Under the pieces are notes generated by a model. That model made no database searches and had not been told where the DNA came from. It was given only the letters and a program-made list of their open reading frames with translations. Positions 1 through 64,000 of a stretch of DNA of 64,000 bases are shown here, one piece after another. Every line of letters begins with the position of its first letter. Positions within the stretch are counted from its first letter, which is position 1. Position numbers and translations under genes: made by a program. The stretch is from sequence record KM657822. One strand, given 5' to 3'. Source of the stretch: Escherichia phage vB_EcoM-VpaE1.

Positions 1-6361: not shown

Positions 6362-7963
6362 ATGGACTTAAATGCTGTTAAGCAGAAGCGAGTGGAAGAT
6401 GTTAGGAAAGTCCTAGCTGGAGAGTTGGGGCTTTCTGATGAAGTAAAAGAAATTATCAAATCATTCGGTAAAGACCCCTCTAAATTCCTTCCAACTCAAA
6501 TTCTGACTTTATTAAGATACACACCAGACCAAGTTCGCCTCATCTTTAAATTGATGACTGATAAGAACTATGTAGCCCCTCAACCGGGTTCTCAAGAGGT
6601 CTTTTTAAATACTAATGCTGACTTGGTTCTCTATGGTGGTGCTGCTGGTGCTGGTAAGACTGCCGCATTGTTAATGGACTCTTTAAGATTTATTGAAGAC
6701 CCTAACTATAATGCTGTATATTTCCGTCGAAATACAACACAATTACAAGGTGGTTTATGGCCTGCTGCAAAGAAACTATTTGGTAAGTTTGGTGGGATTC
6801 CTCACGAGCAGAAAATGACTATCACATTCCCTTCTGGGGCAACTATCAAGTTTACCTACCTAGAACTTGAAAAGCACGCTGAAGGTCATCAGGGTATTGA
6901 ATACTCAGCTATTTACTTTGACGAAGGTACACACTTCTCTGCTTCACAGATTTCATACCTACAAACCCGTCTACGTTCTGGTGCTGAAGGTGATTCATAC
7001 ATGAAGATTTCCATGAACCCAGACAGAGACCACTTTATTTACGATTGGGTAGAGCCATTCTTAGATGAAGAAGGCTATCCAGACCCTGAAAAATGTGGTC
7101 GTATTCGTTGGTATGTAATGAACGATGGTGTGATGGTTTCTGATTGGGAGAGAGACAAGATTCTTGAAATGTTCCCTCTTGAGATTCCTCAAACATACAC
7201 CTTTATCTCTGGTACGATTGATGATAACCCAATCCTTGACTTCTTAGAACCTAAGTACCGTGGTAAGTTGGAAAACAACACCCCTGTAAACGTTGCAAGA
7301 CTTCGTTTCGGTAACTGGAAGGCTCGTGCAGAAGGTTCAAACTACTGGCAAAGACAATGGTGTGAGATTGTTGATTCACTCCCAGAAGATGTATTTGATG
7401 TTAGAGCATGGGACTTAGCAGCAACTTTACCATCTGAGATTAACCCTAATCCAGACTGGACAGCAGGTGTTAAGATGGGTAAATCTAAAAAAGACGGTTG
7501 CTATTATATCATTGATGTAGTAAGATTTAGAGATAGACCCTCTGGAGTCGAAACACAAATTAATTTGACTGCTGAAAGTGACGGTAAGCGAACTGGTATT
7601 TTTATCCCTCAAGACCCAGGCGCTGCTGGTAAATCCTACGCAACATCCCTCATCAGGAAACTTGCCGAGAAAGGCTATCGTGCAAGAGCTAAACCAACAA
7701 ATAAAGATAAAGTTACCCGCTTTGCGGGATTTTCTGCTGCTTCTGAAGCTGGACTTGTAAAAGTCTTGAGAGGTAGTTGGAATGAAGCTTACTTTCAAGA
7801 GCTTGAAGGCTTTTGTGGCGATGGTAAAACTAAAGATGACCAAGTGGATGCTACCAGTGATGCTTTCAACAGTCTTAACGAAGTTAAATTATTCAAGCCA
7901 CCATCAATGGGTGCTCACACAGATTTAGTGAGGGGAAACCCATATGAGGGGCTTAGACGTTGA
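6362..7963 (+). CDS. terL: terminase large subunit
   Basis: Walker A VLYGGAAGAGKT, Walker B-like YFDEGTH; start taken at ATG 6362 behind GGAGG. Confidence 0.85.
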   Translation: MDLNAVKQKRVEDVRKVLAGELGLSDEVKEIIKSFGKDPSKFLPTQILTLLRYTPDQVRLIFKLMTDKNYVAPQPGSQEVFLNTNADLVLYGGAAGAGKTAALLMDSLRFIEDPNYNAVYFRRNTTQLQGGLWPAAKKLFGKFGGIPHEQKMTITFPSGATIKFTYLELEKHAEGHQGIEYSAIYFDEGTHFSASQISYLQTRLRSGAEGDSYMKISMNPDRDHFIYDWVEPFLDEEGYPDPEKCGRIRWYVMNDGVMVSDWERDKILEMFPLEIPQTYTFISGTIDDNPILDFLEPKYRGKLENNTPVNVARLRFGNWKARAEGSNYWQRQWCEIVDSLPEDVFDVRAWDLAATLPSEINPNPDWTAGVKMGKSKKDGCYYIIDVVRFRDRPSGVETQINLTAESDGKRTGIFIPQDPGAAGKSYATSLIRKLAEKGYRARAKPTNKDKVTRFAGFSAASEAGLVKVLRGSWNEAYFQELEGFCGDGKTKDDQVDATSDAFNSLNEVKLFKPPSMGAHTDLVRGNPYEGLRR

Positions 7964-7979
7964 TAGCTAGGTGAGAAGA

Positions 7980-9446
7980 ATGGCAGATATTACAGAAACA
8001 CAAGAAAGCTTACCACCATTTAGAATGGGTGAAGTAGGTTCTTTGGGTCTGAAGGTTAAGAATGGAAGAATCTATGAAGAACCTCGTCAGGCACTAAGGT
8101 TCCCTGAAAGTATTAAAACTTTCCAATTAATGATGCGTGACCCTGCTGTAGCAGCATCTGTAAATATTATTAAGATGTTTGTCAGAAAAGTCAACTGGAG
8201 ATTCGTACCTCCAAAGGGAAAAGAGCAAGACCCTAAAATGCTTGAAAGAGCAGACTTCTTTAATTCTTTAATGGATGACATGGAGCATGATTGGGCAGAT
8301 TTTATTAATTCTGTAATGTCATTCTGCACTTATGGGTTCTGTGTTAACGAGAAAGTTTATAAGAAGCGACAGGGTAAAAAAGGAAAGTACCAGTCAAAAT
8401 TTGATGATGGTCTAATTGGATGGGCTAAATTACCAATCAGAAACCAATCAACACTTGATAAGTGGTATTTTGACGAAGACTTTAGAAAAGTTACTGGTGT
8501 TAGACAGAATCTGAGAAATGTTTCACATATTGCTGGAGCAATTAATCTTGGAGAAAGAACACTAACAAGAAAACTTCCACGAGCTAAATTCATGCTGTTT
8601 AAGTATGATGATGAATATGGAAACCCAGAAGGTCGTTCACCATTACTTAATGCTTATGTACCGTGGAAGTATAAAGTACAGATTGAAGAGTACGAAGCTG
8701 TTGGCGTTTCAAGAGACTTGGTAGGTATGCCGAAGATTGGTTTACCACCAGATTATCTGGATGAAAATGCAGAACCTGAAAAGAAAGCTTTCGTACAATA
8801 CTGCAAAACTGTTGTTAATGATATGATTGCTAATGACAGAGCAGGTTTAATCTGGCCTAGATATATCGACCCAGATACTAAAGAGGATATTTTTGAGTTC
8901 TCATTAGTTTCTAGACAGGGTGCTAAAGCATACGATACAGGTTCTATTATTGACAGATATTCCAAGCAGATTATGATGGCATTCATGTCAGATGTTCTTG
9001 CTATGGGTCAGTCAAAATACGGTTCATTCTCTCTTGCAGATTCTAAGACAAGCTTACTAGCAATGTCGGTAGATATTCTGCTGAAGCAAATTAAGAACGT
9101 AATTAACCGTGATTTAGTTGCACAGACTTATGCTCTTAATATGTGGGATGATGAAGAACATGTACAAATCACATATGATGATATCGAAACTCCAGACCTT
9201 GAAGCAATTGGTTCTTATATTCAGAAGACTGTTGCAGTAGGTGCTTTGGAAGTTGACAAAGAGCTATCTAACAAGCTTAGAGAGCATATTGGTCTTCCTC
9301 CTGCTGATGAGTCTCAGCCAGTATCTGAAAAGCTTTCTCCAAATAGCCAAAGCCGCTCAGGAGATGGTTATAAGACCGCTGGAGAAGGTACTGCAAAGAC
9401 ACCTTCAGCGAAAGACCCAAGCACAGCAAATAAGGCAAATAAATAA
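7980..9446 (+). CDS. portal protein
   Basis: 489 aa ORF directly after terL and before prohead protease; charged C-terminus; start ATG 7980. Confidence 0.65.
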   Translation: MADITETQESLPPFRMGEVGSLGLKVKNGRIYEEPRQALRFPESIKTFQLMMRDPAVAASVNIIKMFVRKVNWRFVPPKGKEQDPKMLERADFFNSLMDDMEHDWADFINSVMSFCTYGFCVNEKVYKKRQGKKGKYQSKFDDGLIGWAKLPIRNQSTLDKWYFDEDFRKVTGVRQNLRNVSHIAGAINLGERTLTRKLPRAKFMLFKYDDEYGNPEGRSPLLNAYVPWKYKVQIEEYEAVGVSRDLVGMPKIGLPPDYLDENAEPEKKAFVQYCKTVVNDMIANDRAGLIWPRYIDPDTKEDIFEFSLVSRQGAKAYDTGSIIDRYSKQIMMAFMSDVLAMGQSKYGSFSLADSKTSLLAMSVDILLKQIKNVINRDLVAQTYALNMWDDEEHVQITYDDIETPDLEAIGSYIQKTVAVGALEVDKELSNKLREHIGLPPADESQPVSEKLSPNSQSRSGDGYKTAGEGTAKTPSAKDPSTANKANK

Positions 9447-9946
9447 TGGCTGAAGTTATCTCTATTTCAAATGCTACACGAGTGCATTCGTATAGAGGTG
9501 TTCTTATTATCACTGACAAATTATCTGTAGAGGCTGGCTCAAGGGTCAGCCTTTCAGGTTATGTAAGTGATGGTGGAACCTCTGACGTTTTCACTATTTG
9601 CAGGTTACTTGATGCTCCAATGAGTGGAAAACCGTTTATTTCAGGAAATTGTAGTGAAATTGTTAAAATTCCATTTGACAGTTCATGCCTTTTTGGTGTA
9701 AAGTTATATAACTGCGAGAATAAACGTATCAATGTTAATAGCATTGAAGCCGCTTTCATTACCCTCGACACTGCATTTCAATCTCCAATGACAGTTAATA
9801 AAGAAACAAACAGACTTGAGTACATTTTTTCACAAAATGATTACAAAGTACTTGTCAAAGGTAAAGTATATGATATGATTGTAAATGTGGTAGATGAATC
9901 TGGTAACCATTCAACAGTCCTTAAACAAAAAGTAAGGTTTAATTAA
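9446..9946 (+). CDS. hypothetical head-module protein
   Basis: 166 aa ORF coupled to portal stop. Confidence 0.4.
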   Translation: MAEVISISNATRVHSYRGVLIITDKLSVEAGSRVSLSGYVSDGGTSDVFTICRLLDAPMSGKPFISGNCSEIVKIPFDSSCLFGVKLYNCENKRINVNSIEAAFITLDTAFQSPMTVNKETNRLEYIFSQNDYKVLVKGKVYDMIVNVVDESGNHSTVLKQKVRFN

Positions 9947-10278
9947 TGGGAACATTAACTATTGATGGTAAGAATAAAATCCTCGCCACGCTAACCCCAA
10001 CGACTATTATTTTACACAATGTAGACCCAACGGCAGACCCTACAGCAAATAAGGTTACTCAGCCAGTGGCTATTTATTTTTCTGAACCGGATAATGGCTT
10101 AATTGCCTCAGAAGACACAGTTAATATTACTGTTCCATCTTCTGCAACGGTCTCACACTATAGCTTGTGGGATGCTAACGATAAATGCGTGGCAACTGGT
10201 GCTCTTAGCAAACCTCAATTCTTTGCTGAAGAAGGTATCTATGTTATCTCTTCAGTCTCTGTAGATTTAAACAAATAG
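9946..10278 (+). CDS. hypothetical head-module protein
   Basis: 110 aa ORF, ATGA-type overlap with upstream gene. Confidence 0.4.
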   Translation: MGTLTIDGKNKILATLTPTTIILHNVDPTADPTANKVTQPVAIYFSEPDNGLIASEDTVNITVPSSATVSHYSLWDANDKCVATGALSKPQFFAEEGIYVISSVSVDLNK

Positions 10279-10289
10279 GGTGAGTAAAA

Positions 10290-11636
10290 ATGAGTTCGAA
10301 TATCTTCAGACTTGCTGATAGATTATTCAACCAACCTTTACTAGCCACTGAATCATTAGCTCACTCAGCAGCAACTTATGTGAATAACAGATTGCTGGGT
10401 GATGTCCAAGCAGCAGTAAACTTTGATAAACCCAAAGGTGAAGCAAGAAGTCTTTTAAAAGTAAAAGATGACATTGCTATTATCCCTATTATGGGTGGTT
10501 TAACCCATCGTATGACATTCATTGATGCAATGTGTACAGGTGGACTAAGCTCTTATGAAGGTTTACGTAGAGGTTTTGACGAAGCTTTAGCAGATGAGTC
10601 AATTAAGACTATTGTTCTGCACATTGATTCTGGTGGTGGTGAAGCTTCAGGTTGCTTTGAATTAGCACGTCACATTATGGCTTCAAGAGGCCAAAAGAAA
10701 ATTATTGCTTATGTAGATGAGTTCGCTTGTTCCGCTGCATACGCTCTTGCATCTTCTGCTGAAGAAATTATTGCATCACCAGATGCAGATGTTGGTTCTA
10801 TCGGTGTAATCATGGTTCATCAGGAATTAACTAAGGCATTTGAAAAGAATGGCGTAACAATTAACGTCATCAAAGCTGGTGAGTTTAAAGGTATGGGTTC
10901 ACCATTCCAAGCACTCTCAGAAGAAAGCAAAGAAAGACTTCAAAAGAGAATTAATGATACCTACGCAACCTTTACAGGTTTTGTAGCCGAATCTCGTAAT
11001 CTCTCTGAAGAAGCTGTAAAGAATACTGAGGCGAATGTTTATTCTGCTCAGGAAGCTCTTGAACTTGGTTTAATTAACTCAATCATGTCTCAAGATGATT
11101 TCTTAAATTACTTACAAGGTTCTGAAGAGGCTCCTGTAAGTTTAAACGTTAACAATTCAGGTGAAGAAATGACTGAACAAGAAAAGCAAGAACTAGAAGC
11201 TTTGCGTCTTCAGGTTGCTCAAATGAAAGCTAAAGAACAGGAAGCTGCTTTGTCAGATTTGACTAATAAGATTTCTGCTTCTGCTGAAGCTTTTGGATTT
11301 GATGCAAAAGAAGTCGCAACGACTATTTTAGGTGCTGGTCTTGATAACCCTCTGAGTGTTCTGTTTATGAATGCTATGGAAGGTGCTAACCAGAAACTTA
11401 ATGAAACTATCGCGTCCCATGCTTCTGCAATGGAAGAAAAAGAATCAGAAATTACCAAGCTGAAAGAAACTGCTGGTGCTGTTCTTGAACATTCCAACGC
11501 TATGGAAGAAGTGGGTAATGACGGCGAAGCTGATTTGGTTGAAGAAGAAAAAGAACCAGCTAAAAATACTTCCGAAGACACTGCTGAACAACGCAAACTG
11601 GCTCTCCAGAATGCTCTAAAATCTCTTATCAAATAA
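10290..11636 (+). CDS. prohead protease (S49/SppA-like) fused to scaffold-like coiled coil
   Basis: S49-like core (DSGGGEASG ... CSAAYALASSAEEI ... GSIGVIMVH); C-terminal Glu/Lys/Ala-rich coiled coil. Confidence 0.7.
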   Translation: MSSNIFRLADRLFNQPLLATESLAHSAATYVNNRLLGDVQAAVNFDKPKGEARSLLKVKDDIAIIPIMGGLTHRMTFIDAMCTGGLSSYEGLRRGFDEALADESIKTIVLHIDSGGGEASGCFELARHIMASRGQKKIIAYVDEFACSAAYALASSAEEIIASPDADVGSIGVIMVHQELTKAFEKNGVTINVIKAGEFKGMGSPFQALSEESKERLQKRINDTYATFTGFVAESRNLSEEAVKNTEANVYSAQEALELGLINSIMSQDDFLNYLQGSEEAPVSLNVNNSGEEMTEQEKQELEALRLQVAQMKAKEQEAALSDLTNKISASAEAFGFDAKEVATTILGAGLDNPLSVLFMNAMEGANQKLNETIASHASAMEEKESEITKLKETAGAVLEHSNAMEEVGNDGEADLVEEEKEPAKNTSEDTAEQRKLALQNALKSLIK

Positions 11637-11647
11637 GGAACACAATA

Positions 11648-12025
11648 ATGGCATATCAAGGTTTTACTAAGTTAGGTAAAAGAGAACCTCTGAATGATAT
11701 CATTCTTTGGGAACAGATTACCCCAACAGGCCACTCTCGTAAAGAGTACACTCCAGTTGCTTCAACAGAATACCGTGTAGGTGAAGTTCTGAAAGCAGAT
11801 GGTACTAAGGTTACAGCAGGGCAAGAGGCTCAGGCTGATTCAGTATGTATCGTTAACTTTTATGCAGACTCACAACTGTCTTATCATGGTCAGTTGAAAG
11901 TTGTTGGTATTTACCGCGACGCAGAACTGAAAGACATGCTTACTCTTGAAGCAAGCGTTAATGCTGATGAAGTCAAGAAGGCTCTGGCTGCTAAAGGTAT
12001 TGATTTCGTACCAACTGGCCTGTAA
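11648..12025 (+). CDS. head decoration protein (lambda gpD-like, putative)
   Basis: 125 aa between protease and major capsid, the lambda C-D-E order. Confidence 0.4.
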   Translation: MAYQGFTKLGKREPLNDIILWEQITPTGHSRKEYTPVASTEYRVGEVLKADGTKVTAGQEAQADSVCIVNFYADSQLSYHGQLKVVGIYRDAELKDMLTLEASVNADEVKKALAAKGIDFVPTGL

Positions 12026-12058
12026 TAACAATAATAAGACATTCTGGAGAATTTTACA

Positions 12059-13165
12059 ATGTTGACTAATTCTGAAAAAAGCAGATTTTTCCTTGCTGAC
12101 CTGACTGGTGAAGTCCAGTCTATCCCAAATACTTATGGGTATATTTCCAACTTAGGTCTGTTCCGTTCAGCACCAATCACCCAAACTACTTTCCTTATGG
12201 ACTTGACTGATTGGGATGTTAGCTTGCTTGATGCGGTAGACCGTGATAGCCGTAAAGCAGAGACTAGCGCACCTGAGCGTGTTCGTCAAATTAGCTTCCC
12301 AATGATGTATTTCAAAGAAGTTGAAAGCATCACTCCTGATGAGATTCAGGGTGTACGTCAGCCAGGCACTGCAAACGAACTGACTACTGAAGCTGTAGTA
12401 CGTGCTAAGAAGCTGATGAAGATTCGTACCAAGTTCGATATTACTCGTGAGTTCCTGTTTATGCAAGCTCTGAAGGGTAAAGTTGTCGATGCTCGTGGTA
12501 CTCTGTACGCTGACCTGTACAAGCAGTTCGACGTTGAGAAGAAGACTGTTTACTTCGACCTTGACAATCCTAATGCTGACATCGATGCTTCTATCGAAGA
12601 ACTGCGTATGCACATGGAAGACGAAGCTAAGACTGGCACTGTAATCAACGGTGAAGAAATTCACGTAGTTGTTGACCGTGTATTCTTCAGCAAACTGGTT
12701 AAGCATCCTAAGATTCGTGACGCTTATCTTGCACAGCAGACTCCGCTGGCTTGGCAACAGATTACTGGTTCTCTGAGAACTGGTGGTACTGACGGCGTTC
12801 AGGCTCATATGAACACCTTCTACTACGGTGGTGTTAAGTTTGTCCAGTACAACGGTAAGTTCAAAGACAAGCGTGGTAAGGTTCACACTCTGGTGAGCAT
12901 TGATAGTGTAGCAGCAACTGTTGGTGTTGGTCATGCCTTCCCTAACGTATCTATGCTGGGTGAAGCTAACAACATCTTCGAAGTGGCATATGGCCCATGT
13001 CCTAAGATGGGTTATGCAAATACACTTGGTCAGGAACTGTACGTATTTGAATACGAAAAAGACCGTGACGAAGGTATTGACTTCGAAGCTCACTCTTACA
13101 TGCTGCCATACTGCACTCGTCCTCAGTTGCTGGTAGATGTTCGCGCTGACGCTAAAGGTGGCTAA
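12059..13165 (+). CDS. major capsid protein (lambda gpE-like)
   Basis: 368 aa after protease and decoration genes; strongly biased codon usage. Confidence 0.65.
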   Translation: MLTNSEKSRFFLADLTGEVQSIPNTYGYISNLGLFRSAPITQTTFLMDLTDWDVSLLDAVDRDSRKAETSAPERVRQISFPMMYFKEVESITPDEIQGVRQPGTANELTTEAVVRAKKLMKIRTKFDITREFLFMQALKGKVVDARGTLYADLYKQFDVEKKTVYFDLDNPNADIDASIEELRMHMEDEAKTGTVINGEEIHVVVDRVFFSKLVKHPKIRDAYLAQQTPLAWQQITGSLRTGGTDGVQAHMNTFYYGGVKFVQYNGKFKDKRGKVHTLVSIDSVAATVGVGHAFPNVSMLGEANNIFEVAYGPCPKMGYANTLGQELYVFEYEKDRDEGIDFEAHSYMLPYCTRPQLLVDVRADAKGG

Positions 13166-13185
13166 TAAACTTAGGAGGGTTATGA

Positions 13186-13635
13186 ATGTGTTATACAGGC
13201 GACCCAGCCAATAACCCTCTTGATAGAGTAAGAATCCTCTGCACAGACACTAATAATGATGAAATTCTTATTGAACAGTCTGTGCTAGAGTGGTTCTATC
13301 TAGAATCTGGAAAGGATGAAAAGAAAGCAGCCATCAAAGCTCTTAAATATTTACTCTTTCAAGTAGCCAAGATGGGAGATGAGAAGGTTGGTGGTGTTTA
13401 TTTACGTAACTCTTCCAGATTCAAATCTCTGAAAGCTGTTTATGACGACCTTGTTAAAAGCTCTGTTTCAGGACTACCCTATGCAGGTGGTATTAATCAG
13501 TGTGATATTGACATGCGTCGTCAGAATCCTTGCTCTGTCAAGAAATACACAGAATATGGTGATGCTGCCAGATACGAAGGCAGAGATTACTGCAACCGTG
13601 TTAATGGCGTATTTATTATCGAGCGAGATGAATAA
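13186..13635 (+). CDS. hypothetical head-tail joining protein
   Basis: 149 aa ORF in head-to-tail transition. Confidence 0.35.
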   Translation: MCYTGDPANNPLDRVRILCTDTNNDEILIEQSVLEWFYLESGKDEKKAAIKALKYLLFQVAKMGDEKVGGVYLRNSSRFKSLKAVYDDLVKSSVSGLPYAGGINQCDIDMRRQNPCSVKKYTEYGDAARYEGRDYCNRVNGVFIIERDE

Positions 13636-14117
13636 TGGTTAAAAGGGTTATTCACCCCGCTAGAGCAAAATTAGTCGGGGCTATGAAGAACTTGCAAACG
13701 GCTAATGCTCAAGTTGGGTATTTTCAAGAACAAGGTCAACATAGCTCTGGTTTTTCTTATCCTGCTTTAATGTATTTACAAGAGGTTATTGGGGTTCCTT
13801 CAGCTTCTGGTAAAGTATATCGTAGGTTGTTTGAAATCACTATGATGCTAAACAAACAGACCTTGTTAGAGCAGACTAAGAAGAATCTATATAAGCAACT
13901 TAGCAGTCTCAACACAGACCCTTCAAATACCTTAGAAGCATTTGCAAAGAATGCTCAAAAGGCAATTAAAAGGGGTTTTGGTAATTCTGCTATCCTCCCT
14001 CCTAACGCACCTTCCACAGTCAAGAAAAAAGGCTTTAACGCACCTCTTGTTGAGACAGGTGACTTAAGGGATAACCTTGCTTATAAAATTTCTACTAAGA
14101 AGGGTATTAAAAAATGA
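13635..14117 (+). CDS. hypothetical head-tail joining protein
   Basis: 160 aa ORF, overlapping start/stop. Confidence 0.35.
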   Translation: MVKRVIHPARAKLVGAMKNLQTANAQVGYFQEQGQHSSGFSYPALMYLQEVIGVPSASGKVYRRLFEITMMLNKQTLLEQTKKNLYKQLSSLNTDPSNTLEAFAKNAQKAIKRGFGNSAILPPNAPSTVKKKGFNAPLVETGDLRDNLAYKISTKKGIKK

Positions 14118-14515
14118 GACTCTTAAACAGACACAGCTTTGTAGTAAAGCGTAAAGTCTCTGAAGACGGTCATTATAATGATGATGGTGATTGGGTAGCT
14201 TCACAAGATATTGTAGAGGTTAACTGTAAAGGTAATATCCAGCCATATATCAAAGGCTCTGTAAAGAATGGTACACAGATTGCTTTACCGGAAGGTATTA
14301 GACTCACCGATACAAGAATCCTATATACCACATATAAACTTAGAACTTCAGATGATGTAGAGTGGAATGAGTCTGATATTGTTATGATTGATGGTCATGA
14401 GTATGAAGTATTTATGACTATGGATTGGTCACAGCAATTAGCCCATACGTCCCATTATGAATATATCATTATTAGAAGGGATAAAATGAATGCAGTTAGA
14501 AACAGCAGAACTTGA
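14114..14515 (+). CDS. hypothetical neck/tail completion protein
   Basis: 133 aa ORF. Confidence 0.35.
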   Translation: MRLLNRHSFVVKRKVSEDGHYNDDGDWVASQDIVEVNCKGNIQPYIKGSVKNGTQIALPEGIRLTDTRILYTTYKLRTSDDVEWNESDIVMIDGHEYEVFMTMDWSQQLAHTSHYEYIIIRRDKMNAVRNSRT

Positions 14516-15089
14516 AAAAGGTCTAGTTAGAACCTTAGTGGATGTTATTGGTCACAGACTAGCTCGTGATAAAAATAATAGACCAAATGTAATTAGAGCT
14601 TACCCTTCTGATAACTCGAATGACAAAGGTTTAAAACCTGACCAGCCATTTATCACCGTATATTGTCAAGATGCTGCAACACCTTATGGTTGGGTTCTTG
14701 ATAAGTTTGTTGAGGATGATGTAGTTTGCTACAGAATTGCTTTTCAAATTCCTGTATTGATTACGGTAAATGGTAAAGGTGCTCACAGTATTATGCTTGA
14801 GCTTAAACAACGATTAGAGATGAGTTCAGTCAGAGATTTAATCCTTGAAGAGACAGGAGCTACAGTCTTAGACACTGGAGCTATCCCGAATGACTATACC
14901 TATCTCAATACAGATTTCGAAAATTCTGCGCCTCTTGTTGTAACTCTTGTAAAAAACTCAGTCCTGAAAGATGAACGTGGAAGTATTATTGAGCGTGTCA
15001 TTGTTGATGGTGAGTTTGTTTATGAAGAAGGACAAGAGCCACCAGAATATACTATCCATCTAGATGTAGACTCCAAAGGGGTAAAATAA
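14490..15089 (+). CDS. hypothetical neck/tail completion protein
   Basis: 199 aa ORF. Confidence 0.35.
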   Translation: MQLETAELEKGLVRTLVDVIGHRLARDKNNRPNVIRAYPSDNSNDKGLKPDQPFITVYCQDAATPYGWVLDKFVEDDVVCYRIAFQIPVLITVNGKGAHSIMLELKQRLEMSSVRDLILEETGATVLDTGAIPNDYTYLNTDFENSAPLVVTLVKNSVLKDERGSIIERVIVDGEFVYEEGQEPPEYTIHLDVDSKGVK

Positions 15090-16442
15090 ATGTGGAATCC
15101 AATTGTTAATGTAGATATTACATTGAACACCGCAGGAACTACAAGAGAAGGTTTTGGTTTGCCACTATTCTTAGCTTCAACAGATAACTTTGAAGAAAGA
15201 GTGCGTGGCTACACTTCCTTAACTGAAGTTGCTGAAGATTTCGATGAGAGGTCTGCTGCATATAAGGCTGCTAAACAACTTTGGAGTCAGACTCCTAAAG
15301 TAACTCAGCTTTATATTGGTAGACGTGCTATGCAGTACACTGTATCAATTCCTAATGCTGTTACTGAAAGTACTGACTATTCAATTACTGTAGCTGTTGG
15401 TGGTGGAATTTCTCAACCATACCAGTACACAGCACAAGACTCAGACACTGCTGAGAACGTGTTGCAACAGTTTAAAACACAGATTGAAGCTGACCCAACA
15501 ATCAAAGATAAGGTTTCTGTGAACGTAACTGGTAGCAATGGTTCTGCCACAATGGTTATTACCAAAGCTGGTGATAATGACTTTGTGAAAGTAACAACTA
15601 CAGCACAGACTGTATATATTGCAAGTACAACTGCTGATACAGCATCAACTGCTCTGGCAGCTATTGAAGCTTATTCTACTGACTGGTATTTCATTGCAGC
15701 AGAAGATAGAACTCAACAGTTTGTCTTAGCAATGGCTTCTGAGATTCAGGCTCGCAAGAAAATCTTCTTTACAGCTAACTCCGATGTAACAGCACTGCAA
15801 GGTACAGAGTTAGCCAGTGCAAATGATGTTCCAGCACAGCTTGCTAAGAGTATGTATACTCGCACAGTTTGCTTGTGGCATCACACAGCGGCAGAAGATT
15901 ATCCAGAGATGGCATACATTGCTTATGGTGCTCCATATGATGCAGGTTCAATTGCTTGGGGTAATGCTCAGCTAACTGGTGTAGCTGCTTCTCTACAGCC
16001 AGCTAATAAGAGACCTCTGACAAGTATTCAGAAGTCAGCTTTAGATGCACGTCACTGTAACTTTATTGACCTTGATGGTGGTGTTCCAGTGGTTCGTAGA
16101 GGGATTACTTCTGGTGGGGAATGGATTGATATCGTCCGTGGTGTTGACTGGTTAGAATCAGACCTGAAAACTTCTCTGAGAGACTTGCTAATTAACCAGA
16201 AGGGTGGTAAGATTACTTATGATGATACTGGTATTACCCGTATTCGTCAAGTCATTGAAACCTCTCTACAAAGAGCAGTCAACAGAAACTTCCTGTCATC
16301 TTACACAGTTAATGTTCCTAAAGCCTCTCAAGTTGCTTTGGCAGACAAGAAAGCTCGTATCCTGAAAGACGTTACCTTCTCAGGTATCTTAGCAGGGGCT
16401 ATCTTGGATGTTGACTTGAAAGGTACAGTGGCTTACGAATAA
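15090..16442 (+). CDS. putative tail sheath or major tail structural protein
   Basis: 450 aa ORF immediately upstream of tube-like gene, chaperone pair and tape measure. Confidence 0.35.
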   Translation: MWNPIVNVDITLNTAGTTREGFGLPLFLASTDNFEERVRGYTSLTEVAEDFDERSAAYKAAKQLWSQTPKVTQLYIGRRAMQYTVSIPNAVTESTDYSITVAVGGGISQPYQYTAQDSDTAENVLQQFKTQIEADPTIKDKVSVNVTGSNGSATMVITKAGDNDFVKVTTTAQTVYIASTTADTASTALAAIEAYSTDWYFIAAEDRTQQFVLAMASEIQARKKIFFTANSDVTALQGTELASANDVPAQLAKSMYTRTVCLWHHTAAEDYPEMAYIAYGAPYDAGSIAWGNAQLTGVAASLQPANKRPLTSIQKSALDARHCNFIDLDGGVPVVRRGITSGGEWIDIVRGVDWLESDLKTSLRDLLINQKGGKITYDDTGITRIRQVIETSLQRAVNRNFLSSYTVNVPKASQVALADKKARILKDVTFSGILAGAILDVDLKGTVAYE

Positions 16443-16457
16443 TAGAGGTAAATTGGA

Positions 16458-16904
16458 ATGGCTATGTATCAGCAATATTCCCCTAAAGACGTTGTATGTA
16501 GCTGGAATGGTATTGCCATTGAAGGCTTTGCCCCAGACTCATTCTTACGTCTACAGAGAACATCACCACTTGTGACACCAGTCGTTGGTGCAGGTGGTCA
16601 GGTTGCTCTGACAAGAAATGCAGACAAGACAGGTACTATTGAGATTGAGCTAATGCAGACTTCTCTCTCTAACCAGATGCTTTCTGCAATTCAAGCTAAA
16701 CAAGACAATATGGAACTTGAAGAAGATATCTCTTCTAACTTCGTAATCTACGACCCATCAGGCTCTGTTCTGGCAACTGGTATTAATGCTTGGTTGCAGG
16801 AGTTACCACAGATTGAACTTGGTCGTGACCAGAACTCTAAAACTTGGATTTTTGGTTGTGAGAAGCTAGACTACACTTCTACAATTCCAGCGTCAAGTGT
16901 TTAA
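16458..16904 (+). CDS. putative tail tube protein
   Basis: 148 aa ORF followed by a strong terminator, as for an abundant structural gene. Confidence 0.4.
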   Translation: MAMYQQYSPKDVVCSWNGIAIEGFAPDSFLRLQRTSPLVTPVVGAGGQVALTRNADKTGTIEIELMQTSLSNQMLSAIQAKQDNMELEEDISSNFVIYDPSGSVLATGINAWLQELPQIELGRDQNSKTWIFGCEKLDYTSTIPASSV

Positions 16905-16916
16905 TAAATCCTATAA

Positions 16917-16949
16917 GGGGGAGACTTTAAAAGGTCTTCCCCTTTTTTG
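16917..16949 (+). terminator. rho-independent terminator
   Basis: GGGGGAGAC-tttaaaa-GGTCTTCCCC followed by TTTTTTG. Confidence 0.55.
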
Positions 16950-16977
16950 TTTCTTTTAAAAGTATTAAGGAATCACA

Positions 16978-17376
16978 ATGAAAACAGAATCTAGAGTAAT
17001 TAATGGCAAGAAAGTAAATATCGTTCTGCTTGGGGCAAGAGATGGTATTAAGATGTCTATGAAGTTGGGTAAAATTGTTGTCCCAACTTTTGCACAGATG
17101 CTATCAAGTCTGACTGACAAGGGTAAGAAAGAAGCTCCAATGGTTCCATTTAAAGAACTTGTTGAAGCTTGTTTTGACAGAATTGAAGAAATTAACCTTG
17201 AAGAGATGGCTACCTTATTATTTCAAGGGGCAACTGTTGACGACTTCCCACTTAATATTGATACGTACTTCCAAGCAAACTACGGTGAGTTTATTGATTA
17301 CTTAGCATTTGCGCTGGAGGCAAACTTCGGAAGTTTTTTCGAAGCAAGCATTTTCAAAAGCCTAACTTCTCAGTAA
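16978..17376 (+). CDS. tail assembly chaperone
   Basis: 132 aa ORF directly upstream of tape measure; slippery heptamer T_TTT_TTC at 17334-17340. Confidence 0.5.
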   Translation: MKTESRVINGKKVNIVLLGARDGIKMSMKLGKIVVPTFAQMLSSLTDKGKKEAPMVPFKELVEACFDRIEEINLEEMATLLFQGATVDDFPLNIDTYFQANYGEFIDYLAFALEANFGSFFEASIFKSLTSQ

Positions 17377-17378
17377 AC

Positions 17379-17617
17379 ATGGGTAACACTCTACAGACAC
17401 CACTAACTGATGCTGCTGTAGAGGCAACCTATGAAGAAGCAGACGAGATGAAATTTGTGCTTGCTATTTATGGTATGGAAGGGTGTAAAGAAACACTTGA
17501 CCAACTCTTTGCTATGACATTCTCTGATTTATTATCATTGAGACAATTTCTTGAAATTCAGAGGTCGTATAAAGAGGAAATTGCTTACAACGAACTTAGA
17601 AGAGCAGGAAAAATGTA

Positions 17618-17618
<1 letters not shown>
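17379..17618 (+). CDS. tail assembly chaperone extension (likely -1 frameshift product)
   Basis: -1 frame is open from the slippery site into this ORF. Confidence 0.4.
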
Positions 17619-25637
<8,019 letters not shown>

Positions 25638-25639
25638 TA

Positions 25640-26812
25640 ATGGCAGTAGGTGAAATTCAAATTAGTGCCTTGCCTCAAGCAGCCTTACCAATTGACCTTA
25701 GTGATATCTTCCATCTTAAGCAGGGTATTGAGGATAAGAGATGTACTCTTGAGCAATTACTTGCTCCACACTCAAGCCTAAGAAATAACCCTCATGGTGT
25801 TACTAAAACACAAATTGGTTTAGATAATGTTATTAACGCCCTTCAGTTAGTTGCTGCAAATAACTTATCAGATATTGTTAATGTAGCTGAGGCAAGAGCA
25901 AATCTACAGATTATGTCTTCAGAAGAGGTTAATAACCTTGTTCAACAGCATATTCAGGACAAGAGCAACCCACACAATACAACTAAGGCACAGGTTGGTT
26001 TAAGTAATGTTCAGAACTGGACAACATCTAACCTTTATAATGAGGATGCAGATAAGTACGCTACAGCAAGAGCAGTAAATAACTTGTACAAGGCTGTTCA
26101 GGCTTCCTATCCAGTAGGTACTATCCATCTTTCCATGAACTCTGCAAACCCCTCTACATATTTAATTTGTGGAGGTACTTGGGAGTTAGTTTCAAAGGGT
26201 AGAGCATTGGTTGGTTATGACTCTGACACAAGACCAGCAGGTTCTGTATTTGGTGCTTCAACTGTCACTTTGTCAGTTAATAACATGCCTCAACACTCTC
26301 ACTCTGTGTCTCTTAGTGGTGGTGGTCATACTCATAATGCAACGGTGTCAATTTCAGCTTTTGACTATGGGGCTAAGACTACCAACTCTTTTGACTATGG
26401 AACAAAGGATACCAATACAACTGGTAACCATACACACAACGTATCAGGGAACACAAGTACAAATGGCACTCACAACCATGATGTATACCCTAGAGAAAAT
26501 GATGGTACTGGTAATGCTGTAGCTGACTCTGATGGTGGTGGTGCATGGAGAACATCAAGAACATCTAGTGACGGTGCACACTCACATAGTTTTAGCGTTA
26601 CATCTGGTACATCTGGTAACCACAGCCACTCTGTAGGTATTGGTGCTCACAGCCACACAGTCGGTATTGGTTCACATACACACAGTGGTGCTGTGACAGT
26701 TTCTTCTTCTGAGCATACACATAGTGGCAATACGAATAGTGTTGGTGGAGGTCAGGCAGTTAATATTGAACAGCCATCCTTCGTACTGTATGTATGGCAG
26801 AGAACAGCTTAA
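25640..26812 (+). CDS. tail fiber protein with C-terminal His-x-His repeats
   Basis: C-terminal [16 protein letters not shown] ... [25 protein letters not shown] repeats; N-terminus Asn/Gln-rich. Confidence 0.6.
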
Positions 26813-26821
26813 TTTCTTTAC

Positions 26822-26843
26822 AGGGGCTTTCAAGCCCCTTTTA
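26822..26843 (+). terminator. terminator-like hairpin between the two fiber genes
   Basis: AGGGGCTT-tcaa-GCCCCT followed by TTTT. Confidence 0.4.
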
Positions 26844-26858
26844 AGAGGAAAATTTATA

Positions 26859-29213
26859 ATGGCAGATTACAATTTGAGTGAATTAAACTCAATCGATACA
26901 ATCCGTTCAGATGACCTTCTTCATGTCAGAGTTAAAAAGAGACCTGAAATGCTTGGCGATGAAGACCGTCGAATGACTTATCAAGATTTATTAGCGTCTT
27001 TTAAACTTGAAAGATTTGTTCAGATTGCTGGTAGTAATATGACAGGTGACTTAGGGATTGTTAAGTTACTTTATGGTGGTAAGGCAGTATTTGACCCAAC
27101 AGGCTCTTCTGAGATTAATATTGGGGATGTTTTAAAGACTTTTAAAATTAACGCAAATGGTCTTAGGCTAACTATTACAGATGCTTCAAGGTCAGCAACT
27201 GTTTATCATACTCTGAATAAACCAAGTCCTAATGAACTTGGGATGAGAACTAATGAAGAGAATGATGCAAGATATGCAAGGTTGGCTGTAACAAATAACT
27301 TCAACATTAGGCAAGCAATTGTCGTTGATGGTGAGCAGTTAACTCTTAAGAAAGCAACTAATGCAGGAGCTTCATATATTCAGGGTAGAAATGCTAATAA
27401 CCAGCAAACGTGGTATGTTGGACAGGGAAATGCAAACAACACTAATGTTTATCTGTACAATCATGCCACTGGCTCAATGTTAACCCTTGACGCAACAGCG
27501 TCATTTAACAAGACACTAAGAGTCATGGGTCAAGTTCAGCCTTCTGACTTCTCTAACTTAGATGCTAGATACTTCACTCAGACAGTTGCTAATCAGAGGT
27601 TTGCACAGTTAACTGCGAATAATACTTTTAGAGGCGTGAATACATTTAATCAAATCCTATCAATTGAGACGAATAGTGCAGCCTTAAGGTTAAAAAATAC
27701 TGTAGCTAATGGTGCACTGTACATTAAAGGTGAAAGTAATGATGGCTCTAGTAAGTGGTATGTAGGTAATGGTGATAATACACCTGCCGTATTAATTCAC
27801 AACTATACATATGGGTCTAATCTTAGACTCGACAATGGTTATGTTGAGGTTAATAAGCAACTTAAAGTCGTTGGTCAAGTTCAACCTTCTGATTGGACTA
27901 ACATTGACTCTAGATATATTCCGGCAGGAACTTTGAGTAATCTTGCTAAACTTAATGTATCTAATACTTTCACAAATGTGCAAACTATTGTGTCTGACAA
28001 CGAGGGTTTGGTATTAAGGAGCTTAACACAGGGACAGCCACAATATATCCGTGGTGTTGATACTGCGAATGTATCTAGGTGGTGGCTGGGCGCAGGAAGT
28101 GCTAATTCTAACGTGGTAACCTTGAGCAACAGCTTTTCAGGCACTCAAATTTCCCTAGAGCCAACATTGGTTAGTATGAATAAGAACCTGTATATTAATG
28201 GGCAGGTTCAACCACAAGATTGGTCTAACTTAGATGCTAGATACTTTGTTAAAACTAAGTTATTAGACCAATCCTTAATGACTGTAACTGTAAATAACCT
28301 CGAAGACCACCCAGCATTTAATCTTGGGTACTCAGGCTTTGTCAGAAACAATGGTGTTACTGACGGCTTGAGGGATTTGGCAATTCATGTTGCACACTCT
28401 AGCAAGACTGCTGCATATGCAAGAGGTATCTCTTTTTCGTATGGCTCAATGGGTTTAGGGGTATTCACCTATGCCTATGATGACGAGGGTGAATACGCTG
28501 GAGAAGCACAGCTTTATACAACTGATTTTAAACCAACACCTTCAGATATTGGTGCATATACTAAAGCTGAAACTGACCAGAAGATTGCACAGGCAGTAAG
28601 TGACTCTACAGACCTTAATAAAATCTATCCAGTAGGTATTGTAACGTGGTTTAATAGTAACGTTGACCCTAATACAGCACTTCCTGGTCTAACTTGGACG
28701 TACCTGAATAATGGTGTTGGTAGAACTATCAGAATCGCAGCAGCAAATGGTTCAGATGTTGCTACAACAGGTGGTTCAGATTCTGTGACGCTATCTGTTG
28801 GTAACTTGCCATCACACACCCATAGTTTCTCTGCTACCACTTCATCTTTTGATTATGGTACGAAGGGAACTAACACTACAGGTGGACACACTCACTCTGG
28901 TAGTGGTTCTACTAGCACAAATGGTGAGCACAGCCACTACATCGAGGCATGGAATGGTACTGGTAGAGGTGGTGATAAGATGTCATCATATGCCGTATCA
29001 TACAGGACGGGTGGGAGTAACACTAATGCAGCAGGGAACCATAGTCATACTTTCTCTTTTGGTACTAGCGGTGCTGGCGACCATTCCCACTCTGTAGGTA
29101 TTGGTGCTCACAGTCACACAGTCAGTGGTAATACTGGTGGTACAGGTTCTGGTTCAGCATTTAGTGTTACCAACCAGTTCTACAAGTTAATGGCTTGGGT
29201 AAGAACTGCTTAA
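26859..29213 (+). CDS. large tail fiber protein with internal repeats and His-x-His C-terminus
   Basis: Start ATG 26859 behind AGAGGA; three ~115 aa repeats each ending GQVQPSDW(S/T)N(L/I)D(A/S)RY; C-terminus shares the FDYGTK-TNTTG-HTH module with the upstream fiber. Confidence 0.65.
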
Positions 29214-29292
29214 TCCTTTGTTGACTGATTGTTAAGATGGTGTTAATATTCTTTATGGGTATTCTCACCATCTTGGCTGATGAGGTGATTAA

Positions 29293-29487
29293 ATGCCTAC
29301 AATCCTAGCAATTCTTCTAAAAAATCTAGGTAGCTTCTTCTGGAAACTCATTTTATCCCTTCTAAGTGAATACATGATTGAGAAAGTGTTCTTTAAGCTT
29401 GCAAGATACCTTGCGAGTAAAACAGACACGCCTATCGATGATGAGTTCGTAGATAACTTAGAAAAAGCTTTTAAGGGGGAGAAATAA
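29293..29487 (+). CDS. small membrane protein (holin-like candidate)
   Basis: 64 aa, hydrophobic N-terminal half, charged C-terminus. Confidence 0.3.
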   Translation: MPTILAILLKNLGSFFWKLILSLLSEYMIEKVFFKLARYLASKTDTPIDDEFVDNLEKAFKGEK

Positions 29488-29859
29488 ATGAAGTGGCTAG
29501 AGGAAGCTTTTAAAAACAATATTGGTGCAATTGTTGTTGGTATTTTTAGTGTTATTGGGATGTATACCACCATGCAAGTTTCAAGTGGTAAGCAAGAAGT
29601 GTCTATCACAACAAAGTTACAGCAGCTAGATAATTATTCCAAAAGTAATTATTCAGCTATTCGTGATTTACAGTCTGACATGAGACTGCTTCAGTTAGGG
29701 ATGGAGAACCAGAAAGTCCAGTTAGAGAATGTTAAGGGAGAGAACGCAAAACTTACTAAGACTCTTGATAAATTCTCTGATAGCGTGAACAATCTGGCTC
29801 AGTCAGTATCAGCCCTCCAAGCTATTACTGAAAAGAACACAAAGAATACTGAAAAGTAA
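29488..29859 (+). CDS. N-terminal TM plus coiled-coil protein (spanin- or holin-like candidate)
   Basis: 123 aa; TM helix IGAIVVGIFSVIGMY then heptad-rich region. Confidence 0.35.
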   Translation: MKWLEEAFKNNIGAIVVGIFSVIGMYTTMQVSSGKQEVSITTKLQQLDNYSKSNYSAIRDLQSDMRLLQLGMENQKVQLENVKGENAKLTKTLDKFSDSVNNLAQSVSALQAITEKNTKNTEK

Positions 29860-29865
29860 AGTTTA

Positions 29866-29893
29866 AGGCTCCTTTTTACGGGAGCCTTTTTTG
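29866..29893 (+). terminator. rho-independent terminator between convergent genes
   Basis: AGGCTCC-tttttacg-GGAGCCT followed by TTTTTTG; - strand thyA ends 4 nt away. Confidence 0.55.
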
Positions 29894-29896
29894 TTT

Positions 29897-30796
29897 CTAC
29901 TTACCTACTGACAAAGGTGCTTCAATCTTTCCTGCATGTTGGTAGTTACTAATTCCACCGATAAAGTCACTTGCAGTAAGATGTTTTAAGTCACTTAAAG
30001 TGTTAAGCTGTACACCAATCTCAAAAGTAGGTGCATGAAACTCTTCATTGTTCATCAGTTCATAGACCTGCTTCATATGGTTATGATAAATCTGAGTATC
30101 TCCAAAGACACCTATCAAGTATCGTGGAGTGTATCCAGTCATCTTACAAAGAACTTCTAAGATGAAGCCATAAGACGCAATATTAAACGGAAGTCCTAAA
30201 AAGGTGTCTACAGAACGCTGATACCATTGTAAGTCAACTTCACCTTCATTAGTAATATAAATCTGAAACAGAACATGGCAAGGTGCTAAAGCCATCGAGT
30301 TAGCTGAAATATCTGCTGCATTCCAAGCATTAACAAGCATGTAGCGGTCTGTAATATCACCCTTCATCTTCGTTACTAAGGTCTCTAACTGGTCTACAAC
30401 ACAACCATTATGACCCTCAAAGTTTCTCCACTGAACCCCGTAGATTCTACCACCTGCATCCTCTAACCAGTCTTGTTCAGAAGAGTAGTTAGAGCTTAAC
30501 CAACGTTTAAAATCATCTGACCAGATAGTCCAGCGTTCCCCATCATTTTCACCCCAAGTACGGTAACGGAGTTCACCAAGTTTATTCTCACCATTCAGGA
30601 ACCATAAAGCTTCCCCAATAACTTGCCGTGTAAACACCTGTTTAGATGTTAAGAGTGGAAAACCAGTCCTCATATCAAAACGAAATTGTGGTGGAGCAAA
30701 TGCAGAGATAACATCTCCAGTTCGTGTAGTACGCAGTTCACCAACGGATAAAACATGGTTCAGGATATTTTTGTAACTTGAATCTGCTTGTGACAT
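29897..30796 (-). CDS. thyA: thymidylate synthase
   Basis: ThyA signatures: RTGTG-like RTTRTGD, FPLLTSK, IYGVQWR, active-site Cys in ALAPCH, WYQRSVDTFLGLPFNIASY. Confidence 0.9.
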   Translation of the reverse strand: MSQADSSYKNILNHVLSVGELRTTRTGDVISAFAPPQFRFDMRTGFPLLTSKQVFTRQVIGEALWFLNGENKLGELRYRTWGENDGERWTIWSDDFKRWLSSNYSSEQDWLEDAGGRIYGVQWRNFEGHNGCVVDQLETLVTKMKGDITDRYMLVNAWNAADISANSMALAPCHVLFQIYITNEGEVDLQWYQRSVDTFLGLPFNIASYGFILEVLCKMTGYTPRYLIGVFGDTQIYHNHMKQVYELMNNEEFHAPTFEIGVQLNTLSDLKHLTASDFIGGISNYQHAGKIEAPLSVGK

Positions 30797-30797
30797 A

Positions 30798-31343
30798 TCA
30801 AAAGTGTCCTTTTACTTGTGGAACATAGATTTCAAAGGTTGCTTTACCATCATCTGAGGGTCTTGACTGCACCTTTGCAAATACACGGCTATCATACAGT
30901 TTCTCGAAGAAGTTTTCAAAAGGTAAATACACAGTGGCCTCTTCAGTAACTTTATGGAAAACTGTATGGAAAACTACACCAGCATATGGTAAAGCATTGA
31001 CAAGGACACCTGCACCACCAATTACAAAGACATCTTCATCAATAGAGCTATCAAGATACTTCAAAAATGCTCCAAAGGATTCTTTACTGGCCTTAGCATA
31101 CATTACATCATCTTTGTCAAAGTCTATACCCAAATATGGAACAGAGTTCGTTAAGACGAGGTTTGTACGTTCTGGTAATGGTTTACTACCCAGAGTCTTG
31201 AAAGTCTCATTACCCATCACTACTAAGTTGTTTTTAGTGAGTCTCTTAAACTCTTGCATATCCTGTTTATGTCGAGGCCACGGCATACCAGTTGGAGTAC
31301 CAAACTCCCCATTTTCACCACTTGCAAAGATTAATTTAATCAT
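30798..31343 (-). CDS. folA: dihydrofolate reductase
   Basis: MIKLIFA...GMPW...LVVMGNETFKTLG..PLPERTNLVLT and VFVIGGAGV motifs. Confidence 0.8.
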   Translation of the reverse strand: MIKLIFASGENGEFGTPTGMPWPRHKQDMQEFKRLTKNNLVVMGNETFKTLGSKPLPERTNLVLTNSVPYLGIDFDKDDVMYAKASKESFGAFLKYLDSSIDEDVFVIGGAGVLVNALPYAGVVFHTVFHKVTEEATVYLPFENFFEKLYDSRVFAKVQSRPSDDGKATFEIYVPQVKGHF

Positions 31344-31600
31344 TTTGTAAATCCTTTCTTAATGAACCAGTTGATAGCATTCTTCACAGCTTTATTGCTA
31401 TGGTAGATTAAGTGTGGTGCAGGTTGGTATGAACCATAAGCCCAGAAAGCAATGATTTCATTACATCCTGTACACCTTGTACTCTCTTCAGCAATATGAC
31501 CGTTGACTATTTCACTTACCTCGCCTTGTAAGTCTGTACACCCACAATGTGGACATCGGATAGGTGTTCCATCAGACTCATAGCAGTGTTCAATTTTCAT
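31340..31600 (-). CDS. Zn-ribbon protein, hypothetical
   Basis: 86 aa with CPHCGC ... CTGC cysteine pairs. Confidence 0.4.
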   Translation of the reverse strand: MKIEHCYESDGTPIRCPHCGCTDLQGEVSEIVNGHIAEESTRCTGCNEIIAFWAYGSYQPAPHLIYHSNKAVKNAINWFIKKGFTK

Positions 31601-32116
31601 TTACTTAACCTCAAAAACTGGCTCAAGAACCAATATAAAGTCTACACAGTCATCTTCTTCATCCAGAATACCATCAAAGTTCTTAGGAACGAAGTCGAAG
31701 AGGCTCATAACAAAACAGTCAGAAGTGACCTTAATAGTTCCTCCCATGTTCTCTACAGTTAACACTGTACGACTTTCTTTTACCTCCCTCAGAAGATTAC
31801 CCACAAAGTCATCTAAGAAGTACTTCATCAGTGACTTAAAACCTTTAGGATAATCTGTACCAGAGTATGTTTCAATCTGAGGCACAAGCTTAACATTTAT
31901 ACTAGTCTTTGTTAAGAACGTGTTAGAGAACATACTATCAGGTAACTTACAAACACTCTTTCCAGTACCTTCATGTTCAATCTCAACAAAACCAGCTTCG
32001 TCGCCACATGTAACTATTTTAAAAGATGCTTCATTCTCATACTGTGAAGCCATAAACTTTTTAAGCATCTCTTTAAGGAAATCTGCATGAGCATCTTGTA
32101 AGTAGATATCAATCAT
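31601..32116 (-). CDS. hypothetical protein
   Basis: 171 aa ORF in co-directional - strand operon. Confidence 0.4.
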   Translation of the reverse strand: MIDIYLQDAHADFLKEMLKKFMASQYENEASFKIVTCGDEAGFVEIEHEGTGKSVCKLPDSMFSNTFLTKTSINVKLVPQIETYSGTDYPKGFKSLMKYFLDDFVGNLLREVKESRTVLTVENMGGTIKVTSDCFVMSLFDFVPKNFDGILDEEDDCVDFILVLEPVFEVK

Positions 32117-32129
32117 AGTTAATCACCTA

Positions 32130-32489
32130 TTATGGGAACAAACACTTAATGTCATCGTTTTTGAAAACGAAACTTGTGTAGTTATGACCATCAACATCCA
32201 ACCAAACAGCCTGAACATCTACACCATCAAGATTCTGGTAAAGCTCTTTGATGAAGTGGTCTTTCACAATCTGGCTACTAGTGGTTTCCAGCTTGATGTT
32301 TGAGATTGCTGAACCTACAGCCATATAACCCATAACACGTTTCTTCTCAGTATGCTTAATCTTACCATCTTTGTAAGCCATAATGAGATTGGAGAGAATC
32401 TTCACACCATAATACTTTTCAAGGTGAGTAGGTACACCATAAAAGCCTAATGCGAAATTTTCAGAGTGGATAATGTTTTCACGTTTCAT
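32130..32489 (-). CDS. hypothetical protein
   Basis: 119 aa ORF. Confidence 0.4.
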   Translation of the reverse strand: MKRENIIHSENFALGFYGVPTHLEKYYGVKILSNLIMAYKDGKIKHTEKKRVMGYMAVGSAISNIKLETTSSQIVKDHFIKELYQNLDGVDVQAVWLDVDGHNYTSFVFKNDDIKCLFP

Positions 32490-32490
32490 A

Positions 32491-32820
32491 TTAATCTGCC
32501 AACCTTAAATTGAAATTAACACCAAATTTTTCACATACTCCCAACATATACTCAAGGGAGACGTTACCAGTGAGATGGATTATGTTGGATACACGAGCCT
32601 GAGAGATACCACAAATTTTAGCAACTTGCTCTTGAGAAAGACCTCTGGATTTAATCTCTCTCTTAAAACGATGTGCAACGAAGTCTCTCATTTCGTCTAC
32701 ATCCATTGGACAAATATAACTCTCCATTTCAGCCTCTCTATCAGCCTCCCAATCATCTTGTGGGGCATAAGGGTCAAAAACCTCATTCATCTTTCTTCTT
32801 CCGTTTGCGTGAAGTGTCAA
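32491..32820 (-). CDS. helix-turn-helix DNA-binding protein (XRE-like)
   Basis: LSQEQVAKICGISQARVSNI helix-turn-helix segment; true start may be the internal Met. Confidence 0.45.
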   Translation of the reverse strand: MTLHANGRRKMNEVFDPYAPQDDWEADREAEMESYICPMDVDEMRDFVAHRFKREIKSRGLSQEQVAKICGISQARVSNIIHLTGNVSLEYMLGVCEKFGVNFNLRLAD

Positions 32821-32995
32821 TCAATGAATCTATGTTTGTAGCCCTAACCTTTTCACGTTCATCATTAAGATAATCATCAAGAGCCTTTTCAATCTGTGAA
32901 TCATCTTGACAGATAACTGTAAAGACTGTAAAGCCGTCTGTATCATCAATTATCTTACCATAACCGCTTCTGGGATGTAACTTTTTAAGAGCCAT
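32783..32995 (-). CDS. hypothetical small protein
   Basis: 70 aa ORF, basic C-terminus. Confidence 0.3.
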   Translation of the reverse strand: MALKKLHPRSGYGKIIDDTDGFTVFTVICQDDSQIEKALDDYLNDEREKVRATNIDSLIDTSRKRKKKDE

Positions 32996-32996
32996 A

Positions 32997-33380
32997 TCAA
33001 ATACCTGTGCAGCTTCTGTTTTCTAAGAAATACTCAACACCATACATAGCTTTTTGCATCAAATCTTCTTTAAACTGGATACGGTGGTTGAGCATAGCCT
33101 GTACATCAATATCATCACGGTGTTTCTCTTTAATATTTGCAGATTGCAGGAAATACTCTGCAAGAACGCGATACTGATAGTCAGTTACCTTATCAGTCAT
33201 CTCTGTCAAAGACTCTTCAGAGATTGGTTTAAGTAGCTCACCATTAGCCAAAGCAACACCTTTAACAATCTGGCAAGTATCTTCTGGAACACCTGATAAG
33301 TCCACATTTGGAAGTTCTGTTGCATTGACTGGTGAATTCATTGCCATAACCATTGCAGCAGCTAATAAAATCTTTTTCAT
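32997..33380 (-). CDS. secreted/periplasmic protein with signal peptide
   Basis: N-terminal MKKILLAAAMVMAMNSPVNA resembles a Sec signal peptide with AxA site. Confidence 0.45.
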   Translation of the reverse strand: MKKILLAAAMVMAMNSPVNATELPNVDLSGVPEDTCQIVKGVALANGELLKPISEESLTEMTDKVTDYQYRVLAEYFLQSANIKEKHRDDIDVQAMLNHRIQFKEDLMQKAMYGVEYFLENRSCTGI

Positions 33381-33424
33381 AATGACCTCAAAGTTATATT
33401 AAATTTTGTATTACATTGAGTATA

Positions 33425-33453
33425 AAAATAAGCTATAACACCTGACTTGTCAA
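33425..33453 (-). promoter_or_regulatory. sigma70-like promoter on - strand (TTGACA-N17-TATTTT)
   Basis: Reverse complement of 33448-33453 is TTGACA; -10 TATTTT from 33425-33430; about 45 nt upstream of the 33380 start. Confidence 0.4.
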
Positions 33454-33496
33454 CAGATTTTATAGCTTATTTGGCAGATTTTTTATAAGGCTACTG

Positions 33497-33575
33497 CCAT
33501 CCTTCCATACATTACCTTACCTTACCTCACCTGACCTGACCTGACCCTACCTAACATTACCGTGCCACACCTCAC
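33497..33575. repeat. pentanucleotide-phased ACC array 1
   Basis: ACCTT ACCTT ACCTC ACCTG ACCTG ACCTG ACCCT ACCTA ...: ACC recurs every 5 nt for ~15 units. Confidence 0.7.
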
Positions 33576-33636
33576 TTAAAAACCCTCTTAAAAGACTCTT
33601 AAGTGATGTAATCGAATTTTTATGTAGCTCCGATTA
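33573..33636. repeat. conserved hairpin pair A+B
   Basis: Hairpin A CACTTAA...TTAAGTG then hairpin B AATCG-aatttttatgtagctc-CGATT; repeated at 35111-35178 and partly at 35024-35054 and 35261-35299. Confidence 0.6.
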
Positions 33637-33638
33637 AC

Positions 33639-33710
33639 TACCCATACCAAGCCTAACCTGACCGCACCAAACCTTACAACACCACACCATACCTGACCAT
33701 ACCAAACCTC
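33639..33710. repeat. pentanucleotide-phased ACC array 2
   Basis: CCCAT ACCAA GCCTA ACCTG ACCGC ACCAA ACCTT ... Confidence 0.7.
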
Positions 33711-33732
33711 ATTAAAAGACCCTCTTAAAGAC

Positions 33733-33760
33733 CTTTTAAAAAGGAGCCTCCGAAGAGGCT
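33733..33760 (-). terminator. rho-independent terminator on - strand
   Basis: Hairpin AGCCTC-cgaa-GAGGCT; on the - strand followed by CTTTTTAAAA. Confidence 0.45.
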
Positions 33761-33771
33761 ACCTAGTCAAC

Positions 33772-34212
33772 TTAGAAAGGTTTTCTACGTTGCTTGTTAA
33801 TGTTAGCTTTCATAGCAGCTAAATGGTTTTGCTGTTCAATCAGTCGTGAGCGTTCTTGATGGCTAAGTGCCATAGTGTTCACATTCTCAATCGCTTGAGT
33901 GGCTTGCTTTAAAGCGCGACCAATCTTACCAGACATTTTACGTTTTGCAATAGTTGCTTGATGCTTAGGTTCAACCACACGATAACCAACACCCATTGAA
34001 GCAACCAGATAAATCTTCTCTTCTTTAAGAAGCTTCTCAATAAACTTCTCAAGTCGGTTTAGACGTGTAAGCGCATAAGCCTTCATTTCATCTTCGTACT
34101 TAACAATGTCACCTTGATAAGTTGGCTTCACAATACCTAAGAAGGTGTCCATCTCAGAGTGTGATACAGTGTCACCGTAACTAAACTTTGCTGCTAATGC
34201 TTTTGTATTCAT
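33772..34212 (-). CDS. hypothetical protein (repeat-flanked cassette gene 2)
   Basis: 146 aa ORF, start 3 nt after upstream stop; C-terminus basic. Confidence 0.45.
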   Translation of the reverse strand: MNTKALAAKFSYGDTVSHSEMDTFLGIVKPTYQGDIVKYEDEMKAYALTRLNRLEKFIEKLLKEEKIYLVASMGVGYRVVEPKHQATIAKRKMSGKIGRALKQATQAIENVNTMALSHQERSRLIEQQNHLAAMKANINKQRRKPF

Positions 34213-34214
34213 AA

Positions 34215-34820
<606 letters not shown>

Positions 34821-34898
34821 TTAGTTGATTGTTAAGTTGTTTGTAAAGAACCCTCAACAGAAGACTCTTTAGAAACTTGGTAGATTTTTAACGTGGCT

Positions 34899-34990
34899 AC
34901 TACCATCCACCCATACCATACCGAACCTTACCTTACCAAACCAGACCGCGCCTTACCAAACCAGACCAAACATTACTTTACCCTACCTCA
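34899..34990. repeat. pentanucleotide-phased ACC array 3
   Basis: ATACC ATACC GAACC TTACC TTACC AAACC AGACC ... Confidence 0.7.
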
Positions 34991-35054
34991 TTAAAAGACC
35001 CTCTTAAAGACCTTTTAAAAAGGTAAGTCTCATTTTAATGTAGCTGAGACTAAC

Positions 35055-35108
35055 TACCCATACCTCACCCTACCAGACCAGACCTTACCCTGCCAGACCC
35101 TACCGAAC
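35055..35108. repeat. pentanucleotide-phased ACC array 4
   Basis: CTACC CATAC CTCAC CCTAC CAGAC CAGAC CTTAC CCTGC CAGAC CCTAC. Confidence 0.65.
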
Positions 35109-35174
35109 ATCACTTAAAAATCCTCTTAGAAGACTCTTAAGTGATGTAATCGAATTTTAATGTAGCTCCGATTA

Positions 35175-35262
35175 ACTACCCATACCCTGCTTTACCTTAC
35201 CGTACCGTACTTTACCCTACCGTACCGAACAATACTTAACCCGACCTTACCCTACCGGACAT
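35175..35262. repeat. pentanucleotide-phased ACC array 5
   Basis: Same ACC-every-5-nt pattern, flanked by hairpin A/B copies. Confidence 0.65.
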
Positions 35263-35512
35263 CACTTAAAAACCCTCTTAGAAGACTCTTAAGTGATGCT
35301 GGTGAGTACCCGTTGGTTTATGATGCTCAGTATACTCACCAAATTTTCTATGTCAACAACTTTTATAAAAAAGTTCTGATAGCTATATGCGTCACGAAAC
35401 AAAAGATTGTAAACAAGACACCCATTGCAAAAGATGTGTCCAAAAGCTTACTTGCAACATATGACAATACAAAGACAACCAGTATAAACAAAATGACTGT
35501 ACTGAACATAGT

Positions 35513-36616
35513 TTACTCATAATCCCTAATAACTAGCCCGACAGGGAACTGTAAAGAACCCTTACGAGTCATCTTCTGGAACTGAACCGTTAAAGGCTTC
35601 CCGATAAACTCTTCAGGATGCTCAGCAAGATACTGTTTCTTCTCATGAGTAGTCTTCCATGAGACATCTACAAAGACGTTAGGAAGAGTCTCTACAACGA
35701 ACTTGCCATGACCACGCTTATCAGTCTTTACACCAGTCACTTTAAACTCTTCAGTGTGCATCTTCTTGTGTTTAATCAAGAAGTATGAACGGTGACAACA
35801 CTCATAGAAGGAGTCTTCAGAGATTGAACGGTACATTGCACCTTCAAACTTAGCTTCAACCCACTTATCGTGAGCTTCATCAAACTCTTCCCAAGAATTT
35901 ACACGACGAGACTTAACAGGAACAACTTTACAGCCGTCTCTAAAGTCATTCAATGGTGAAGTCTCAATAATATCTCTACGTTCAGGCCATGTCTTAGTGC
36001 TATCACAGATGTCATACCAGTAGAACTTAAGAAGATGCCTGTCAGGGTTCTCTTCATTTTTAATCATGGAGACAATATCTTCCAAGTCCCATCCATGAGC
36101 ATAAATCTCACCATCGAAGTGTTTAACTTTTGGGTGAAGTAGCATCATCTTGTTAATATCACCGATTAGCTCACGGGGTATATGATACTCTGTGTTCTCT
36201 CTTGAGTATGCTATGAAGCCTTGAAAAGCTATAGTATCTCGTGTAATCCTACAACGTACACCATCCAGTTTCGGTTGAGCATCAGCAGGGAACTTCAAAT
36301 ACTTTGCATGGCTAACCTTTGCAGCATCATGAGCAAGCTGTACACCTACCTTCTCAGTATTCTGTGCAGATTCTTTTGTGTAAGCATAACCTTTACGGTC
36401 AACTTGCTTTTTATACTTAGCAGCAACTTCAAAGAGAGCTTGCTGTTCAGCGTTACGCTCATTCTTTTTACCGATGTTTTTAGGTTCTGCTGTATACTCT
36501 TCAAACATCATCTTGCCATTTTCTTTACCATAGGTTGTAATAACTTTGTCACCTACAGCAACGCATGACCAGACGTTGAAGGAACCATCTTTATTTTGTT
36601 TGTACAGAATTGTCAT
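35513..36616 (-). CDS. ATP-dependent DNA ligase
   Basis: Motif I KLDGVR, motif III FDGEIYAHG, motif IV EGAMYRS, motif V FLIKHKK. Confidence 0.8.
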   Translation of the reverse strand: MTILYKQNKDGSFNVWSCVAVGDKVITTYGKENGKMMFEEYTAEPKNIGKKNERNAEQQALFEVAAKYKKQVDRKGYAYTKESAQNTEKVGVQLAHDAAKVSHAKYLKFPADAQPKLDGVRCRITRDTIAFQGFIAYSRENTEYHIPRELIGDINKMMLLHPKVKHFDGEIYAHGWDLEDIVSMIKNEENPDRHLLKFYWYDICDSTKTWPERRDIIETSPLNDFRDGCKVVPVKSRRVNSWEEFDEAHDKWVEAKFEGAMYRSISEDSFYECCHRSYFLIKHKKMHTEEFKVTGVKTDKRGHGKFVVETLPNVFVDVSWKTTHEKKQYLAEHPEEFIGKPLTVQFQKMTRKGSLQFPVGLVIRDYE

Positions 36617-36819
36617 TTTCTCTTACCACCAATTTCTACGTCAATAACTTGAACATCACCAGCAACATCAAACTTATGAATGATACTTTCTACAGTGTAA
36701 GTCCAATCCTCAATGCGAACCAACTCACCTTCTCGTGGGACGATTGGGTTACGTTGAGCTACCGTTGTAGTGGAGTGAACAACATCATAACGATAGATAT
36801 AGTTTACTAAAACTTGCAT
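36613..36819 (-). CDS. hypothetical protein
   Basis: 68 aa ORF overlapping ligase start by 4 nt. Confidence 0.35.
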   Translation of the reverse strand: MQVLVNYIYRYDVVHSTTTVAQRNPIVPREGELVRIEDWTYTVESIIHKFDVAGDVQVIDVEIGGKRK

Positions 36820-36828
36820 AGTTTTCCC

Positions 36829-37047
36829 TTAAAAGGATAAGTCAATATCAATACGTTCACCCTTAAGGACTCCAGTACGGTCTTTTGCAATCTTCCCTTC
36901 AACAATAAGAATGTGTGCAGACCTTAAAGTGTCACTGTTAAAGGCTTTTACGAACTTGCTAGGCATCACTACAATACACATCTCCTGAATCAAATCTGGA
37001 GTGTAGCAGTTGTCGTGAAGTTGCTGAATAACGTCTGAAAGTGTCAT
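36829..37047 (-). CDS. hypothetical protein
   Basis: 72 aa ORF. Confidence 0.35.
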   Translation of the reverse strand: MTLSDVIQQLHDNCYTPDLIQEMCIVVMPSKFVKAFNSDTLRSAHILIVEGKIAKDRTGVLKGERIDIDLSF

Positions 37048-37108
37048 ATGGCCTCCTATATAAGATATTGTATAAGGTACTCTTCCATGAGCACCTTGTC
37101 AATACTAA

Positions 37109-37665
37109 TTAGTGTACTTCAAGCCAATTCTTACCAACTTTACCAGTACCAGTTACAAGCGTTTCCTCCTTAAGCCCTAAGTTTCTTGATGCCTGACCAT
37201 ACATCCAGTCAATCACTGCTTTAACATCCTGTGTCATCTCTTCTGGGCACTCCCAACTATTCTCATCGTGGTATGCCAAAAGCAATCTAGCACCAATAGC
37301 TGGTTTTCGACCATTCAGCTTTGTAAGACCCTCTTCACAAGTTCTTCTACAAGCGAGGTTGATGGCTTCATTCTGAACCTGACTTTCCGAACCCATGAGC
37401 AGATAATTCAATAGCTTGTGTGGAGATTTACACCACAACCATGCACCAGCAACCTTTACAAAACCACCTTTAGAGATTGCAGCAGTCTTACCAAATACCT
37501 CTTCAAGAGCCTTCTTAGTGGCTTTGAAGTCTGCTTCTAAATTATCTATCAACTTCTTAATTTTAGGGAGGCGTACAAAGTATGTTTGCTTAGTTAAAGC
37601 ACCCTCCTCAGTTGTAGATGCTTTAATCGTCTTAGCAAATTTCTCATCGCCAGCCCCGAACAATA
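37109..37665 (-). CDS. DNA polymerase (family A) exon 2
   Basis: Begins with second half of motif B (LFGAGDEKFAK) and carries motif C (LLAYHDE); no ATG start. Confidence 0.7.
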
Positions 37666-37876
37666 CATCTGGTCAATACACTCGCAAGGTGTACCAGTTC
37701 TCTTATGAACTTCTCCGCATTTCTACGGAGTGTCGGACTATATCACGTAGCAGTGGTGCTACCGTTGCACTTGGGGATGGTCATTAGCTTACCACCCTAC
37801 TCTACTCAGTTCATACGTTAAGTATGCTTTTCGATAGTCTCTGAACGTTTCTCTGTTAGGAATCTCTATAGTTATG

Positions 37877-38113
37877 TTATTTGCTTAGGTAGTCAATTGC
37901 TCTTTGCATATTATCAACGCTATCTGCAAGCAACCCCAAAGCTCTGTTGCAATTGTGGCATAACATACCTCTTACCTTTCCGGTTTTGTGGTCATGGTCA
38001 ACAACAAGCTTAGCCTTGTGTCGTGAACCATTCATGATAAAACCTTCACCGCCACAAATTTGACATTTGTAATCACAGTTGCGGAGTAGAGTTTCGACCT
38101 CTTCTCTTTCCAA
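37877..38113 (-). CDS. intron-encoded HNH endonuclease domain
   Basis: CDYKCQICGG ... DHDHKTGKVRGMLCHNCNRALG HNH motif. Confidence 0.7.
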   Translation of the reverse strand: MEREEVETLLRNCDYKCQICGGEGFIMNGSRHKAKLVVDHDHKTGKVRGMLCHNCNRALGLLADSVDNMQRAIDYLSK

Positions 38114-38337
38114 GCCATATTATGTCCTTTCTCACCGCAATGTGATGAACAATAAACTTGCCTTGCTGTTCTCGGCATGAACACCTCCTCACAGCTAGGA
38201 CATTTCTTAGTAAGAACCCTGTGTTCTGCCCTTCTGTCAAATTTTAACACACAACTTCTGCACCGTTTTTGATTGTATTGGTACGGTTTAAACTCCGTGC
38301 CACACTCAGTGCATAATCTCTCTTCGTAACCTGCCAT
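38032..38337 (-). CDS. intron ORF N-terminal Zn-finger segment (possibly same gene as HNH via frameshift)
   Basis: ATG 38337 preceded by AAGGAGAGAG; Cys-rich (CTECG, CRSC, CPSC, CSSHC); overlaps HNH ORF in another frame. Confidence 0.4.
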   Translation of the reverse strand: MAGYEERLCTECGTEFKPYQYNQKRCRSCVLKFDRRAEHRVLTKKCPSCEEVFMPRTARQVYCSSHCGEKGHNMAWKEKRSKLYSATVITNVKFVAVKVLS

Positions 38338-38445
38338 TATCTCTCTCCTTTGTTTTAGGAGTCCTAACAGAGACTTCGCTGCTGATTACCATATCTTTAC
38401 AGACTTAGGCTTCCAGCAATTCACAACGTTTTACATGCGCCACTG

Positions 38446-40588
38446 ACGCATAAATGCCATTTTTGGCTTTCTTACGACCTTTGCTAATTTCTTGAAGAAG
38501 ATTTGTATCCTGAGTGGCTCGACAGGTCAAGATGTCTTCCTCTTTATTAAGGCTGAAGTAGATGCTATTTAAAGTATGCGCATCAGTTCCTGAGTACACT
38601 ACGTACAAGTCATTTTCCGAATCATAATGCAAATACTTGTCAATCTCTGGGTTTAGATACTGGTCAAAATGTTTGCAATAGTACCTGCCATCCTCTTGTT
38701 TGACGAACTCAACCTCTTCTTTACCCTCTGTTACTGCTTTAGTGAACTCTTTATCACCCATAAAGTTACACAGCAGTACAAGTTGCGCGCTATTCATATC
38801 TGCTGAAACAATATTAGTTCCTTCCTCACAAGTCCAAACCTCCCTCATAGGTGCTCCATAGACAGCAGCACCAGACGGTACGTTTACAATACCATATTGT
38901 GTCATACGTCCAGTTGAAGTACCAAACACCATTGCACCAGCACTAAGGCGACCATCAGGACGAATCTGGTTCAACCAACCTTTTTCATCATCCTTTGAGT
39001 TCTCAATAGTTCTGCGTCGGTGCATCAAAGTATAGTATTTCGCAATCTTCTGTCCAAGCTCACCTTCAATCGTATCATAGGATGATTCGGTAAGTTTTGG
39101 TGAAGTACGGATTAAGCAAGGTTCAAGCAAATCTGTGTACTTCTTAACAGACCAGTTATGCTCAATGTACTGTACACCTTCGTGCTCAACATAACTCAAA
39201 CCACACCGCTCGACCATTTCCTGCCACTTAGGATGCTTTGTAATCATCTTTTTATTGTCTTTGAAACGACAAACTTTGACAGGGCGACCGTCTGAGTCTT
39301 TCTTGTAGTTCCAGTCATCTGGAATCCAACCAACTGATTTCAAGTAGTCTTTAACAACTGCTACCTGAGTCATACGAGAAACTTCAAACTCAATTGGTGT
39401 ATATGGTGCATCAATCAAACCTGTGTAGCGACTTGACTCAAGTCCAAAGTGGTTAACAACGTGGCTGTTATAGTACTTCACAGTTTTGACTGTTTTTACT
39501 GGCTTCCAGTCTTTGCATTTCTTACCAATCTTTGCGTTCAACTCATTGCAAATTGCACGAGCATCCTTCATTGCTACAAAGCCTTCCTTGTACTCTTCAC
39601 CAGTTACAGAGTTGGTTGGTGTATAGCAATTTCTCTTTTCAATGTTAAAAATCTTTGTAGTTGGCTTACCAAATGGCTTGATTTCATATGTCTGCATCTC
39701 ACCGTTACGTACCTGCTGACGATACTTTGTCTTAGGATACTTGGTAATTCTTTTCAGTCCATCTGCATGACCAAATGTTTCAACATACTCATTCCAAGCT
39801 TTTGCAAACTCTTCTCCAGTGACTTTACCTTTGGTCTTAATAGTTGGAGGTAGATGTGGTTCAACCTCTGAAGCAAGCTCATTAGTCAACTTGTCAAGTT
39901 CCTTTACATGGAACTCCATAAGCTCTTTATCAGCTTTCCAACCATTGATAGCTTGTTGGCTCATCCAGAAAGATGTCTCTTTAGCTCGCATGTAAGTTTC
40001 ATAAGTGTCTATACCACACTTCTTAAGCTTGAGATATTCATTATCAAGTGCCCGTTTAGTTTTGGCGTTGATACGGATATCTTCTACAACACGAGTGAAG
40101 ATTTCTGCATTCCACACACCCCAATGTTCAATCTCTGGTTTACGAACACCAACACGAGCACCCCATGCAGCCAAACCATGAGCACCTTTATAGCCCTTTG
40201 GAGTTGGTCTATCCATCCACTGAACACGAGACTGGATAAGAGAATCCTGAAAGAAATTACTCCACGGTTTACACTTTGGATTATCAAAGTTCCATAAATC
40301 AGGTGCAATGTGATTGAAAACCCACCAGTCATAACCGAGACCATTATGGATGCAAAGACGTTTTGCCTTTAACGCAAACTCAATGCCTTCACGTAAGCCA
40401 CCCTTAATGTACTTGGTATACTTGTGACCGAGGATAGGCTCATCTGTAAAGACCCATACAGGCGGCTCTTCATCGTCAGATTTATAGTCTGCGAAAGCCA
40501 TTACGTGCACTTTAGTGAACTCAAGGAGTAAACCATCAGTTTCTGTATCACCAACTAAATGTAAGTTTTTAAAATCTACGTTTTCCAT
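38446..40588 (-). CDS. DNA polymerase (family A) exon 1: 3'-5' exonuclease and polymerase motif A
   Basis: Exo I VGDTETDGL; motif A VSADMNSAQLVLLCNFMG; first half of motif B GRKKAKNGIY; start ATG 40588 behind GAGGGAG. Confidence 0.8.
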
Positions 40589-40845
40589 TTTTACTCCCTC
40601 TAAAATCATTAACCTCATACATTACTGCAAAAAATTATAAAAAGCAAGTTGACAATGCACTTGACAAGGTGTTAATCTTTGCGAAGTGGGTTTTTACTTA
40701 AAAGGTTACTTAACAGTTTAACTATACAGATACTTTAAAACTCTTAAAAGATTATTTAATAGCTTTTAAAAAGCTTTAAAGTATAACGTATAGAATACGT
40801 TAAGATAAAAGATTAAAACTTAATAGTTACTTAAAAGAGGCTTAC

Positions 40846-41268
40846 ATGCAGAAAATGTTTGTTCACCCAGACATAGCTGACTTTGTTAGAGCTTTGCACA
40901 AGTTGGAAGAACTTGACATTGCTGCTCAACGGGAATATGCTCACCATCACAGGAGAATGGTTGATATACAACATGAAATAGAGTTGTCTGAAAACTATGA
41001 AGATGACTTAAAATGCTCTGTATTTGAGCATATGAAAGATGTTGCTACAGCGAGACGTAAAGCTAAAGACACAGTTGCTTTACTAGATTCTCTTAAAAAG
41101 AGGTTGCAAAGTGGTACAGACCTGTGTAATCTAGCGTCACTGATTAACGATGTTGAAACTTCTTGGGATAGGCACTACTATCCACGTTCTGAAAAGACAC
41201 TTGACTTTTCTTCATCCGAAAACTTAAAATGTTCTAGAAAGAAACTTAACCAACTGAGAGAGAAATAA
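40846..41268 (+). CDS. hypothetical early protein
   Basis: 140 aa ORF after AT-rich divergent intergenic region. Confidence 0.4.
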   Translation: MQKMFVHPDIADFVRALHKLEELDIAAQREYAHHHRRMVDIQHEIELSENYEDDLKCSVFEHMKDVATARRKAKDTVALLDSLKKRLQSGTDLCNLASLINDVETSWDRHYYPRSEKTLDFSSSENLKCSRKKLNQLREK

Positions 41269-41269
41269 T

Positions 41270-42061
41270 ATGAATATCGATGTAGAAAAGATGCTTGAAG
41301 AGAAAGGTATTGATGAAGCATTTTTAATCAATTCCGTAGAAAGCATGGCTATGATTCTTCGTGGAAACAACTATACAGAACAGTTTATGCCTGCAATATA
41401 TAACCTGCCTAAAGACAAGTCTGATAACGGTGCTTTTGCAGAACAGGTCAATATGATGCTGACAGACACTACACTTGCTTTGGCATCTATAGTCGTAGGT
41501 GTTGATGCTCTTGCAGAGTTCATTTTTAAGGAGATGCAGAAAAATGACTATATCTCCCTTAACTCTGAAGAGAAGGACTTGTTACTGTCATTAGGTAATA
41601 ATGAGTTAATTTCCATGATAATTTCATCAACAAGTGCTGTTATGGCTGCTCTTGAGAAGCGAATGGAAGAGAAGTTGTCACGATATGAAAAACTTGATTG
41701 GGGTGTAGAAGAACTAAACCAACGAATCCAAGAAATTATCCAGCAAACCAAAGATTCTTTGGAAGAAGCTGTTGAAAATGACTCTGTAGCTGATATAGAA
41801 CCTCTTCAGGTGAAAGTTGCACTGATGATTCCAGCTATCTCTACGATGATGAATATTGTTGCACTAATCCAACTTTCACAGATGATGGGTGTAAGTATTG
41901 AGTTCATTGAAGAGGTGACTGGTGGCGTTAGTATGCAAGCAATCAATGATGTTTTGGTGAACATTGGTGCTTCCATCATTGAAGAGAAACTACGCATTAA
42001 CTTCGGTGATGATTTTGTGAAGCAACTCTCAGCTATGGCTGAAAAAGAGTCTGCTGAGTAA
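41270..42061 (+). CDS. hypothetical protein
   Basis: 263 aa ORF coupled to upstream gene. Confidence 0.4.
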   Translation: MNIDVEKMLEEKGIDEAFLINSVESMAMILRGNNYTEQFMPAIYNLPKDKSDNGAFAEQVNMMLTDTTLALASIVVGVDALAEFIFKEMQKNDYISLNSEEKDLLLSLGNNELISMIISSTSAVMAALEKRMEEKLSRYEKLDWGVEELNQRIQEIIQQTKDSLEEAVENDSVADIEPLQVKVALMIPAISTMMNIVALIQLSQMMGVSIEFIEEVTGGVSMQAINDVLVNIGASIIEEKLRINFGDDFVKQLSAMAEKESAE

Positions 42062-42087
42062 CTGCACTAAGTCTTTATAAATCTTAC

Positions 42088-42112
42088 AAGCCTCCTTAGT
42101 TGGGGGCTTTTT
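42088..42112 (+). terminator. terminator-like hairpin
   Basis: AAGCCTCC-ttagtt-GGGGGCTT followed by TTTT. Confidence 0.4.
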
Positions 42113-42131
42113 AGTAATTAATGGAGATAAA

Positions 42132-42875
42132 ATGAGTAATATTATAGCATTTACTGGAAAGGCGCGTTCTGGAAAAGACACCTCATGTTCTATTGTTAAA
42201 AATATTCTAGAAGATGAGTATGGCTACAATGTTGCAGTAATGGCCTATGCAGACAACCTTAAGCTATCTGCATCAAAGATATTTGACTTGACGTGGAATG
42301 ACCTGTACGGTGAAACTAAAGAGACTCCACAGGTTTTTGATTTATCATACTCTGAACTTATGTTTAAAGTTACAGAAGCTATGGAGTTTACCTTCAGGGG
42401 CGAACGTTATCATACGGACTTCAAACTTATGTCAGAGTTAACCGGACGATTAATTATGGAGCTTAAGAAGGTTGCTAAACCGACTCTATTGACACGTCTG
42501 GGATTTAGTAAAAAGTATAAATTCTCATCAAGGCAAATTCAACAGATTTGGGGTACTGAAGTTATCCGTAAAGTTATGGGTGACAAATTCTGGGCTAAAG
42601 ACCTCGAAAAACGAATGGCAAATTTCTTTGACGTTTGCTCACTTAGAAATCAAGAGGGTGTTGTTTTAATCAGCGACTTAAGGTTTGACTCCGAAGCTGA
42701 GTGGCTGAGTAGATTTGCACACCAAACTATCGAAGTAAAAAGAGACAATGTGGACAAGGTTTCATCACATGTTTCAGAAAATGGGATTTCTACTAAATAT
42801 GCGCGTGACATTATCCATAATAATGGTACTCTTGAAGACCTTGAAAGCAAGCTAAGAGCTATCCTGAAAATTTAA
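42132..42875 (+). CDS. deoxynucleoside monophosphate kinase (T4 gp1-like)
   Basis: N-terminal P-loop AFTGKARSGKDT matching the recalled T4 Dnk signature GxxRSGKDT. Confidence 0.55.
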   Translation: MSNIIAFTGKARSGKDTSCSIVKNILEDEYGYNVAVMAYADNLKLSASKIFDLTWNDLYGETKETPQVFDLSYSELMFKVTEAMEFTFRGERYHTDFKLMSELTGRLIMELKKVAKPTLLTRLGFSKKYKFSSRQIQQIWGTEVIRKVMGDKFWAKDLEKRMANFFDVCSLRNQEGVVLISDLRFDSEAEWLSRFAHQTIEVKRDNVDKVSSHVSENGISTKYARDIIHNNGTLEDLESKLRAILKI

Positions 42876-42883
42876 AAGAGAGA

Positions 42884-43084
42884 ATGAAGATGAGAGTAAA
42901 AGATAATTTTAAAGTTATTGACCATCGTTTAGTGGAACTCTCATCTCTTTCCAATGAGGTAATGATTGAACGTCTTAAGAGAGTTGAATCACGAAGGAAA
43001 GAGATTGCAGATGAAATTCATGAACTGGACAAGATTGAAAATGGATTGAAGGCAGAACTACAACGAAGAGGTGCTAATGTCTAA
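42884..43084 (+). CDS. hypothetical small protein
   Basis: 66 aa ORF. Confidence 0.3.
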   Translation: MKMRVKDNFKVIDHRLVELSSLSNEVMIERLKRVESRRKEIADEIHELDKIENGLKAELQRRGANV

Positions 43085-45062
43085 AGGTCGTAAATTGAAA
43101 GAGGCTGGTCAGTTTATTGGTCATTGTGCATGTCCACGTTGTGGTTCATCAGATGCTGGTTCAATCTACCACCATGACGATGATTCTTATTCGATGACTT
43201 GCTTTAGCTGTAACAAAGGTTTCCCAGAGTGGGATTTTGATAAAGGACAAATCGTGAGCACTTATTCTACTGGTTCAGATAATAAAAACCGTACTTTCCG
43301 TGGAATGGATTTAGACGATGTAAAAGAAAACCTTGAAGCAATGGACTTAAAGGACAGGAAGATTCCTGCAAAAGTTCTTGAGCGTTTGGGTATCAAGGTT
43401 GACATTGACAGTGACGGTGAAATTGACGCACATTTCTACCCAACTTACAAACGCAATGAAGATGGCAAGCTAGAGCATGTTGGCTACCGTGTTCGTCACC
43501 GTTACCCAGAAGACCATCCAAAAGAGCACCTACGTGGTAAGTTAAAAGACTTTTCTGGTGGTGTTGGAGACATTAAAGGTGAGCTGGCAATGTTCGGTTC
43601 ATGGATTGCTCCAGAAGGTGGTAACCGTCTATTCATCTGGGAAGGTGAGATGGAATGTGCGACAGCAATCTATATGACTTCTCTTGCGATTAAAGACAAG
43701 TCTCGTCGTAAGAATTACTGTCACGTATCTGTTCCATCAGGTGCAAACATCAAGTCTATCAAAGATAACTATCAGTACATTACATCCTTTGATGAAATTT
43801 ACTTGTGCTTTGATAACGATGAAGCAGGTGCTAAAGCCACTAAAGAGGCTGCTGGTATCCTCCCTATTGAGAAGGTTCGTTTATTCCAGTACCCAGAGGG
43901 TGTAAAAGACCTTAACGAGTGGTGGACAAAGTTCTATAAAGAGAAAGATACAGTTCTGGAAGGATTTAAGCAGCGTATCTACAATGCACCTCGTTACTGT
44001 CCTGCTGGTATCAAGAACTTCGCAGATGGTTTTGAGGCAATGAAGAATCGTGGTCAGATTCCATTGATTCCTTTCCCAGAATCTTTCGGGGATTTGAACA
44101 GACTGACTTATGGTGGTTACGGTTTAGGCGAGATTACGACTATTGCAGCACCATCTTCAGTAGGTAAGTCAGCTTACACTCGTGAGATGATTTATTCAGC
44201 TTGGAAAGAAACTGATTATAATATCGGTGTAATCCCTGTAGAAGATACCTATGAAGAGTTGATGGAAATGCTCTGTGCAATCCACCTGAGCAAACAGATT
44301 TCTGAGATTCCTTATGATGAACGAGATTGGGATGAATTAAAGGGAGCACACGCAGAGCTTTCAAAAGGTCGTCGCATCCATATCGTTGACCATCAAGGGG
44401 CAATTGACCAAGATAACCTGCTGGAGTTTGTTGACTATCTTGTTAACAGTTTAGACTGTAAGATTATTATTCTTGACCCTATTACGTTGGCTCTGTCACG
44501 TTCTGATACGGATGAAGAGGAAGTCTTGTCTGAACTATTGCGTCGTTGCAAACGCTACCAGTATGCACAGGTAAACGTCTGTCACGTTCGTAAAAGTGCA
44601 GGTGGTCAGAAGGCTAACTCTGAAGGTGGAGATATCTCTGAAGAGGATATTAAAGGCTCTGGTGCGTATTTCCAGATTTCTATGAACAACATTCTGTTAA
44701 TGCGTAACAAGGTTGACCCAGACCCTGTTAAGAAAAACTTGACAAAAATCAAGTTAACTAAGTGTCGTCGTCACGGTAAGTCAACGGGTATTGCTGGTCA
44801 TACTTGGTACAATCCAGATACAGGACGTCTCATCAAAGCATCTGGTTGTGGGGTTGACATTGATGGTGCAGCAGAAAACATTCGCCAGCAGTTTGGTATT
44901 GGTGAAGCTGAAGACCATTATGATGATTCTTTACCGCATTATGAGGATGAAGTGTTTGACCGTGAGACTGGTGAAGTCTATGCTGAAGAGCAGCGTCAAA
45001 GCTCAACGATTCCACCTGTATTAAGTGAGGATGCAGATGACTGCCCGTTCGAAACTGAGTGA
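43077..45062 (+). CDS. DNA primase-helicase (T7 gp4-like)
   Basis: Zn ribbon CACPRCGSS ... CFSCNKG; TOPRIM-like IWEGEMECA ... CFDNDEAG; Walker A APSSVGKSAYT; Walker B IIILDPIT. Confidence 0.8.
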   Translation: MSKGRKLKEAGQFIGHCACPRCGSSDAGSIYHHDDDSYSMTCFSCNKGFPEWDFDKGQIVSTYSTGSDNKNRTFRGMDLDDVKENLEAMDLKDRKIPAKVLERLGIKVDIDSDGEIDAHFYPTYKRNEDGKLEHVGYRVRHRYPEDHPKEHLRGKLKDFSGGVGDIKGELAMFGSWIAPEGGNRLFIWEGEMECATAIYMTSLAIKDKSRRKNYCHVSVPSGANIKSIKDNYQYITSFDEIYLCFDNDEAGAKATKEAAGILPIEKVRLFQYPEGVKDLNEWWTKFYKEKDTVLEGFKQRIYNAPRYCPAGIKNFADGFEAMKNRGQIPLIPFPESFGDLNRLTYGGYGLGEITTIAAPSSVGKSAYTREMIYSAWKETDYNIGVIPVEDTYEELMEMLCAIHLSKQISEIPYDERDWDELKGAHAELSKGRRIHIVDHQGAIDQDNLLEFVDYLVNSLDCKIIILDPITLALSRSDTDEEEVLSELLRRCKRYQYAQVNVCHVRKSAGGQKANSEGGDISEEDIKGSGAYFQISMNNILLMRNKVDPDPVKKNLTKIKLTKCRRHGKSTGIAGHTWYNPDTGRLIKASGCGVDIDGAAENIRQQFGIGEAEDHYDDSLPHYEDEVFDRETGEVYAEEQRQSSTIPPVLSEDADDCPFETE

Positions 45063-45315
45063 TAGTTATAAAAGAGAGGGATTCACACCCTTCTTTGAAG
45101 AAAAAAGTTTAAATAAATTTCAGGAAGAGTGTTTGACAAAGATTGATAGGTTCTATAGAATGCTCTACATGAAATGTGATGGAGGTGTTGAGGTAGAAGA
45201 AAAGTTCCATCACAGTATTATCACAGTCTCTATTACTATACCTGAACATAATATTGGTTGGCTGTTTATAATGAAAGAAAATGTGTTTGAATATCAAGTA
45301 TATCGGAGAATATCA

Positions 45316-45465
45316 TGAAACACTCTAAAGCATTTGAAAAAGTTTTTGGGGATTCCTTAAAAGCCACTGCTGGAAAACCAGCAAAATACTATGAAGAAAA
45401 ACGTGTAAGAACTGGAAAAACTGCACGTAAAGCAGCTTCTAAAGATAAGCACAACTTCCAGTAAT
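45316..45465 (+). CDS. possible small basic protein
   Basis: 49 aa ORF MKHSKAFEKVF...KHNFQ below the ORF-track cutoff. Confidence 0.2.
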
Positions 45466-45471
45466 TAGTAT

Positions 45472-45500
45472 TTGACAATAGAGTATCAACAAATTAGAAT
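45472..45500 (+). promoter_or_regulatory. sigma70-like promoter TTGACA-N17-TAGAAT
   Basis: Exact TTGACA at 45472-45477, 17 nt spacer, TAGAAT at 45495-45500. Confidence 0.5.
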
Positions 45501-45536
45501 TGGTACTCTTCATAAATTGAGATAGAGGTTTAAATA

Positions 45537-46394
45537 ATGTCTAAAGTTGTTAAAATGAAAGCTCCGGTAGAGAAGTACAATGGTACTGAACGTCAAACTC
45601 TGCGTTACCTTCTGAAAGATGTTTGGTTTTATTACCTGAACACTTCACCACGTCCGGGAAAAGGTAAATCCATTGATAAGAAATTCCCAGGCAAAGACTG
45701 CAACTACAGTGTTTCAATTCTGGCAGAAGATGGTAACAAGCTGTTTAAAGAGTTTACTAAGTCTAAGAAAAACCCAGAAGGTTGGGATAAAGTTACTACT
45801 GAAGCAGTTGATGCAGATGACTTCGAAGAGAAGTTTGGTTGTAAACCACCTTTTGAAGCAGACACTTACTACATCTTGAAAGTAAGTCGTGCAGCAGCTT
45901 ATAAAGATGGTGCTGTGTGGACAGCTAAACAGTCATTCCCTGTAATGCTGATTGAAGAAGTAAATGGTAAGCGTGTAGCTGTTAAACAGCCGATGAAGAA
46001 AATCAAAGCTCAAGCATCTGACAAACATGAAGATGACAAGAACTATGATGTAATTCATCCAGATATTGCAGTTGGTAACGGTTCTTTTGGTAGTGTGATT
46101 CTTTCTACTCACTTCTACACTTTTGAGAACAATGTTCTGACAAAACCTATTCAGGAACAGTTTATCATCGATATTCTTGTACCTTACACTGGTGGTAATG
46201 GTGCTAATGGTGAACCTGAACTGGATGAAGATGAACTGGCTATGCTTGGTCTTGATGGTGTCGAAGATAACGGTGAAATCACTGAAGAAGACGCAACAGA
46301 CCATAAATCTTCGAATGATTCTGATGATGGCGATGACGAAGATTTGCCAGACCCAGATGACGAAGAAGATGAAGACTTCGATACAGAAGACTAA
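45537..46394 (+). CDS. single-stranded DNA-binding protein (gp2.5-like, acidic tail)
   Basis: 285 aa with acidic C-terminus (...DGDDEDLPDPDDEEDEDFDTED). Confidence 0.5.
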   Translation: MSKVVKMKAPVEKYNGTERQTLRYLLKDVWFYYLNTSPRPGKGKSIDKKFPGKDCNYSVSILAEDGNKLFKEFTKSKKNPEGWDKVTTEAVDADDFEEKFGCKPPFEADTYYILKVSRAAAYKDGAVWTAKQSFPVMLIEEVNGKRVAVKQPMKKIKAQASDKHEDDKNYDVIHPDIAVGNGSFGSVILSTHFYTFENNVLTKPIQEQFIIDILVPYTGGNGANGEPELDEDELAMLGLDGVEDNGEITEEDATDHKSSNDSDDGDDEDLPDPDDEEDEDFDTED

Positions 46395-46413
46395 TCTCTA
46401 AAAGTTACTTTAA

Positions 46414-46441
46414 AGCCCTGTACTTAGTATGGGGCTTTTTC
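46414..46441 (+). terminator. rho-independent terminator
   Basis: AGCCC-tgtacttagtatg-GGGCT followed by TTTTT. Confidence 0.4.
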
Positions 46442-46456
46442 ATATGGAGAGCCATA

Positions 46457-47503
46457 ATGGAGAAGTACACATTAACAAAGCTTCCCGATTCAGTTACACA
46501 TGTCTTTATTGACTCTGACAGTATTGCCTATAAAGGTGCTTGTGTAGTTGAGAAAGCAAAATATAAATACGTCAATAAACTCACAGCAGAAGAATCTGAA
46601 CCATTTGATAATGCAAAAGATGCTGCAAGATGGTTAGCAGACCAGAGAATCCTTGTGGAAGAACTTGGCCTGACATTTGATGAAGATGAATGGGAAAGAC
46701 AGACTTGGAAAGAAGCTAAGAGTGAAAAAGAAGCTATCATGGCTACTCAACAGGTTCTTCAGGAATGGCTTAAGGTGGTTGGTAAAGAGAGAACTTGGGT
46801 AGGTTATTTAACAGAGAAAGGTGTACATAAGCATAAAGACATTAAAGGTCTTGAGCACCAATATCAAGGTAACCGCAAAGATGCTGTCACACCAACACAC
46901 TTAGTTGCTTGTCGCGAGTATCTTCTGTCAAGACCAGAGTTCAAATTGATTCTTGATGGATTTGAAGCTGACTCTATCGTTATTGCTAAAGCTGAAAAAA
47001 TGGGAAAAAAGGCTGCCTTAATGAGTATTGATAAAGACCTTCGCCAAGCTGAAGGGACTTACTGCATTGATATGACCTATGAAAAGTCACCTTTGATTTT
47101 CATTGCTGACAACAACGTAGGTGAAATTTGGGATTGCCCAATAAAATCGACACCAAAAGCTAAGAAGACAGTTGGGGTAGGTTTTAAATTTCTTTGCTAT
47201 CAAGCCGTGGCTGGTGATAATGCGGATAATTATTTTGGCTTAAAGGGTGTTGGCAAGGTTACTATAATGAAAGCCCTTGAGGGTAAAACTACTTACAAAG
47301 AGTGTCTTGATGCAATTTATGAGCTTTATGCTAAGAAAGAGTCATACACTTATGTCTCGTGGGATGGTCAAACAATTACCAGAACACCTTTAGAGTTAAT
47401 GCAGCAACACTTTTTCTTAGCTTATCAGGAAAGAAACAAGAAAGACGATTTCACTTTTGATAAGTATGGGTGGACACCAAATGTTAACTCAACAAACTCT
47501 TAA
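46457..47503 (+). CDS. 5'-3' exonuclease / flap endonuclease (T4 RNase H-like)
   Basis: N-terminal acidic cluster VFIDSDSIAY, central SIDKDLRQ, helix-hairpin-helix-like AGDNADNYFGLKGVG. Confidence 0.6.
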   Translation: MEKYTLTKLPDSVTHVFIDSDSIAYKGACVVEKAKYKYVNKLTAEESEPFDNAKDAARWLADQRILVEELGLTFDEDEWERQTWKEAKSEKEAIMATQQVLQEWLKVVGKERTWVGYLTEKGVHKHKDIKGLEHQYQGNRKDAVTPTHLVACREYLLSRPEFKLILDGFEADSIVIAKAEKMGKKAALMSIDKDLRQAEGTYCIDMTYEKSPLIFIADNNVGEIWDCPIKSTPKAKKTVGVGFKFLCYQAVAGDNADNYFGLKGVGKVTIMKALEGKTTYKECLDAIYELYAKKESYTYVSWDGQTITRTPLELMQQHFFLAYQERNKKDDFTFDKYGWTPNVNSTNS

Positions 47504-47972
47504 AGAATACCTGCACTATGACCCCGAAACAGGGGTCTTTACTTGGATTAAGAAGTCTGCTAGACACACAAAAATTGGCTCTGTTGCAGGTACAAACTTA
47601 AGAGGGTACACCAGAATTTATTTGTTTGGTAAGGGCTATTATGCACATACCCTAGCTGTTCTGTATATGGATGGATACCTACCTGAGTGTGTTGACCATA
47701 AAAATCATGTAACACTAGACAATCGCTGGGTAAATCTTAGGGCATGTACGTTATCAGAGAACCAATGTAATAGGTTGCTCAATAAGAACAATAAATCAGG
47801 TGTTAAGGGTGTGTACTACAAAAAACAGTATGGTAAGTGGTCTACACAGATAACTTTTAAGAAGAGGGTTTACTTCTTCGGCTACTATGACACTATTGAT
47901 GAAGCAGCAGAGGTTGTAAATAGGGAACGCCAACGTTTACACAAAGAGTTTGCTAATAAAGGTGATGAATGA
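47457..47972 (+). CDS. HNH homing endonuclease with AP2-like domain
   Basis: HNH core CVDHKNHVTLDNRWVNLR...ENQCN then AP2-like SGVKGVYYKKQYGKWSTQITF. Confidence 0.7.
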   Translation: MISMGGHQMLTQQTLKEYLHYDPETGVFTWIKKSARHTKIGSVAGTNLRGYTRIYLFGKGYYAHTLAVLYMDGYLPECVDHKNHVTLDNRWVNLRACTLSENQCNRLLNKNNKSGVKGVYYKKQYGKWSTQITFKKRVYFFGYYDTIDEAAEVVNRERQRLHKEFANKGDE

Positions 47973-48469
47973 GAAAAATAAAAGGTTTTGGCAATTGCCC
48001 TGAATATGGACATTGGGTTTCACTATGTGGTGAAGTTGACCCAGCAAAGCACTTTGGTTTTGTCTACCTAGTGTACTGCAAAAAGACTGGACAGTACTAT
48101 TTGGGTAAGAAACAGCTTAATAGTGTGACCAAAAGAAAAGTTGCTGGCAAGACTCGGAAGAAGGTAGTCACTAAGGAAAGTGATTGGATGACTTATGAGA
48201 CTTCTTCTGAGTATATTAAAAAAGATATTGAGAGCTTTGGAAAAGAATTTTTTGACTTTTACATTATTCAGACCTACTACACAAAAGGTGGCCTAGTTTA
48301 TGGTGAAGCAAACCTTCAACATAAGTTCGATGTAATGACAAAAAGGATTGACTCGAAGCTCAGACTCTTCTACAATGCCAATATTGCAGCAATTAAGTTT
48401 ATTACTAAAGAAACTTATGAAGATGCTGAAAAAAGAATCCATAAGGTAATGAAAGCAAATTGTGCTTGA
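47969..48469 (+). CDS. hypothetical protein, possible GIY-YIG-like nuclease
   Basis: GFVYLVYCKKTGQYYLGKK loosely fits the GIY...YIG spacing; weak. Confidence 0.3.
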   Translation: MRKIKGFGNCPEYGHWVSLCGEVDPAKHFGFVYLVYCKKTGQYYLGKKQLNSVTKRKVAGKTRKKVVTKESDWMTYETSSEYIKKDIESFGKEFFDFYIIQTYYTKGGLVYGEANLQHKFDVMTKRIDSKLRLFYNANIAAIKFITKETYEDAEKRIHKVMKANCA

Positions 48470-48475
48470 TAACTA

Positions 48476-48739
48476 TTGAGAGAGAGTAAAATGTTTAACA
48501 AAAGCAAAGCTGTGAGTCATGTAGCAAAAGTTGACAGCAAGATTGAAGAACTTGAGCGCATTCTTGCAAATGCTAAAGAGTCAATAATTAAAGAAGTTGA
48601 AGCTGTTGAATCTCAAATGCAGCACCTCATGCTTAAACGCCAAGAGCTACGTGAGCATCTAGAATATATTGAAACACGAGAGCTAAAAGTTAACAGATAT
48701 TTTAAGGAGTCCGAATGTTTAACTCAAGAGAATCAGTAA
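48476..48739 (+). CDS. hypothetical coiled-coil protein
   Basis: 87 aa, helical heptad-rich. Confidence 0.35.
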   Translation: MRESKMFNKSKAVSHVAKVDSKIEELERILANAKESIIKEVEAVESQMQHLMLKRQELREHLEYIETRELKVNRYFKESECLTQENQ

Positions 48740-49470
48740 AAAACTGGAACCTTCGTTGTGGAAACACTCAAAAGCAACCTTACAGTAATGAGTATTGGGA
48801 ATCTTTAAAATCTCAATCTCTGTGTATGCTTGAAGAAGCAAAAGAGCTTGTAAAAGCAATTGAAGAGAAAGACCCCATTGAGACACTGGATGCTCAGGCA
48901 GATTTGCAATATGTTCTTGACGGTTTGATTTACCTGTCACAACATGACCACAATGGTGCTATGAAAGCTGTTTGCCATAATAATGACCTGAAGTACACAG
49001 ATGACTATGAAGAAGCTTTAAAACGTCTTGCAGACATTGAAAATCGTACTGGTCAAGAGTGTGTTATCAGAATGTCAGTAGTTGATGGTAAAGAGTGGTA
49101 TGCGATTGTCCGTGCAGCCGATGGGAAGATTATGAAGCAATCAAATCTCCCTAAAGTACAGCTTGGTGAATACATTGTAGAACTTGAAAGCCAAGAACTT
49201 TTTGTGGTAGTATCTGAGACATGCGTTATCTGCAAAGGTATTGTAGGTAGCTTAAAGGATTTGGGTGTAGATGGTTTTGTAGAAGTTAATCCAATTACCT
49301 CTAAAGCAGATAAAGACTTCTGTAAAGAGAATGGACTATGGATTGCAGATATTATCTACTATGATGGTGAGCAGTTCCATGTAACCTCATACCCGAAACT
49401 GAATTATGATGCTAATAACCTGAAGTGCTGGTTAAAAGGGGTTGGTTATAATGGATTCACAGAACATTAA
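48715..49470 (+). CDS. MazG-like nucleotide pyrophosphohydrolase domain protein
   Basis: EEAKELVKAI ... ETLDAQADLQYVL resembles MazG EExxE...ExxD; extra ~140 aa C-terminal domain. Confidence 0.45.
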   Translation: MFNSRESVKNWNLRCGNTQKQPYSNEYWESLKSQSLCMLEEAKELVKAIEEKDPIETLDAQADLQYVLDGLIYLSQHDHNGAMKAVCHNNDLKYTDDYEEALKRLADIENRTGQECVIRMSVVDGKEWYAIVRAADGKIMKQSNLPKVQLGEYIVELESQELFVVVSETCVICKGIVGSLKDLGVDGFVEVNPITSKADKDFCKENGLWIADIIYYDGEQFHVTSYPKLNYDANNLKCWLKGVGYNGFTEH

Positions 49471-49774
49471 TAAAGAGGGTGTGGCTCAGAAGAGCCACTT
49501 CTCAAACTACAATATTTCTATGACGGTGTTTATGAATGACCCGTTACTTGAAAAGTATGGTGAGACTCCAGATACACTTCTGGATAATGAACAAGTTTTA
49601 AAAGCAGTCCTGTACAAATATGGGATTGATATTGAGAAAGAGTATTCTTTTGAAATCTGTCAACACAGGAATACTTTCGGTAAAGTTGTAATGGCTCCAC
49701 TCTTCATGGGTGTAGAAAGAACTGACTATGGTTGGTTATATCTAAAAAGAAACTTGGAGAAATACCGTGTCTAA
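49442..49774 (+). CDS. hypothetical protein
   Basis: 110 aa ORF. Confidence 0.3.
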   Translation: MVIMDSQNINKEGVAQKSHFSNYNISMTVFMNDPLLEKYGETPDTLLDNEQVLKAVLYKYGIDIEKEYSFEICQHRNTFGKVVMAPLFMGVERTDYGWLYLKRNLEKYRV

Positions 49775-50099
49775 AGCAAAAAAGCTATCTTATGATGACA
49801 TTATCTCAGGTGCTAAATTAGGTGTTGATAGTATCGGACAAGATGTTAAGCACGGGGACACAGTTATGTACTGTGATGACCGAAGAGGCAGAAGTGCAAT
49901 CTTGTTTGGGAGAATTGTTTGCAAGATGCGAGGTAATTACGTTGTTGAAGACATGAATGTGGATGTCACAAAACAGCTTGAAATAATTATGAACAATAAT
50001 ATATCATGGTTCGTCAATTGTATGCACACTTCATCAGTCACAAAGGTAAGTGATAAGTTTTACGATATGTGGCAGAACGAGCAAATTTTCAAGATTTAA
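49767..50099 (+). CDS. hypothetical protein
   Basis: 110 aa ORF followed by terminator. Confidence 0.35.
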   Translation: MSKAKKLSYDDIISGAKLGVDSIGQDVKHGDTVMYCDDRRGRSAILFGRIVCKMRGNYVVEDMNVDVTKQLEIIMNNNISWFVNCMHTSSVTKVSDKFYDMWQNEQIFKI

Positions 50100-50104
50100 A
50101 CTAG

Positions 50105-50128
50105 GGAGCCTCTTTGGAGGCTCTTTTC
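50105..50128 (+). terminator. rho-independent terminator
   Basis: GGAGCCTC-tttg-GAGGCTC followed by TTTTC. Confidence 0.5.
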
Positions 50129-50145
50129 ATCTGTAGGATTCGAAA

Positions 50146-52380
50146 ATGATTAAGACAATTAAAAAATCAAATGGTACAGTAGTAAGCTTTGACCCAGAAA
50201 GACTGAATAAGTGGGCATCATGGGCAGATAAGCGTGGAATCATCTGGTCAGAAGTCACTATGGAAGCCATGAAACGTGTCTATGAAGGTTGCACTACAAA
50301 AGAGATGCACCAAGCTATGATTGATGTTTGTGTTGATAAACAAACTCAAGAGTACTCAGACATGGCTGGGCGGCTACTTCTGGGGATTATCTACAAAGAA
50401 GCCTTTGGAGGCTTTACTAAGGTTCCTACGCTGGTTACCTTCGTTAAAAATATGGAGAGAGCAGGACTTTGGGAGAAGATGGACTATTCTCAGGAAGAGC
50501 TTGAATATCTGCAAGGGTACATTGTGCACTCAAAAGATATCTCTTACGGTTATGCAGTCCTGAAACAGTTCAGAGACAAGTATGGTATCCGTGATATTAA
50601 AACGGGAAGACTTTTTGAGTCACCACAATTTATGTTTATGGGTATGGCTATGAAAGCCTTCGAGAAGCAACCAAAGCACCGTAGACTGCAAGATGTTATC
50701 AAGCTGTACACTTACTTATCTGACCTGAAGATTAACGCTCCTACGCCTTATCTGAATGGCTTAAGAGCTACTAAATCAGGTTATGCGTCATGCTGTTTGA
50801 TTAAGGCGAATGATACTGCTGAATCTCTAGGTATTGCTGCAAAGGTTGCCTATGACATGACCACAAAGCAAGCTGGTATTGGTATGCTGATGGAGACTCG
50901 CACTATTGGTGATGGTATCCGTCAAAACACTATTGAGCACATGGGTAAACTGCCTTATTACAAGCTTGTACGCTCATCTGTAGAGGCAAACAAACAGAAG
51001 AGTCGTGGTGGTTCAGCTAACAACTTCTACACTGCTCTAGACCCGCAGATTGAAGATTTACTACGTTTGAAGCACCCTACAACGGTTCCTTCTAAACGTA
51101 TTAACGAGATGGACTACTCATTTGGTACAAATGATTATTTCTGGCAGTGTGTCCAGTATGATACAGATTGGTTGCTATTCTCTTACAAAGATGCACCAAA
51201 ACTCTATGACATGTTCTACACAGCATCTGCTGATGAGTTTGCTATGGCAGTTGGTCACGCAGTACATTCAGGAGTTAAGCACAGACGAGTCAAGGCTCGT
51301 GAAATTGCTAAGCTGTTTATTCAACAGCGTTATGCTACAGGTCGTGTGTATCCATTCTTCACTAACAACGCAAACACACATACACCATTTAAAGAACCAT
51401 TGAAGATGTCAAATCTTTGTATGGAAATTGTGTTGCCAGTGTATGGTTTTGAGAAAGAGACAGACCTTTACAGAGACGATGCTGTGAAAGAGGATGGTGA
51501 GGTGGCTCTTTGCTTCCTAGCTAGTTTGGTTGCAGGGAGAATTTCAGAAGATGAATACGCTGACGTTGCTTATTATGCTCTTGCAATGGTTGACTCCGTT
51601 ATTGACCTTATGGATTATCCGTATCCGTCGATGCGTAACCATGTTCAGAAGCGTCGTTCTGTTGGGATTGGCCTTACAAATGTGGCTCATTACCTTGCGA
51701 AGAACTACGTGAACTACTCTTCACGAGCAGGTAAAACGAAACTTCATGAACTTGCAGAGATGCACTCTTACTATCTGCATGAAGCCTCGCTGAGACTTGC
51801 TAAAGAGCGTGGCGTTCCAGAGTACATGAAGTTCACTAAGTATCCTGAAGGCTGGGTTCCTCCAAAGACAGCTAACAAGAAGATTGATGAGAAGCATGAT
51901 GCAAAACTAAGATATGATTGGGATGACTTAGCACAACGTATCAAAGAAAACGGTGGCATCCGAAACTCTGTACTTGAGGCTTATATGCCTAATGAGAGTT
52001 CTTCACTGGCAACTAATACGACAAATGGCTTGTACCCAATTCGTGACTTTATTTTAACTAAAAAGTCTGCAACTGGTAACGTGCTGTTTATTGTTCCAGA
52101 TTATGAAGAGTTGAAGTATGTATATGAAATTGCTTGGGGTATTGACACCTTTGACCTGATTGATTGTTATGCAATTGTTCAAAAGTTCACTGGTCAAGCT
52201 ATCTCTTCAGATTTCTATGTTGACTACGCAAAAGCTAAGAAGGTATCATTGGCTCAAGCTTTGAAGTACATGATTTATGCCAACTCGGTAGGTATGAAAA
52301 CCATGTACTACCTTAACAGTCGCATTGGTGTAGGTAAATCTGCACTGCAAGATGCTTATTGCGAGGGTTGTGGTGTTTAG
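50146..52380 (+). CDS. nrdA: ribonucleoside-diphosphate reductase alpha subunit (class I)
   Basis: N-terminal ATP-cone-like segment, active-site NLCMEI, C-terminal CEGCGV. Confidence 0.85.
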   Translation: MIKTIKKSNGTVVSFDPERLNKWASWADKRGIIWSEVTMEAMKRVYEGCTTKEMHQAMIDVCVDKQTQEYSDMAGRLLLGIIYKEAFGGFTKVPTLVTFVKNMERAGLWEKMDYSQEELEYLQGYIVHSKDISYGYAVLKQFRDKYGIRDIKTGRLFESPQFMFMGMAMKAFEKQPKHRRLQDVIKLYTYLSDLKINAPTPYLNGLRATKSGYASCCLIKANDTAESLGIAAKVAYDMTTKQAGIGMLMETRTIGDGIRQNTIEHMGKLPYYKLVRSSVEANKQKSRGGSANNFYTALDPQIEDLLRLKHPTTVPSKRINEMDYSFGTNDYFWQCVQYDTDWLLFSYKDAPKLYDMFYTASADEFAMAVGHAVHSGVKHRRVKAREIAKLFIQQRYATGRVYPFFTNNANTHTPFKEPLKMSNLCMEIVLPVYGFEKETDLYRDDAVKEDGEVALCFLASLVAGRISEDEYADVAYYALAMVDSVIDLMDYPYPSMRNHVQKRRSVGIGLTNVAHYLAKNYVNYSSRAGKTKLHELAEMHSYYLHEASLRLAKERGVPEYMKFTKYPEGWVPPKTANKKIDEKHDAKLRYDWDDLAQRIKENGGIRNSVLEAYMPNESSSLATNTTNGLYPIRDFILTKKSATGNVLFIVPDYEELKYVYEIAWGIDTFDLIDCYAIVQKFTGQAISSDFYVDYAKAKKVSLAQALKYMIYANSVGMKTMYYLNSRIGVGKSALQDAYCEGCGV

Positions 52381-52435
52381 TTTTAACAACTATGAGGGTC
52401 GTAAAAGACCCTCTAAAAATAACTTTGGAGAGACC

Positions 52436-52693
52436 ATGAAAGATTTAATAGAAAAACATGAACGACCTATATACTTGCTCCACAAGCCTCGGAAAACGAT
52501 GTACTATGTGAGTAGCACAGATATGATGATAAAACAAAAGGATGACTCATGGGTTGCTGGTATCTCTTACATCTCTACAGCAGATGGTAAAATCTACGCA
52601 AGACCTTATGAGATGTTTAACAAAGAGAATTGGGAAGTTTTAGACAGAAAACAAGCCTTAGAAATGATAAAGAAAGGAGAAATCACGCTATGA
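52436..52693 (+). CDS. hypothetical protein between nrdA and nrdB
   Basis: 85 aa from ATG 52436 behind GGAGAG; 4 nt overlap with nrdB start. Confidence 0.35.
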   Translation: MKDLIEKHERPIYLLHKPRKTMYYVSSTDMMIKQKDDSWVAGISYISTADGKIYARPYEMFNKENWEVLDRKQALEMIKKGEITL

Positions 52694-53763
52694 TTAACCA
52701 GCACCCAATCTTTTTAGGTGGTGAGAGAAAAACTTTTGACTCACTTAATAAACACTACCCAAAAATCTTTGAACTTTATAAACAACAAAAAGCACAAGAC
52801 TGGTCAGAAGATGAGTTCCCTTTTGAACAATCACGTCTTGATTTTGAGAGTGTCCCAGCATCAATGTCAGGCGTAATGCTTGAGATTCTTAAGTGGCAAT
52901 GGGAAGCAGATACTCAAGTTGCTAAGAGTTTGGCATTTGCCTTTGCACCCTTTATCTCTGATGACATCTATGCAACTGCAATTATGAAGCAGTCTGAGAT
53001 TGAAAATCTACATGCTCTTACTTACTCAGAGATTGTAAGACAATGTATTAAAAACCCTGAAACAATCTTAGACGAAATTAACCAGAATGTTGCTGTGCAA
53101 GACCGATTAAAAACTGTGAATCGTGTTCTTGAAGAATTACTGGATGAAGGTATAAACTATCGTCTGAGTTATGTGCGTGACTCACTTCTGGACAAAGACC
53201 CTTTACACTTCCATAAAGTGATTCTGAAAGGTCTATTTGCAGTGACTGCACTGGAAGGTATATCTTTTATGGCATCCTTTGCATGTACTTTTGCACTTGA
53301 TGCTCAAGATAAATTTCAGGGTATTGCTCAAGCTGTGCAGAAGATTATGCTTGATGAAATCCTTCACACTAAAATTGATATTGAAGTTTTAAAAGAAACT
53401 TTAAGAGATGATGAGTGGCAGAAAGCTTTTCAACAAATTCTTCCAGAGATTAAAGTAATCTTAGATGAAGTAGTTGAAAGTGAAGAGAAATGGTCGTATT
53501 ATATCTTCTCCGAAGGACGTGCTGTAGTTGGCTTAAATACAAAACTTCTTCATGAGTGGGTTTACTATAATGCCGCCCCACTGTATGATATGTTTGGCAT
53601 TCCCAGAGATTTTGTAGCTCCTAAAGAACCACCTTTGAAGTATATGATTAAGAAGATGGAAATTGATAAAGAGCAGAATGCTAATCAGGAGCAACAGAAC
53701 GGTGCGTACCTGTTGAATACTGTTGTAGATGATTTGAATAGTGGATTTTTAGAGGTTCCTTAA
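52690..53763 (+). CDS. nrdB: ribonucleoside-diphosphate reductase beta subunit (class I)
   Basis: 357 aa after nrdA; start MINQHPIFLGGE; His/Glu-containing helices consistent with a di-iron fold. Confidence 0.7.
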   Translation: MINQHPIFLGGERKTFDSLNKHYPKIFELYKQQKAQDWSEDEFPFEQSRLDFESVPASMSGVMLEILKWQWEADTQVAKSLAFAFAPFISDDIYATAIMKQSEIENLHALTYSEIVRQCIKNPETILDEINQNVAVQDRLKTVNRVLEELLDEGINYRLSYVRDSLLDKDPLHFHKVILKGLFAVTALEGISFMASFACTFALDAQDKFQGIAQAVQKIMLDEILHTKIDIEVLKETLRDDEWQKAFQQILPEIKVILDEVVESEEKWSYYIFSEGRAVVGLNTKLLHEWVYYNAAPLYDMFGIPRDFVAPKEPPLKYMIKKMEIDKEQNANQEQQNGAYLLNTVVDDLNSGFLEVP

Positions 53764-54005
53764 TGACTTATGTGATTTACTCCAAAACTGGATGCCCTCA
53801 GTGTGAGACTGCAAAGAATTTTGCAAAAGCTCGTGGTATTGACCATGTTGTGAGAATGTTAGGGCAGGATTATGAACTGTCAGACCTGATGGATATTGCA
53901 CAGATGCCAGTTCGTCAGATGCCATTCATCATGAAAACTGATGGACAAAACCTAAAACCTGTTGGAACGCTACAGAATTTTATGGCAGAGGTGAATAATG
54001 CTTAA
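53763..54005 (+). CDS. nrdH: glutaredoxin-like protein (NrdH/NrdC-like)
   Basis: 80 aa with N-terminal CPQC redox motif. Confidence 0.6.
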   Translation: MTYVIYSKTGCPQCETAKNFAKARGIDHVVRMLGQDYELSDLMDIAQMPVRQMPFIMKTDGQNLKPVGTLQNFMAEVNNA

Positions 54006-54204
54006 ACGCCTTTGGGAAGGTCTGGTTGTTGATGCACCAGCCATTGTGATTGGTATGCTTGTTGTTAACCTATTTACTGATTTTGAACAAGGTTCATTGT
54101 TTGGAGCCATGTTACTATGGGTTATCTTTGAAATATTAGAGATACAGTTAGGCATCACTGAAAAACTGAGAAAACTCGTTTCTAAGTTTTCTAAAAAGAT
54201 TTAA
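53998..54204 (+). CDS. small membrane protein
   Basis: 68 aa, two hydrophobic segments. Confidence 0.3.
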   Translation: MLKRLWEGLVVDAPAIVIGMLVVNLFTDFEQGSLFGAMLLWVIFEILEIQLGITEKLRKLVSKFSKKI

Positions 54205-54211
54205 AATGAAA

Positions 54212-54234
54212 GGGTCTCTTCGGAGACCTTTTTA
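54212..54234 (+). terminator. rho-independent terminator
   Basis: GGGTCTC-ttcg-GAGACC followed by TTTTT. Confidence 0.5.
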
Positions 54235-54252
54235 GCATGTAAAGGGGCAATA

Positions 54253-56397
54253 ATGAACAAAGTACAGATTATTAAAAAGAACGGCTCACTTGAAGAACCT
54301 GATATCAAAAAAGTTTTAGCAGCAGTAGCTAAGTCAGCTAACAGGGTTGGATATAAAGAACTTCCACCAGATGTTACCCAAGCTCTTGAGTCAGCATTCA
54401 TGAGGATTTTGGTAAAGTCCACTAAGCAGAATAATTTGCTTATCTCGGTAAATGATATTCACAGTATTGTTGAAGGTGCTTTGGCAGAAGTTAATCACGA
54501 GATTTATGAGTCTTACTCAACATACAGAAATTACCGTAAAGAGGTTGCTCAAAATTGGGATGAACTCTACCAGAAGACTAAAGATACACTCTTCTTAGGT
54601 GACCGTGAAAATGCTAACTTTGACAGCAGTTTAATTTCTACGAAAGGTTCAATTATCCGTGGTTACCTGACTAAAGAAATCTTTAAACAGTATCATCTAA
54701 CACCAGAGGAACTTGAAGCCATTGAGAAAGGCTTTATCTATATCCACGATTTGAGAGACCTGATTTTTGGTGGTATTAACTGTTGCCTGTTTGACATTGG
54801 TAAAGTACTAAAAGGTGGCTTTGAAATGTCCGGCATTGAGTACTGTGAACCTAAATCTGTACTGTCAGCGTTGCAGGTTATTGGTGACGTAGTACTCTCA
54901 GCAACTGCACAGCAATTTGGTGGTTTTACTTTAGCAGAGATTGATAAGGTACTTGTACCGTATGCTAAGAAGTCTCTACGCTATCATGCTGAGAAAGCAT
55001 CATCTTATGGTATTCCTAAAGAGCATTACCACAATTATGTAATGGAGCAGTTACAAATTGAACTGACGCAAGGTTTTCAGTCACTTGAGATGAAACTAAA
55101 TACCGTACCTTGTAGCCGTGGTGATTTTGCATTCACAACTTTAACATTTGGTTTACTTGACTCAGATATGTCTAATGAGGATAATCGACTACAATACATG
55201 ATTGCAAGTACTCTCCTAGATGTTCGTATGAATGGACAAGGTAAGAGCAAAAAGCCTGTTGTATTCCCTAAACTGGTTTATATTTATGACCAGAAGAGAC
55301 ATGATGAGAATATCTGTCAAGGTCACCTGTACAGTAAAGCTATTGAGTGTTGCTCTAAAGCAATGTACCCAGATTTCTTAAGTGTGTCTGGTCATGGTGC
55401 TGTAGCAGAGGCTTTTGAGCGTTCTGGTAAGGTAATTTCACCGATGGGTTGCAGAGCTTTCTTATCCCCATATCTTAACGAGAATGGAGAAGAGTTCTAC
55501 GTTGGTCGTGCTAATATTGGTGCTGTATCTTTGAACTTACCAATGATTTACCAGTATTCTAAAGAGAATGGTTTAGATTTCTGGAAAGAGCTTGATAAGT
55601 ACCTAGAAATGATTCGCAGCTTCCATAAGAAACGTTACGAAATGATTGCCAATATGCCAGCAAGTTCTAACCCTCTTGCATTCACACAAGGTGGTCTGTA
55701 TAAAGGGACTAAGAAGCCTACTAACAAGGTTGGTTGGGATATTGTGAAGTCCTTCACAGCTTCTTTTGGGGTTACTGCTCTTGATGAGTTATCTGTTCTT
55801 GCTGAAGGTAAACGACTTCATGAAGTTGGAAGTTCTAGTTTTGCATACGATGTTCTGGCATACATTAACATGAAAACTGAAGAGTTTAAGAATGAAGATG
55901 GCTTCCTGTATGCAGTATATGGCACTCCAGCAGAGTCATTGTGTGGAACTCAGCTAAAACAGTTCAGAGATATGTTTGGTGTTATTAAAGGCGTTTCTGA
56001 CAAGGAATACTTTACAAACAGTTTCCATATGAATGTTGCAGCAAACATCTCACCATTTGAGAAGCAGGACTTAGAAGAGCCATTCTTCCATATCTGTAGA
56101 GGTGGCAGAATCCAGTATGTAAGGGTAGCTAACCCAGAAAACTTACCAGCACTTAAAAGTTGTATTACAAGAGGGATGTTGAAAGGTTTCTATCAGGGGC
56201 TTAACTTTGACTTAGCAATCTGTGAACATTGTGGTAACAGACCAAAGGCTGATGTTGAAGAATGTGAGGTTTGCCATTCACATGATATCTCTGTGATTAA
56301 CAGGGTGTGCGGGTACTTGTCATTCACAAAAATTAAAGGTCAGTCTCGAATGAATGACGCTAAGATGGCAGAAATTAAGGATAGGGTTTCTATGTAG
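54253..56397 (+). CDS. nrdD: anaerobic ribonucleoside-triphosphate reductase
   Basis: C-terminal Zn cluster CEHCGN...CEVC and glycyl-radical RVCGY near C-terminus. Confidence 0.85.
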   Translation: MNKVQIIKKNGSLEEPDIKKVLAAVAKSANRVGYKELPPDVTQALESAFMRILVKSTKQNNLLISVNDIHSIVEGALAEVNHEIYESYSTYRNYRKEVAQNWDELYQKTKDTLFLGDRENANFDSSLISTKGSIIRGYLTKEIFKQYHLTPEELEAIEKGFIYIHDLRDLIFGGINCCLFDIGKVLKGGFEMSGIEYCEPKSVLSALQVIGDVVLSATAQQFGGFTLAEIDKVLVPYAKKSLRYHAEKASSYGIPKEHYHNYVMEQLQIELTQGFQSLEMKLNTVPCSRGDFAFTTLTFGLLDSDMSNEDNRLQYMIASTLLDVRMNGQGKSKKPVVFPKLVYIYDQKRHDENICQGHLYSKAIECCSKAMYPDFLSVSGHGAVAEAFERSGKVISPMGCRAFLSPYLNENGEEFYVGRANIGAVSLNLPMIYQYSKENGLDFWKELDKYLEMIRSFHKKRYEMIANMPASSNPLAFTQGGLYKGTKKPTNKVGWDIVKSFTASFGVTALDELSVLAEGKRLHEVGSSSFAYDVLAYINMKTEEFKNEDGFLYAVYGTPAESLCGTQLKQFRDMFGVIKGVSDKEYFTNSFHMNVAANISPFEKQDLEEPFFHICRGGRIQYVRVANPENLPALKSCITRGMLKGFYQGLNFDLAICEHCGNRPKADVEECEVCHSHDISVINRVCGYLSFTKIKGQSRMNDAKMAEIKDRVSM

Positions 56398-56426
56398 AAT
56401 ACAAATGAATTACGAACTAATATATA

Positions 56427-56963
56427 ATGCAATTATTAAGAAGGCACATTCTGAAAGGGGGTGTGCCTCTTACATACTACAAATGTCAAGGTAAGGGTTA
56501 TGAAAGACACCATATCATACCAGTGTGTCTAGGTGGCGATAAAATTAGTGGAGATAATATTGCTCTACTTACACCTAGAGAACATTATATAGCTCATAAA
56601 TTACTGGTTAAGATGTATCCAAACAACCACAAGTTATGGTTTGCATGGAACAGGCTAGCTCATGATGGCCTAGATAGGAAAATATCATCCAGAGACTATG
56701 AAAAGGTAAGGGCTTTGAACTCGAAAGCTTTATCTATTGTGAATAAAGGTAGGGTTTTCACTGAAGAACATCGAAGACGATTAGGAGAATCTCAAATAGG
56801 TAATACAAAATCAAAAGGTTGTAAAAGGTCTATAGAAACAAGGAAGAGGATGTCAGAAGCCGGAAAAAAGCCAAAGAAAAAGAAAACTTGCCCTCATTGT
56901 GGTATGACTGGTGGTGCTGGTAACATGACTCGATATCATTTTGACAATTGTAAGAAAAAATAA
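56427..56963 (+). CDS. HNH homing endonuclease with NUMOD3-like repeats
   Basis: ERHHIIPVCLGGDKISGDN HNH core; FTEEHRRRLGESQIG and SIETRKRMSEAG repeats; C-terminal CPHCG. Confidence 0.65.
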   Translation: MQLLRRHILKGGVPLTYYKCQGKGYERHHIIPVCLGGDKISGDNIALLTPREHYIAHKLLVKMYPNNHKLWFAWNRLAHDGLDRKISSRDYEKVRALNSKALSIVNKGRVFTEEHRRRLGESQIGNTKSKGCKRSIETRKRMSEAGKKPKKKKTCPHCGMTGGAGNMTRYHFDNCKKK

Positions 56964-56982
56964 CCTTATGTAAAACTTGACA

Positions 56983-57022
56983 AGGTGATGTGGGTCTTGA
57001 TAGGCTTACATCACCTTTTTTA
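56983..57022 (+). terminator. rho-independent terminator
   Basis: 9 bp stem AGGTGATGT/ACATCACCT followed by TTTTTT. Confidence 0.5.
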
Positions 57023-57127
57023 TTGGATGTTAGATATGGCAGAAAGTATTATTGGATTGCTCATATGTTCTGTCTTACTAGGGTTCTTTTTAGGACTCTC
57101 TTATTGTGAATTGAGAGATAAGTTAAA

Positions 57128-57328
57128 ATGTTTAAGATATCAAAAACGATGATATACATACTCCACATTCTAATCTTCTTCTTTGGGGTTAGTGTTATGG
57201 TATGGGGTTTTTCAGACCCACAATGGAGTTTCTCATATCATGGTCAGATGGATTTATGGTCATGCTTCAAACCATTTTTAGGGTTAGTCATAGCATTCAG
57301 TGCATTACCAACTAAGGTGAAATTATGA
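57128..57328 (+). CDS. small membrane protein
   Basis: 66 aa, two hydrophobic helices. Confidence 0.3.
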   Translation: MFKISKTMIYILHILIFFFGVSVMVWGFSDPQWSFSYHGQMDLWSCFKPFLGLVIAFSALPTKVKL

Positions 57329-57720
57329 TTAAGTTGAGTCAAAAACAGTTAGAGTGGATTAAAGATTATGCCTCAGAGTGTGGCTCTTGTGAAAAGAATC
57401 ACGTAAGATACTCAACATTCCACACGGTCTTCACATTGTATATCGGTGAAAATGTTCTAAGTGATTCTGTAGAAGACGGTGTAGCATTGCCTAATGAATT
57501 ACTTGATAAACTAGCTGTAGTCTCTGGAACTTGGTCTGAGGAAGATGGTCACGAGCTATCTGATGATGTTGTCTTCTACACCCTTGAAAACATCATGAAT
57601 CCAGAGTACATTATGCTAATGACTTGTGCACAAGACTGTGTTCCATTACAAAACTTCATTAAAGAGCACTGTGAAGAGTTTATTACTAAACAGGTTCCTT
57701 GTCAGGTGGTATTTGAATGA
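57325..57720 (+). CDS. hypothetical protein
   Basis: 131 aa ORF. Confidence 0.35.
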   Translation: MIKLSQKQLEWIKDYASECGSCEKNHVRYSTFHTVFTLYIGENVLSDSVEDGVALPNELLDKLAVVSGTWSEEDGHELSDDVVFYTLENIMNPEYIMLMTCAQDCVPLQNFIKEHCEEFITKQVPCQVVFE

Positions 57721-58016
57721 GTAAAACAATTCGAAGAAAAGGTTTAAAGAACGTTCATGGACTTTATGAGTGGAGAAATGAGGTACGTAACAGAGAAAAT
57801 GCTTCAGAGGTCTACTACCACTCTGATATGATGTCTAGAAAAGGTGGCTCTTACGACTTCACAAGCCAGCCTTGTAGAGAGATTAAGAAGGCTACTAAAC
57901 GTCTTACAAGAACACAAATAAGGCAGCTTTCTAAGACATCCTTCTTAGATGAAGACTTTGACATTGATAGTAAGTCCCCAAAGAAAGCTGCTAAGAATAC
58001 TTATATGTATTGGTGA
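57717..58016 (+). CDS. hypothetical protein
   Basis: 99 aa ORF. Confidence 0.35.
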   Translation: MSKTIRRKGLKNVHGLYEWRNEVRNRENASEVYYHSDMMSRKGGSYDFTSQPCREIKKATKRLTRTQIRQLSKTSFLDEDFDIDSKSPKKAAKNTYMYW

Positions 58017-58025
58017 GGTAACTAG

Positions 58026-58511
58026 ATGAATTACATGGAGATTAGACCATTTGATACAGCTAATGGTGAAGGGGTTCGTGTAAGCCTCTTCGTAGCTGGT
58101 TGTAAGCATCACTGCGAAGGCTGCTTTAACAGAGAGTCTTGGAAGTTTAATGCTGGTAAAGAGTTTACTTATGCAAACTTCTACGGAATCATCCAGCTAA
58201 TGGGCGATAATGCCGTCAGTGGGTTGTCGATACTTGGTGGAGAACCTCTGGATGATAGAAATATTCAAGAGGTCACCAATATATGTAAACGTATTAAAAC
58301 TGTTTACCCAGAGAAATCTATCTGGCTCTGGACAGGTTTTCAGTTACACGAAAAAATTCACCTTGATGTGATGAAATATGTTGACGTGGTGATTGATGGT
58401 AAGTATGATTCATCTAAACCAACAGTTAAACCGTATCGTGGTTCTGATAACCAAAACCTCTGGAGAAAAGAGTATGGGTGGCAAGGTGATTGTCAGTGGA
58501 GAGCCGAGTAA
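58026..58511 (+). CDS. nrdG: anaerobic ribonucleotide reductase activating protein (radical SAM)
   Basis: CKHHCEGC cysteine motif near N-terminus; follows nrdD after endonuclease/small-gene insertions. Confidence 0.8.
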   Translation: MNYMEIRPFDTANGEGVRVSLFVAGCKHHCEGCFNRESWKFNAGKEFTYANFYGIIQLMGDNAVSGLSILGGEPLDDRNIQEVTNICKRIKTVYPEKSIWLWTGFQLHEKIHLDVMKYVDVVIDGKYDSSKPTVKPYRGSDNQNLWRKEYGWQGDCQWRAE

Positions 58512-58548
58512 GTCTCGTCGTAAAGTAGGTTATGGAAAAGGTGAAATA

Positions 58549-58851
58549 ATGGTTCTTTCTTTTAACAGTGCTTTATTAGGTACTTACAAAGTTAAGACCG
58601 AACTCCTTGATGAATGGAGAAAATATACAAACTCACTTTTCGGTAATGTTGGAATGGAAGCCTTAGCAGAGATTGAGAAGGCTGGAACATTTGAAGTTGT
58701 CGGTAAAGGTCACTACACAATGTTCTACAAAACAAATTTAAACGTCGGAGACAGTATTGTTGGTGTCACTGAAGAAGAACTTAAAACATTTTGTGAAAAG
58801 ATTGAGAGAGATACGAAATGGGAATCTGGAATAGTTTTAAATCAAAAGTAA
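58549..58851 (+). CDS. hypothetical protein
   Basis: Start at internal ATG behind AAAGGTGAAATA; upstream track ORF overlaps nrdG. Confidence 0.35.
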   Translation: MVLSFNSALLGTYKVKTELLDEWRKYTNSLFGNVGMEALAEIEKAGTFEVVGKGHYTMFYKTNLNVGDSIVGVTEEELKTFCEKIERDTKWESGIVLNQK

Positions 58852-59075
58852 AAGCAGCACTAGCTTCATTAGGTATGCTCACTGGAGTTGATGTGACTCA
58901 TCTTATGCAGAACTTCAAGATGGATGAGAAGCTGACTAATGAGATTATGAAAAGTATCTATGTAGGCCGTGGCAAAGGTGGTAAGAAACAAGCCCATCGT
59001 CCGTCTGGTGCAGCAGCTATTAAACGAGCAGCTAAGAAAGCTCGTAACCGTAAACGTAATAAGAAGGCTAAATAA
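58818..59075 (+). CDS. hypothetical basic protein
   Basis: 85 aa, Lys/Arg-rich C-terminus. Confidence 0.3.
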   Translation: MGIWNSFKSKVKAALASLGMLTGVDVTHLMQNFKMDEKLTNEIMKSIYVGRGKGGKKQAHRPSGAAAIKRAAKKARNRKRNKKAK

Positions 59076-59077
59076 TC

Positions 59078-59398
59078 ATGAGCAAAATCTATAACACTCG
59101 CAAATTACAGATTTTCGTACTGTGTCAGTTTATGGCTAAAGAATACAACTTCTACTATTGTGGTACAGGTTTTATTAGCGATGATGATGGCTCATACCTA
59201 CCATTTAAAGAAGCTGTGAAGCTCTTTAATGAAGAGAAAAACTCTAAGAAAGATATCGAAAAGGTCAAGCTAACCTATAGCAAGAAAGATAAGAAGATTA
59301 TCTGCCTAGATAACTTTGTAAAAGTTACTGGAGAAGCAAAAGAGTTTATGGATGAGAGTGAGATTTCATTCACAAGCATCTTGAAAGTAGCTCAGTAA
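59078..59398 (+). CDS. hypothetical protein
   Basis: 106 aa ORF followed by terminator. Confidence 0.4.
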   Translation: MSKIYNTRKLQIFVLCQFMAKEYNFYYCGTGFISDDDGSYLPFKEAVKLFNEEKNSKKDIEKVKLTYSKKDKKIICLDNFVKVTGEAKEFMDESEISFTSILKVAQ

Positions 59399-59410
59399 AC
59401 AGATACTATA

Positions 59411-59440
59411 AGGGAACTGTAAAGGTTCCCTTTTTATTTT
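59411..59440 (+). terminator. rho-independent terminator
   Basis: AGGGAAC-tgtaaa-GGTTCCC followed by TTTTTATTTT. Confidence 0.55.
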
Positions 59441-59449
59441 GGAGATGAT

Positions 59450-59965
59450 ATGTATCTGTCAAACCTGAAACGTTCGGCTGCAATGTCAGTTCTAAGACTC
59501 AGCTTTGAGGAACGTCAAGAGTTCATTGACTCCCACCAATACGACCCTTCTAACTCGAATCACATGGTTCTTTGGAATCGTGATAACTTCCGTGAAAGAG
59601 CACTTGTCCGTTATTACCCACACTACACAATAGATAACCTGTATGAATGGTGTGTTGTGAAGAACACTATTGCAACACTGAACAATCTTTGCAGGTATAC
59701 AGGTAAGCAAACATTTACATTAGGCCACCACAAACCCGTTACAAAGGGTGGTGAGCATCACTGTGCAAACTGGTTTATCCAGACTAAACTTGATAACCAG
59801 AAGCAAGGAGATAACCTTCTAAGCACCCCTAAGATGACCTATGAAGAGCAAGAGATATATATCAAAAATAATATGCCAGATGTGCTTGACAACCACTATA
59901 CAGATTTGGCAATATCTCTCCTGTTGAAGTTCGAGACAGTTTATAGGGCAACTTACAATGGCTAA
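59450..59965 (+). CDS. hypothetical protein, possible HNH-like nuclease
   Basis: LGHHKPVTKGGEHHCANW resembles an HNH-type His/Cys cluster; weak. Confidence 0.3.
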   Translation: MYLSNLKRSAAMSVLRLSFEERQEFIDSHQYDPSNSNHMVLWNRDNFRERALVRYYPHYTIDNLYEWCVVKNTIATLNNLCRYTGKQTFTLGHHKPVTKGGEHHCANWFIQTKLDNQKQGDNLLSTPKMTYEEQEIYIKNNMPDVLDNHYTDLAISLLLKFETVYRATYNG

Positions 59966-60236
59966 AGAGAAGTGGGAAATCCTACCATTAGTGAGTGAAG
60001 GTGGTAACGGTTGTGAGATGTACATGATACGTGGTCATGTCCCAGAACCAATTGCACTTGAGATGGTAAACAATTTTACAGATGGTTCTTACAAAGACTT
60101 GGGAGAGCCAACTATAAAGCATCAATGGGTAAAGCCTGTACCAGACAGCACAGGTAACTGTAGTGTACTTTACCACGTTGTAGACCCTGTAAAATGCAAA
60201 TCTGCAATGGCAGTAACAAACGTAACTTTTGATTGA
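59958..60236 (+). CDS. hypothetical protein
   Basis: 92 aa ORF. Confidence 0.3.
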   Translation: MAKEKWEILPLVSEGGNGCEMYMIRGHVPEPIALEMVNNFTDGSYKDLGEPTIKHQWVKPVPDSTGNCSVLYHVVDPVKCKSAMAVTNVTFD

Positions 60237-60247
60237 GAGAGAAAACT

Positions 60248-61129
60248 ATGAAAACATCTATCCGTGTTACAGTTCATTCACCAACTAAAGGGACTCATGA
60301 AGAAGAGTTTAACATCGTCCAATTTCCTTCTGGTGAGATTGGTGGACATTTTTCACCAGAGTTTGTTGATTTTACTGCTTATGCTGCATCATCCATCAAC
60401 AACGTGATTATGATTGTAAAGGGTTATGACAAAGACACATTATTTGCTGTGGCACTTGCTAAAGAGGCAATTGATGATTTAGTACCTCATAAGTTTGCTA
60501 TGAAGACTGCTATCTTTTACTATTTGCCAAATGCACGTTACGACCGTCACATGTTTAAAGGTGATGCAGCAGCTTTGAAAGTGTTTGCACAACAGGTTAA
60601 TGCAATGGGTTTTGATGCAGTCTGTGCAGTTGACCCTCATAGTTACGTTCCAGATAACCTTTTCAACTGCTTCCAGAGTATTCCTCAAAAGGAAATTGCA
60701 GTCCACTATGCAAATGACCCACTGATTGATTACTTAGTAGCCCCAGATGCAGGTGCTGCTAAGAAGATTGCAGAGACTGCTAAAGAGGTGGATAAACCAT
60801 ACATCACAATGTCTAAAGTGCGTAACCTTAAGACTGGTGAAATTACTAGTATGCGAATCCTTGATGATGTTGATTTGACAGATAAAACCGTCATGATTCT
60901 TGATGATATCTGTGATGGTGGTCGAACTTTCGTAGAGGCAGCTAAACACCTACGTGAAGCAGGTGCAAAACGTGTTGAGCTTTATGTAACACATGGTATC
61001 TTCTCTAAAGGTGTTGAAAACCTTCTTGACAACGGTATCGACCATATTTACACTACAAATTCTTTAGGCGAAGCTAAAGACCGTGGCTTAACACATTATG
61101 GTCAAGTTACTGTAGCAAACATTGATTAG
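60248..61129 (+). CDS. prs: ribose-phosphate pyrophosphokinase (PRPP synthetase)
   Basis: PRPP-binding loop ILDDICDGGRT, VAPDAGAAKK and THGIFS motifs; start ATG 60248. Confidence 0.7.
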   Translation: MKTSIRVTVHSPTKGTHEEEFNIVQFPSGEIGGHFSPEFVDFTAYAASSINNVIMIVKGYDKDTLFAVALAKEAIDDLVPHKFAMKTAIFYYLPNARYDRHMFKGDAAALKVFAQQVNAMGFDAVCAVDPHSYVPDNLFNCFQSIPQKEIAVHYANDPLIDYLVAPDAGAAKKIAETAKEVDKPYITMSKVRNLKTGEITSMRILDDVDLTDKTVMILDDICDGGRTFVEAAKHLREAGAKRVELYVTHGIFSKGVENLLDNGIDHIYTTNSLGEAKDRGLTHYGQVTVANID

Positions 61130-61137
61130 GTAACAGT

Positions 61138-61629
61138 ATGAATAAGGGTTATTTTGAAAGATACCTAATATATGAACCAGATACAGGTTTATTAATTTGG
61201 AGAGTAACCCTTTGCAGTACCGCTATTGCTGGTAATGTGGCTGGCACAAGGTCTAAGAAGGGTTATATCCAAGTCCAGATAAATAAGAAGAGGTACTATG
61301 CACATAATATTGCATGGATTATGTCTGGAGGTGAGATACCAAGTGGATATGAGATAGACCACATAGACCTTGATAAATCTAATAATAAGTTGGAGAATTT
61401 AAGACTTAGCACAAAGTCACAAAATCAGAGGAATAGGGGTATATACAAGAATAATAAAACTGGTGTGAAGGGTGTAAGTTTTTGTAAACAAACAGGTCTT
61501 TACAAAGCAAGAGTCATGCTTTACCATAAAGAATACTTTTGTGGAAGATTTAAAACGGTAGAAGAAGCAAAAGAAGCTGTAATTAAAAAGCGAATAGAAC
61601 TTCATGGTGAGTTTGCAAGACATAACTAA
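61138..61629 (+). CDS. HNH homing endonuclease with AP2-like domain
   Basis: YEIDHIDLDKSNNKLENLR...SQNQRN HNH core then AP2-like TGVKGVSFCKQTGLYKARV; paralog of the 47457 gene. Confidence 0.7.
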   Translation: MNKGYFERYLIYEPDTGLLIWRVTLCSTAIAGNVAGTRSKKGYIQVQINKKRYYAHNIAWIMSGGEIPSGYEIDHIDLDKSNNKLENLRLSTKSQNQRNRGIYKNNKTGVKGVSFCKQTGLYKARVMLYHKEYFCGRFKTVEEAKEAVIKKRIELHGEFARHN

Positions 61630-61643
61630 GAGAGAGATAAAAT

Positions 61644-63425
61644 ATGAGTAAGTCACTTTACGCAGTACCAGCAGGTCTTAATGCAGATGCTTACAAGGCA
61701 TCACATATATATCAGTATCCAGATGCTACGCAATATCTTATGTTCAACCTGACACCACGTAGCGACAAATGGTTTAACAGCCCTTTGGCAATTGACGGTG
61801 TAGTGGCTTTTGGTATTCAACGTTTCGTTAAAGATTACTTGATAGACCATTGGAATGCCACCTTCTTTGAACGTGATAAAAAAGAAGCAATTGACGAAAT
61901 CTTAGAAGTCATGAATGGTGTTTTGGGTAAAGATGCTATCGGTCGAGAGCATTGGGAAGCACTTCACGACTTAGGTTATCTACCAGTTGAAGTATACGCT
62001 GTAGAAGAAGGCACAGTTGTTCCGATGCGTGTCCCGATGATTGTCTTTCAGAACACTGTTTCAGGTTTCCATTGGGTAGCAGGTTATCTGGAAGATGCTT
62101 TCTCTGCTGAGATTTGGAAGGCTTGCACCATTGCGACTATTGCATTGCATTACAAACGCATCTGTAAGAAGTGGGCTGACCTTACTTGTGACAACGACTT
62201 ACATCTACCTTATCAGTGCCATGACTTTGCTATGCGTGGTATGTCCGGCTTTACCGATGACGCATTTAACGCTGTAGGTCACTTAATCAGCTTTAAAGGA
62301 ACTGATAGCTTCCCTGCTGTGTATACGGCTAAACGAATCTATGGACAGTCTTACCCAATCTCTGATATTGGTAGCTCTGTACCAGCCACTGAACACTCTG
62401 TAATGTGTGCAAACATTGCTTGGGAAGGCGGTAACGAATTGATTGAAGAAGAAAGACGTTTTAAAGGTGAGTTGCAAACCTTCCGTCGTTTCTTAACAGA
62501 AACTTACCCAACTGGTATTGCAAGCATTGTTTCAGATACTTATAACTTCTGGAGAACTGTGTCAGAAATCTTACCAGCACTCCGTAAAGAAATTATGGAA
62601 CGTGATGGTAAACTGGTAATTCGCCCTGACTCTGGAGACCCTGTACATATTGTCACAGGTTATAAAGCAATCCACTTAGAGTGTGCTAAGAAGGCTTATT
62701 ACGAACACCTAAGCAAGCTGGAGGCAAGTGATACAATGCTGAACTCTGTCCTGAACATGAAGCTTGAAAACATTAACTATGGTATTGCTGGATGGCTACT
62801 GTCAGAAGGCTACGAAATGGTTGTTGACAGAGAAGACTTTGAAGTTGCTGATACAGTACTGCTGAAGAATGCTTATATGGTTGGTTCTGCAAACGTTGTA
62901 ACACGTCCTGTAGCGGAGATTGATGGAGCTATTAAGACGCTGTACAACATCTTTGGGGGAACTGTTAACTCTAAAGGGTTTAAGGTACTGGATGAGCACA
63001 TCGGCCTTATCTATGGTGACTCTATCACACTGGAACGTGCAAACGAAATCCTGAAGCGTCTGTATGAAATGGGTTTTGCAAGCTCTAACGTAGTGTTTGG
63101 CGTAGGTTCTTACACTTACCAGTACATGACTCGTGACACCTTTGCATTTGCTGTCAAAGCAACTCTTGCAAGCATTGGTGGTAAAGAGATTATGCTTGCA
63201 AAAGACCCTAAAACAGATAGTGGTGTTAAGAAATCTGCCTTTGGTGGTGTAGCACCTATGTGGGATGGGGATAAGCTGAAAGCTGTAGATGGCTATGGAT
63301 TCCAGAGTTTTGCAGATGCACTTGACCACCCAGCTTGTGCTTTACGTTTAGTCTTTAGCGACTCTGAGCAGTTCGGTTACACAACTCTTGGTGATATTCG
63401 AAATAATATTGACAAGCAGCTTTAA
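61644..63425 (+). CDS. nadV: nicotinamide phosphoribosyltransferase (NAMPT/NadV-like)
   Basis: HLISFKGTDSFPAVY and SSVPATEHSV match recalled NAMPT-family signatures (NFKGTDT, VPAAEHS). Confidence 0.75.
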   Translation: MSKSLYAVPAGLNADAYKASHIYQYPDATQYLMFNLTPRSDKWFNSPLAIDGVVAFGIQRFVKDYLIDHWNATFFERDKKEAIDEILEVMNGVLGKDAIGREHWEALHDLGYLPVEVYAVEEGTVVPMRVPMIVFQNTVSGFHWVAGYLEDAFSAEIWKACTIATIALHYKRICKKWADLTCDNDLHLPYQCHDFAMRGMSGFTDDAFNAVGHLISFKGTDSFPAVYTAKRIYGQSYPISDIGSSVPATEHSVMCANIAWEGGNELIEEERRFKGELQTFRRFLTETYPTGIASIVSDTYNFWRTVSEILPALRKEIMERDGKLVIRPDSGDPVHIVTGYKAIHLECAKKAYYEHLSKLEASDTMLNSVLNMKLENINYGIAGWLLSEGYEMVVDREDFEVADTVLLKNAYMVGSANVVTRPVAEIDGAIKTLYNIFGGTVNSKGFKVLDEHIGLIYGDSITLERANEILKRLYEMGFASSNVVFGVGSYTYQYMTRDTFAFAVKATLASIGGKEIMLAKDPKTDSGVKKSAFGGVAPMWDGDKLKAVDGYGFQSFADALDHPACALRLVFSDSEQFGYTTLGDIRNNIDKQL

Positions 63426-63439
63426 AAGTATATGATAAG

Positions 63440-63462
63440 AGGCTCCTACGGGAGCCTTTTTA
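63440..63462 (+). terminator. rho-independent terminator
   Basis: GAGGCTCC-tacg-GGAGCCT followed by TTTTT; same stem as the 29866 terminator. Confidence 0.55.
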
Positions 63463-63478
63463 ATTTCTGGAGAAAGAT

Positions 63479-63814
63479 ATGAAAATCAAAGAGATGAACA
63501 TTAACGTTGTCCTAGAAGAACGTTGGGAAAACATTAAGAAACCTGAAGATGGTAAAAAGTTCCTTAACAAAATTTTAGTAGCAGCTAAAGAAGAACTGAC
63601 TGGCAAGATTGCAGCAGCAATCACAATAAAAGTCTGTGTAAAAGGTCTTCCACAACATCACCAATTTGCACTTGACGAGTTTAAAGAAAGCTTCTACAAT
63701 CCAAACAAACAGATACTTGAAAGTAACTTTGCAGTGTCTACAAGTATCGTCCATGACAGAAGCTTTATCCTTTACAAAAACATGAGAGGTGAGTCATGCA
63801 AGCATATTGGATAG
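63479..63814 (+). CDS. hypothetical protein
   Basis: 111 aa ORF. Confidence 0.4.
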   Translation: MKIKEMNINVVLEERWENIKKPEDGKKFLNKILVAAKEELTGKIAAAITIKVCVKGLPQHHQFALDEFKESFYNPNKQILESNFAVSTSIVHDRSFILYKNMRGESCKHIG

Positions 63815-63972
63815 AAATTTTACTGTCACTTGGTAGTGTAGCAGTATTTGTTTACCTTCTTTGCAAGTACTATGCAGAGCACAAGAAGTGTGACTACTGT
63901 AACGGAGAAGGGTACACAAGAGCAGGCTGTTGCCCTATGTGTGGTGGTTCTGGTAAAATGTTTAATAAGTAA
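63796..63972 (+). CDS. small membrane-anchored zinc-finger protein (putative)
   Basis: 58 aa: hydrophobic helix then CDYCNGEGY and CPMCGGSG CxxCxGxG motifs; below ORF-track cutoff. Confidence 0.3.
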   Translation: MQAYWIEILLSLGSVAVFVYLLCKYYAEHKKCDYCNGEGYTRAGCCPMCGGSGKMFNK

Positions 63973-64000
63973 TTTAACAGTAAACTAAGAGGAAAGTATT

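Follow-up and report, generated by a model that had tools for sequence, protein, structure and literature searches.

The tail assembly chaperone gene of this Felix O1-like myophage very likely uses a programmed -1 ribosomal frameshift of the lambda G/GT type. The signal is a slippery heptamer T_TTT_TTC (U_UUU_UUC in the mRNA), located within the window (the whole analysed stretch of 64,000 nucleotides of Escherichia phage vB_EcoM-VpaE1, sequence record KM657822), and a -1 shift on it is predicted to yield a 213-aa fusion (...ANFGSFF|RSKHFQKPNFSVNMGNTLQ...) in place of the 132-aa chaperone. The site belongs to a textbook class and is already known, having been annotated at the same place in sister genomes. 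The features of the locus are as follows:

15090-16442: tail sheath gene (phrog_205).
16458-16904: tail tube gene (PF11681 / phrog_280).
16915-16954, + strand: intrinsic-terminator-like hairpin and T-run in the tube/chaperone intergenic region (hairpin at 16915-16944; 13-pair stem with 6 GC pairs, then TTTTGTTTCT).
16967-16971, + strand: AAGGA ribosome-binding site, 6 nt 5' of the chaperone ATG, by direct reading; a ribosome-binding site stands at the equivalent position in Citrobacter phage Michonne.
16978-17376, + strand: zero-frame tail assembly (tape measure) chaperone, 132 aa, the putative short abundant product ('G' equivalent).
17298-17376, + strand: overlap of the 0 and -1 frames, the only positions where a -1 shift could join both ORFs.
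17316-17320, + strand: SD-like GGAGG, a candidate upstream stimulator by its 13-nt spacer to the heptamer and its conservation.
17334-17340, + strand: slippery heptamer, its position and frame read from the sequence.
17340-17618, + strand: -1 frame extension ('T' equivalent), 92 codons from CGA at 17340 to TAA at 17616-17618.
17618-19846, + strand: tape measure gene (phrog_4036, E 0; PF20155 TMP_3, E 3.8e-17).

The window belongs to a Felixounavirus (98.7% nucleotide identity), and across positions 16400-18200 it is 98-99% identical to more than 200 Felixounavirus genomes, i.e., Felix O1-like myophages of Escherichia and Salmonella. The product of 16978-17376 was assigned to Phage_TAC_15 (PF21822; E 1.7e-19, 71 bits against a Pfam gathering cut-off of 22, spanning profile positions 1-124 of 127) and to the tail assembly chaperones of phrog_1613 (E 2.9e-48). 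Its AlphaFold model (132 aa, pLDDT 77.8) gave no significant match when compared with the PDB by Foldseek (best E 1.2), and a HMMER sequence search of the PDB with the chaperone came back empty, so that its membership of a chaperone family rests on Pfam and PHROGs. The annotated ORF at 17379-17618 is the distal part of the -1 extension; it matches phrog_4963, 'tail assembly chaperone' (E 2.8e-55), and its 79-aa product is identical to Felix O1 Q6KGH9. With a Dit-like baseplate protein gene beyond the tape measure gene, the chaperone ORF pair sits between the tube and tape measure genes, which is the lambda G/GT-type arrangement. In Meda and Michonne the counterpart of the hairpin at 16915-16954 carries a terminator annotation, and in the window this hairpin probably reduces transcription of the chaperone and tape measure genes, and with it their expression, compared with the sheath and tube genes. 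An Rfam scan of 16850-17750 returned no match at the slippery site, and its weak, sub-threshold matches all fell on this terminator hairpin.

Counted from the ATG at 16978, the zero-frame codons across the site are GGA (17329), AGT (17332), TTT (17335), TTC (17338), and GAA (17341). TTTTTTC thus occupies 17334-17340 with the phase T_TTT_TTC, 12 codons 5' of the zero-frame TAA (17374-17376), just as the initial annotation had placed it near the end of the first ORF. That annotation had also described the -1 frame as open from there into 17379-17618 and up to the start of the tape measure gene, and this holds as well: the last upstream stop in the -1 frame is the TGA at 17295, and from 17298 no further stop follows until the TAA at 17616-17618, whose final A is also the first base of the tape measure ATG at 17618 (TAATG). 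The +1 frame is closed.

In the proposed mechanism, most ribosomes would read through 16978-17376 and release the 132-aa chaperone, while a minority would move back one base with tRNA-Phe on UUU in the P site and on UUC in the A site (17335-17340); the slipped tRNAs would re-pair on UUU UUU, and translation would resume at CGA (17340) to give the 213-aa fusion ending at 17618. Because UUU and UUC are decoded by one and the same tRNA-Phe (anticodon GAA), both tRNAs should be able to re-pair cognately after the -1 slip. By analogy with lambda, we infer that the N-terminal part shared by the two forms binds (coats) the tape measure protein, that the tail tube protein is recruited by the C-terminal domain encoded in the -1 frame, and that the proportion of short to long form is set by how often ribosomes slip. 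The motif is of a kind known to be efficient in E. coli, where U_UU.C ranks second among tetramers, H_HH.U_UU.Y heptamers belong to the most efficient ones, and U_UU.U_UU.C is frameshift-prone, at >0.1% even without stimulators (PMC4066793). The window also carries 25 tRNA genes clustered at 1080-5917 on the + strand, including a tRNA-Phe(GAA) at 4917-4992 whose anticodon is the same as that of the host tRNA-Phe reading both slippery-site codons.

Taken by itself, the observation in a single genome is only suggestive. In-frame heptamers of the form X_XXY_YYZ occur 73 times in 72 long ORFs of the window (17,890 codon positions), a frequency of 0.41% per codon, which gives a chance of ~10% that any such heptamer falls in the 26-codon overlap. 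Moreover, the -1 frame remains open for at least 70 codons past the stop in 26 of the 72 genes, long open -1 frames being common since neighbouring genes often lie in that frame. Both counts are what one would cite for the reading that a slippery-looking heptamer simply happens to fall in the short overlap. The site at 17334-17340 is the only in-frame TTTTTTN in the 72 long ORFs (~0.15% for that motif), and the comparative data put it well beyond chance. The initial annotation had tied its reading to conservation of the heptamer in relatives, and the heptamer is kept in every frameshift-type relative examined, over a GC range of 35-66% and down to a protein identity of 23%, and is lost exactly where a separate long-form gene exists (described below). 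We therefore regard coincidence as extremely unlikely.

The comparison covered relatives at increasing distance. TTTTTTC was found in frame within the overlap in 33 of 33 close-to-moderate relatives (3 from GenBank and 30 from IMG/VR; chaperone identity from 100% to 39%), with -1 extensions reaching 65-80 codons past the zero-frame stop. Another 39 loci, more distant (23-50% identity, GC 35-66%), came from a profile-based scan. Across loci L061-L102, all 42 carry an in-frame TTTTTTC, or TTTTTTT in 7 cases, and their -1 extensions run for 34-93 codons versus only 2-39 codons for the +1 extensions. For part of this distant set (L064-L102) the retrieval pattern included the SFF peptide; conservation of the peptide is therefore partly ascertained there, whereas the choice of codons is not. 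Two further loci (L108 and L110), found by a protein search independent of the SFF pattern, carry the heptamer as well. A genome-contig scan using the chaperone alignment yielded no relatives.

Two phages of the Vequintavirinae, CR3 and Av-05, have the heptamer as well; they were reached via tblastn at ~27% identity, and their preceding codon is Cys TGT. In these rV5-like genomes, Cronobacter phage CR3 (L105, 1848-1854) and Escherichia phage Av-05 (L106, 1773-1779), T_TTT_TTC lies at a CFF motif and the -1 frame enters a downstream 'hypothetical protein', the frameshift being unannotated in both records.

Codon choice at the site points in the same direction as its presence. In 41 of 41 distinct contexts the two Phe codons follow a codon with T in third position (AGT, TCT, or TGT) and the first of them is TTT, while the joint NNT+TTT expectation from each genome's own codon usage is 0.02-0.06 at 60-66% GC and 0.12-0.5 in the remaining genomes. 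A T-run kept against codon usage in this way reflects nucleotide-level selection on the heptamer. Among six Felix-like lineages, synonymous-site identity reaches 0.94 at GSFFEASIF versus 0.32-0.70 in most of the gene, and the nucleotides of the block AAGTTTTTTCGARGCAAGCATTTTCAAAARCCT (17331-17363) hardly vary, even in relatives with a TAC protein identity of only 39-48%. By its presence, its codon choice, the constraint on its synonymous sites, and its loss in the two-gene case, the site and the two-ORF arrangement are kept beyond what conservation of the protein would require.

The two-gene case is a prophage of Buttiauxella noackiae (GCA_000737905.1, contig JPRU01000001.1; L107, 3001-3986), which has two tandem Phage_TAC_15 genes instead of a frameshift, with TMP_3 and Dit-like genes downstream of the chaperone pair. 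The first gene encodes a 126-aa short chaperone (P0086) and the second a 201-aa protein with the C-terminal 'T' domain in frame. Its alignment with the predicted fusion is unbroken over fusion residues 81-208 and spans the junction (E 5e-13). The NFGSFF peptide is likewise encoded in the short gene, but by the non-slippery codons TCA TTC TTC; the T-run is thus gone where the long form has a gene of its own. The pair appears to represent an evolutionary replacement of recoding by gene duplication.

These data also bear on whether recoding is needed at all. In the alternative, the two ORFs would be separate genes, with 17379-17618 initiating by itself, for example by termination-reinitiation at TAAACATG, and the heptamer would merely encode Ser-Phe-Phe. 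The ATG at 17379 is only 2 nt past the zero-frame stop, a proximity that makes some independent translation of the -1 ORF possible, and two separate genes are what most GenBank records show. In addition, mass spectrometry of particles of the Shigella phage Sf14 (Mooglevirus; pelleted lysate) detected gp42, 'Tail assembly chaperone?', encoded just before the tape measure gene, and not gp41, 'Tape measure chaperone?' (PMC11821841, Table 1); this amounts to the downstream and not the upstream gene product once gp41 and gp42 are matched to the ORFs of the window, a match made by gene order only. The presence of gp42 in particles would not be expected in a lambda-like case, where virions retain neither form of the chaperone.

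Against separate initiation, no SD precedes the ATG at 17379 (taacttctcagtaaac); the second ORF lies in the -1 frame, overlaps the end of the first, and lacks a convincing start of its own. In relatives that retain the -1 domain this ATG is absent or displaced: the first -1-frame ATG or GTG comes at codon 39 in L061, 59 in L062 and L063, ~37 in L064-L070, and 62-69 in several others, none exists in L102, and ATA replaces ATG in L036, a Felixounavirus contig. In many relatives there is consequently no start codon before the conserved -1 domain, which would be reachable there only by recoding. The selection on codon choice at the heptamer, the synonymous sites frozen from the heptamer to the ATG, and the linker segment 5' of the ATG that the Buttiauxella in-frame homologue includes all speak against it too. 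We hence consider two separate genes to be a very unlikely explanation; in this genus, initiation at 17379 may contribute a certain amount of free C-terminal domain, yet the family-wide pattern cannot be accounted for in this way.

With a programmed frameshift as the preferred reading, we looked at its candidate stimulators. The SD-like GGAGG upstream of the heptamer lies 14 nt (as GAGG) or 15 nt (as GGAG) from the motif's second nucleotide, and SD-like sequences placed 6-17 nt before that base have been experimentally shown to be stimulatory (PMC4066793). An SD-like motif occurs at this fixed distance in 35 of 40 distinct relatives versus a background of ~13% in the same loci, and the Glu codon at this element is GAG in 36 of 41 contexts, even though GAG makes up only 20-35% of the Glu codons in low-GC genomes. 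The element is absent from some relatives that keep the heptamer (L061-L063, L071, L092, and CR3). Since its conservation is confounded with that of a Glu-Ala/Val peptide, the role of the element is only plausible: GGAGG, 13 nt upstream of the heptamer, would pair with the 16S rRNA and stimulate the -1 shift, and in this capacity it is a better candidate than a downstream structure.

A downstream stimulatory structure, the search for which the initial annotation had suggested as a check, did not emerge from folding in the Felix O1-like group. Folds of 17341-17440 and 17300-17400 gave nothing stable near the heptamer, the 60 nt downstream of it, folded in all relatives, had in the window a minimum free energy of -3.4 kcal/mol (z +0.8) and hence no stable structure, and RNAalifold on 8 Felix-like sequences returned a consensus of -1.6 kcal/mol with no covariation near the site. 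No stem-loop or pseudoknot was therefore seen 5-9 nt after the motif, where dnaX/IS911-type signals have theirs. A hairpin at 17378-17433 (z -2.2) was considered and rejected, as it begins 38 nt away and is not conserved. By contrast, the high-GC relatives (L082-L101, from IMG/VR) have a 9-bp GC-rich hairpin, CCGCGAGCG...CGCTCGCGG, which starts ~8 nt past TTTTTTC (~8-35 nt), has z scores of -2.3 to -4.7, and differs between relatives by G-U wobble changes only. It looks like a classical 3' stimulator of the type directed at ribosomes, so that the stimulator seems to differ between lineages, the Felix-like branch being without one.

The dnaX and IS911-type signals offer a close comparison for this layout. 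As there, the heptamer is preceded by an internal SD-like sequence within 6-17 nt (here 14). The dnaX and IS911-type signals also use a downstream hairpin, whereas none was found at the site in the window, where the role of the SD-like element is suggested by its conservation. The family may accordingly serve as a clean system for the study of -1 frameshifting stimulated by an SD-like element only.

A bolder, joint reading of these elements is one that we entertain with reservation and think unlikely as a whole. According to it, a cassette of SD-like GAGG, a 13-nt spacer, and U_UUU_UUY would be fixed across Phage_TAC_15, spanning the Ounavirinae, the Vequintavirinae, and uncultivated phages of 35-66% GC, and would dictate the invariant [S/C]FF of the protein. 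As a second part, the nearly unchanging 20 nt from the end of the heptamer onwards (CGARGCAAGCAUUUUCAAAA, 17340-17359) may serve, in the Felix O1-like branch with its lack of a downstream hairpin, as a stimulator of another kind, constrained beyond what dual coding demands. As a third, the C-terminal domain of the frameshift product would be retained in the virion, at which the gp42 detected in Sf14 particles hints and which, if true, would differ from lambda.

The same 213-aa fusion could in principle be reached one step earlier, by transcriptional slippage, if RNA polymerase were to add one U on the T6 run (17334-17339) in some transcripts. The product would be identical (AGU UUU UUU CGA...), the site is a homopolymer, and the runs of relatives vary from T6 to T8 (T8 in L073). 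Still, bacterial RNA polymerase slips efficiently on runs of about nine or more, compared to which T6 is short, and in most lineages the run is held at exactly T6 followed by C and has not been lengthened. The flanking elements, i.e., the SD-like element and the hairpins located 8 nt downstream in high-GC relatives, are moreover of a kind that acts on ribosomes. A weak hairpin at 17314-17330 lies just 5' of the run, and an upstream stem-loop can favour polymerase slippage (PMC5009743); when the 26 nt 5' of the heptamer were folded in 33 distinct relatives, however, this hairpin was insignificant (mean z -0.6). The short run, the upkeep of T6C, and the ribosome-directed flanking elements together argue for ribosomal slippage, and we infer that the slip is ribosomal in nature, a polymerase origin being quite improbable.

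The upstream hairpin had been flagged by a terminator scan, and as a conserved element it was discarded, given its mean z and the inconsistent registers in which it forms among the relatives; the pairing at 17314-17330 arises largely because GAR (Glu) and TTY (Phe) codons are reverse complements. A different kind of variation is seen in the Felixounavirus Escherichia phage CL1 (OK040806.1; L103, 957-963, equivalent to 17334-17340 of the window), which has T7 in place of T6. The 213-aa fusion is thereby in frame, the record annotates one 'tape measure chaperone' CDS and lacks a short form, and it was the only single-piece tblastn match among the matches listed. Either the T7 is a sequencing error in the homopolymer, or the variant is real and produces the long form only; the record, with its fusion in frame, can be cited in favour of transcriptional slippage insofar as it indicates a run prone to length errors at some level.

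The initial annotation had likened the locus to the chaperone frameshift arrangement conserved in tailed phages, and gene order, the relatives, the in-frame fusion homologue, and the annotations in Meda and Michonne all agree with this. Shared with lambda G/GT are the two overlapping ORFs directly 5' of the tape measure gene, a -1 slip late in the first ORF that gives a short abundant and a rare long form (in the window, by prediction), and a signal that does not depend on a strong downstream structure. In lambda the heptamer is G_GGA_AAG, and the window differs from it in having U_UUU_UUC, a chaperone of the Phage_TAC_15 family, a contractile-tailed myophage as its bearer, and a candidate SD-like stimulator upstream. 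Among myophages, frameshifting chaperone pairs located between the tube and tape measure genes were reportedly described for P2 (E/E') and Mu (gp41/42) by Xu et al. 2004; the chaperones of these two phages belong to protein families different from Phage_TAC_15. For lambda, the ratio of short to long form is ~30:1 (PMC5009743), the frameshift having been described by Levin, Hendrix and Casjens 1993 and by Xu, Hendrix and Duda 2004, 2013, and 2014 (as cited in PMC5009743).

Within the Ounavirinae, the genome announcements of phages Moogle, Michonne, and Mijalis report a translational frameshift for the tape measure chaperone, with reference to Xu et al. 2004 (PMC4319497, PMC4591319, and PMC5543628). 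The gene, heptamer, and junction are the same in Meda, Michonne, Moogle, and Mijalis as in the window, with nothing substantive to tell them apart, and the frameshift annotations of these four phages rest on analogy and report no experiment. Likewise, our literature search on Felixounavirus/Felix O1-like and rV5-like phages found no protein, proteomic, genetic, or reporter demonstration of the fusion, for whose production the in-frame Buttiauxella homologue gives indirect support only. What the present analysis adds is modest and leaves the understanding of tail assembly unchanged: U_UUU_UUY, usually with an SD-like element 13 nt upstream, recurs across a wide and compositionally diverse family, a 3' hairpin is lacking in the Felix-like branch, and an in-frame second gene appears to replace the frameshift in Buttiauxella.

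The value for annotation is more immediate, as GenBank holds ~300 Felix O1-like genomes, most of them (including most other Felixounavirus records) with two small, separate genes at the chaperone locus and only some with a joined product, the correct product being the 213-aa fusion joined at 17340. Only 132-aa entries came up as cluster representatives when a protein database was searched with the fusion, and the Meda fusion was recovered by exact look-up only. In Salmonella phage Meda (MH586731) a joined CDS is annotated as 'Tape measure chaperone frameshift product', and the fusion that we predicted from the heptamer in the Meda DNA equals this entry (AXY86324.1, 213 aa) letter for letter, while the fusion of the window differs from it at 2 residues. 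In Michonne (KT001916), the annotated 'ribosomal slippage (47149)' maps to the fourth T of the run.

Follow-up and report, generated by a model that had tools for sequence, protein, structure and literature searches.

Adjacent fiber genes of Escherichia phage vB_EcoM-VpaE1 and their probable T4 gp37-type tips, shaft repeats and exchange joints

Two adjacent fiber genes lie on the + strand of a 64-kb stretch of Escherichia phage vB_EcoM-VpaE1 (sequence record KM657822), termed the window here, at 25640-26812 and 26859-29213. Both end in a module rich in His-x-His (HxH) motifs and the longer contains internal repeats, which raises the question of what these fibers look like, what they bind and how their parts are related to each other. 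The two proteins are very probably the fibers by which a Felixounavirus (Felix O1-like) E. coli myophage, from its baseplate, binds its receptors: a short tail fiber (STF) and a long tail fiber (LTF). Both would be trimers with T4 gp37-type tips, the LTF having in addition a shaft of three T7 gp17-type domains, and the locus would contain joints for exchange. Similarity to T4 gp37 was reported for both fibers of Felix O1 in 2010 (PMC3185647) and for both fibers of VpaE1 in 2015 (PMC4690856). The finding is therefore correct but ordinary, having been published for the genus in 2010, 2015 and 2025. Two elements may be unpublished, namely a 287-nt cassette resembling T4 gene 37 and the role of the repeat cores as swappable cassettes. 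The features of the locus are listed in Table 1.

Table 1. Features of the fiber locus in window nucleotides and protein residues.
Feature	Nucleotides	Strand	Residues	Evidence
LTF-platform protein, 100 aa	25335..25637	+		99% identical to Bas63 gp25; matches phrog_4141
STF gene, 390 aa	25640..26812	+		75% identity with Bas63 gp26; phrog_2097 tail fiber E = 5e-137
STF N-terminal putative baseplate-binding domain and helix-turn motifs			1-~145	
STF collar			~146-218 and C-terminal 365-390	Pfam Gp10_C E = 2.4e-17, 64.6 bits (cutoff 27)
STF needle-plus-head region, nine HxH	26294..26731	+	219-364 (whole needle and head)	T4 gp37 alignment
GC-rich hairpin GGGGCTTTCAAGCCCC + TTTT, between STF stop and LTF start	26823..26842	+		Sequence inspection
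LTF gene, 784 aa	26859..29213	+		62% identity with Bas63 gp27; phrog_4277 full length E = 0
LTF repeat 1, PF20744 / T7 gp17-like, hypervariable core	27228..27572	+	124-238	
LTF repeat 2	27573..27917	+	239-353	
LTF repeat 3	27918..28244	+	354-462	
LTF conserved pre-tip region and collar	28539..28814	+	~561-652	Aligns with T4 gp37 collar
LTF needle and head, six HxH	28815..29123	+	653-755	T4 gp37 alignment; PF03335 34.9 bits (cutoff 20)
T4-like needle-plus-head cassette, 287 nt	28836..29122	+		93.0% nt identical to T4 gene 37
LTF C-terminal return segment, 29 aa + stop	29124..29213	+		96-100% aa identity in six relatives

Bas63, Felix O1, AYO145A and EC106 have their genes arranged as here: wedge 2 - wedge 1 - platform - STF - LTF - two small ORFs - convergent thyA/frd. 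The locus is 94% identical in nucleotides to Felixounavirus EC106, and 262 phage records match it. STF and LTF are orthologous to gp76 and gp77 of Felix O1, to gp74 and gp75 of VpaE1, and to gp26 and gp27 of Bas63 (JohannRWettstein; comparison record MZ501086, from the BASEL supplement), in the same order. Protein identity to Bas63 gp23-gp27 is 98, 97, 99, 75 and 62%, respectively; the flanking baseplate proteins are 97-99% identical, and the LTF is 784 aa long in both phages. Bas63 gp25 has been described as the LTF platform, a homolog of T4 gp9 with the same function (PMC12609058), and its counterpart here would anchor the long fiber to the baseplate wedge. The boundary between the two fiber genes implied by the preliminary description, a GTG at 26724 opening an ORF of 829 aa, was corrected. 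That ORF overlaps the STF and was rejected. The true start is the ATG at 26859, which relatives annotate likewise and which follows a GC hairpin, a T run and the ribosome-binding site AAGAGGA. The hairpin appears terminator-like or attenuator-like in its sequence, and a rho-independent terminator is annotated at the equivalent position in AYO145A. It was missed by a simple terminator scan, which requires five T residues where TTTT is present.

The earlier suggestion that the His-rich module is reminiscent of T4 fiber tips proved to reflect true homology. Residues ~641-763 of the LTF match the T4 gp37 tip structure 2XGF with E = 6e-52, and STF aa 146-362 match the whole chain of that structure (18-228) with E = 2e-27. 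Every HxH motif that has a T4 counterpart aligns with the iron-binding histidines of 2XGF, the T4 gp37 tip containing seven irons (PMC6957217). In the LTF, the motifs at aa 653, 677, 691, 728, 742 and 751 correspond to H883, H915, H929, H966, H980 and H989, that is, to the first six of the seven motifs of T4 gp37, while the seventh His box of T4 is absent. The STF contains HxH at aa 219, 230, 264, 278, 314, 328, 337, 346 and 359, seven of which align with all seven iron-site motifs. The two extra motifs (230 and 359) are located in insertions, one in a descending and the other in an ascending strand. The refuting outcome named in the preliminary description, a region that is disordered or not conserved, did not occur: among 46 STF homologs, the motifs at 230, 314 and 346 are invariant (46/46) and that at 278 is present in 44, with a total per homolog of 6 to 11 and a mode of 9. 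Together, the alignments support a T4 gp37-type tip in both fibers, with a collar, a six-stranded HxH needle and a head. From homology to 2XGF and to the Bas63 cryo-EM structure (PMC12609058), we infer a homotrimer with metal on its axis. The Gp10_C match of the LTF is weak, at 25.3 bits just under the cutoff of 27. Despite having the same motifs, the STF is not among the matches to PF03335 (Phage_fiber, a His-box repeat) at E <= 0.1. The LTF pre-tip region and collar are 88-100% identical in nucleotides across seven relatives, except for one NBEco004 bin at 86%. The return segment that follows the needle is nearly invariant among Felixounaviruses. It should run back into the collar, as happens in T4 gp37, where D10 includes residues 1010-1026 (PMC6957217).

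An AF2 monomer model of the STF, built on the alignment of 46 sequences, reached a moderate pLDDT of 65 and pTM of 0.26, with long strands at 222-241 and 346-364. In a Foldseek search of the PDB with this model, only the collar matched, to the C-terminal domain of T4 gp10 (2FKK, 2FL8) with a probability of 0.96-0.97; no whole-chain match was significant, and matches of the long hairpin to pore-forming toxins were judged meaningless. Such an outcome is expected if the chains of the trimer are intertwined. The needle geometry is therefore predicted from sequence homology.

The proposed architecture can be followed along the chain. Each fiber protein would trimerise and dock on the baseplate by its conserved N-terminus, the STF on wedge protein 2 and the LTF on the small platform protein encoded directly upstream. 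In the tip, each chain is predicted to leave the collar, descend as one of the six strands of the needle, form the small head that touches the receptor, and subsequently return to the collar. At each HxH, three chains would contribute six histidines that surround a single metal ion, which in T4 is Fe2+. Six ions are predicted in the LTF and nine in the STF, and these sites would rivet the thin needle together. The LTF shaft would be lengthened by three tandem, beta-structured PF20744 domains with conserved linkers between them. The linkers and His boxes would act as recombination joints, at which hypervariable repeat cores and head cassettes could be exchanged between phages, thereby retargeting the fiber. 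For annotation, the gain lies in the LTF start at ATG 26859, in the probable roles of the STF, LTF and platform genes, and in the six and nine predicted metal sites.

This architecture was compared with known systems. The cryo-EM structure of Bas63 (Sci Adv 2025) contains an STF and an LTF, each with a collar, an HxH needle and a head, and the LTF has beta-helix repeats (PMC12609058). [quoted passage not shown] The differences lie in the tip and repeat-core alleles (75% and 62% identity overall), in the HxH number of the STF, nine here versus seven in Bas63, and in the LTF head, which is the T4 allele here and a different, HHxH-containing one in Bas63. T4 gp37 D10-D11 (2XGF) likewise has a collar, a six-stranded needle, axial HxH iron sites and a receptor-binding head; however, the similarity is confined to the tip, and elsewhere gp37, a protein of 1026 aa, shows no sequence relationship to the LTF. 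Apart from the missing seventh His box, the LTF has another C-terminal return segment and no gp38 or gp57A homologs, and it is a single protein directly on the baseplate, whereas the T4 fiber is kinked and made of four proteins. The region ~369-435 of T7 gp17 (PDB 4A0T, 7BOZ) is homologous to each LTF repeat core, but T7 has one such region followed by a C-terminal part dissimilar to the LTF, in which three in tandem are followed by a T4-type tip. The collar before the needle is shared with the C-terminal domain of T4 gp10, its fold being common to gp10, gp12 and gp11, although gp10 has no HxH needle inserted in the collar. Shigella phage Sf14 (Ounavirinae, Mooglevirus) has two single-protein fibers, gp52 and gp53, which lie retracted against the sheath. 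In the longer one the distal tip resembles that of T4 gp37, and chaperone homologs were not detected (PMC11821841). Sf14 belongs to another genus and is likened here by description, not by detailed sequence comparison.

In phmmer searches, T4 gp38 gave a best E-value of 0.21 in the window and 0.19 in the complete EC106 genome, and T4 gp57A gave 0.59 and 0.034, respectively; no significant match to a gp38/Tfa-type or gp57A-type chaperone was obtained in either. Dependence on gp38 and gp57A is an accessory feature of T4 and not of the fold, and the LTF tip would be independent of these chaperones. Folding of the LTF may differ from that in T4, because the seventh His box is absent and no gp38 or gp57A homolog is detectable.

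The part of the LTF that lies closest to T4 is the needle-plus-head cassette. Its counterpart is gp37 aa ~898-993, comprising the needle stem and the receptor-binding head; it begins 5 codons past the first LTF His box and ends at the last one, and 7 of its codons, in ~96 residues, differ from T4. It is nearer to T4 than to several Felixounavirus alleles, and about 17 E. coli Felixounavirus records of roughly 250 carry it. Neither the pairwise cassette identities, which interleave T4-type and Felixounavirus sequences, nor GC3, which is uninformative for this His/Gly/Ser-rich segment, point to a direction of transfer. Comparison of fiber loci among related phages, proposed in the preliminary description, revealed mosaics with breakpoints in conserved linkers and His boxes. 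The N-termini, collar and C-terminal tail are at least 88% identical, save a few NBEco004 bins at 82-87%, while the repeat cores and heads drop to 38-55%. In the N-terminal bins of seven relatives, amino acid identity is at least 90% except in one NBEco004 STF bin (87%), and nucleotide identity is 82-99%. A tentative reading treats the cassette as a mobile unit for receptor binding. It would have moved recently, and probably on several occasions, between Straboviridae of the T4 type and a small share of the E. coli Felixounaviruses, with joints beside the His boxes. The T4 tip would then fold in a single-protein fiber without gp38, gp57A or the seventh iron site, and the shaft domains would be position-independent cassettes that may bind glycans. 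If this is true, cassette carriers should share the LPS-glucose specificity of T4, possibly with OmpC, and could serve as a natural experiment on the need of the T4 tip for its dedicated chaperone. A cassette between conserved joints would make tips movable between unrelated myophage families and, presumably, functional without T4 chaperones; portable tips bear on host-range engineering and on receptor prediction from sequence.

What the LTF head binds can be approached through this allele. An LPS core sugar, at a terminal glucose-type site, is the likeliest receptor, possibly together with OmpC. The Felixounaviruses phiWec172, 174 and 177 carry the cassette at 88.5% nucleotide identity and depend on waaV, waaW and waaG, genes of the LPS outer core (PMC12548472). 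An alternative is that, with the T4 allele as its head, the fiber relies on OmpC in the way of T4 on K-12 instead of depending solely on LPS. The head differs from its near-identical T4 counterpart only at V941R, N944D, I951V and A955T, and all critical residues of the T4 tip are kept (H929, H931, I933, W936, N937, G938, G940, G942, G943, S947 and Y949). With the exception of W936 and G938, which were critical in combinatorial mutagenesis, these are positions at which alanine substitution abolished plaques in T4 (PMC6957217). Of the OmpC-patch residues K945, I951 and Y953, two are kept and the change I951V is conservative (PMC6957217). Against this, V941R and N944D are situated on the tip surface, Felixounaviruses are generally LPS-dependent (PMC8594841; bioRxiv 10.64898/2026.04.02.716166), and in mutants resistant to phiWec172, 174 and 177, which carry the cassette, the changes lie in LPS core genes, not in ompC. 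The use of OmpC is uncertain because four head residues differ from T4, one of them in the OmpC patch (I951V), and is considered rather unlikely.

Upstream of the tip, the three tandem repeats of ~115 aa described earlier in the LTF were recovered. PF20744 (gp37_trimer) matched in three stretches (E = 7e-66, 218.7 bits, cutoff 21.7), and a repeat HMM found exactly three copies, 115, 115 and 109 aa long with 35-42% pairwise identity, and no additional degenerate copies in the LTF, STF, T4 gp37 or T4 gp36. Bas63 LTF has been described with five beta-helix domains (PMC12609058), two of which must be something other than sequence repeats, since the HMM finds only three. TRF detected no DNA-level tandem repeats of the 115-aa units; only three 67-nt repeat ends, spaced 345 and 327 nt, are recognisable in the DNA, and the repeats are therefore old. 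The repeat profile matches T7 gp17 369-435 with E = 9e-10. The cores have different relatives. That of repeat 1 is 88% identical to NBEco004 R1 and at most 46% to other R1 cores, the closest allele of repeat 2 in the phage collection has 89.6% aa identity (Shigella phage Z31), and the core of repeat 3 is 96-97% identical to EC106 and NBEco005 R3. The Bas63 repeat 1 core matches the repeat 3 cores of other phages and is of the type found at R3 here. From these alignments, the repeat cores appear to be swappable cassettes.

This variability leads to a second possibility, compatible with the architecture above, that the three domains are additional lateral glycan-binding sites for O-antigen or core and that their cores determine host range. 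The variability was called unexpected by the Bas63 authors (PMC12609058). In variability the cores equal the head, with aa identities of 17-47% in core bins versus at least 90% in linkers, and they are exchanged as cassettes, even across repeat positions. However, the homologous T7 gp17 369-435 occupies chain positions ~49-110 of 228 in the crystallised C-terminal fragment, on the N-terminal side of what remains of it, and is not known to be the receptor-binding part of the T7 fiber. The variability could also result from relaxed constraint, or from co-variation with the sheath contacts that the retracted fiber makes in Bas63. A glycan-binding role of the repeats is considered rather unlikely.

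The module common to the two fibers could also be explained by recent duplication or ongoing gene conversion within the genome, with tips that are near-copies and recognise the same receptor. The genes are adjacent on the same strand and have motifs in common: FDYGTK-TNTTG-HTH was found in both, as first claimed, while GNHSHS is literal in the STF but replaced by GNHSHT and GDHSHS in the LTF. Their DNA has a stretch of 53 nt in common (87% identity), within which 27 nt, at 26626 and 29087, match exactly and encode HSVGIGAHS. Yet no further DNA similarity between STF and LTF was detected with 7-nt words, and protein identity in the module is only 40% (BLASTP, 225 aa, E = 1e-21). The head sequences are unrelated, the HxH counts are 9 and 6, and either gene resembles the orthologs of other phages more than the adjacent fiber gene. 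T4 likewise keeps the 53-nt segment (81.5%), which hence reflects motif constraint. A copy event within this genome is accordingly very improbable. The idea that the shared modules are recombination substrates is supported between phages by the mosaics, but only weakly between the phage's own two genes, with their 53 nt in common.

The last alternative holds that the HxH richness does not stand for axial iron coordination but is compositional or serves a different purpose, for example catalysis, zinc binding or the sensing of pH. It can claim that the identity of the metal is carried over from homology and that zinc is the metal of T4 gp12, whose tip is related and contains a collar. It is very improbable, because 9 and 6 motifs were observed in STF and LTF where 1.4 and 0.44 were expected (0 of 20,000 composition-preserving shuffles reached the observed counts), the motifs correspond one-to-one with the histidines coordinating the seven irons in 2XGF, the core sites are invariant in the 46 homologs, and the LTF cassette segment is ~93% identical to the crystallised protein. 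Axial metal coordination in a T4 gp37-type needle remains the preferred reading.

Two minor observations concern the sequence in and around the genes. The STF needle-plus-head region contains short tandem duplications with units of 30 nt and 27 nt. The two small ORFs 3' of the LTF match phrog_402 and phrog_4038, both of unknown function, together with a weak match to DivIC.

The window belongs to a Felixounavirus (Felix O1-like) myophage of E. coli. By nucleotide search, 262 phage records matched 25335-29300, the matching genes being annotated as tail fibers, and the top match was Escherichia phage EC106 (94% identity, 89% query coverage). The locus runs from wedge 2, wedge 1 and a 100-aa protein through the short tail fiber (STF), the long tail fiber (LTF) and two small ORFs to convergent thyA and frd, an order of fiber-locus genes common to the window, Bas63, Felix O1, AYO145A and EC106. 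The first five products are 98, 97, 99, 75 and 62% identical to gp23, gp24, gp25, gp26 and gp27 of Bas63, respectively, a Felixounavirus whose cryo-EM structure assigned the long-fiber platform role to gp25 and the STF and LTF roles to gp26 and gp27 (PMC12609058). Regarding the LTF start, GTG 26724 was returned by the ORF finder (829 aa, with a 26724-26858 extension), which overlaps the STF gene. The true start is ATG 26859; a GC hairpin (26823-26838), a run of T and the RBS, AAGAGGA, lie ahead of it, and relatives are annotated with this start as well. The 844-aa "Tail fiber 1" listed for the phiWec phages (PMC12548472) may carry a similar upstream extension. The hairpin between the fiber genes, at the equivalent spot of which the AYO145A annotation places a rho-independent terminator, could set the STF:LTF expression ratio.

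Features of the fiber locus and its flanks in the window
Feature	Coordinates	Strand	Remarks
Wedge 2 gene	23006-24475		First of the fiber-locus gene series
Wedge 1 gene	24478-25335		Between the wedge 2 gene and the 100-aa protein gene
100-aa protein gene	25335-25637		Upstream of STF; ortholog of Bas63 gp25
STF gene (fiber 1)	25640-26812	+	390 aa
GC-rich hairpin and T run	26823-26842		Gap between STF stop and LTF start; sequence reading
LTF gene (fiber 2)	26859-29213	+	784 aa; start ATG 26859
Small ORF, 64 aa	29293-29487		Directly downstream of LTF; phrog_402, family of unknown function
Small ORF, 123 aa	29488-29859		After the 64-aa ORF; phrog_4038, family of unknown function
Strong terminator-like hairpin	29865-29888		9-bp stem, T run; between the + strand structural block and thyA
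thyA	29897-30796	-	Convergent with the structural block

The preliminary description had proposed that both fibers end in a shared module rich in His-x-His (HxH) that resembles T4 fiber tips, and each of these points was borne out. STF and LTF aligned over 225 aa at 40% identity (BLASTP, E = 1e-21), with FDYGTK-TNTTG-HTH and GIGAHSHTV present in both, while GNHSHS occurs verbatim in STF only, the LTF equivalents being GNHSHT and GDHSHS. Nine HxH motifs are located in STF (aa 219, 230, 264, 278, 314, 328, 337, 346 and 359) and six in LTF (aa 653, 677, 691, 728, 742 and 751), compared with means of 1.4 and 0.44 in composition-preserving shuffles, none of 20,000 of which reached the observed counts. 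The motif, whose non-conservation had been held to count against the proposal, was retained across 46 full-length STF homologs from Felixounavirus, Mooglevirus, Erwinia, Yersinia, Pectobacterium and Hafnia phages: sites 230, 314 and 346 are HxH in all 46, site 278 in 44 and site 219 in 42, and each homolog carries 6 to 11 motifs, most often 9. The crystallised T4 gp37 tip (2XGF) was matched by LTF aa ~641-763 (E = 6e-52) and, over its entire chain, by STF aa 146-362 (E = 2e-27), the STF collar additionally matching T4 gp10. By this homology, the module of both fibers is a T4 gp37-type receptor-binding tip. Observation and interpretation are correct, but describe a published genus feature. In 2010, the C-termini of Felix O1 gp76 and gp77 were described as similar to T4 gp37 (PMC3185647); a 2015 paper said the same of VpaE1 gp74 and gp75 (54% and 37% identity) and noted a conserved N-terminus and a variable middle (PMC4690856). 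In 2025, a collar, an HxH needle with seven (STF) and six (LTF) motifs, a head and, in the LTF, beta-helix repeats were described for Bas63 (PMC12609058); our count for the Bas63 STF is likewise seven.

In T4 gp37, the collar (D10, residues 811-881 and 1010-1026) receives an inserted needle (D11, 882-1009), in which histidines of three chains hold seven iron atoms (PMC6957217). Seven HxH motifs lie in that tip, at 883, 915, 929, 966, 980, 989 and 998; the six of LTF align with the first six, whereas seven of STF align with all seven, leaving 230 and 359 as extra. Both sit in insertions, the descending and the ascending strand having one each, which implies that the STF needle would be lengthened by two collar-adjacent sites. 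In-frame tandem duplications within the STF needle, of a 30-nt unit (FDYG[AT]K...) twice at 26358-26415 and of a 27-nt unit (GxHxHxVGI) ~2.5 times at 26614-26686, look like the route by which needle length and metal-site number change. An AF2 monomer model of STF was of moderate quality (pLDDT 65), its long strands 222-241 and 346-364 containing both extra motifs. Foldseek recovered the collar alone from this model, matching the T4 gp10 C-domain (prob 0.96-0.97), so that the needle geometry is drawn from sequence homology and the published Bas63 map. In a non-exhaustive literature search, no prior statement was found that the nine-site STF needle is the modal form, which may be new.

Window 28836-29122 (LTF aa 660-755), the needle stem and head corresponding to gp37 aa ~898-993, is 93.0% identical to T4 gene 37 in nucleotides without gaps, with 9 synonymous and 7 non-synonymous codon differences. 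This cassette starts five codons past the first His box and extends to the last one; beyond it, no DNA similarity of LTF to T4 was detectable. In the phage collection, 43 records carried it at coverage of at least 80%, all of them E. coli phages, comprising ~17 Felixounaviruses (REP5-12, NBEco005, L27, IME338, phiWec172/174/177, AYO145A and EC106) and ~24 Tequatrovirus records (T4 strains, RB55, RB59, EP01, W143 and F26). Since T4 is closer to the window than AYO145A (88.2%) or EC106 (87.5%), alleles of both phage families interleave. The 93% identity to T4 may also be new, the same search having found no earlier statement. Alanine substitution of H929, H931, I933, N937, G938, G940, G942, G943, S947 or Y949 in the T4 tip abolishes plaques, and W936 tolerates aromatic substitutions alone (PMC6957217); LTF retains all ten residues and W936, its head differing by V941R, N944D, I951V and A955T. 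No homolog of the T4 chaperones gp38 and gp57A was detectable: the best E-values were 0.21 and 0.59 within the window and 0.19 and 0.034 within the complete EC106 genome. This fits the description of Sf14, whose fibers are reported to be single proteins lacking chaperone homologs (PMC11821841). The 64-aa and 123-aa ORFs showed no chaperone signature. AYO145A annotates one transmembrane segment in each of the two conserved small ORFs downstream of LTF.

Three tandem repeats of ~115 aa, as had been described for the larger fiber, were recovered at aa 124-238 (R1, 115 aa), 239-353 (R2, 115 aa) and 354-462 (R3, 109 aa), pairwise 35-42% identical, the repeat ends being visible in the DNA at spacings of 345 and 327 nt. 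PF20744 matched three times (E = 7e-66), and an HMM built from the repeats found exactly three copies in LTF and none in STF, T4 gp36 or T4 gp37; all of ~250 relatives with full coverage have three repeat places per record. When 17 repeat sequences from eight phages were combined into a profile, it matched T7 gp17 residues 369-435 (PDB 4A0T, 7BOZ; E = 9e-10). Each repeat therefore consists of a shaft domain of the T7 gp17 type and, after it, a conserved linker.

The LTF of this phage is a patchwork. Among seven relatives, three parts are conserved at 88-100% identity: the first ~120 aa, aa ~561-652 (pre-tip region plus collar) and the C-terminal ~25 aa, the exceptions being a few bins at 82-87% in NBEco004, the most divergent relative. 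In the repeat cores, in aa ~480-560 and in the head, nucleotide identity drops to 38-55%. The R1 core matches NBEco004 (88% aa), the R2 core has its best match in the collection in Shigella phage Z31 (89.6% aa), the stretch from R3 to aa ~560 is 84-100% identical in nucleotides to EC106 and NBEco005 (91-100% within R3 itself), and the head is 94-96% identical in nucleotides to that of NBEco005. The R1 core of Bas63 (MZ501086, 7079-7411) is 70-72% identical in amino acids (69-79% in nucleotides over ~265 nt) to R3 cores of other phages, the type found at R3 of AYO145A, NBEco004, VpaE1 and the window; against other R1 cores it reaches no more than 39%, although the ends of the repeat do match those of R1. 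Shaft-domain cassettes have therefore changed repeat position, a shuffling for which the literature search again found no prior statement and which may be new. Taken with the mosaic pattern, this implies that the conserved linkers and His boxes behave as recombination joints, a principle attributed for T-even fibers to Tetart et al. (1996, 1998) in PMC3157838. The suggestion that shared modules serve as recombination substrates is accordingly supported between phages; within the genome, STF and LTF offer little for recombination to act on, namely 53 nt that are 87% identical and include a 27-nt exact match.

As a rule, Felixounaviruses depend on LPS (PMC8594841). phiWec172, 174 and 177, which carry the cassette at 88.5% nucleotide identity, lose infectivity on waaV, waaW and waaG mutants, and OmpC dependence was not reported for them (PMC12548472). 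In T4, a role in holding the terminal LPS glucose has been proposed for the conserved cavity residues G940, G942, G943, S947 and Y949 (PMC6957217). On these grounds we favour an LPS-core sugar as the probable LTF receptor; OmpC may be used, though this is less likely. For the STF, whose head is unrelated to that of LTF, the target is presumably a different one.

Elsewhere in the window, 25 + strand tRNA genes are clustered at 1080-5917, as is typical of Felixounavirus, including tRNA-His(gtg) at 4835-4910, any connection with the His-rich fibers being purely speculative. GC skew changes sign at the hairpin between the structural block and thyA. In EC106, an HNH homing endonuclease, which the annotation calls a phage intron, interrupts the large subunit of anaerobic ribonucleotide reductase (17354-20241).

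Follow-up and report, generated by a model that had tools for sequence, protein, structure and literature searches.

Felix O1-like phages are widely used in Salmonella typing, in biocontrol and in therapy cocktails. To our knowledge, nothing is known about how these phages condition the host envelope or about their interplay with co-infecting phages. In the 64,000-nucleotide stretch of Escherichia phage vB_EcoM-VpaE1 analysed here (record KM657822; referred to as the window), a preliminary description had singled out positions 31340-33380 as an early-region cluster of small regulators that includes a secreted protein of 127 aa, a candidate for superinfection exclusion or for an effect on the host envelope. 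This raises the question whether the 127-aa protein is exported and, if so, what it might do in the envelope of the infected cell. The window derives from a Felixounavirus (Felix O1-like myovirus), and the features relevant to the question are the following:

29865..29888, no strand assigned: bidirectional intrinsic terminator, the operon end, common to the convergent putative holin gene
29897..30796, minus strand: thymidylate synthase, last operon gene
30798..31343, minus strand: dihydrofolate reductase (DHFR; Felix O1 ORF81 ortholog), seventh operon gene
31340..31600, minus strand: putative Zn-ribbon protein of 86 aa (Felix O1 ORF82; phrog_2993)
31601..32116, minus strand: acidic protein of 171 aa, no assigned function (Felix O1 ORF83; phrog_4422)
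32130..32489, minus strand: protein of 119 aa, no assigned function (Felix O1 ORF84; phrog_4116)
32491..32790, minus strand: XRE-family HTH protein of 99 aa (Felix O1 ORF85; Pfam HTH_3; phrog_1373)
32783..32995, minus strand: protein of 70 aa, annotated in relatives (Felix O1 ORF86; phrog_4473, E = 2e-45)
32997..33380, minus strand: 127-aa secreted protein (predicted export), first operon gene (Felix O1 ORF87 ortholog; phrog_4332)
33321..33380, minus strand: predicted Sec/signal peptidase I signal peptide, residues 1-20, MKKILLAAAMVMAMNSPVNA / TELP (heuristic scan with controls, ortholog architecture)
33385..33389, minus strand: Shine-Dalgarno GAGGT, 4 nt 5' of the start codon (ATG) of the 127-aa gene (read from the sequence)
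33425..33453, minus strand: predicted sigma-70-type promoter TTGACA-17-TATTTT (promoter scan, 10/12 matches; a promoter is also annotated at this position in phage ASO1B)
33745..33760, minus strand: intrinsic terminator of the upstream unit of 200-aa and 146-aa genes (annotated in phage ASO1B)

Positions 31340-33380 form the promoter-proximal three-quarters of an eight-gene operon that is conserved across Ounavirinae. This minus-strand polycistron, which corresponds to Felix O1 ORF87 to ORF80, runs from the secreted protein through the 70-aa protein, the XRE HTH protein, the 119-aa, 171-aa and Zn-ribbon proteins and DHFR to thymidylate synthase, with spacers of only -8 to +13 nt, and its gene order is alike in Felix O1, in Mooglevirus and in a third, metagenomic lineage. 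All eight genes depend on a single promoter and a single terminator (29865-29888, corresponding to t79/t80 in the Felix O1 paper), an internal terminator being absent, and the terminator at 33745..33760 sets the unit of the 200-aa and 146-aa genes apart from the operon. The promoter, which had been placed at about 33440, was found at 33453-33425 as TTGACA-17-TATTTT; the sequence TGTTGACA together with TATAC is invariant in Felix O1, Mordin, Sf13 and L006 (the metagenomic lineage), and the Shine-Dalgarno sequence GGAGGT is kept in Mordin and Sf13. Transcription would be carried out by the host RNA polymerase, with a start predicted about 7 nt beyond the -10 hexamer, whose last position is 33425. 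The five minus-strand ORFs named in the preliminary description (86, 171 and 119 aa, the HTH protein and 127 aa) are all present at their places in the ORF list, but the small genes number six, as the 70-aa ORF at 32783-32995 had been overlooked, and the cluster lies transcriptionally upstream of DHFR, within the same operon, and not downstream of it.

The label "early" proved imprecise. In RT-PCR of Felix O1, which was semi-quantitative and concerns an orthologous phage and not vB_EcoM-VpaE1 itself, the transcripts of ORF87, ORF84, ORF83 and ORF80 were most abundant at 25 min, a "middle" pattern, and the ORF81 (DHFR) transcript had its maximum at 10 min (PMC3185647, Table 3), so that the maximal transcript in the first minutes that defines an immediate-early unit was not seen. 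By the same data, the ortholog of the 127-aa gene (ORF87) is transcribed, with a maximum at 25 min (PMC3185647).

The N terminus of the 127-aa protein has the three parts of a classical signal peptide, as had been claimed: a positive n-region (MKK), an 11-residue hydrophobic core (ILLAAAMVMAM) and a c-region ending in V-N-A before threonine (NSPVNA|T). With a home-made and crude heuristic, which is not SignalP and which required a positive n-region, an uncharged h-region of 7-15 residues, small residues at -3 and -1 and cleavage 15-35 residues from the N terminus, three of the 140 ORFs in the window passed, and the 127-aa protein had the top score, comparable to that of the T4 Spackle control. 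All orthologs passed as well, with the A-x-A cleavage site at the identical alignment column, and the n/h/c architecture is kept in three Ounavirinae lineages that are only 31-35% identical; the sequence of the signal peptide itself turns over. A lipobox ([LVI][ASTVI][GAS]C with Cys at +1) is absent from the protein, which has no cysteine in residues 1-35, and its signal peptide has no twin arginine. The Sf13-type orthologs carry a cysteine at residue 7, inside the h-region and without lipobox context.

The protein has exactly two cysteines, C36 and C124, both invariant, and the mature product would comprise about 107 aa with a pI of 4.6. The structure prediction that had been proposed as a check gave an AF2 model in which residues 1-18 are disordered (pLDDT below 50) and residues 21-127 have a pLDDT above 90, the mature part being a confident three-helix bundle. 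The loop G47-E-L-x-K-P is conserved, as is the C-terminal tip. As the n/h/c architecture and the A-x-A column are conserved, the two cysteines are invariant and the model is ordered from residue 21, the protein is very probably exported by Sec and cleaved, as predicted; for export as such, the sequence and the model together give us high confidence.

Sequence searches placed the protein in a family of its own. It matched phrog_4332 over its full length (residues 1-127 against positions 1-126 of the 126-position profile, E = 2.3e-66), a family of hypothetical proteins of the Felix O1 ORF87 / wV8 gp094 type, and the PHROGs scan at E <= 0.01 returned this family alone and none of known function. 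The family was found only in Ounavirinae, and hypothetical proteins 93-99% identical to the 127-aa protein occur in more than 210 Felixounavirus GenBank records. None of the phrog_4332 member records examined or listed has a signal peptide or a function annotated. All sequence and fold searches returned the family itself or generic helical bundles, with no match to PADLOC-related or anti-defence families.

The gene is real and constrained, and is retained in all three lineages. Among 25 Felixounavirus alleles pN/pS was 0.076, indicating strong purifying selection, and these alleles gave no sign of diversifying selection; isolates from Salmonella and from E. coli carry nearly identical alleles (93-99%). 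Between lineages the picture is different: in comparison with Mordin (Mooglevirus) the 127-aa protein had the lowest identity of 76 shared ORFs (34% versus a median of 82%), and within Mooglevirus it was again the most divergent operon gene (47-58% identity). Divergence from Mordin was comparable only in a minor tail protein (41270-42061; 38%), in the tail fibres (25640-29213; 55-63%) and in a handful of small ORFs of unknown function, and the holin, tape measure, hub and spike were 83-94% identical. These rates are compatible with a lineage-specific envelope target and speak against a partner in the conserved injection machinery or in the holin.

Based on these results, we tentatively favour an explanation in which signal peptidase I would cut a classical Sec signal peptide after residue 20 and release a soluble, acidic three-helix bundle that begins with T21 and has a mass of about 12.2 kDa, probably stapled by a C36-C124 disulfide predicted to form in the periplasm. 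The mature protein would bind stoichiometrically an envelope component that varies from one phage lineage or host to another. Candidate targets are a host factor of the periplasm or of the outer-membrane/LPS pathway, or else the variable apparatus with which the phage itself binds its receptor. Such binding may alter the envelope of the infected cell, and a later or re-adsorbing like phage would be excluded or not wasted. It is plausible that the protein serves superinfection exclusion or acts as an effector on the envelope, as suggested in the preliminary description; the more specific function of a stoichiometric binder of a variable envelope component that excludes like phages is the likeliest, though one for which we claim limited confidence. 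Operon unity, expression, export, constraint, lineage divergence and the Spackle precedent speak for a binder of the envelope. Against it, a small helical protein may diverge fast through weak constraint and not through an arms race, and the LPS core receptor on the outer leaflet is beyond the direct reach of a soluble periplasmic protein. Superinfection exclusion in Felix O1-like phages is not described in the literature searched.

Among the closest known systems is T4 Spackle, a small helical bundle, acidic and disulfide-bonded, that is made with a signal peptide and acts by binding 1:1 in the periplasm (PMC7677548). Spackle (Sp, gp61.3) and the 127-aa protein share a lytic myovirus as source, an MKK-type Sec signal and a small, acidic, all-alpha mature part, and in both a single cysteine pair joins the first helix to the C-terminal region, a link that is predicted for the 127-aa protein; the periplasm would be the place of action of both. 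As a homolog of Spackle the protein was rejected: hhalign of the family profile aligned residues 1-25 only, that is the signal peptide, with 29% probability, and the predicted fold did not qualify as that of Spackle. No counterpart of the gp5 tail lysozyme, which Spackle targets, has been identified in Felixounavirus; the paper on the Bas63 virion structure never mentions lysozyme, and in the examined portions of the ASO1B and Mordin genomes the endolysin is the sole annotated lysozyme. Kinship with T4 RI was also rejected, in sequence and in fold, with an hhalign probability of 0.3% and a cleavable A-x-A site in place of a signal-anchor-release N terminus.

Phages encode further envelope proteins that bar a second infection, among them T4 Imm, T5 Llp and the Cor lipoproteins, a role that the 127-aa protein may share. 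Llp and Cor block FhuA. [quoted passage not shown] It is conceivable, if somewhat doubtful, that the 127-aa protein founds a new family, confined to Ounavirinae, whose soluble members would act in the periplasm by exclusion or receptor masking and have neither sequence nor fold in common with Spackle, Imm, Llp and Cor. The rank of the 127-aa gene as the fastest-diverging shared gene would then reflect an envelope arms race with a lineage-specific host or receptor-binding-protein target.

Several other explanations were weighed against the envelope binder. The protein could exclude phages in the manner of Spackle or Imm by binding the incoming tape-measure protein, the spike or the spike-tip trimer, so that tube penetration or channel formation is blocked. 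T4 Spackle and Imm indeed act on the injection machinery (PMC7677548; bioRxiv 10.64898/2026.03.06.709160), the gross features of Spackle (signal peptide, acidic character, helical bundle, one cysteine pair) are found here, and the Bas63 structure contains parts that must cross the periplasm, namely the puncture apparatus, the TMP and a density at the tip that is not assigned. However, these targets share 83-94% identity between Felixounavirus and Mordin and the 127-aa protein 34%, so that co-divergence is not seen; in the Bas63 paper and the genome portions examined, a tail lysozyme is neither described nor annotated for the Felix O1-like group, likeness to Spackle in sequence or fold ends with the signal peptide, and we regard this explanation as improbable. 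We give a similarly low rating to an RI-like antiholin, or a factor that times lysis: lysis would be delayed as the secreted bundle engages the putative holin (29488-29859) at its C-terminal, periplasmic domain. This putative holin, encoded in the convergent unit about 3 kb from the 127-aa gene, resembles T4 T in topology, with a single TMD at the N terminus and a coiled-coil tail of about 90 residues in the periplasm; T4 and vB_EcoM-VpaE1 alike have a single-TMD holin, putative in the latter, with a large periplasmic domain as well as rIIA and rIIB, and T4 RI is likewise small, secreted and helical. On the other hand, the putative partner is nearly invariant (80-98% identity across lineages in which the 127-aa protein, the fastest-evolving gene, has 31-58%), hhalign of the family against RI gave no match, and the signal-anchor-release domain of RI is uncleaved, whereas the 127-aa protein has a canonical A-x-A site. 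The holin itself is only predicted, with no Phage_holin_T match and membership in phrog_4038, which has no known function, and lysis inhibition in the Felix O1-like group was not encountered in the literature searched, in a search that was not aimed at it.

A periplasmic role in host take-over or counter-defence, unrelated to other phages, would have the protein neutralise a periplasmic enzyme of the host, a sensor of envelope stress or a defence linked to the envelope by which infection would otherwise be aborted. Its divergence follows lineage and host (Salmonella/E. coli versus Citrobacter/Shigella) and not the phage machinery, and middle-phase expression alongside replication functions suits host conditioning; against this, no candidate host target was found, PADLOC-related or anti-defence family matches are absent, and Salmonella and E. 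coli isolates of Felixounavirus share alleles that are 93-99% identical, which leaves this role unlikely. Finally, the N terminus could be a membrane anchor or a buried helix and not a cleaved signal, or the protein dispensable ballast without a role in the envelope. The case for export does rest on a home-made heuristic and on conservation, but the hydrophobic core of 9-11 residues is too short to span a membrane, A-x-A follows it in every lineage, the model leaves residues 1-18 unstructured and detached from the confident domain, and strong purifying selection with retention in three lineages counters dispensability; we therefore consider this very improbable.

The 127-aa protein is a cheap and well-defined candidate, conserved in every lineage and the fastest-diverging shared gene. 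If it excludes related phages or masks a receptor, the design of cocktails would be affected, because their members might exclude one another, and periplasmic exclusion would have, besides T4 Spackle, a further and independent structural solution. If it has no such effect, the outcome is a routine gain in annotation: a signal peptide, the layout of the operon and an additional ORF.

As to the other small genes, the description as regulators applies to the HTH protein, the sole demonstrable regulator, and not to the rest, and the notion of an early cluster of regulators has, in our view, weak support. The 86-aa protein, whose gene overlaps the DHFR start with its stop (ATGA), has CxxC pairs (C16/C19 and C43/C46) that are invariant in vB_EcoM-VpaE1, Mordin, Sf13 and L006, in keeping with the putative Zn-ribbon proposed earlier. 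Its scores fell below the NCBIfam cutoffs for Lar restriction alleviation (TIGR03655; 18.8 bits versus 39.6) and for the ECs_2282 CxxC family (20.6 bits versus 37), and its likeness to both is limited to the Zn knuckles. The model of the 171-aa protein was alpha/beta with no assignable fold, and the label "NTP hydrolase" given to the 119-aa protein in one GenBank record was unsupported. By its domain matches, the HTH protein is an XRE/Cro-C1 HTH regulator (Pfam HTH_3 at 37.1 bits and E = 3e-9, above the gathering threshold of 23; phrog_1373, a family of transcriptional regulators, at E = 4e-26), with weak sequence matches in the PDB to PezA, HigA, HipB and C.BclI and a conserved, acidic N-terminal extension of 40 residues. 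Its start is most likely the ATG at 32790 (99 aa), as in the orthologs, and not 32820. The 70-aa gene overlaps this start by 8 nt, and its product ends in a conserved basic C-terminal tail, SRKRKKKDE.

More than 200 Felixounavirus genomes, among them VpaE1_ev108, ASO1B, wV8 and Felix O1-like Salmonella phages, match the region 31000-33800 with 94-96% DNA identity. This region lies in a - strand block at about 30 to 40 kb that shows a GC-skew inversion and encodes thymidylate synthase, DHFR, DNA ligase and DNA polymerase. The five ORFs named in the preliminary description were all found in the window, but a sixth, the 70-aa ORF that is annotated in relatives and matches phrog_4473 (E = 2e-45), had been overlooked. 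The description is sound for the most part, with four points to correct: how many genes there are, where they lie with respect to DHFR, their temporal class and the "regulators" label.

Genes of the operon, all on the - strand, with the numbering of the Felix O1 record
32997-33380, 127-aa protein (ORF87)
32783-32995, 70-aa protein (ORF86)
ATG at 32790 from ortholog comparison, 99-aa HTH protein (ORF85)
119-aa protein (ORF84)
171-aa protein (ORF83)
86-aa Zn-ribbon protein (ORF82)
DHFR (ORF81, frd)
Thymidylate synthase (ORF80, td)

The spacers between these genes are short (+1, -8, +1, +13, 0, -4 and +1 nt, from the 127-aa gene to thymidylate synthase) and intrinsic terminators were predicted only upstream (33760-33745) and past thymidylate synthase (29865-29888), and therefore the eight genes are predicted to form one polycistron, with the small genes ahead of DHFR instead of downstream of it as had been described. 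The promoter claimed near 33440 was recovered by a promoter scan as TTGACA-17-TATTTT at 33453-33425. As ASO1B carries an annotated promoter at this position, and TGTTGACA and TATAC are unchanged in Felix O1, Mordin, Sf13 and a metagenomic lineage, this is evidently no chance match. The counterpart in Mooglevirus is the near-consensus TTGACA-16-TATACT. Because the promoter is of host type, expression of the operon is predicted to be independent of phage factors. The region had been called early, which is imprecise because RT-PCR timing in Felix O1 is mostly "middle": in S. Typhi, ORFs 80, 83, 84 and 87 were maximal at 25 min and ORF81 at 10 min, and a transcript of ORF87 was detected, with ORF86 outside the tested set (PMC3185647).

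The TGTTGACA-type promoter occurs in two copies, at 35329-35356 and 33425-33453. The copy at 35356 (TTGACA-16-TATACT, 11/12 matches) directly follows a small membrane ORF, and so does its counterpart in Mordin, the promoter that drives the secreted-protein gene there. A very hydrophobic 48-aa ORF (MFSTVILFILVVFVLSYVASKLLD...; 35363-35509, - strand) is found immediately downstream of DNA ligase, and Mordin has a similar, unannotated small hydrophobic ORF at the equivalent position (L003, ~3768-3922). In the copy at 33453, a 7-nt insertion places TATTTT, and not the ancestral TATACT, 17 nt from the -35 hexamer.

The term "cluster of small regulators" is justified only for the HTH gene and possibly for the Zn-ribbon gene. 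The HTH protein passed Pfam HTH_3 (37.1 bits vs a cutoff of 23) and is similar to XRE antitoxins and controller proteins; an apparent match to PDB 8vd6 was rejected as an artefact caused by a designed repeat protein. Its N-terminal 40 residues (32671-32790, - strand) form an acidic extension, MNEVFDPYAPQDDWEADREAEMESYICPMD, that is near-invariant between Felixounavirus and Mooglevirus and better conserved than the HTH domain, which suggests a protein-interaction module. The Zn-ribbon protein has two CxxC knuckles, invariant in four lineages, and only sub-threshold similarity to the Lar and ECs_2282 Zn-knuckle families. Database searches with the 119-aa and 70-aa proteins gave no informative matches.

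The 127-aa protein starts with MKK, followed by ILLAAAMVMAM and NSPVNA/TELP (slash, predicted cleavage). We applied a simple signal-peptide heuristic, based on n/h/c regions and the (-3, -1) residues, to the 140 ATG-ORFs of at least 50 aa in the window. Only three passed, and the 127-aa protein scored highest (4.8, compared to 4.3 for the positive control T4 Spackle and 5.0-5.3 for its orthologs). The other two were an antisense shadow ORF and a polytopic membrane protein; the latter, a 185-aa DUF7338 protein (4000-4557, + strand; PF24027, E = 5e-61), is the sole other genuine ORF to pass, and its hydrophobic stretch runs on beyond the apparent cleavage site. Among the orthologs (Mooglevirus 30-35% identity, third lineage L006/P0007 31%) the signal-peptide sequence is completely turned over while its architecture is kept, with the A-x-A site (AYA/D, ASA/N, AAA/M) in an identical alignment column. 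Neither a lipobox nor a twin arginine was found in the 127-aa protein. The secreted protein of the preliminary description thus has a well-supported predicted signal peptide, and it is very probably exported.

The predicted mature protein has 107 aa, a pI of 4.6 and a mass of ~12.2 kDa. AlphaFold2 on a seven-sequence alignment gave a mean pLDDT of 86 (residues 1-18 below 50, residues 21-127 mostly above 90) and three helices, 31-45, 55-86 and 93-121. The 127-aa protein has exactly two cysteines, C36 and C124, both invariant in the ortholog alignment, as is a G47-E-(L)-x-K-(P) loop. Since the modelled topology is up-down-up, we infer that one end of the bundle should carry this loop together with the cysteine pair and the C-terminal tail. 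Neither the single protein nor the profile had a match in Pfam, PADLOC or the PDB sequences, and the sole PHROG family was phrog_4332, of unknown function. A search of 5.8 billion proteins returned four clusters at at least 92% identity, and exhaustive HMMER against 1.84 billion representatives about five genuine clusters; all with a traceable source were from Ounavirinae. Since the Felix O1 genome record, hundreds of genomes have listed the genes as encoding hypothetical proteins; new here are the predicted export, the definition of the operon and the structural model, together with the exclusion of known families and the rate outlier described below.

Among 25 Felixounavirus alleles the 127-aa gene had a pN/pS of 0.076, which falls inside the 0.02-0.14 spanned by its operon neighbours, and the variable sites fell in the signal-peptide core and both inter-helix loops, indicating that the gene is functional and under constraint. 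Of the 76 ORFs common to the window and the Mooglevirus phage Mordin, it is the one that diverges most between the genera.

Identity with Mordin
127-aa secreted protein (predicted): 34%
Minor tail protein homolog (41270-42061, + strand): 38%
Tail fibres: 55% and 63%
Median of the 76 shared ORFs: 82%
Tape-measure protein: 83%
Spike: 87%
Protein after spike: 87%
Putative holin: 92%
Hub: 94%

Within Mooglevirus (Mordin, Sf13 and ESh22) the gene was again the most divergent of the operon (47-58%), compared to 95-98% for the holin and 89-96% for the ligase. This divergence next to conserved holin and injection parts favours a target that varies between lineages or hosts, and disfavours conserved partners such as the holin or injection machinery. 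A small helical protein may also simply be more tolerant of substitutions.

Our leading, tentative reading is that the 127-aa protein would bind a lineage-variable envelope or receptor-binding component in the periplasm and thereby cause exclusion or receptor masking. The superinfection-exclusion or envelope-effector role proposed earlier is plausible, if unproven; the literature searched contained no report of exclusion, or of any other phenotype, for this family. Host-directed periplasmic counter-defence or conditioning is an unlikely alternative reading of the same exported protein, and a lack of export, or of any role, is very improbable.

A block of conserved injection parts, as by Spackle or Imm, appears improbable. 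The nearest analogue of the 127-aa protein is T4 Spackle, an acidic helical bundle that is secreted, carries a disulfide bond and binds 1:1 to the gp5 tail lysozyme (PMC7677548), and T4 Imm has been reported as a tape-measure protein binder (bioRxiv 10.64898/2026.03.06.709160). However, the divergence of the secreted protein is not paralleled in the tape measure, and in the cryo-EM study of Bas63, which reports a minimal Felixounavirus baseplate, lysozyme is nowhere mentioned (PMC12609058). Lysozyme annotations in the examined portions of the ASO1B and Mordin genomes were confined to the endolysin, and in hhalign the family profile aligned with Spackle through the signal peptides alone (29% probability). 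An RI-like antiholin role is conceivable, because the neighbouring putative holin (29488-29859) combines a single TMD with a periplasmic coiled coil, but doubtful: the holin assignment is itself a prediction, this putative holin is almost invariant, and the profile gave no alignment with T4 RI.

The minor tail protein homolog (phrog_4251) lies outside the structural module and adjoins replication genes. As the third most divergent ORF shared with Mordin, at 38% identity, it is a candidate host-range determinant.

Additionally, a repeated intergenic element of ~86-200 nt was found in about five copies at 33471-33745 and 34859-35298, between terminators and promoters. On the - strand it consists of a hairpin (CACTTAAGAG...TTAAGTG), an (AGGTN)n pentamer run and a second hairpin (TGGCAGTAGCC...CTGCCA). 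TRF reported period 5 and 10.8 copies at 33508-33561, and all 12 matches to AGGTN x4 (0.07 expected) fell within the element. It had no Rfam match and its RNA fold was not significant (z = -0.5). In Felix O1 a single copy occupies the corresponding site; none is present in Mordin. Repeats flank both sides of a two-gene unit (33772-34817, - strand; 200 aa and 146 aa, phrog_4652 and phrog_5926, functions unknown) with its own promoter-like site and terminator. Felix O1 is without this unit, its DNA ligase directly preceding ORF87; of 278 matching records, only 99 span 80% or more of 29400-35000, and many alignments end at 33608-33744. The unit looks like an accessory cassette exchanged via recombination at the repeats. 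MG065668 ("Campylobacter phage A126") and one "Staphylococcus" record also carry the Felixounavirus operon region; in MG065668 the DNA is 95% identical and the secreted-protein gene 97.6% at the protein level, and these labels likely reflect mislabelling or contamination.

Follow-up and report, generated by a model that had tools for sequence, protein, structure and literature searches.

[quoted passage not shown] Felix O1 has been reported as intron-free, with a polymerase of 906 aa (PMC3185647). In phage polymerase genes at large, group I introns have been known since 1990, SPO1 being the case cited in PMC11878797. The introns of SPO1, SP82, Bastille and Pf-WMP3 are self-splicing group I introns in family A polymerase genes and encode the His-Me finger endonucleases I-HmuI, I-HmuII, I-BasI and I-PfoP3I (PMC3428280; PMC11878797); they differ from the element described below in their site (E. 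coli position 674) and in their enzymes, which belong to the classical HNH nicking family and not to the Endo VII-motif type. Another example is given by PhiI and W31, whose introns are self-splicing members of subgroup IA2 according to Bonocora and Shub (2004), as cited in PMC3428280, which places them at a different site, E. coli position 881. The intron of Yersinia phage Berlin is the same kind of element as these two, and an intron in the polymerase gene of Pseudomonas phage LUZ24 is attributed to Ceyssens (2008) as cited in PMC6083498.

The DNA analysed here is a 64,000-nt stretch of Escherichia phage vB_EcoM-VpaE1 (record KM657822), hereafter called the window. The 3.7 kb around the intron match 260 phage records, nearly all from Felix O1-like phages (Felixounavirus and relatives, Ounavirinae), with Salmonella phage Sl26 as the best match at 96.8% identity; the phage belongs to Felixounavirus. 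[quoted passage not shown] The element is a near-copy of the one already recognised in the genus: JH2, EC6 and FSL SP-010, which have the endonuclease, and Meda, tootiki and Mushroom, which lack it, share with the window the same gene, insertion point and exon junction. Felixounavirus polymerase introns are 98-100% identical to that of the window in the ribozyme and 80-96% over the whole intron (81-94% for the JH2 and EC6 copies, about 80% for FSL SP-010). Unlike the other copies, that of the window measures 780 nt, has a net deletion of 22 nt and contains a frameshifted endonuclease gene.

Elsewhere in the window, 23 tRNA genes on the plus strand (1080-5914) are consistent with the Felix O1-like group; a 185-aa DUF7338 ORF (4000-4557) is embedded in this cluster, and sub-threshold tRNA-Sec, permuted-tmRNA and Plastid-ycf2 hits within it look like tRNA-derived false positives. 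Downstream of the polymerase, a 367-aa ORF (35513-36616, minus strand) has the KLDGVR motif typical of ATP-dependent DNA ligases and matches the DNA ligase described for Felix O1 (PMC3185647).

Table 1. Features of the interrupted polymerase locus, in window coordinates unless another phage is named.
Feature	Coordinates	Strand	Content and basis
DNA polymerase exon 1	38446..40618	-	Exonuclease domain, motif A, first half of motif B; ORF list, Pfam DNA_pol_A, spliced translation
DNA polymerase exon 2	37109..37665	-	Second half of motif B, motif C HDE, C-terminus; Pfam DNA_pol_A profile positions 218-380
Group I (IA2) intron, 780 nt	37666..38445	-	Boundaries from intron-less alleles; Rfam half-hits; ORF-less alleles above threshold
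P1/P10 region	38435..38451	-	Exon AUGCGU 38451..38446, loop CAGUG 38445..38441, guide GCGCAU 38440..38435; direct reading
P3 5' strand, P4, P5	38380..38428	-	P3 5' strand 38428..38424; P4 38418..38413 with 38385..38380; P5 hairpin 38409..38389, GUAA loop; Rfam alignment (model positions 60-139, 24 bits), pair counts, minimum-energy fold
P6 and P6a, 5' strand	38362..38379	-	Pairs with 37861..37845; 12-bp P6a encloses the ORF region
Shine-Dalgarno AAGGAG and ATG of the endonuclease gene, with upstream CUCCU	38335..38366	-	Direct reading
Endonuclease 5' fragment, 101 aa	38032..38337	-	Cys-rich, zinc-ribbon-like N-terminal part; alignment with BPS15Q2 and VSe11
Endonuclease 3' fragment, 78 aa, TTG start	37877..38113	-	Complete Endo VII-type catalytic domain
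P6a and P6, 3' strand	37845..37861	-	
Catalytic core, 3' half	37736..37839	-	Rfam alignments, pair counts
P7, P7.1, P7.2		-	P7 37839..37834 with 37741..37736; P7.1 37826..37812; P7.2 37797..37774
P3 3' strand, P8		-	P3 3' strand 37767..37763; P8 37762..37747, with a compensatory change
P9, P9.1, P9.2, terminal G		-	P9 37730..37713 (GAAA loop); P9.1 37710..37697; P9.2 37696..37670; terminal G 37666
Extra HNH (AP2-domain) gene of relatives	tootiki 2307-2810; Mushroom 2355-2891; VSe11 2862-3374		Positions in the compared pieces

The boundaries of the intron are fixed by alleles that lack it, since the polymerase genes of SUSP2, wV8 and Erwinia phage Panisse are contiguous exactly at the junction, SUSP2 reading ...TATGCGT/TACTGTTCGG... 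across it, and comparison with these three sequences rules out a shifted exon boundary. The frame of exon 1 ends in ...GRKKAKNGIYA, after which the unspliced reading adds 14 intron codons before a UAA at 38407..38405; the resulting 737-aa ORF (40618..38405) has a family A polymerase signature and ends in ...GRKKAKNGIYASVAHVKRCELLEA followed by this stop. The polymerase frame picks up again at 37665 (UAUUGUUCGGG...), and an ORF at 37663..37109 matches the C-terminal part of the same Pfam DNA_pol_A profile as the 737-aa ORF. When position 38446 is joined to 37665, an ORF of 2730 nt and 909 aa results (...KNGIYA/LLFGAGDEK...), in the same register as in SUSP2, wV8 and Panisse. The spliced mRNA would read ...UAUGCGU/UAUUGUUCGG..., with NGIYALLFGAGDEK as the junction peptide. 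In comparisons with PDB structures, the match to T7 polymerase spans the exon 1/exon 2 junction as a single stretch from motif B to the C-terminus, and motif B of the spliced polymerase aligns ungapped with that of the T7-like polymerase of phage Berlin (RDNAKTFIYGFLYGAG), RKKAKNGIYALLFGAGDEK standing against RDNAKTFIYGFLYGAGAAK at the junction. The first-pass annotation had placed an intron of 780 nt at 37666-38445, with a polymerase frame that stops inside motif B, resumes 780 nt on and regains the spacing of T7 motif B when joined; the intron-less alleles that it proposed for comparison bear out these boundaries to the nucleotide, and the Berlin alignment agrees with the spacing.

It is very improbable that the gene is instead truly split by an inserted endonuclease cassette, each half being translated on its own and the products assembling with no need of RNA splicing. 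Although many GenBank records do annotate two 'DNA polymerase' coding sequences (CDSs) with a gene between them, the cut would run through motif B, and exon 2 has neither an ATG or GTG start nor a Shine-Dalgarno sequence, the only candidate being a TTG that is its second motif B codon. A split gene is also hard to reconcile with the ORF-less alleles, which retain 268 nt of conserved ribozyme encoding nothing, and with boundaries that show the exon-terminal U and intron-terminal G signature and join the exons in frame. As for an intein, a group II intron or some other intervening element, nothing speaks for one beyond the interruption of a conserved motif, and the probability of this is negligible: an intein was rejected because the exon 1 frame meets a stop 14 codons into the insert, and a group II intron because there is neither a reverse transcriptase nor an Rfam group II hit.

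The fold of the intron was drawn by hand as an IA2 structure model of the ORF-excised, 289-nt ribozyme, with 74 pairs. P1 is a helix of 6 bp between the end of exon 1 and the intron guide, with a terminal U·G at the splice site, and the adjoining loop CAGUG may pair with the exon 2 start UAUUG as P10 (5 bp, two of them G·U). P4 and P7, the P/Q/R/S elements, stand in the correct order with the ORF region between Q and R; P2 is absent, and the intron ends in G. The assignment to subgroup IA2 follows from the presence of P7.1 and P7.2 between P7 and the P3 3' strand, here joined by GAGUAGAGUA; this arrangement, with a GUA-containing linker, is the criterion for the subgroup (PMC3428280). The helix P1 with its G-U at the cleavage site, the terminal G and the order of the core elements had all been read correctly in the first-pass annotation, for which the possibility of modelling a group I fold was itself a test.

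All 74 pairs are kept in nine sequence variants, where each of the 645 pair cells is paired and none is broken. Across these variants there are two compensatory pairs (U-A to C-G in P6a, in ORF-less alleles, and C-G to U-A in P8) and four one-sided changes involving G·U, all other substitutions falling in loops or joining regions, and the P5 loop remains of GNRA type where GUAA has become GAGA. Covariation support for the fold is modest, as the ribozyme is near-invariant in the genus and the model was drawn from the same sequences. The pair counts come from a Felix-only alignment together with a helix-by-helix check; a MAFFT alignment with distant introns misaligned those of Berlin, MIF8 and ZQ2 and was set aside. 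In the helix-by-helix check, P3, P6, P7.1, P7.2, P8 and P9 are complementary with different sequences in the introns of MIF8, ZQ2, LPML1 and Berlin, and the P9.1 sequence AGUUCAUAAGAGAAC is identical in the Berlin intron. An unconstrained energy fold of the ORF-excised ribozyme returns the same helices (z=-3.4 against shuffles).

An Rfam scan of the whole window at curated thresholds returns only tRNAs and no intron, and at E<=0.05 over the 64 kb the two halves of the intron also drop out. In narrow searches, the 5' half (38418..38328, P4-P6) matches Intron_gpI (RF00028, curated threshold 50 bits) with 24 bits and E=0.001 in 1.1 kb, and the 3' half (P7-P9) with 12-13 bits; the matches are sub-threshold halves because about 500 nt are inserted in the P6a loop. 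The ORF-less alleles of tootiki and Mushroom (268 and 311 nt) score 61.3 and 62.3 bits over the full model, with E of about 1e-14, and the ribozyme core of the window differs from the 268-nt tootiki allele only inside P6a, at 99.3% identity. The covariance search that had been proposed along with the group I assignment therefore finds only sub-threshold halves in the window sequence itself, and support for the predicted assignment comes by way of near-identical ORF-less alleles, which score above the RF00028 threshold. A search of the 64-kb window with conserved core motifs found no second intron.

Following established group I intron chemistry, the transcribed RNA is predicted to fold into the ribozyme P1-P10, an external guanosine bound in P7 would attack after the exon-terminal U38446 (in the U·G pair of P1), and the freed exon 1 would then attack after the terminal G37666, giving the ligated mRNA for the 909-aa polymerase. 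RNA left unspliced would yield a truncated protein of 737 aa ending at the UAA given above. In the literature searched, no splicing experiment or transcript data were found for any Felix O1-like phage. The presence of the intron in about 95 phage records indicates that it is compatible with an essential gene.

The first-pass annotation had described the ORF in the intron as a single HNH endonuclease gene. An endonuclease gene is indeed present; it consists in the window of two overlapping ORFs, and its family is the Endo VII-motif one and not HNH as named. In Sl26, BPS15Q2, VSe11 and about 36 other records, the P6a loop contains one gene for an intact endonuclease of about 160 aa, the C-terminal half of which is a Pfam Endonuclease_7 domain. 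Near 38126 of the window, 7 nt stand in place of 29, leaving the gene 22 nt shorter than in BPS15Q2, VSe11 and Sl26; this net deletion splits the 160-aa gene into ORFs of 101 and 78 aa in different frames. The 101-aa ORF has weak Pfam matches to NinG and zinc-ribbon families and loses the frame after about residue 72, at the deletion (38126/38125), its last 29 residues being out of frame. The 78-aa ORF matches Pfam Endonuclease_7 (E=1.4e-19) and endonuclease VII families in PHROGs, is 99% identical to the corresponding part of BPS15Q2, and contains the complete motif CxxC ... DHDH ... R ... CxxCN as CQIC, DHDH, VRG and CHNCN. This motif, C-terminal in F-CphI and its relatives, defines the 'DHHRN' homing endonuclease family (Fang et al.), His-Me finger relatives of HNH (PMC6083498), and by sequence the endonuclease is of this Endo VII-motif, DHHRN type. 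F-CphI is free-standing and targets psbA, whereas the predicted Felix-type enzyme is intron-encoded and its gene interrupted in the window.

No single frame runs from the Cys-rich N-terminal part into the nuclease domain in the window copy, which is most likely a pseudogene, with the loss of activity deduced from the frameshift. It is improbable that the intron is as described but its enzyme still active, as a free-standing 78-aa domain, through a programmed frameshift or as two cooperating fragments. Such activity would draw on the whole Endo VII catalytic motif of the 78-aa ORF, its near-identity to intact relatives and an AAGGA upstream of its TTG; this AAGGA is poorly spaced, however, at 11 nt from a weak start, a TAA stands two codons upstream of the TTG in the frame of the nuclease domain, no slippery site for a programmed frameshift is seen in the gene, and the segment lost is the one that links the Cys-rich part to the nuclease domain, leaving an N-terminal fragment with an out-of-frame end. 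A sequencing or assembly artefact, with an intact intron of 802 nt in the real phage, is quite improbable. In its favour, the ORF-bearing copies in the phage collection (about 39, of two sequence types about 80% identical in the ORF) are all 800-806 nt long and the 780-nt form is found in no other record, yet the exchange of 29 nt for 7 different nt in non-repetitive sequence is unlike a typical read error, and degenerate or deleted endonuclease genes are to be expected, the derivatives of 268 and 311 nt showing that deletions are common at this locus.

Upstream of the endonuclease gene, CUCCU can pair with AGGAG of the Shine-Dalgarno sequence, and the resulting hairpin, which would sequester the ribosome site, possibly has a regulatory role. 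Translational control is known for other intron-encoded endonucleases, and the CUCCU/AAGGAG pairing resembles it.

A junction probe finds 268 records in the phage collection, and about 95 of these roughly 268 carry the intron, with the ORF in about 39 and without it in about 56, the latter reduced to 268 or 311 nt. In the other 170 or so records, wV8 and UAB_Phi87 among them, the junction is contiguous. All intron-bearing alleles have the junction TATGCGT/TATTGTTCGG in common; intron-less wV8 shows synonymous differences there (GCA CTG CTG against GCG TTA TTG), with which the exon-terminal U would be lost and P1 and P10 would be weaker. No clear co-conversion gradient was found in the exon flanks over ±470 nt (37196-38915) in comparison with intron-less wV8 and SUSP2: the flanks are uniformly 75-85% identical to these two, and the ribozyme is 98-100% conserved among intron-bearing phages.

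In the textbook cycle, a mobile intron invades a gene, its endonuclease decays, its ORF is lost and finally the intron itself disappears. The spread of allele states seen here is what such a cycle predicts, which would put the window at the stage of endonuclease decay. From the family membership of the intact enzyme and the patchy distribution of the intron among relatives, we infer that the ancestral 160-aa Endo VII-motif enzyme, encoded in the P6a loop, would cut intron-less alleles in co-infection and that repair would copy the intron in. The window intron is most likely immobile because its endonuclease gene is frameshifted, unless the enzyme is provided by a relative in co-infection or the intron is carried along by recombination in its flanks. 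With intact-endonuclease, frameshifted, ORF-less and empty-site alleles in one genus, the locus is convenient for studies of intron gain and decay.

In relatives, an additional gene is seen beside the intron: a free-standing homing endonuclease gene of HNH type (AP2-domain) overlaps or abuts the end of exon 2 in tootiki, Mushroom and VSe11 and is absent from the window and BPS15Q2.

Outside the Felix O1-like phages, the intron in gene 5 of the T7-like phage Berlin (2107-2786 of the compared piece) is like that of the window in interrupting a family A polymerase in motif B, in having its ORF in P6a and in its IA2 architecture without P2 and with the identical P9.1. The Berlin endonuclease is of Endo VII type and 50% identical to the Felix-type enzyme over 116 aa, the latter having an extra N-terminal Cys-rich repeat. 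The two differ in site, the Berlin insertion lying 11 nt upstream (AKTF^IYG as opposed to IYA^LLFG), and the Berlin ribozyme is only about 65% identical to that of the window. A further example is the polymerase intron of LUZ24 (19143-19811; 669 nt), also in motif B, with the exon-terminal U and intron-terminal G of the window intron and an Endo VII-type endonuclease 51% identical; it has inserted within the Y codon of AKTFIY, which places it 6 nt upstream of the site in the window, and the two ribozymes share about 57% identity. The insertions follow one another along motif B, that of Berlin after the second base of the F codon of AKTF, that of LUZ24 five bases later and that of the window six further.

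The ribozyme of the window is more similar (75-78% identity) to introns in RNA polymerase genes of N4-like phages than to those of Berlin (65%) and LUZ24 (57%). These N4-like introns, in Erwinia phage MIF8 (1455-1702) and Escherichia phage vB_EcoP-ZQ2 (460-703, both in the compared pieces), are of subgroup IA2, score 94 and 92 bits and contain the closest relatives of the window ribozyme; they interrupt RNAP2 genes directly after V-H-D(-A) codons, the records annotate each piece as a CDS of its own, and in ZQ2 an HNH_3+AP2 ORF lies downstream of P9. With an endonuclease closest to those of Berlin and LUZ24 and a ribozyme closest to the N4-like introns, the two parts of the element seem to have different histories. 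It is conceivable, though we hold it only as a tentative proposal, that one Endo VII-motif lineage (about 50% pairwise identity) has come to occupy group I introns at three sites spaced over 11 nt of motif B, each in a phage group unrelated to the other two (T7-like Berlin, LUZ24, and Felix O1-like phages), with the nearest relatives of the Felix-type ribozyme in N4-like RNA polymerase genes, so that endonuclease and ribozyme would have been reassorted and the insertion point shifted. If this is true, Felixounavirus would offer, in its intact, frameshifted, ORF-less and intron-less alleles, a natural series in which the assembly and decay of mobile introns can be followed.

A second IA2 intron (57 bits) is seen in an Ounavirinae record named 'Listeria phage LPML1' (1393-2172 of the compared piece), where it splits the large terminase gene, with Terminase_6N halves flanking it on both sides. 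Its ORF, of 160 aa and Endo VII type, follows the P3 3' strand and apparently lies in P8, and the product is only 34% identical to the polymerase-intron enzyme; a terminase intron of this type is absent from the window.

For annotation, the polymerase should be entered as one joined CDS of 909 aa, with both small ORFs assigned to a single endonuclease gene that is disrupted. In many database entries for Felix O1-like genomes, several biocontrol candidates among them, two 'polymerase' genes are listed or the parts carry wrong labels. In the EC6 record (JX560968), the intron endonuclease is annotated as 'DNA polymerase I' and the exons as 'hypothetical protein'; in several records exon 2 appears as a 'DNA polymerase' of its own that starts at the internal TTG, and the L27 record annotates a reverse-strand ORF inside the ribozyme.

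Follow-up and report, generated by a model that had tools for sequence, protein, structure and literature searches.

The two overlapping reading frames found within the DNA polymerase gene of Escherichia phage vB_EcoM-VpaE1 are, very probably, what remains of a single gene for a homing endonuclease with an Endonuclease VII motif, which was recently inactivated by a deletion inside an otherwise intact intron. The preliminary description of this DNA, made from the letters of the window (the whole stretch of 64,000 nucleotides that was analysed, sequence record KM657822), had offered three alternatives: a homing endonuclease inactivated by a frameshift, a homing endonuclease made by a programmed frameshift, and two separate small proteins. 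The first of these is retained, given a 22-nt deletion as compared to a 483-nt ORF present in at least 36 records; a programmed frameshift is not supported and two separate genes are rejected, for the reasons given below. The case is one of ordinary decay of a selfish gene and not one of a frameshifting device. The coordinates of the two frames, here called ORF A and ORF B, and their overlap of 82 nt, as first described, were reproduced exactly by the ORF table and the sequence; these and the other features are collected in Table 1.

Table 1. Features of the polymerase gene, its intron and the endonuclease frames in the VpaE1 window
Feature	Coordinates	Strand	Details
DNA polymerase (family A), exon 1	38446..40588	minus	last exon base U 38446; weak Pfam DNA_pol_A match (ORF 38405..40618)
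DNA polymerase, exon 2	37109..37665	minus	Pfam DNA_pol_A model positions 218-380
Group I intron	37666..38445	minus	780 nt (relatives with intact ORF: 802-805 nt)
P6a stem, 5' arm	38362..38373	minus	TCTCTGTTAGGA; exact reverse complement of 37861..37850
P6a stem, 3' arm	37850..37861	minus	TCCTAACAGAGA; pairs with 38373..38362
Shine-Dalgarno sequence (GGAG) of the endonuclease gene	38345..38348	minus	7 nt upstream of ATG 38337; conserved in relatives
ORF A	38032..38337	minus	ATG start, 101 aa, eight Cys in four CxxC/CxxxC pairs (ORF table)
Native N-terminal part, codons 1-71	38125..38337	minus	ribbons C9/C12/C26/C29 and C46/C49/C63/C67, start of connecting helix
Deletion junction	38124..38125	minus	GAGAAAGG / ACATAATATGG; net -22 nt against every intact relative
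Out-of-frame tail of ORF A	38032..38124	minus	30 missense codons (HNMAWKEKRSKLYSATVITNVKFVAVKVLS) and TGA stop
Endonuclease VII-type nuclease domain, frame B	37877..38119	minus	open from 38119 after TAA 38122..38120; first possible start TTG 38113
ORF B	37877..38113	minus	TTG start, 78 aa (ORF table)

The intron and the split polymerase gene

VpaE1 is a Felixounavirus, that is, a Felix O1-like myovirus, and its 2-kb region considered here is 94–96% identical to that of Salmonella phage Sl26, Escherichia phages HK3 and JH2, and others. The paper that describes VpaE1 mentions neither an intron, nor homing, nor the polymerase gene. When the exon/intron junctions are set against ESh21 and Felix O1, whose alleles have no intron, the insertion point (marked by a slash) falls in motif B of the polymerase, ...RKKAKNGIYA/LLFGAGDEK.... 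The joining of exon 1 (U38446) to exon 2 (37665) gives ...KNGIYALLFGAGDEK..., with the peptide across the junction identical to that of the intron-less ESh21; in nucleotides, the predicted spliced junction reads ...TATGCGT/TATTGTTC.... At the intron site, the polymerase gene is uninterrupted in 205 of the 297 related records.

The true start of the polymerase is probably ATG 40588, which is preceded by GGGAG 7 nt upstream and fits the 2184-nt CDS annotated in relatives, whereas ATG 40618, with which the longest polymerase ORF begins, is without a Shine-Dalgarno sequence. The public records of this phage group contain the two polymerase exons as separate genes, with exon 1 ending at a stop inside the intron and exon 2 being listed as a separate "DNA polymerase" CDS of 184 aa with a TTG start at 37663; this start is artificial. 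Among the records viewed, a joined polymerase CDS is given for Yep-phi only. The leucine codon that is split by the intron (38446/37665 in VpaE1) is TTA in intron-containing alleles and CTG in intron-less ones, so that the former provides the U for the U·G pair of P1. Several flanking wobble positions also differ between the intron-containing and the intron-less alleles, as expected for co-conversion or target-site divergence.

The placement of the two frames inside an intron, already made in the preliminary description, is borne out by these junctions, which delimit a group I intron of 780 nt. Its P1 helix pairs exon AUGCGU (38451..38446) with intron GCGCAU (38440..38435), with the U·G pair at the splice site, and its end reads ...CCAGAUG, the last base being G at 37666. 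The group I identity rests on the score of an ORF-less orthologue, the intron of phage Mushroom, which yields a full-length match to Rfam RF00028 with 62.3 bits as compared to the gathering score of 50. In the window, the match to RF00028 (24 bits, the gathering score being 50) is limited to model positions 60–139, i.e. P3–P6, because the 461-nt ORF interrupts the model; with the gathering score applied, the Rfam scan of the whole window reported only tRNAs, the group I intron not being among the matches. The 23 tRNA genes seen in the Rfam scan are clustered at positions 1080–5914 on the plus strand of the window.

The part of the VpaE1 intron outside the ORF is the same as in Sl26 at 317 of 319 positions and the same as in Mushroom at 302 of 311. 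The endonuclease ORF, together with its Shine-Dalgarno sequence, makes up the loop of a 12-bp P6a stem, which the Rfam alignment places as an extension of P6 and which is kept in both the ORF-containing and the Mushroom-type introns. By its sequence, the ribozyme of the VpaE1 intron appears intact; splicing, which we infer to proceed in vivo, should therefore still yield the polymerase. An ORF of 38 aa on the plus strand (37705–37821), labelled "hypothetical protein" in Sl26, falls entirely within the intron's 3' ribozyme core; it is in all likelihood spurious.

The intact endonuclease of related phages

At the position of ORF A and ORF B, the phages Sl26, HK3, JH2 and EC6 possess a single ORF of 483 nt which encodes a protein of 160 aa annotated as "endonuclease VII". 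A tblastn search found the whole 160-aa protein in one piece in 36 records and in two or three pieces in just three, unannotated records. The comparison with intact homologues that the preliminary description had proposed as a check thus identifies VpaE1 as the frameshifted form of what is one uninterrupted ORF in at least 36 related records. The two VpaE1 halves are 97–99% identical at the protein level to the respective halves of the single 160-aa protein of relatives; hence, the arrangement of ORF A and ORF B is not a product of chance. Codons 1–71 of VpaE1 specify the same residues as in the Sl26 protein with a single exception (E51 for K). When orthologues of the type found in JH2, EC6 and FSL SP-010 are considered, the identity to the VpaE1 halves is 80–99%.

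In the 160-aa protein, a pair of zinc ribbons is followed by a connecting helix and then by a zinc-stabilised nuclease domain of the Endonuclease VII type (DHHRN, ββα-Me). In an alignment of 64 homologues, complete or near-complete conservation is seen for C46, C49, C63 and C67 of the second ribbon, for Y81, and for nine residues of the nuclease domain, namely, C99, C102, D121, H122, H124, R130, C134, C137 and N138, which are equivalent to C23, C26, D40, H41, H43, R54, C58, C61 and N62 of T4 Endo VII in an alignment with PDB entries (1e7d/1en7). The respective pattern, CX2-4C, DHDH, R and CX2C-N, defines the DHHRN family of homing endonucleases (Fang et al. 2018, PMC6083498). All its elements are found in ORF B of VpaE1 as CQIC, DHDH, KVRG and CHNCN (CX2-4C...DHDH...R...CX2C-N), with the zinc ligands C17, C20, C52 and C55 and the catalytic residues D39, H40, H42, R48 and N56 (ORF B numbering).

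Upon comparison with Pfam, ORF B matches PF02945 (Endonuclease_7) with E=4e-20 and 71.9 bits, the gathering cutoff being 23.6, and spans model positions 8–81 of 82, so that the domain is near-complete; the intact homologue scores 70.2 bits against the same model. For neither ORF B nor the intact homologue was any of the classical HNH families of Pfam reported at E<=0.1, PF02945 being the sole family reported. ORF A shows weak matches to NinG and zinc-ribbon families and nothing stronger in Pfam. The "complete HNH motif" that had initially been ascribed to ORF B thus stands inasmuch as all the catalytic and zinc-binding residues are there, but, as the PF02945 match indicates, they represent the Endo VII/DHHRN variant of the ββα-Me superfamily and not the classical HNH family of Pfam. 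The DHHRN/Endo VII type and the classical HNH type are members of this one superfamily, and the Endo VII motif is kept apart from HNH because the central Asn is missing (Fang et al. 2018, PMC6083498).

The AlphaFold model of an intact homologue (P0004, 98% identical; mean pLDDT 89.4) comprises two ribbon modules, a long helix formed by residues 65–81, and a ββα core with strands 118–122 and 129–134 and helix 135–143. With Foldseek, this model, which is that of an intact relative and not of the split VpaE1 products, matches Hpy99I and T4 Endo VII (3fc3, 2qnf, 1e7l, 1en7) with a probability of 1.00, and a sequence search of the PDB matched the same entries. The pN/pS ratio of the intact copies is 0.04 within the clade of Sl26, HK3 and JH2 and 0.15–0.19 in comparisons with EC6; as dS is saturated between the clades of Sl26 and EC6, these values are proportions only. 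Judging by these ratios, the intact ORF appears to be under strong purifying selection and, therefore, the intact gene is presumably functional.

All but one of the best 120 homologues with the nuclease domain have this domain joined, in one polypeptide, to one or more zinc ribbons. The exception is a mis-called gene: P0131, a nuclease-only protein of 91 aa, was considered as a naturally separate gene and rejected as an artefact of start-codon calling, its frame being open upstream through the zinc ribbon on contig L025. Related Endo VII-type ORFs, about 50% identical and without the first zinc ribbon, occur in polymerase-gene introns of T7-like and LUZ24-like podoviruses, namely, in Yersinia phage Yep-phi (L023), Pseudomonas phage LUZ24 (L024) and the Logan contig SRR21311706_46415 (L025). 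These introns also reside in motif B, albeit not at the identical codon (AKTF/IYGFLYGAG in Yep-phi versus ..IYA/LLFGAG in VpaE1). Such a distribution of sequences suggests that this lineage of endonucleases has switched among closely spaced insertion sites in phages of very different kinds.

A deletion of 22 nucleotides in VpaE1

In nucleotide alignments with relatives, the VpaE1 window, and it alone, has a gap of 22 nt directly 3' of ...GGTGAGAAAGG, the ORF region being 461 nt long as compared to 483 nt in the intact form. The deletion removed codons 72–80 (RVKNYYLRT) and shifted the frame. As a consequence, ORF A is composed of codons 1–71, 30 missense codons and a TGA stop, its tail being nuclease-domain DNA in the wrong frame. 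The rest of the gene, which is in the -1 frame and open only from 38119, makes up ORF B, for which TTG 38113 is the earliest possible start. The stretch shared by the two ORFs (38032..38113) is 82 nt long, with frame B being -1 relative to frame A. By the alignment, the simplest reading of the event would be a 25-nt deletion combined with a 3-nt ATA duplication. A clean deletion between AAG repeats (microhomology) was considered and rejected, as it predicts GAGAAAGAACATATGG where GAGAAAGGACATAATATGG is observed.

A query of 91 nt spanning the junction was covered by 11 records, all of which have 22 extra bases across it. The 27-mer of the junction has no exact match in IMG/VR. The 19-mer yielded 14 matches in metagenomes, none of them otherwise similar to the window; having no other similarity, they were judged to be chance matches and not true copies of the junction. 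Thus, the VpaE1 junction was found in no other phage record, viral contig or metagenome among those searched.

Since the junction is known from one assembly only, across all collections searched, one might suspect an artefact of sequencing or assembly, or else a mutation in a laboratory stock, the natural phage having an intact gene. We consider this very unlikely. The VpaE1 genome was Illumina-sequenced (VpaE1 paper), which makes a platform error of 22 nt improbable, as a 22-nt deletion with a 3-nt duplication is not the type of error that Illumina sequencing produces; besides, the flanks are clean and the region is non-repetitive. A mutation in a laboratory stock, for its part, would remain a real deletion allele.

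When the frame of the VpaE1 copy is corrected, its comparison with Sl26 shows nine synonymous and two non-synonymous changes, with no further stops or indels; as there is no other lesion outside the 22-nt site, the damage appears to be recent. In the model of the intact homologue P0004, the lost residues 72–80 fall inside the helix 65–81 that links the second ribbon to the nuclease domain, and the deletion takes nine of its 17 residues. Going by this model, the deletion would uncouple the ribbons from the nuclease domain.

Could the two frames still be of use?

The Shine-Dalgarno sequence that the preliminary description had assigned to ORF A is indeed there: GGAG lies 7 nt 5' of the ATG and forms an anti-SD duplex of -8.7 kcal/mol, with values of -7 or better being reached at 4.8% of background positions. 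The TTG start of ORF B at 38113 has a weak Shine-Dalgarno sequence of -5.3 kcal/mol at a spacing of 11 nt, with -5 or better being reached at 18% of background positions, and this sequence is better placed for the out-of-frame ATG 38118.

A functional endonuclease could, in principle, still be obtained if programmed -1 ribosomal frameshifting or transcriptional slippage fused ORF A to ORF B, and the geometry would suit such a fusion: the overlap measures 82 nt, the step from frame A to frame B is a -1 shift, and neither half has a further lesion. Nevertheless, we give this mechanism next to no credence. The slippery site that had been proposed as a check is absent: no X XXY YYZ heptamer occurs in frame A throughout ORF A, and the overlap contains no homopolymer of at least five nucleotides. 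Furthermore, frame B is closed by TAA 38122..38120, immediately followed by the conserved Y81-G82 and the first CxxC, so that a useful shift would have to fall in AAT ATG, roughly two codons, neither of them slippery, and the fused product would still be short of nine residues of helix 65–81. Finally, the two-frame arrangement is seen in none of the at least 36 relatives, in which the gene is in a single frame.

Another possibility is that each of the two ORFs now encodes a functional protein of its own, with the two products forming a split enzyme or the nuclease acting alone. In support of this, ORF A has a strong Shine-Dalgarno sequence and intact ribbons, ORF B has all the DHHRN residues, a near-complete domain and a TTG start, and both are annotated as genes in GenBank, ORF A as "hypothetical protein VpaE1_094" and ORF B as "endonuclease VII". 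This possibility, too, appears improbable, although somewhat less so than the other alternatives considered here. The split is seen in one genome only, there has been no time yet for selection on the split form, most of the connecting helix is gone, ORF A ends in 30 missense residues, and the TTG of ORF B is poorly served by its distant and weak Shine-Dalgarno sequence, so that a separate translation of ORF B, while possible, has little to support it. Moreover, no homologue was found to have the two domains encoded separately: the architecture in which an N-terminal non-catalytic domain and a C-terminal nuclease share a single polypeptide is found in at least 36 relatives, whereas in VpaE1 the domains are in different frames. 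The "two separate small proteins" of the preliminary description are thus contradicted by homologues in which the domains are fused, the reverse of genes that are always separate. In protein clusters, ORF A is a singleton among ~15 billion proteins, and ORF B belongs to a cluster of 77 members, of which those listed are mostly 160 aa long.

A bolder variant of the same idea, to which we attach only a very small probability, is that the deletion made a new functional arrangement instead of a dead gene. With its strong ribosome-binding site, ORF A might then supply a stand-alone ribbon protein that binds the motif B target in the polymerase gene and perhaps protects genomes that are intron-less or co-infecting, or else hinders related endonucleases. 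A further option is that this protein pairs non-covalently with a nuclease domain initiated at the TTG of ORF B, the two being the subunits of a homing endonuclease.

Probable decay of the endonuclease gene

Most likely, then, the endonuclease gene of VpaE1 is a recent pseudogene, the product of which we infer to have lost its activity. The following scenario can be envisaged. In the intact 160-aa protein, the two N-terminal zinc ribbons would recognise the target, and the protein would cut intron-less polymerase alleles in mixed infection, upon which the intron would be copied into them by repair; such a homing function of the intact Felixounavirus protein appears plausible from the analogy with F-CphI and further intron endonucleases. 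In VpaE1, the net loss of 22 nt has eliminated the greater part of the connecting helix and put the rest of the gene out of frame, so that the well-initiated ORF A would yield the zinc ribbons with 30 missense residues attached and the nuclease domain would be left without a good start signal. The VpaE1 copy of the intron would, in this case, no longer be able to promote its own spread. Against a complete loss, it can be argued that ORF B retains every catalytic and zinc-binding residue as well as an in-frame TTG with a weak Shine-Dalgarno sequence, so that some nuclease-domain protein may be made, and that ORF A, with its strong Shine-Dalgarno sequence and both ribbons, is probably expressed as a DNA-binding fragment.

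The polymerase intron is present in 95 phage records and falls into three size classes. The ORF-containing form (802–805 nt) is found in some 36–39 records, the Mushroom-type form (311 nt; L007:2188-2498 in Mushroom) in about 11 records, by difference, and the minimal form (268 nt; L022:424-691 in BPS17W1) in about 45 records. The Mushroom-type form retains the P6a stem together with the last codons and the stop of the ORF (AGCAAATAA) and, to judge by its sequence, looks like the scar of a deletion of the whole ORF between the imperfect direct repeats GACTCCTAAAACAAA and GACTACCTAAGCAAA. Among the intron copies found, the 780-nt intron of VpaE1 is the sole one with an internal lesion, and it is best read as an intermediate between the ORF-containing and the ORF-less copies of one intron. 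A cycle of gain, decay and loss is standard for homing endonuclease genes, and the VpaE1 lesion fits such a cycle.

Thus, a single genus offers a series that includes intron-less alleles (~205 records), an intact ORF, a freshly broken ORF (VpaE1), an ORF scar and a minimal intron, and this series lends itself to the study of how a homing endonuclease gene is gained, decays and is lost. Because the broken and the intact introns are nearly identical and differ only in the 22 nt, paired homing assays are possible. As to annotation, the proper entry for VpaE1_094 together with the 78-aa "endonuclease VII" is one pseudogene within a group I intron, and that for the two "DNA polymerase" CDSs of VpaE1 is one spliced gene.

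Comparison with known systems

This kind of element is already known, with published mentions of its orthologues; what is new, namely, the broken allele and the mis-annotation, is minor, and no new mechanism is involved. The orthologues in JH2, EC6 and FSL SP-010 have been named as putative intron-encoded homing endonucleases with the Endo VII motif (Fang et al. 2018, PMC6083498). They share with the VpaE1 gene the intron, the position in the P6a loop and the insertion site in the polymerase gene, but are intact ORFs of 160 aa, whereas the VpaE1 copy has a net internal deletion of 22 nt and is spread over two frames. The founding member of the DHHRN family is F-CphI of cyanophage S-PM2, the catalytic residues of which proved essential by mutagenesis (Fang et al. 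2018, PMC6083498). F-CphI shows 34% identity over 96% of the intact homologue, and the two have in common the C-terminal Endo VII motif (CX2-4C, DHDH, R, CX2C-N), the N-terminal non-catalytic part and the link to a group I intron. Unlike the VpaE1 gene, which is intron-encoded and located in a polymerase gene, F-CphI is free-standing beside the psbA intron, has psbA as its target, and is intact and active.

A parallel to the broken state might be the nrdB intron of phage T4: Eddy and Gold are said to have reported in 1991 that it carries a truncated I-TevIII as compared to the intact version in phage RB3. If so, the two cases would be alike in that splicing persists although the endonuclease ORF has been derived, by deletion, from one that is intact in relatives, and would differ in the endonuclease family, the host gene and the phage group. 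The catalytic fold and residues of the intact homologue are the same as those of T4 Endo VII and Hpy99I, but the former is a Holliday-junction resolvase and the latter a restriction enzyme; both have other accessory domains, and in T4 Endo VII the domain order is reversed, the nuclease being N-terminal.

Self-splicing group I introns with classical HNH endonucleases are also known from other phage polymerase genes, namely, those of SPO1 (I-HmuI), SP82 (I-HmuII), Bastille (I-BasI), ΦI/W31 (I-TslI) and Pf-WMP3 (I-PfoP3I) (PMC3428280). Like the VpaE1 intron, they interrupt a conserved motif of a family A polymerase and carry a ββα-Me ORF in a peripheral loop; the ORFs, however, are of the HNH sub-family and not of the Endo VII/DHHRN one. 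The sites of the HNH introns correspond to positions 674, 676 and 881 of E. coli Pol I (PMC3428280), whereas the VpaE1 intron, according to our own alignment, would be located in motif B, at about 763/764 in E. coli Pol I numbering.

Follow-up and report, generated by a model that had tools for sequence, protein, structure and literature searches.

A candidate early transcription control region with a repeat-bearing leader, flanked by the DNA polymerase gene and the primase/helicase operon, in a Felix O1-like phage

The divergent gap and its flanking genes

The intergenic gap described here covers 257 nt (40589-40845) of the window, by which we mean the whole 64,000-nt stretch of DNA that was analysed, and it separates a DNA polymerase gene on the minus strand from an operon on the plus strand. 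The polymerase on the leftward side was assigned to family A by Pfam, and the rightward operon consists, in this order, of orf140, orf263, a dNMP kinase gene, orf66 and a primase/helicase gene (Toprim+DnaB). No match to the proteins of orf140 and orf263 was found in Pfam or the PDB. The model of the orf140 protein (pLDDT 73) is a helical hairpin, for which the best PDB match was a generic coiled coil (E = 0.07), and its family, which is confined to Ounavirinae, is listed in PHROGs as a family of unknown function. The orf263 protein is acidic and carries the PHROGs label minor tail protein.

The 5 kb around the gap were matched by 260 phage records with a best identity of 95%, and the window belongs to a Felix O1-like myovirus of the genus Felixounavirus, subfamily Ounavirinae. 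Felix O1 is a classic typing phage of Salmonella, and biocontrol makes wide use of its relatives. Over 321 nt, the gap and its surroundings match positions 63443-63763 of the Felix O1 genome (AF320576) with 100% identity, and the gap corresponds there to the intergenic region between genes 96 and 97. Divergent promoters were assumed in this region in the Felix O1 genome paper, and no sigma70-like sequence was located there (PMC3185647). It was also reported that ORFs 96 and 101, which represent both flanking units, were detected by RT-PCR as transcribed no later than 5 min after infection, and that Felix O1 encodes no RNA polymerase (PMC3185647).

The GC content amounts to 26% in the gap and 21% in the leader (40691-40845), compared with about 39% in the window. 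The preliminary description had reported an AT-rich divergent gap of about 225 nt; its base composition and divergent arrangement hold, and its length has to be corrected to 257 nt, counted from the ATG at 40588. The same 257-nt gap results from the polymerase start that is annotated in relatives, and the ATG at 40618 is merely the first in-frame ATG of the polymerase open frame. The comparison of relatives spanned six Ounavirinae lineages, three genera of which were covered by an alignment of 25 distinct sequences. In these 25 sequences, 79% of the columns at the polymerase start (40586-40604) are invariant. The features of the gap and their coordinates are collected in Table 1.

Table 1. Features in and around the divergent gap, with positions in the window
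Feature	Position	Strand	Elements	Basis
DNA polymerase gene start	ATG 40588-40586	-	RBS GAGGGAG 40600-40594	sequence; annotated start in relatives
Candidate leftward sigma70 promoter	40619-40647	-	-35 TTGCTT 40647-40642; 17-nt spacer; -10 TAATGT 40624-40619	
A/T tract	40629-40643	+	AAAAAATTATAAAAA	UP-element position, about -56 to -42 of the rightward promoter
Candidate rightward early sigma70 promoter	40649-40678	+	-35 TTGACA 40649-40654; 18-nt spacer; extended -10 TG 40670-40671; -10 TAATCT 40673-40678	PWM rank; conservation
Box 2 and its surroundings	40660-40669	+	TTGACA inside CTTGACAAGG	
Conserved initial transcribed stretch	40686-40695	+	GTGGGTTTTT	near-invariant in alignment A1
Least stable 150-bp duplex	40690-40839	.		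nearest-neighbour free energy
Array of six sense 8-mers	40697-40837	+	CTTWAHAG at 40697, 40709, 40743, 40774, 40819 and 40830	
Short hairpin/palindrome	40784-40802	+	TAACGTAT-AGA-ATACGTTA	covariation; RNAalifold
orf140 start	ATG 40846	+	RBS AAGAGG 40835-40840	sequence; ORFs; Pfam; annotation of relatives

Candidate promoters on the two strands

Among the 639,650 candidates scored in the window, the rightward promoter ranked about 52nd, with a PWM score of 10.25. Its -35 and -10 elements lie within the 16-18 bp spacing of sigma70 promoters, and both the elements and their spacing are conserved in relatives. The core at 40642-40654 is 100% invariant in the 25 sequences of the three genera, and the stretch 40661-40679 is 84% invariant. 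The TTGACA-N17/18-TAnnnT geometry is also kept in the Hafnia phages, the polymerase of which is 60% identical, in the Erwinia Kolesnikvirus, in Yersinia phage P778 and in all paralogs. Transcription from this promoter is likely to start at about 40685, a purine. The A/T tract upstream, which overlaps the spacer of the leftward promoter, may act as an UP element judging by its position, and a similar AAAAGTTG tract precedes TTGACA at other strong promoters in the window. A promoter-like site within orf140 (40913, TTGACA-17-TATGCT) was considered as well; it is not a conserved element, because it varies at synonymous positions in other clades.

The tandem TTGACA boxes to which attention had been drawn earlier are present at 40649-40654 and 40661-40666, 12 nt apart from start to start. 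Taken singly, TTGACA is about as frequent in the window as chance predicts (70 copies against 65 expected), and the tandem pattern TTGACA-N2-8-CTTGACAAGG was found once against 0 occurrences expected. The second box, referred to as box 2, sits in the spacer of the rightward promoter and is strongly conserved across relatives. As a second -35 it was rejected, with no -10-like hexamer found at 15-19 bp from it in any paralog. The tandem boxes do not represent two tandem promoters, because only the first of them is correctly spaced from a -10.

The leftward candidate is weak by PWM score and is absent from the listed PWM hits, and its position is conserved, with a -35 and a -10 at the 16-18 bp spacing. 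Its -35, TTGCTT, is invariant in the 25 sequences, and the T, A, G and T of TAnnGT are four of the few invariant bases in an otherwise variable spacer stretch; between the polymerase start and the promoter core (40605-40641) only 27% of the columns are invariant. In every lineage a TAnnnT hexamer (TAGGGT, TAAGGT, TACTAT or TATGAT) ends 29-31 nt upstream of the polymerase ATG. The leftward start is predicted at about 40613. The two promoters thus stand back to back with 1 bp between their -35 hexamers, and about 72 bp separate the predicted starts. The minus-strand hexamer TATAAT at 40639-40634 was also examined as a conserved -10 of the polymerase promoter and was rejected: no -35 accompanies it, and the Susp and Moogle clades have lost it. 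Within Felixounavirus it could be a real leftward -10.

The leader, its conservation and its paralogs

The leader downstream of the rightward promoter contains six sense copies of an 8-mer with the consensus CTTWAHAG, as well as the relaxed copies CTATACAG at 40722 and TTTAATAG at 40755, and the last copy adjoins the RBS of orf140. One form of this 8-mer, CTTAAAAG, had been recognized as a repeated motif in the preliminary description and is found at 40697, 40743 and 40830. In the 155-nt leader the six copies of CTTWAHAG contrast with 0.16 expected, and six copies were reached in 0 of 5000 dinucleotide shuffles of the leader; in the rest of the window, three copies are never reached within 160 nt. 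The form CTTAAAAG occurs 13 times in the window against 4.85 times expected, and no shuffle reached 13. The consensus was defined post hoc, after inspection of the region, and therefore its recurrence in other lineages and at other loci is the stronger support. Across genera the copies vary only at positions 4 and 6 (CTTAAAAG/CTTAATAG; CTTAACAG/CTTTACAG/CTTTATAG; CTTAAAAG/CTTAATAG/CTTAACAG), and C1, T2, T3, A5, A7 and G8 are fixed.

Neighbouring 8-mers are often 11-13 nt apart. Their spacings are modestly coherent near 11.5 nt (R = 0.59, P ~0.013, computed over modules that are not independent), which is only a hint. Intrinsic curvature by phased A-tracts was considered and rejected: AAA has no power at 10-11 nt, and static curvature is not indicated because the A-tracts are unphased at this distance. 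The 8-mer is near-palindromic, with CTTTAAAG as a perfect palindrome, which suggests recognition at the DNA level; the copies that are not palindromic nearly always point in the sense direction, as would suit a directional role or one at the RNA level. The 8-mer was rejected as a signal for promoters or transcripts throughout the genome, as 25 sense and 35 antisense copies occur outside the gap and form no other cluster.

The palindrome of the preliminary description is present as well, but its arms are 8 bp long, one longer than noted. As a hairpin it consists of an AU-rich stem of 8 bp and a loop of 3 nt, AGA or AAC. Seven of the eight pairs are kept in all 25 sequences, and two pairs covary among these sequences (AU/UA, 13:12; CG/UA, 19:6). 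Pairing amounts to 94.5%, compared with at most 53% in register-shifted controls, and the hairpin was recovered independently by RNAalifold from 18 leaders. By a rough estimate, it is only mildly unlikely that 257 nt of AT-rich sequence contain a perfect palindrome of 8 bp by chance; the support for the palindrome comes from covariation. The consensus fold of the leader as a whole is very weak (-10 kcal/mol over 180 nt, RNAalifold). A long imperfect inverted repeat (40730-40784), which is favoured in the single-sequence fold (z = -1.96), was rejected, since variable columns break its pairs (in 11/25, 11/25, 7/25 and 7/25 sequences); it is probably a by-product of the near-palindromic 8-mers. 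No Rfam family matches within the gap, and the lone hit nearby, snoR20a inside orf140, is noise (E = 0.49).

The identity of the gap is 98-100% within Felixounavirus and 80-85% in the Susp and Moogle clades. In the same clades it amounts to 83-85% for the polymerase coding DNA, 67-77% for orf140 and 51-56% for orf263. The complete genome of Sf13, a Mooglevirus, was used as the control for conservation. The proposal that the gap is more conserved than genes, which the initial searches had favoured, was toned down after this whole-genome control, in which the gap reaches 83%, coding DNA 80% and other short gaps 84-88%. Judged by identity, the gap is conserved, not exceptional. Within the leader, 74% of the columns 40697-40783 are invariant in the 25 sequences.

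Further copies of the promoter and leader were found at other loci. A second copy of the tandem boxes lies about 1.1 kb before the window start, at the other divergent junction, that of Felix O1 genes 40/41, and is arranged in the order TTGACAaagtaCTTGACAAGGTG-TAGGCT, ACTTAAAAGGTT, CTAAAAAG, a 7-bp hairpin, CTTAAAAG and CTTATAAGAGGC-ATG. The Sf13 genome contains three exact tandem-box promoters: the homolog of the present gap at 65320, the copy of the gene 40/41 junction at 18525, and a third one at 29775. The third is located between two genes on the same strand and is thus non-divergent, and it closely parallels the window (TTGACAATGCCCCTTGACAAGTGTAACTTTG...GGGGGTTTATCTAAAAGGG...CTTAATAGattCTTTATAG). 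That the array generally serves to activate the polymerase promoter from upstream was rejected; the third paralog is not divergent, and the 8-mer array therefore belongs to the rightward promoter. The first 8-mer of eight modules starts 44-57 nt after the -35, which corresponds to about +8 to +21 of the predicted transcript. It is preceded by stretches similar to the conserved initial transcribed stretch of the window, namely GGGGTTTT, GGTTTTAA and GGGGGTTTAT in Hafnia, Yersinia and the third Sf13 copy.

The spacing of 44-57 nt was predicted beforehand and then found at the gene 40/41 junction in Hafnia and Yersinia; the gene 40/41 junctions of Hafnia, Yersinia and Erwinia had not been used to define the 8-mer. 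The Hafnia junction contains tandem boxes 11 nt apart, TACTCT and CTTAAAAG at +47, and the junction of Yersinia P778 contains TTGACA-N17-(TGt)TAAAGT and ggttttaaCTTAACAG at +45. In Erwinia, the CTTAAAAGcCTTTAAAG doublet is kept in a rearranged gap. As far as motifs and geometry go, the promoter and its leader are a family with at least three copies in Sf13. The tandem-box promoter-leader family and its 8-mer are new, being undescribed in the literature searched. A scan of viral contigs with the tandem-box core was also carried out and gave mostly chance hits; one of the matches, L052/L130, falls within an ORF, and its contig is unrelated.

Function of the region

The gap is probably an early transcription control region of the replication module in a Felix O1-type phage. 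It had been proposed to be a bidirectional promoter and/or a replication origin. The former part is supported by the sigma70-type promoters found in both directions, which keep their positions across lineages, and by the early RT-PCR signals of both flanking units (PMC3185647), and the origin part is unsupported beyond composition and location. In the proposed mechanism, unmodified host RNA polymerase carrying sigma70 would initiate both ways from the back-to-back promoters. The weak leftward promoter (TTGCTT-N17-TAATGT, start near 40613) would drive the DNA polymerase operon, and the stronger rightward promoter (A/T tract and TTGACA-N18-TGnTAATCT, start near 40685) would drive the operon from orf140 to the primase/helicase gene. 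The rightward transcript would open with a leader of about 160 nt, AU-rich and almost unstructured, with its first 8-mer at about +12. The 8-mers, box 2 and the hairpin may be cis-regulatory sites for a putative phage or host factor, which would bind either the DNA just downstream of the start or the nascent RNA, and which might set the level or the timing of early expression from this promoter class. Several points weigh against this proposal: both -10 hexamers match TATAAT poorly, the leftward promoter has a low PWM score, the minus-strand TATAAT could be its real -10 in Felixounavirus, the conservation of the gap is not exceptional, the 8-mer was defined post hoc, the matches of orf140 are generic, and the covariation of the hairpin equally fits a symmetric protein-binding site. 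What was observed directly are the motifs and how well they are conserved, the geometry of the promoters, the paralogous copies and the covarying pairs; we infer the start sites, the existence and identity of the binding factor and the direction of regulation; no transcription start mapping for this phage group was found in the literature searched. Possible trans factors are the orf140 protein and a Cro/cI-type HTH protein from the polymerase-side operon (32494-32790); the latter is a candidate for a DNA-binding regulator, although nothing links it to the sites in the gap.

An early control region of this type resembles several known systems. In the divergent sigma70 regions of phages, such as lambda PR/PRM and phi29 A2b/A2c-A3 with its p4 sites, two outward promoters likewise lie within about 75 bp with repeats adjoining and control early genes. 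Unlike the operators of these systems, which lie between the promoters, the 8-mers here lie downstream of the rightward start; moreover, the phage is virulent and no regulator is known. The strong early promoters of T4, T5 and T7 (A1-A3) also have a perfect TTGACA and an upstream A/T tract and are used by unmodified host polymerase right after infection, whereas the promoter described here has a second conserved TTGACA in its spacer, a minimal TAnnnT -10 and a long repeat-bearing leader.

A transcription-primed origin was considered as an alternative and appears unlikely. In this model the rightward promoter would fire into the easily melted AT-rich leader, the R-loop RNA would be extended by the T7-like polymerase, and the primase/helicase would be loaded onto the displaced strand. 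Transcription primes replication at the primary origin of T7 and at oriF and oriG of T4. There, as in the gap, a promoter (1.1A/1.1B with AT-rich DNA in T7; a middle promoter with an unwinding element in T4) is directed into the most easily melted DNA. Unwinding prediction indeed placed the least stable duplex of the 64-kb window in the leader, which ranks first in instability at 100, 150 and 200 bp; the mean free energy of the 150-bp duplex is -1.075, compared with a window mean of -1.285 (sd 0.043), and thus lies about 4.9 sd above the mean. In Sf13 the homologous leader is third in instability genome-wide, and the two junction leaders are second and third. The replisome is also T7-like, as the site lies between the family A polymerase and a gp4-like primase/helicase, and no gene for an initiator (Rep, O or DnaA-like) was found among the adjacent proteins (orf140, orf263), which fits a transcription-dependent mechanism. 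Given the gene layout, origins at both divergent junctions would make replication co-directional with all transcription (PMC3185647).

Several findings argue against such an origin. The T7 origin has tandem promoters, but box 2 is not a second promoter, and one usable -35 is present here. The module exists in at least three copies in Sf13, one of them at a non-divergent site, and base-by-base conservation with a specific 8-mer in the leader is unexpected for a purely compositional unwinding element. The least stable stretch of Sf13 is held by a 1.6-kb repeat-rich non-coding region elsewhere in the genome, which corresponds to 26630-28235 and looks more iteron-like. The cumulative GC-skew minimum falls at the gap but is uninformative, because the coding strand switches at the same place. 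A search of 40560-40880 for DnaA boxes and IHF sites (one mismatch allowed for both) and for GATC sites found none, and direct repeats of about 17-22 bp in at least three copies, typical of iterons, do not occur, the recurring unit being the 8-mer. No origin mapping in this phage group was found in the literature searched. The origin reading draws on base composition and location and is unsupported.

The gap might also contain promoters only, with the leader as an unstructured AU-rich 5' UTR that aids ribosome loading and the 8-mers as by-products of local duplication and A/T composition with no dedicated factor, which is likewise rather unlikely. The very weak consensus fold of the leader agrees with this simpler explanation, and so do the conservation of the gap, which is like that of other short gaps, and the long inverted repeat, which has no covariation support. 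Past duplication is suggested by the longest direct repeat in the gap, which has a length of 23 nt and two copies at 83% identity. However, composition predicts 0.16 8-mers and six are present, the copies change across genera at positions 4 and 6 only, and the motif is found at the same distance from the promoter in the non-homologous leaders of paralogs and in distant lineages. The share of invariant columns in 40697-40783 across three genera also speaks against by-products.

A more far-reaching version of the early control region, which is distinctly unlikely, assumes that an undescribed phage factor loads at the tandem-box promoter with its 8-mers and hairpin, at no fewer than three promoter-proximal sites per genome, and makes either the polymerase processive or the transcript a primer. 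If this were true, the loading factor would carry host RNA polymerase through the many terminators of the early units of 30-45 kb; alternatively, it would turn the transcript into a primer for replication where the DNA of the genome melts most easily.

A processive antitermination leader, in which the 8-mers and the hairpin would recruit a factor to RNA polymerase by analogy with lambda nut, HK022 put or the Q-binding element, is very unlikely. The module heads two long rightward units with internal terminators, the read-through of which was left unexplained by the Felix O1 authors (PMC3185647). As in lambda nut (boxA and boxB), paralogous leader modules beyond early promoters combine a short linear motif with a small hairpin, and the conserved element inside the promoter spacer recalls the Q-binding element. 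One copy contains CTCTTA in the window, or CTCTTTA in Moogle, and resembles the boxA core. However, the boxA consensus CGCTCTT(T)A is not conserved across copies or lineages, the hairpin loop (AGA/AAC) is not a GNRA-like pentaloop of the boxB type, no hairpin is evident by eye in the leaders of Hafnia, Erwinia and Yersinia, and no N-like or Q-like protein was identified. Antitermination is also not needed, because the units have strong internal promoters. It is extremely improbable that the gap hides a small gene missed in annotation or a non-coding RNA of a known class: Hafnia phage records annotate an ORF of 54-68 aa within their longer gap, but the predicted leader (~40685-40845) has no ATG on the plus strand, the only two ORFs of 40 aa or more that reach into the gap (40515-40640, plus; 40831-40974, minus) mostly overlap the flanking genes, Rfam gave no match, and the substitutions follow no codon-like pattern by eye.

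The gap is most likely an ordinary kind of phage control region with an undescribed motif, and it would be too early to call an origin on the basis of nothing but AT-richness and GC skew. The rightward promoter could serve as a compact, strong early expression element in phage engineering. The present analysis supplies coordinates for both predicted early promoters; in the genera checked, each genome has at least three transcription units that are marked by the promoter-leader family.

Relatives of the promoter module in Felix O1-like genomes

A second, paralogous promoter-leader module was observed at the divergent junction of Felix O1 genes 40/41, about 1.1 kb before position 1 of the window and thus outside it. 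Its TTGACA boxes stand in tandem, 12 nt apart, and are followed by TAGGCT; the leader has ACTTAAAAGGTT, a 7-bp hairpin (AGATATC...GATATCT) and then CTTATAAGAGGC-ATG. Downstream lie a DUF5681-type ORF, a DUF2828 'RNA-binding protein' gene and the tRNA cluster, all of which are driven by this module. In the crude gene map of the window, the tRNA stretches of this cluster had been entered as conserved 'intergenic' regions. A third tandem-box promoter, found in the related Mooglevirus Sf13, has a leader with a doublet of the 8-mer CTTWAHAG and closely parallels the rightward promoter of the window; its counterpart in vB_EcoM-VpaE1 would lie past position 64000.

Features of the window and of related genomes (PWM, sigma70 promoter weight-matrix score; L-numbers, sequences of relatives or viral contigs)
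Feature	Location	Strand	Remarks
Gene 40/41 module	L093:5179-5427 (also L066, L068, L086, L095, L132); Sf13 NC_042017.1 18377-18766		
Third tandem-box promoter	Sf13 NC_042017.1 (L159) ~29700-29790	-	Between two same-strand genes
tRNA cluster, 25 genes	Window 1080-5917	+	Downstream of gene 40/41 module
Cro/cI-type helix-turn-helix protein, 99 aa	Window 32494-32790	-	HTH_3, E = 2.6e-09
HNH/endonuclease VII-like ORF	Window ~38032-38337		Between the two polymerase parts
Promoter-like site within orf140	Window 40913-40941		TTGACA-17-TATGCT; PWM 12.6, strong
Single-box relative of the promoter family	Window 56976-57011		CTTGACAAGGTG-N13-(TGa)TAGGCTTA; PWM 11.5
Unannotated non-coding region, 1.6 kb	Sf13 NC_042017.1 (L159) 26630-28235		At the convergent junction that corresponds to Felix O1 genes 23/24

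Other promoter-like sites

The single-box relative has a run of small ORFs downstream. The site within orf140, the first gene of the rightward operon, has 13 nt of context (AAsTTGACAwTGC) in common with the first TTGACA box of the window's promoter, and comparison of its synonymous positions in other clades revealed no conservation. In several of the top sigma70-like promoters (window 1024, 2430 and 35356, the last on the - strand), an A-rich AAAAGTTG/AAAAAGTTC tract immediately precedes TTGACA and is probably an UP element of this phage's early promoters. The tandem-box string, with a good -10, was also found in TTGACAAAGCACTTGACAAGGTGTATGAT, which lies within an ORF of an A-rich phage contig of no relation (L052:1787-1830; L130; IMG/VR); this match is probably due to chance, because the contigs had been picked by that very pattern.

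The split polymerase gene and a candidate regulator

The DNA polymerase gene of the window (37109-40588, - strand) is present in two parts, of 727 aa (38405-40588) and, C-terminal, 184 aa (37109-37663); that of Sf13 is unsplit, at 2700 nt. The end of the first part coincides exactly with a sub-threshold match to a group I intron (38328-38418; E = 0.0017; 24 bits, gathering score 50), and the insert is probably a homing endonuclease carried by an intron. In Erwinia Kolesnikvirus (L028/L034:2468-2944), the promoter module and the polymerase start are separated by an inserted HNH homing endonuclease gene. The promoter-like site that points leftward, TTGTAT-18-TGnTATGAT, now lies 5' of this gene. 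The Cro/cI-type gene belongs to the polymerase-side early operon, and its product may regulate the early promoters.

GATC avoidance and a repeat-rich region of Sf13

The Dam/MboI-type site GATC is totally avoided in the window: positions 1-64000 contain none, where dinucleotide-preserving shuffles predict 186 +/- 12. The Felix O1 genome paper makes no mention of this absence. The non-coding region of Sf13 contains the least stable 100 bp of that genome and is densely packed with short repeats of the general shape CT-N4-AG, spaced about 10-12 nt. The units include CTTGTTAG/CTTGTTAA in many copies, CTTAAAAG, CTTTATAG, CTATATAG and CTTATAAG, and five CTTWAHAG fall within 160 nt. The region might serve as an origin or a packaging site, or might encode non-coding RNA.
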